DNA of 14,815 nt from Perkinsela sp. CCAP 1560/9 (GCA_965644495.1 CBFFSA010000087.1:1-14815), one strand, 5' to 3'; positions 1 to 14,815 are shown, counted from the first letter of the stretch. Numbers and translations are program-made. The notes: generated by a model from the sequence alone, not told the origin.

Positions 1-48
1 ATGAGAACTCTTTCCTCTCACCAAAAAATAAAAATAAAAAGAAGAAAC

Positions 49-1071
49 CTTGTCCAGTATAGTTGATTCCAATTAAAAGAGCCTTTTTCTTTCCAGTCCC
101 ACTTTTTTTTGTTTTTTACATGAATCAAGAAAATAATAAAAAAAAACTCACTCATCCAAAAACTCTTCTTCCACAACCCAGAAAAAGAAGAAAACAATTA
201 AAAAAAAAACAACAATTAAAAATTACCCAATTGTAAACGGAGCACCATAAGCTCCAGCACCTGCATAACCAGGAGCCCCATAACCAGGAGCCATAGGAGC
301 AGCAGAAGGAACTCCATAAGGAGAAGGAACACCGCCATAAGGAGATCCACCAGGAGGAGGGGCACCATACATTCCTCCTCCTGCTGCAGGAGGTGGGTAT
401 CGTTGACGATCATCTCCTCCAGGTGGAGGAACAACACCATACATTCCTGGAGATGGCATCCCTCCTTGTGGTGGGGGGTATGCACCTCCTGCTGGAGGAT
501 AAGCCCCTCCTGGTGGTGGGTGTTGTTGGGGAGGATATCCACCCGCTCCTGGAGGAGGAGGATACATGCTTGATTGGGGGGGAGGATACATTCCTCCTCC
601 TGGTGGAGGTTGTTGAGGGGGATATGCCCCTCCTGGTGGAGGGTATGCTCCAGGTGCAGGTGGATAAGCTCCTCCAGGGGCAGGGGGGTATGCTCCTGGT
701 TGTTGTTGTGGAGGATACGCTCCACCTCCTGGTGGTGGTTGTTGTGGAGGATAACCCCCGTATGGGTCTACAAAAGATATGATGGAATTAAATTTTGGTG
801 TTCAAATTTTTAATTCATGAAAACCCAAAACCCAAAACCCAAAACCCAAAACCCAAAACCCAAAACAAATCAACCCAAATCACACAAAAAAATAATAATA
901 ATTTTGATGAATGCAAACCAGGAGGGGCAACTCCGTACTGGGGAGGAGGACCACCACCAGCTCCTGCTGTTTTTTGAGAGGAAAAAAAAATGAGAAAAGA
1001 AAATAAAAACCACCAAAACTCAAAAGAAAGAAAGAAAAAGAAAAGGAGGTACCAGGGGGTACGTTGAACAT
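49..1071 (-). CDS. MCA1: Type I metacaspase (peptidase C14B), 5' part; long Pro/Gly/Tyr/Gln-rich prodomain; gene runs off the left edge
   Basis: Exons (minus) 1071-1053, 966-919 (or 963, NAGNAG acceptor), 767-227, 101-49, all GT-AG and phase-consistent. Translation MFNVPPAGAGGGPPPQYG...(YPP repeats)...APFTIGGTGKKKALLIGINYTGQ. TGxKKALLIGINY is the characteristic start of the metacaspase p20 domain. The catalytic His/Cys lie outside the window. Confidence 0.88.
820..866. repeat. Perfect (AAAACCC)6 plus partial tandem repeat, TTTTGGG on the minus strand, in metacaspase intron 2
   Basis: Six exact 7-mers at 820-861 followed by AAAAC. Confidence 0.95.
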
Positions 1072-1419
1072 GTCGAGTGAGGGGATGAAACAAGCCTCTT
1101 TCTCTTTGGTGAACACCAAAAAAAAATAGACCTCAAAAAAATCTTTTCGGATTATCTATCTCGAAAAATCTAAAAATCTGAAATAAAAAAAGACAAAAAA
1201 TCTTTGAATCAGCGTCATGACGTGTGTGACCATGATTGGTCAAATTTTTCCCCACGTTGGCGAAAATAGGGCTCTCCCAAATTCTGTTCGTCTTTTTTCG
1301 GTTTTTTTTGAAGTGTAAATTACAGTCAAATTTGATCTCGGTTTTCGCTGAGCAAACAAACCCTTTTTTCGCTTTCACACGCTCGTTCACAACGAAAAAC
1401 ACAAACAGCCGATCAACTC
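1072..1419. promoter_or_regulatory. Divergent promoter region between metacaspase and DDX3, with palindromic motifs
   Basis: 348 nt between opposing ATGs. Contains TTTGGTG-AA-CACCAAA (1105-1120), CGTCATGACG (1213-1222) and TGACCA-TGAT-TGGTCA (1227-1242, which includes a reverse CCAAT). Confidence 0.55.
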
Positions 1420-4437
<3,018 letters not shown>

Positions 4438-4684
4438 TTCCAAGACCCCCTTCCCACCAATTTGCTATCTGTGGTTTCTCTCCTTCTATGCGTGATCTCC
4501 AGTCCCTTCCTCAATCCTTCCCTATTAATTTACCAGGTCTTCCCGCTCAACTTCTAAAGGCCTCTTTATCTCTTTTTTATTCGAAAAAAAGAAAACCTTT
4601 TTTTTTGGTTTCTTTTTTTTTGTTTTGGAGATGGGAAGGAATGAAAAATCGACCGGATCGATTGTAGATGGAGAATTGTGTTTT

Positions 4685-4715
4685 TCTCTCTCTCCTCTCT
4701 CTCTCTCTTCTCTCT
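4685..4715. repeat. Imperfect (CT)n microsatellite in the convergent 3' region
   Basis: tctctctctcctctctctctctcttctctct. Confidence 0.8.
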
Positions 4716-4880
4716 TTTTGAGAAGAATTTTTGTGTGGAGGAAGAGTTTTTCGATAATCTCGGTGGTGAAGTTGATAGAAGTCTTGGTGGGAACCTTTTT
4801 TCGCTTTCTTTTTTGCGTTTTCTTCTCTGTGTGTTTTTGCACTTTTTCTTGGATCTTTCGATAAAGTGTATTTTATTCCA

Positions 4881-6067
4881 TCAATTTGTTAGTAATTTTA
4901 ATTGTTCTTTTAAGTCTTCGATGGGTCGACCATAAGTTTCTTCATAAAAAGACCAATCTTGACTCCATTCATTCAAAAGTCTTTGATAAATTCTCCAGAA
5001 AGATTTGAAGTTTTCGAGGATCAGAATTTCAGACAATGGTCCCAATTGTTTTTTCCCTCCTCCAGCTTTCTTTTTTGTATCTTCTTGTTTTATCTTTTTA
5101 GAATTTTCTTGAGAGGGTTTGTGTTGTGGTTGGGAAGCAGCGCCGCTCTTCTTCTTCTTGAGATCACCCCACAGATCAACTTGTGTTGATTGCCCAAGTC
5201 TGATCTAGAAAAAAAAAAGACACAGATTTAACAAAACAACTCCAAAACCAAACATCAGCATTCAAACAACAATATTTTCCCACCCAAAATTAATTAATTT
5301 CTATCAAAAATGAATTATCAAAAAAAAACACACAACACCTGTTTGCAAACAAGACAAGCAACAATCAACATTCTGAAAGTATGGGCAATCACTTTCTTTG
5401 CTTCTTTTAACATCCCCTTTCCTGCTTTCTTTCCTGCTACTTGCCAATCACGTTCAACTTCAGTCATAACAGATGCAACAAATCTATCCAAATCAATTTG
5501 AAGAAATGGGAAAGAAATATATTTGCTTGTTTGTTTTTCGAGAAGTCGATGAGAAGGAGGAAGGAGAAAAGCACAGAGGGTTGTCTGGAAAGTTTGTTCT
5601 TCAAGTTGTTTCTGAAACCCAGAGACTGTGTAACAGATGGCATCAAATTGATTGTTATGAATCGTCCATTTATCTTTTTTGCTTTGATTCACTCTATTTG
5701 TTGACAAAGTGAGAAAAAAAAAGGGGGGGAAACTCTCAAAACTCTCAAAGGAACAGACAACAAACTTTGATTGCTTCGATAAATTCACAACAAGAATAAC
5801 ATCCCAATCTGAATCAAAAGAAGCGGTCCCCCACAATCTAAATATCATTCAAAAAACGATTTCGATGAATCGATGTTTGAAAAAAGACAAGAAAAAAGAG
5901 AAAAAAAAAACAGACCTGGAACCAACTAACCAACAAGCTAAAACCTCAGAAGATGACACTTTAAGTTGAGAAAAGAGGGTTTCCAGTTGAAACATTTTTG
6001 AAGCATTTTGCTCTTTCATCTGGTGATAAATTTCAGATTCAATGGCAACATCATCATCATCAGCCAT
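4881..6067 (-). CDS. Nucleotidyltransferase, DNA polymerase beta superfamily, with helical C-terminal domain, about 300 aa, 4 exons
   Basis: Exons (minus) 6067-5916, 5837-5766, 5693-5339, 5204-4881 (903 nt, GT-AG, frame-consistent). Splicing builds WLVGSRLWGTASFDSDWDVILVV, the hG[GS]x9-13DxDh signature. A probable third Asp lies in NQFDAICY, followed later by AKKVIAHTFRML. AATAAA follows just after the TGA stop. Confidence 0.85.
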
Positions 6068-6094
6068 CACTGGGAAAGCGAAAAAGAGAAAAAG

Positions 6095-6210
6095 TTTGGT
6101 GTCCCGATGAAAAAAATGAGGGACACCAAAATAAATCACAAAACCCCGCTTTCTTTTTTCACTTTTTTCTCAATCCCGCTCCACAAAACCGAAAAAACGA
6201 GAGAAGAAGA
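6095..6210. promoter_or_regulatory. Short bidirectional promoter/5' leader with inverted repeat TTTGGTGTCCC-N14-GGGACACCAAA; block re-used upstream of the array copies
   Basis: Perfect 11-bp arms at 6095-6105 and 6120-6130, between divergent ATGs at 6067 and 6211. Homologous blocks at 7711-7812 and 9227-9346; only the proximal part is present at about 10926-10989. Confidence 0.7.
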
Positions 6211-7629
6211 ATGGCTGACCACTTCAAGACAACTCTGAACGGTTCTGACCACGAAAAACTTCACGAATTGTGTTCATTCACTTACAAGGAACAAGCTGTG
6301 TGGTATTTGAATGCCTTTTGGGAATTTGGATTGAAAGAACAAGCTGAAAAGCTTTGGGATTATGCTCAAAAAGCCTCTGTAATTGACAACGCAAAAGCAA
6401 CTGGAAATGCTCTTGATGAAATGGAAGCTCACCGCTTTTTGGAAGCTTTTCATGAGGTTTATTGACTTTTTTTTCTTTTCAAACATTTTTTAACAATCTT
6501 TTTCTTTTCTCACACTTTCTTTTCAAAGGCACACACAGTTTTGGAAATGCGTTCTCAATTGAGAAAGACCGGTGCTTTGGGAGAAAACGAACGCCCAAAA
6601 GAAGTTCCTTTGACTCATTTCTTACTTTTTAAATATGGGAACTCTTGGAAGACACTTGTCAATGCTCCCCAAGGAGATAATTCTGCCAAAATTGCTGAAG
6701 TTCAAGACAAATTGCAAGCTGTCCAAGAAGCTTTTGATGCTTCAACCAAAGCTGATGCAGAAGCCACTGCTGCGTTGAAGGAATCTGTTGCTCGTGAAGC
6801 AACAGCGAAATCAACTGAAGCTGCAGCTCTTGCTCGAGAACAAGAAGCTGTTGCAACTGAAACAGAAGCCAAAGCAAGAGAGGCTGAGGCCAAAGCAAAT
6901 GAGGCAGCCGCTGTTTCAACTGAGAAAGAAGCTGTTGCTCGAGAACAAGATGCGAAAGCTGCTGAAGCTCCTTTCAAAGCCGCTGAAGCTCCTTTTAAAG
7001 CTGCCCAAGATGAAGTCGAAGCTGCTTTGGCTGAAGTGAAAGCTCAAGAAGATGCTTACAACAAGAAAACTGAAGATCTCAAAAAGGCTTCTGAAGAAGG
7101 AGGTGTTGTTTCTCGAAATCGTGCGAAAGTGAGTCTTGATGCTCATTTGGCTGAAGATCCTTTACCTCTTCGAAAAGCTAAGATCACATTGGAAGCTGCA
7201 AACAAAAGAGCTGAAAAGGCTCGTGCTCCATTCTTGGAAGCTCGTGCTCCATTCCTTGCTGCGACTGAAGCCGCTGAATCTGCTCGTAAGATTGCTGAAG
7301 ATGCTCGAAAACAAGCTGAATCTTCTCGTCAACAAGCTGAATCTGCTCGACAAGCTGCAGAAGCATCTCGAAAACAAGCTGAAGCTGCTCGTCAGGCTGC
7401 TGAAGCTGCTCGAAAACAAGCTGAAGCTGCTCGTGCTGCTGCTGAAGATGCTAAAGCTCGAGCTGAAGCTGCTGTTCTTGCTGCTCAAGAATCTGTGAGG
7501 GAAACTGAAGCTCTTTTGGCTGATTTGATGGCGAATCCTGGAAGTGGACATGGTGCTTTGTTTTGGGTTGAGCGAGAGTTGACAGAAAAGAAGAAATTTA
7601 TGCCTGTTTCTAAGGGTGGTATTCGTTAA
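6211..7629 (+). CDS. ABP34-like (calcium-regulated actin-bundling protein family, often annotated TolA-like) with extended coiled coil, copy 1, 448 aa
   Basis: Exons 6211-6456 and 6529-7629. Blocks EQAVWYLNAFW, GNALDEMEAHRFLE, VPLTHFLLFKY, EVKAQEDAYNKKTEDLKKASEEGGV and GSGHGALFWVERELTEKKKF occur in the same order as recalled Dictyostelium ABP34 blocks QQAVHFLNAYW, GNDLDFDIALYFYE, VSFLEYLLYQY, EVNKRIRAYEEEKARLTEESKIPGV and GSSAGAIWWMNRDLEEKKKR. Confidence 0.85.
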
Positions 7630-7812
7630 TTTGAAATCCAAACTCAAAAGAAATGAAATGAAATAAAAAGAAAAAATAAAAAATAAAAATCACAGAAAAT
7701 CGAAAAAAGCTTGGTGTCTCAAGAAAAATGAGGGACACCAAAATAAATCACAAAACCCCGCTTTCTTTTTTTACTTTTTTCTCAATCCCGCTCCACAAAA
7801 CCGAAAAAAAGA

Positions 7813-9152
7813 ATGGCTGACCATTTCAAGACAACTCTGAACGGTTCTGACCACGAAAAACTTCACGAATTGTGTTCTCTGACTTACAAGGAACAAGCTG
7901 TGTGGTATTTGAATGCCTTTTGGGAATCTGGATTGAAAGAACAAGCTGAAAAGCTTTGGGATTATGCTCAAAAAGCCTCTGTAATTGACAACGCAAAAGC
8001 AACTGGAAATGCTCTTGATGAAATGGAAGCTCACCGCTTTTTGGAAGCTTTTCATGAGGTTTAATCTCTTTTTGGATGAGATATTGTTGATTTTAAAGTC
8101 TGACATTATTTTTTTCTCACTCTCTCTTTTCAAAGGCACACACAGTTTTGGAAATGCGTTCTCAATTGAGAAAGACTGGTGCTTTGGGAGAAAATGAACG
8201 CCCAAAAGAAGTTCCTTTGACTCATTTCTTACTTTTTAAATATGGGAACCCTTGGAAAACACTTGTCAATGCTCCCCAAGGAGATAATTCTGCCAAAATT
8301 GCTGAAGTTCAAGACAAATTACAAGCTGTCCAAGATGCCTTTGATGCTTCAACCAAAGCTGATGCAGAAGCTTCTGCTGCGTTGAAGGAATCTGTTGCTC
8401 GTGAAGGAGCAGCAAAAGCGTCTGAACAAGAAGCACTTGCAAGAGAGGCTGATGCCAAAGCAAATGAGGCAGCAGCTGTTTCAACTGAGAAAGAAGCTGT
8501 CGCTCGAGAACAAGATGCGAAAGCTGCTGAAGCTCCTTTCAAAGCTGCTGAAGCTCCTTTTAAAGCTGCCCAAGACGAAGTCGAAGCTGCTTTGGCTGAA
8601 GTGAAAGCTCAAGAAGATGCTTACAACAAGAAAACTGAAGATCTCAAAAAGGCTTCTGAAGAAGGAGGTGTTGTTTCTCGAAACCGTGCGAAAGTGAGTC
8701 TCGATGCTCATTTGGCTGAAGATCCTTTACCTCTTCGAAAAGCTAAAATTACATTGGAAGCTGCAAACAAAAGAGCTGAAAAGGCTCGTGCTCCATTCTT
8801 GGAAGCTCGTGCTCCATTCCTTGCTGCGACTGAAGCTGCTGAATCTGCTCGTAAGATTGCTGAAGATGCACGAAAACAAGCTGAATCTTCTCGTCAACAA
8901 GCTGAATCTGCTCGACAAGCTGCAGAAGCATCTCGAAAACAAGCTGAAGCTGCTCGTCAAGTTGCTGAAGCTGCTAAAGCTCGAGCTGAAGCTGCTGTTC
9001 TTGCTGCTCAAGAATCTGTGAGGGAAACTGAAGCTCTTTTGGCTGATTTGATGGCGAATCCTGGAAGTGGACATGGTGCTTTGTTTTGGGTTGAGCGAGA
9101 GTTGACAGAAAAGAAGAAGTTTATGCCTGTTTCTAAGGGTGGTATTCGTTAA
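7813..9152 (+). CDS. ABP34-like coiled-coil protein, copy 2 (shortest), 420 aa
   Basis: Exons 7813-8058 and 8136-9152; same intron position (FHE|AHT); near-identical to copy 1 apart from heptad indels. Confidence 0.85.
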
Positions 9153-9346
9153 TTTAATAAATAAAAAGAAAATTTGAAACCAGAAAGAAAAAAGATTTCA
9201 TCAAAAATGACTGAAGGGAATCTCCCTGGTGTCCTGAGAAAAATGAGGGACACCAAAATAAATCACAAAACCCCGCTTTCTTTTTTCACTTTTTTCTCAA
9301 TCCCGCTCCACAAAACCGAAAAAACGAGAAGAGAAGAAGAAGAAGA

Positions 9347-10852
9347 ATGGCTGACCACTTCAAGACAACTCTGAACGGTTCTGACCATGAAAAACTTCAT
9401 GAGTTGTGTTCATTCACTTACAAGGAACAAGCTGTGTGGTATTTGAATGCCTTTTGGGAATCTGGATTGAAAGAACAAGCTGAAAAGCTTTGGGATTACG
9501 TTCAAAAAGCCTCTGTAATTGACAACGCAAAAGCAACTGGAAATGCTCTTGATGAAATGGAAGCTCACCGCTTTTTGGAAGCTTTTCATGAGGTTTATTG
9601 ACTTTTTTCTTTTCTTTTTGGAATGAAATATTTTTGATTTTAAAGTTTTGACATTTACTTTTCAAAGGCACACACAGTTTTGGAAATGCGTTCTCAATTG
9701 AGAAAGACTGGTGCTTTGGGAGAAAACGAACGCCCAAAAGAAGTTCCTTTGACTCATTTCTTACTTTTTAAATATGGGAACTCTTGGAAGACACTTGTCA
9801 ATGCTCCCCAAGGAGATAATTCTGCCAAAATTGCTGAAGCTCAAGACAAATTACAAGCTGTCCAAGATGCCTTTGATGCTTCAACCAAAGCTGATGCAGA
9901 AGCCACTGCTGCGTTGAAAGAATCTGTTGCGCGAGAAGGAGCAGCAAAAGCGTCTGAACAAGAAGCACTTGCACGAGAAGCAACAGCGAAATCAACTGAA
10001 GCTGCAGCTCTTGCTCGAGAACAAGAAGCTGTTGCAACTGAAACAGAAGCCAAAGCAAGAGAGGCTGAGGCCAAAGCAAATGAGGCAGCCGCTGTTTCAA
10101 CTGAGAAAGAAGCTGTTGCTCGAGAACAAGATGCGAAAGCTGCTGAAGCTCCTTTCAAAGCCGCTGAAGCTCCTTTTAAAGCTGCCCAAGACGAAGTCGA
10201 AGCTGCTTTGGCTGAAGTGAAAGCTCAAGAAGATGCTTACAACAAGAAAACTGAAGATCTCAAAAAGGCTTCTGAAGAAGGAGGTGTTGTTTCTCGAAAT
10301 CGTGCAAAAGTGAGTCTTGATGCTCATTTGGCTGAAGATCCTTTACCTCTTCGAAAAGCTAAGATTACATTGGAAGCTGCAAACAAAAGAGCTGAAAAGG
10401 CTCGTGCTCCATTCTTGGAAGCTCGTGCTCCATTCCTTGCTGCGACTGAAGCTGCTGAATCTGCTCGTAAGATTGCTGAAGATGCTCGAAAACAAGCTGA
10501 ATCTTCTCGTCAACAAGCTGAATCTGCTCGACAAGCTGCAGAAGCATCTCGAAAACAAGCTGAAGCTGCTCGTCAAGTTGCTGAAGCATCTCGAAAACAA
10601 GCTGAAGCTGCTCGTGAAGAAGCTGTGAATGATCGAAAACAAGCTGAAGCTGCTCGTGCTGCTGCTGAAGATGCTAAAGCTCGAGCTGAAGCTGCTGTTC
10701 TTGCTGCTCAAGAATCTGTAAAAGAAGCTGAAGCTCTTTTGGCTGATTTGATGGCGAATCCTGGGAGTGGGCAAGGTGCTTTGTTTTGGATTGAGCGAGA
10801 GTTGACAGAAAAGAAGAAATTTATGCCTGTTTCTAAGGGTGGTATTCGTTAA
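9347..10852 (+). CDS. ABP34-like coiled-coil protein, copy 3, 476 aa
   Basis: Exons 9347-9592 and 9668-10852; intact frame and same motifs. Confidence 0.85.
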
Positions 10853-10989
10853 TTTGAAATCCAAACCCAAAAGAAATGAAATAAAATAAAAATAAAACCA
10901 AGCCAAATTGTTTTGCCTTTTTGAACCCGCTTTTTTTTTACTTTTTTCTCAATCCCGCTCCACAAAACCGGAAAAACGAGAGAAGAAGA

Positions 10990-12543
10990 ATGGCTGACCA
11001 CTTCAAGACAACTCTGAACGGTTCTGACCACGAAAAACTTCACGAATTGTGTTCATTCACTTACAAGGAACAAGCTGTGTGGTATTTGAATGCCTTTTGG
11101 GAATCTGGGTTGCAAGAACAAGCTGAAAAGCTTTGGGATTACGTTCAAAAAGCCTCTGTAATTGACAACGCAAAAGCAACTGGAAATGCTCTTGATGAAA
11201 TGGAAGCTCACCGCTTTTTGGAAGCTTTTCATGAGGTTTATTGACTTTTTTCTTTTCTTTTTGGAGTGAAGCATTTTTTAACAATATTACACTTTTCTCA
11301 CACTTTCTTTTCAAAGGCACACACAGTTTTGGAAATGCGTTCTCAATTGAGAAAGACTGGTGCTTTGGGAGAAAATGAACGCCCAAAAGAAGTTCCTTTG
11401 ACTCATTTCTTACTTTTTAAATATGGGAACTCTTGGAAGACACTTGTCAATGCTCCCCAAGGAGATAATTCTGCCAAAATTGCTGAAGCTCAAGACAAAT
11501 TACAAGCTGTCCAAGATGCCTTTGATGCTTCAACCAAAGCTGATGCAGAAGCCACTGCTGCGTTGAAGGAATCTGTTGCTCGTGAAGGAGCAGCAAAAGC
11601 GTCTGAACAAGAAGCACTTGCACGAGAAGCAACAGCGAAATCAACTGAAGCTGCAGCTCTTGCTCGAGAACAAGAAGCTGTTGCAACTGAAACAGAAGCC
11701 AAGGCAAGAGAGGCTGAAGCATTGGCCAATGAGAATGAAGCAAAAGCAAGAGAAGCTCAAGCTGTTTCAACTGAGAAAGAAGCTGTTGCTCGAGAACAAG
11801 ATGCGAAAGCTGCTGAAGCTCCTTTCAAAGCCGCTGAAGCTCCTTTTAAAGCTGCCCAAGACGAAGTCGAAGCTGCTTTGGCTGAAGTAAAAGCTCAAGA
11901 AGATGCTTACAACAAGAAAACTGAAGATCTCAAAAAGGCTTCTGAAGAAGGAGGTGTTGTTTCTCGAAATCGTGCGAAAGTGAGTCTTGATGCTCATTTG
12001 GCTGAAGATCCTTTACCTCTTCGAAAAGCTAAGATTACATTGGAAGCTGCAAACAAAAGAGCTGAAAAGGCTCGTGCTCCATTCTTGGAAGCTCGTGCTC
12101 CATTCCTTGCTGCGACTGAAGCTGCTGAATCTGCTCGTAAGATTGCTGAAGATGCTCGACAAGCTGCTGAAGCATCTCGAAAAGAAGCTGAATCTTCTCG
12201 TCAACAAGCTGAATCTGCTCGACAAGCTGCAGAAGCATCTCGAAAACAAGCTGAAGCTGCTCGACAAGCTGCTGAAGCTGCTCGAAAACAAGCTGAAGCT
12301 GCTCGTGAAGAAGCTGTGAATGATCGAAAACAAGCTGAAGCTGCTCGTGCTGCTGCTGAAGATGCTAAAGCTCGAGCTGAAGCTGCTGTTCTTGCTGCTC
12401 AAGAATCTGTAAAAGAAGCTGAAGCTCTTTTGGCTGATTTGATGGCGAATCCTGGAAGTGGGCAAGGTGCTTTGTTTTGGATTGAGCGAGAGTTGACAGA
12501 AAAGAAGAAGTTTATGCCTGTTTCTAAGGGTGGTATTCGTTAA
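10990..12543 (+). CDS. ABP34-like coiled-coil protein, copy 4 (longest), 490 aa
   Basis: Exons 10990-11235 and 11317-12543; intact frame and same motifs. Confidence 0.85.
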
Positions 12544-12652
12544 TTTGGATTTCAAATGAATTTCAAAAGAAATAAAAATTATTTCAAAAATCAAATTTCA
12601 GACTTTATTCATAACACTCCATCTTTTTTCAACAATTTCATTGTTGTTTTTT

Positions 12653-13707
12653 TCACAGATTGTGTTGGAGATATTGTTCAGGGGGAGGAATGGGTTCGTT
12701 AACTGCAAAAAAATGCGCAATTGTGCAAGCAGAAGTGTGATCAAGAGGAGAATTTTCAAGAATCTCTTCCTCTGAACTCATTGCCACATTTCTCAAATTT
12801 CCAATACATTTTAAAAGAAGGGAACAATTTCTTTCACTTTCACCTGTTAAAGAGAGAAGACCACTCGCTGCTTCTTCGTTTATGAATTTGCTTTCGTTCT
12901 AAAGAGAGGGTTTCATTTTTGATTTCTCACAAGAAAACAGAGGATGAAGAGAAGTTGAACTTGTTGGATTCTCGTGTTCAATTGTTGAATTTCGCTCTCT
13001 GTCATTGTGAGGACAATTTCGGACCTAACCTCAAACTTTACACAAAGATTTTGACAAAACAAGAGTCGGAGGGGGAAGAAGGAGTGAACAGAGAAAAAGA
13101 CATGATTGAATAACAATGTTCCTCTGAACGGCATGGGAGAAGAGAAATTGGTGAAGCCCCAAGCCTTTCGTTTTCTCAAAAAATCAGCAGATTCTTTGTG
13201 AATTGTTTTTAAGAGAAAATTGAACCTGGATTGAATCCAAAAGAAACCATCATAAGACTTGGGTGATTCGCAAATGAACAAGACATAAGAGTACTGAAAA
13301 CTTTCACCAAAGGTAATGATTCTTTGGATCAGATCATGCGACATCATGTCAACTTGTTGGTCCGTCATGTCAAAGACCAAAAATGAAACCCCTTTGGAGG
13401 TTGTAAAAATATAATCCTTTCAAATGGGGGGGTCATTTAGTTATTTGTTGAATATCTCCAGAATTTTGCAAACCGCGTTTTGAGTTTTTTCAGAGACTGA
13501 AAAATTCATCATCTTCAGTGTGTGTGTGTGTTCAACTTGAAGCAAAAGTTCTTCGCTTGCACAAAATTGTAATTGAAAGAAGAAACCTCGAACTAAATAA
13601 TTTTGAGCTCTCAAACTCCTCGTAATTGAATTGCCTTCCCATTTACGACTCACAATAACAGCTTTTTGGGGACGACGTTGTTGATGATGATGATTCGTTT
13701 GATTCAT
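12653..13707 (-). CDS. SPO16: ERCC1-like protein resembling SPO16/C1orf146(SCRE)/PARTING DANCERS (degenerate XPF-ERCC4-type domain plus C-terminal helix-hairpin-helix), about 235 aa, 6 exons
   Basis: Exons (minus) 13707-13587, 13496-13474, 13416-13226, 13164-13102, 13024-12961, 12898-12653 (708 nt, GT-AG, frame-consistent). Spliced protein contains AVIVSRKW...YLVRVSEKTQNADYIFTTSKGVSFLVFD...LIQRIITFGESFQYSYVLF...FFWIQSRLGASPISLLPC, similar to recalled C1orf146 ([27 protein letters not shown]...FLAKIEKFINIHQNSFLVL...MFRIQQRFLGCNLRILPV). It also contains LLKCIGNLRNVAMSSEEEILENSPLDHTSACTIAHFF, similar to recalled PTD [37 protein letters not shown]. FAAP24 is the alternative assignment. Confidence 0.7.
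13518..13531. repeat. (GT)n microsatellite in intron 1 of the SPO16-like gene
   Basis: GT run of about 7 units. Confidence 0.75.
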
Positions 13708-14031
13708 TTTCCGAGAAAACAAAACGACAAAAGACAGAAAAATCAACGAAAAAGGGATTTTACGTCACTACCTTGAAGATCTCTGGGGTGATTTTGATGA
13801 TGACATCATCTTCATTGTTTGTAGTGAATGAGAAAAAAATAATTGGATATTATGGTTTTTTGAGTATAAAAAAATTGTCAAAAAGACGAAGGGAGTAATT
13901 CAGGTAATATTCGCTGCAAGTGAGAAAAAACAGATTTTGAACATCTGTCTCTTTTTCAACATTTTCTTTTTGCTTTCTTGCAAATCCTTTTTCTCTCAAA
14001 CTTTTTGAATCTTTTTCAAAAAATTGAAATT
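13708..14031. promoter_or_regulatory. Divergent promoter region between the SPO16-like gene and the last ORF
   Basis: 324 nt between opposing ATGs. Contains TTACGTCA (13760-13767) and the palindrome GATGATG-A-CATCATC (13796-13810). Confidence 0.45.
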
Positions 14032-14815
14032 ATGGCGTCTGTTCGTGGACCTGTCAAGTCTGTTTCTGCTGTTTCAGATCGTCATTATGTTTTCCCAAAG
14101 TTCGGTTCCAAAAAAGTGAAGAAGGAGAAAGATTTTGCGGATTCGGTTCTGAAATCTTGCGGGATCAACTTGGTTGGATTTTTTTATCCTCCCCCAGAAC
14201 TCGAAATCGAAGAGAACAAACCAATTTTGAAAAAAGAAGAAGAGAAAGAAGAAGAAGAAGAAGAAGAAGAAGAAGAATTGGTGGAAGAAATCCCCAAGGA
14301 GGAAGAATTGGCCTATGACGAAGAAATTGCCTGTGACGAGGATGATTGTTTTTCTGATGAATACTATGAAAACTTGTGTGCTGAATATGAATACGAAGAA
14401 TCTTTTTCTGAATCTCGTTATTATGCTACCTATGAGGATTATTACTACGAGGAGTGCTACTGCTGTGATCCGGATCCCTTAACCGATTTTGATAATCATT
14501 GTTTTGATGCTGCTTCCGAGTGGGAAGGAATCATGTTCGGAAATAAGAGTTCTTATCGAAGAAAGGATCGAGACCAGAAGATCGAGCGATTTGATCATAA
14601 GCGTTATGTGAGCCACCGTGAGGCTGCTGATTATTCTCTTTTCACTCGAAGACCCAACAAATACGTCACTACTGGAGTTGTGATTGACCTTCCTCCCCCA
14701 ACAGAAAAATCCGGGCGTCGTGCTCGTCCTTCTCGATTTGCCCCTCCACCTTCTCGCTCCTCCTATGTCCCTCCAGTTTCTTCCTATTCTTCCTCTTATC
14801 GTCCCTCCTCCTATG
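14032..14815 (+). CDS. Hypothetical protein, 5' part (>260 aa, truncated); poly-Glu, Tyr/Asp/Glu/Cys-rich segment, basic segment, Ser/Pro/Tyr-rich segment
   Basis: ATG at 14032 after an AT-rich leader; open to the window end (MASVRGPVKSVSAVSDRHYVFPKFG...EEEEEEEEEE...YEDYYYEECYCCDPDP...SSYRPSSY). It is absent from the ORF track because no stop codon lies in the window. No family recognised. Confidence 0.8.
   Translation, partial: MASVRGPVKSVSAVSDRHYVFPKFGSKKVKKEKDFADSVLKSCGINLVGFFYPPPELEIEENKPILKKEEEKEEEEEEEEEELVEEIPKEEELAYDEEIACDEDDCFSDEYYENLCAEYEYEESFSESRYYATYEDYYYEECYCCDPDPLTDFDNHCFDAASEWEGIMFGNKSSYRRKDRDQKIERFDHKRYVSHREAADYSLFTRRPNKYVTTGVVIDLPPPTEKSGRRARPSRFAPPPSRSSYVPPVSSYSSSYRPSSY

Follow-up and report, generated by a model that had tools for sequence, protein, structure and literature searches.

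A probable hairpin stalk with matched heptad indels in nine ABP34-family genes of Perkinsela sp. CCAP 1560/9

The actin-binding protein ABP34 of Dictyostelium discoideum (34 kDa, calcium-regulated, structure 4x3n) is a monomer. Its EF-hand N-terminal domain is followed by three actin-binding regions (PMC10533516), and residues 124-295, the C-terminal half, suffice for the formation of paracrystalline actin arrays (PMC3203848); bundling of F-actin is established for the Dictyostelium protein only (PMC10533516, PMC3203848). Genes of this family were analysed here in a stretch of 14,815 nt from Perkinsela sp. CCAP 1560/9, referred to as the window and numbered from its first letter. The encoded proteins resemble ABP34 in the succession of an N-terminal domain, a helix, a turn, a Pro-kinked return helix and a C-terminal tail, and short members of the family are ABP34-sized (for example the homologue P0115, 294 aa, with arms of 31/27 residues). 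They differ from it in the length of the two arms (90-129 residues for the window genes, with a maximum of 206 on a second contig, C73) and in being encoded by multi-copy tandem arrays with graded lengths.

Intramolecular antiparallel coiled coils that set the distance between binding modules are also found in the dynein stalk and in the arms of SMC, Rad50 and MukB; in dynein the distal module is a filament-binding tip, and arms of the dynein/SMC type are among the best structural matches of the proteins described here, with no sequence relation to them. To our knowledge, the lengths of these arms are conserved within each type and are not graded among paralogues. In bacterial and archaeal chemoreceptors, the cytoplasmic hairpin (length classes such as 36H and 40H) is likewise a long antiparallel coiled-coil hairpin with a conserved tip, and its length evolves by symmetric heptad indels in both arms, as stated in a passage of PMC5907407 that cites Alexander and Zhulin. 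These are unrelated proteins that share no domain with the present ones (the MCPsignal family, whose conserved tip binds CheA and CheW, was absent among Pfam matches at E values up to 1), and the likeness lies in the fold and in the mode of length change. In chemoreceptors, two hairpins associate as a four-helix bundle and signalling arrays are segregated by length class, whereas here a single-chain two-helix stalk is predicted and nine lengths of near-identical paralogues occur in one genome. In alpha-actinin and spectrin, a modular rod sets the length of the cross-linker and the number of modules varies by member (PMC4550062); that rod is an antiparallel dimer of three-helix repeats of ~110 residues, with steps of several nm, whereas the unit here would be one heptad per arm, ~1 nm, inside one chain. 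No description was found of symmetric heptad indels in this family or in any actin cross-linker.

Positions 6211-12543 of the window contain four two-exon genes in tandem, all on the + strand (Table 1). Each exon 1 encodes 82 aa with ...FHE as last residues, followed by a GT donor, and the introns (72, 77, 75 and 81 nt in genes 1-4) have a terminal AG. Exon 1 of gene 1 was aligned over its whole length with residues 1-89 of the contiguous homologue P0001 and exon 2 begins at residue 90 of that protein, which confirms the FHE/AHTV splice junction. Protein totals are the sums of exon 1 and exon 2 aa and reproduce the spliced lengths proposed earlier (448, 420, 476 and 490 aa); searches and structure predictions were performed with single exons or database proteins. 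A tRNA scan of the window returned nothing.

Table 1. Positions in the window of the exons, predicted stalk elements and heptad blocks of the four genes.
Feature	Position	Strand	Description
Gene 1 exon 1	6211..6456	+	82 aa, start of N-terminal domain; ATG at 6211
Gene 1 exon 2	6529..7629	+	366 aa + stop (7627-7629); 448 aa protein; after the AG acceptor, GCA CAC ACA (AHTV)
Gene 1 arm 1	6682..7005	+	outgoing helix, 108 aa from QGDN anchor to tip domain; 5 variable heptads
Gene 1 hairpin tip	7006..7221	+	72-aa conserved mid-domain, PF18060 (63.6 bits); GG turn, EDPLPL kink
Gene 1 PF18060 match	7018-7224		from the genome scan
Gene 1 arm 2	7222..7533	+	return helix, 104 aa, 7 heptads
Gene 1 arm 2 repeats	7268-7490		tandem periodicity of 21/42/63 nt
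Gene 2 exon 1	7813..8058	+	82 aa
Gene 2 exon 2	8136..9152	+	338 aa + stop; 420 aa protein, shortest stalk of the window
Gene 2 arm 1	8289..8570	+	94 aa, 3 variable heptads
Gene 2 hairpin tip	8571..8786	+	PF18060
Gene 2 arm 2	8787..9056	+	90 aa, 5 variable heptads
Gene 3 exon 1	9347..9592	+	82 aa
Gene 3 exon 2	9668..10852	+	394 aa + stop; 476 aa protein
Gene 3 arm 1	9821..10186	+	122 aa, 7 variable heptads
Gene 3 hairpin tip	10187..10402	+	PF18060
Gene 3 arm 2	10403..10756	+	118 aa, 9 variable heptads
42-nt block missing in gene 1	9927-9939 (start, gene 3 arm 1); 10588 (start, arm 2)
84-nt block missing in gene 2	9971-9974 (start, gene 3 arm 1); 10588 (start, arm 2)
Gene 4 exon 1	10990..11235	+	82 aa
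Gene 4 exon 2	11317..12543	+	408 aa + stop; 490 aa protein, longest stalk of the window
Gene 4 arm 1	11470..11856	+	129 aa, 8 variable heptads
Gene 4 hairpin tip	11857..12072	+	PF18060
Gene 4 arm 2	12073..12447	+	125 aa, 10 variable heptads
Extra 21-nt heptad of gene 4	11715-11722 (start, arm 1); 12155-12160 (start, arm 2)

The assignment to the ABP34 family is borne out by matches of the four exon-2 products to PF18060 (59.9-63.6 bits, gathering cut-off 27; 65 bits in the genome scan). A profile built from 72 family members (A2) matched 4x3n with an E value of 3.3e-11 over residues 29-68, 134-205 and 240-295, which brings both the N-terminal domain and the GAxWW...EKKK motif near the C-terminus into alignment, and exon 1 of the window genes shares 75% identity with residues 1-89 of the first sequence of this profile. 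A single-sequence phmmer search of the PDB with exon 2 of gene 3 reached designed helical proteins only and not ABP34. In exon 1, exon 2, P0001, P0115 and P0060, no EF-hand family of Pfam was detected at E values up to 1, and the loop aligned to the ABP34 EF-hand has a 3-residue insertion and a His in place of the last calcium ligand Glu; calcium control may therefore have been lost.

As originally described, genes 1-4 carry 5, 3, 7 and 8 heptads in arm 1 and 7, 5, 9 and 10 in arm 2, the quoted heptad units are present, and in each of the four genes arm 2 starts 135 aa after arm 1 ends. Arm lengths in residues (L1 and L2 for arms 1 and 2) were measured between fixed anchors, and the offset, defined as L1 minus L2, equals 4 residues in every window gene. 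At the DNA level, each copy differs from gene 3 by one in-frame block per arm (21, 42 or 84 nt): 42 nt are missing from arm 1 and 42 nt from arm 2 in gene 1, 84 nt from each arm in gene 2, and 21 nt are added to each arm in gene 4, with different arm 1 block sites in genes 1 and 2. An inverted DNA repeat joining the arms was sought as a mechanical coupling, and this explanation was discarded, only a 14-nt palindrome being present; nothing therefore couples the two arms mechanically. Within the window, four different lengths would match exactly under permutation with a probability of 1/24.

A genome scan found exactly nine PF18060 genes in the assembly, the four of the window and five on contig C73. 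The L1/L2 values on C73 are 206/202, 185/181, 164/160, 171/167 and 150/146, so that the offset of 4 is found in 5/5 of these and in 9/9 paralogues, which have nine different stalk lengths; with the five C73 paralogues added, the permutation probability becomes 1/(4!x5!). The order of lengths is not monotonic along either array. The original prediction described the four graded copies at this locus; the graded set consists of nine genes, of which the window holds four. Coding DNA is 96-98% identical between copies, whereas introns and spacers are only 45-88% identical, and the lengths are distinct, so that homogenisation must have left the differences in length untouched. With dN/dS values of 0.06-0.34 between copies, purifying selection acts on all four window copies.

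The arm-length rule was then examined in homologues, for which a slope of about 1 had been expected and slopes of 0.96-0.99 were obtained. Among 54 independent representatives (50% identity), arm lengths are correlated with r = 0.976 and a slope of 0.96; for 51 of them r = 0.9996 and the slope is 0.994, with L1 from 24 to 166 (24 to 206 over the whole family, C73 included). The exact offset occurs in 77 of 115 close homologues (mean of 11 and maximum of 25 in 10,000 permutations), and in 36 sister pairs the change was equal in both arms in 13, absent in 10 and unequal in 13. The nearest relatives reuse the lengths 122/118 and 129/125, including one tandem pair in another organism, and the proline heptads adjacent to the tip are mirrored between arms (0/0, 1/1 or 2/2) in 113/119 proteins. 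About one third of close homologues break the exact offset, mostly in short-read transcript assemblies: it is kept in 17/18 homologues on genomic contigs longer than 5 kb vs 60/97 on short transcript contigs. One Trinity gene has four isoforms with all combinations {87,101}x{69,83}, which indicates chimeric assembly. Some unbalanced homologues may be real; the rule-breaking homologues were weighed as evidence against pairing and are concentrated in short transcript contigs.

Such chimeras, together with the nature of the locus (a tandem array with internal repeats), are what could suggest that the copies or their repeat numbers result from mis-assembly. This was considered to have a negligible probability, since each copy has its own synonymous changes, its own intron length and diverged spacers, every block is in frame, mis-assembly would not change arms ~400 nt apart equally in nine genes on two contigs, and the rule is kept in 17 of the 18 independent genomic contigs.

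Structures were predicted with AlphaFold2 for a full-length homologue that is 82% identical and has the arm lengths of gene 4, and for exon 2 of gene 2 alone. Both models (pLDDT of 92.3 and 90.3, and 95-98 for the arms alone) contain a single long helix that is followed by a GG turn and a return helix kinked at a Pro, with 160/160 helical residues out and back in the homologue and 125/126 in gene 2 exon 2 (helices 52-176 and 179-307, kink at 195-197). In this layout the conserved, putative actin-binding segment is at the tip, and the N-terminal domain and the C-terminal helix are at the base. Arm-to-arm contacts were deduced from secondary structure and from the folds matched. These folds are hairpins of antiparallel coiled coils, namely Smc 5nnv (Z 11.9, rmsd 9.3 over 252 aligned residues), the MukB elbow and the chemoreceptors 2ch7 and 3g67. 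Foldseek matched ABP34 (4x3n_A) with an E value of 1.6e-3, probability 1.00, a TM score by target of 0.43 and an rmsd of 5.0 over 196 columns, at 22% structural identity, this match being partial because the stalk is much longer here. The arms folded as separate chains obtained a score of 0.40 (best of 3 controls 0.00), rated as 'weak support' on a mark passed by 51/78 solved complexes and 2/108 mismatched pairs, where scores of 0.60 or less comprise just 5 of the 78 solved complexes but all 4 passing mismatches; runs shared at least 67% of contacts, and the partner pLDDT was at least 83.

The antiparallel two-helix stalk that had been proposed is thus present in the models, but the variable blocks do not all face each other exactly. 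Exact opposition of the deleted blocks was rejected as only roughly true: those of gene 1 overlap within ~5 residues and those of gene 2 are off by ~3 heptads, so that any pair of arm 1 and arm 2 heptads seems possible. With the AlphaFold2 hairpins and the family-wide arm correlation, the prediction of an intramolecular antiparallel hairpin in which only compensated indels are retained can be considered well supported.

Heptad position 3 is Ala in 74% (arm 1) and 79% (arm 2) of heptads, whereas at position 0 Glu predominates in arm 1 (52%) and Arg is frequent in arm 2 (45%). Charge complementarity between an acidic arm 1 and a basic arm 2 was rejected, both arms being net negative (mean charge per heptad -0.49 and -0.26, arm 2 net positive in 6/119 proteins); the remaining charge signal is the position-specific Glu/Arg contrast only.

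Charged heptads of Ala, Glu, Arg and Lys can also make stable single helices, AlphaFold2 tends to pack helices against each other, and the separate-arm complex test is weak, all of which would fit arms that pair between molecules, as antiparallel or parallel dimers, or that stand as single alpha-helices without touching. This arrangement appears very improbable: an arm 1-arm 1 homodimer needs no equality of the arms, yet the offset is constant over L1 values of 24-206; the arms mirror each other in their proline heptads and share a heptad position with conserved Ala, they are modelled with high confidence (95-98), and ABP34 is monomeric. By analogy with this distant relative, the long-stalk members would also bind actin as monomers.

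The most probable reading, to which a probability of about 0.75 is given, is that the nine genes encode ABP34-family cross-linkers with a long hairpin stalk, compensated heptad indels and a reach set by length. The short helical hairpin of the family would have been extended into a long intramolecular antiparallel two-helix stalk, in which the chain would run from the N-terminal domain through arm 1, a continuous helix, to the PF18060 segment and the GG turn, and return through arm 2, with its Pro kink near the tip, to a short C-terminal helix and a tail beside the N-terminal domain. Slippage or unequal recombination in DNA with a 21-nt period would add heptads to one arm or remove them from it. 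Because the ends of the chain would have to meet at the base, a heptad change in one arm would be kept only with an equal change in the other, which would explain the constant difference between the arms. One core position would be Ala in both arms and the other would bring Glu of arm 1 in front of Arg of arm 2; such generic heptads would pair freely between arms, so that the stalk could grow or shrink in steps of ~1 nm. By analogy with Dictyostelium ABP34, the strongest actin-binding site is probably at the tip and the remaining sites at the base, in which case stalk length would set the reach between two bound filaments, ~18.5-23.7 nm in the window and up to ~35 nm on C73.

A stalk of these dimensions could instead lie along one filament and measure or stabilise a stretch of it, like tropomyosin or nebulin. 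The predicted 18-35 nm would cover several actin subunits, the stalk is rich in Ala and has acidic residues at periodic positions, and the 2015 structure paper reportedly modelled ABP34 on the side of the actin filament. This was judged improbable, since the length steps are single heptads without a quantisation of 5.5 nm or 2.75 nm, conserved segments are found at both ends of the stalk in the models while its heptads are generic and exchangeable, and ABP34 bundles actin and has several separate regions that bind it (PMC10533516).

Under the preferred cross-linker reading, the paralogues would form a graded set and act as an actin-spacing ruler, by analogy with Dictyostelium ABP34. In its strongest form, which is held tentatively and at somewhat less than even odds, this set would be a vernier of nine single-chain cross-linkers, with stalks from ~19 to ~35 nm that differ from one length to the next by one to three heptads, each cross-linker giving a distinct filament spacing or network geometry, with selection on both matched arms and distinct lengths. 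It is also conceivable, but rather unlikely, that the hairpin is real and its arms are matched by selection while total length is neutral, a by-product of unstable 21-nt repeats. Arrays of 21/42/63-nt repeats are prone to slippage, L1 varies widely in the family (24 to 206) and the order along the arrays is non-monotonic, all as expected of neutral lengths; against them stand nine distinct lengths kept despite 96-98% coding identity next to introns and spacers at 45-88%, the recurrence of 122/118 and 129/125 in the closest relatives, another organism's tandem pair included, and purifying selection on all copies.

Studies of how the length of a cross-linker affects actin bundles, in their spacing and mechanics, usually rely on unrelated proteins or on engineered spacers. 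The genes described here are a natural, near-identical set (96-98% coding DNA identity) whose members differ in little but the length of the stalk, which changes in steps of 1 nm, and the family-wide rule supplies dozens of independent compensated events. With a slope of 1 over a seven-fold range of lengths, this is among the cleanest demonstrations, from sequences only, of pairing between distant segments, and it extends compensated heptad indels, known in bacterial chemoreceptors, to a eukaryotic cytoskeletal protein. For the design of antiparallel coiled coils with a tunable length, the generic Ala/Glu-Arg heptads may be of interest. If true, the vernier would be a natural molecular-ruler series, and would offer a ready test of how cross-linker length affects actin architecture.

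Four tandem two-exon genes were modelled on the + strand at positions 6211-12543 of the window, with short, AT-rich introns and a eukaryotic source. Exon 1 aligned over its full length with residues 1-89 of P0001 (a full-length database homologue), which then runs into the first residues of exon 2, and the splice junction is thus confirmed. Sums of exon lengths gave proteins of 448, 420, 476 and 490 aa for genes 1 to 4. Between the motifs used in the original prediction, the variable heptads (7-residue units) number 5, 3, 7 and 8 in arm 1 and 7, 5, 9 and 10 in arm 2, these arms being the outgoing and return helices of a predicted hairpin stalk, and the inter-arm spacing is 135 residues in all four copies. 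The initial description of the four copies (the same lengths and heptad counts, and a spacing of about 135 aa) was correct in each detail.

All four exon-2 products matched Pfam family PF18060 (F_actin_bund_C) with 60-64 bits for a cut-off of 27. A profile of 72 family members matched the solved Dictyostelium ABP34 structure (4x3n, 295 aa; E 3.3e-11) over the N-domain and the C-terminal GAxWW...EKKK tail, and the AlphaFold2 model also matched 4x3n by fold. The window genes are therefore members, by domain, termini and fold, of the family to which they had been attributed as actin-bundler relatives, ABP34 being the nearest. In ABP34, three actin-binding regions come after an EF-hand N-domain (PMC10533516), and its C-terminal half by itself forms ordered actin arrays (PMC3203848). 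The window genes differ from it by the absence of a canonical EF-hand: no EF-hand family was detected in the proteins, and the loop aligned with that of ABP34 has extra residues and no Glu as its last ligand. The relatives that carry names come from amoebozoan transcriptomes (e.g. Mayorella, Vannella and Stygamoeba), the best match being 82% identical. Two other architectures were observed among homologues: in P0245 (668 aa) the ABP34-like module is followed by a glutathione S-transferase domain, and P0204, P0230 and P0236 (~940 aa, arms 166/160) have an N-terminal extension of ~390 aa, for which no Pfam match was found.

For the comparison of variable blocks, gene 3 was taken as reference, and each of genes 1, 2 and 4 was found to differ from it by a single contiguous in-frame block per arm (see table). 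The arm DNA consists of arrays with 21/42/63-nt periodicity, which makes slippage or unequal recombination the obvious source of these blocks. An inverted-repeat relation between the DNA of arm 1 and arm 2 was looked for and not found; no single DNA event can therefore alter both arms, which bears out the claim that they changed through independent events, and each arm must have undergone at least three events to give the four genes. Mis-assembly of the locus is a less likely explanation of the array. Coding DNA is 96-98% identical among the four copies, introns 66-88% and flanks 45-88%, with dS of 0.06-0.09 and dN/dS of 0.06-0.34; judged by these diverged introns and flanks and by the substitution rates, the copies are distinct, live genes. 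Elsewhere in the window, the DEAD-box helicase has a Gly/Arg/Tyr-rich C-terminal tail, and the Pro-, Gly- and Tyr-rich ORF had no Pfam match.

Coordinates of features in the window and at related loci (values separated by commas are for genes 1 to 4)
Feature	Position	Strand	Description
Pro-, Gly-, Tyr-rich ORF	223-591	-	PPPGGAYPP-type repeats
Telomere-like repeat	820-866		6.7 perfect AAAACCC copies (GGGTTTT on the other strand); inside contig, intergenic
DEAD-box RNA helicase gene	2572-4495	+	Multi-exon; Pfam DEAD and Helicase_C; upstream of array
Exon 1	starts 6211, 7813, 9347, 10990	+	82 aa each; ends ...FHE, then GT donor
Introns		+	72, 77, 75, 81 nt; GT donor, AG acceptor
Exon 2	stops 7629, 9152, 10852, 12543	+	Begins AHTV after AG
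Doubled arm-1 proline heptads	6955-7004, 8520-8569, 10136-10185, 11806-11855
Gene 1 vs gene 3, arm 1	start 9927-9939		42 nt missing
Gene 1 vs gene 3, arm 2	start 10588		42 nt missing
Gene 2 vs gene 3, arm 1	start 9971-9974		84 nt missing
Gene 2 vs gene 3, arm 2	start 10588		84 nt missing
Gene 4 vs gene 3, arm 1	11715-11722		21 nt extra
Gene 4 vs gene 3, arm 2	12155-12160		21 nt extra
Five PF18060 paralogues (loci L013, L014)	C73 1-9100, 16300-17900	+, -	Three exons each
Tandem pair P0008 and P0009 (locus L015)	7837-11497		Related organism, ENA metagenome contig (99 kb); intronless

Arm lengths L1 and L2 were defined as the residues between three anchors: the end of the N-domain (QGDN), a 72-aa conserved mid-domain and the C-terminal NPGSG segment. 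L1/L2 are 108/104, 94/90, 122/118 and 129/125 in genes 1 to 4. The assembly contains exactly nine PF18060 genes, four in the window and five on a second contig, C73; the latter are ~55% identical to the window genes, have an extra intron within arm 1, carry their variable heptads at the end of each arm that is nearest the base, and have L1/L2 of 206/202, 185/181, 164/160, 171/167 and 150/146. The nine genes thus have nine different lengths, and L1 - L2 equals 4 in every one.

The structure of the stalk was predicted with AlphaFold2 on P0001, which has the arm lengths of gene 4 (pLDDT 92.3). The model comprises a helical N-domain, a single helix (141-300), a GG turn, a helix (303-318), a kink of three residues at the conserved EDPLP, a helix (322-465) and a last helix (472-487). 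The outgoing and returning stretches each count 160 helical residues; in the model of gene 2 exon 2 (pLDDT 90.3) they count 125 and 126. Both match solved antiparallel coiled-coil hairpins along the entire stalk, among them an Smc arm (Z 11.9, 252 residues aligned, rmsd 9.3), the MukB elbow, chemoreceptor hairpins, YscO and the p85 inter-SH2 coil; such Z values for long helices show a common arrangement, not kinship. When the arms of gene 3 were folded as separate chains, the score was 0.40 (best of 3 controls 0.00), which is weak support. The mark was attained in 51 of 78 solved complexes and in 2 of 108 mismatched pairs, and with a score of 0.60 or less in only 5 of the 78 complexes and in all 4 mismatches that passed; contact agreement between runs was at least 67% and partner pLDDT at least 83. 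The two arms have a common heptad frame, one position being Ala in 74% of arm-1 and 79% of arm-2 heptads and the position 3 or 4 residues away having either Glu in arm 1 (52%) versus Arg in arm 2 (45%) or hydrophobic residues in both, a pattern that would fit close antiparallel packing of the arms around an Ala core, with a Glu-Arg seam. The antiparallel two-helix stalk that had been anticipated is thus recovered in the models; the variable blocks, which were expected to face each other, do not all do so exactly, those of gene 2 lying about three heptads apart. Since the heptads are generic, paired blocks need not sit exactly opposite. Pairing of the arms between molecules is less likely, and the intramolecular antiparallel hairpin is supported by the AlphaFold2 models and by arms matched family-wide.

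Among 115 close homologues with all anchors, 77 (L1 31 to 129) had exactly the offset (L1 - L2) of the window genes, whereas shuffling L2 in 10,000 trials gave a mean of 11 such proteins and a maximum of 25. The rule was kept in 17 of 18 proteins on genomic contigs >5 kb versus 60 of 97 on short contigs; exceptions differ nearly all by whole heptads and come mostly from short transcript assemblies. Four Trinity isoforms of one gene (P0057, P0063, P0112 and P0113) show all four combinations of arm 1 (87/101) and arm 2 (69/83), a signature of chimeric assembly; chimeras are probably present in the short-read transcript assemblies of the family, whose arm lengths should be treated with caution. 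On a tree built from non-repeat blocks, 36 sister pairs were compared: 10 were unchanged, 13 had both arms altered by the same non-zero amount and 13 were unequal, the majority of the latter including an unbalanced transcript. Parsimony required at least 49 length changes among 86 balanced proteins (offset kept), and their 19 distinct lengths cannot be explained by fewer than 18 changes, whatever the tree. An independent sample was drawn from 1.84 billion proteins (best 150 of 1,403 clusters at 50% identity, one representative each, E up to 0.001). The 54 new representatives with complete anchors among these best 150 gave r = 0.976 and a slope of 0.96, and the 51 lying within a few residues of the offset gave r = 0.9996 and a slope of 0.994 (L1 = 24 to 166), in agreement with the slope of about 1 that had been predicted. 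An APF-type proline heptad adjoining the tip is also mirrored between arms (0/0, 1/1 or 2/2 in 113 of 119 proteins), the doubled heptads of genes 1-4 being matched by ARAPFLE pairs where arm 2 begins; the heptad marks the hairpin register near the tip.

The nearest principle to these matched indels is found in chemoreceptor hairpins, which have symmetric heptad indels (PMC5907407). Dynein stalks and SMC arms have their architecture in common with the window proteins, and alpha-actinins likewise use a spacer built of modules (PMC4550062). The full-text literature searched contained no description of variable stalks, or of matched indels, for the ABP34/PF18060 family.

In the most probable mechanism, the base of the stalk would hold both ends of the chain, and its far tip the conserved PF18060 segment. 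Were one arm alone to gain or lose residues, the C-terminal helix would be drawn off the N-domain or a bulge would form, so that only compensated indel pairs would persist. The main rival explanation is that selection acts only on arm matching, stalk length itself being neutral. Against it, all nine lengths are distinct despite near-identical coding sequence, and two of the arm-1 lengths, 122 and 129, are found again in the nearest relatives, among them a tandem pair from a different organism (P0008 and P0009, with the 122/118 and 129/125 of genes 3 and 4).

The helix rise is 0.148 nm per residue. Stalks were estimated at ~18.5 nm for gene 2, ~20.6 for gene 1, ~22.6 for gene 3 and ~23.7 for gene 4, values that are model-based only for gene 2 and for P0001 as proxy of gene 4, and at ~27 to 35 nm for the C73 paralogues. 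The strongest actin site of ABP34 reportedly lies in residues 193-254 (Lim et al. 1999), which we take to correspond to the tip segment of the window proteins, with the remaining sites at the base. Binding of the stalk sideways along one filament is a less likely arrangement. If the site layout of ABP34 carries over, stalk length would set the reach between two filaments, and it is plausible that the graded stalks function as rulers of actin spacing.
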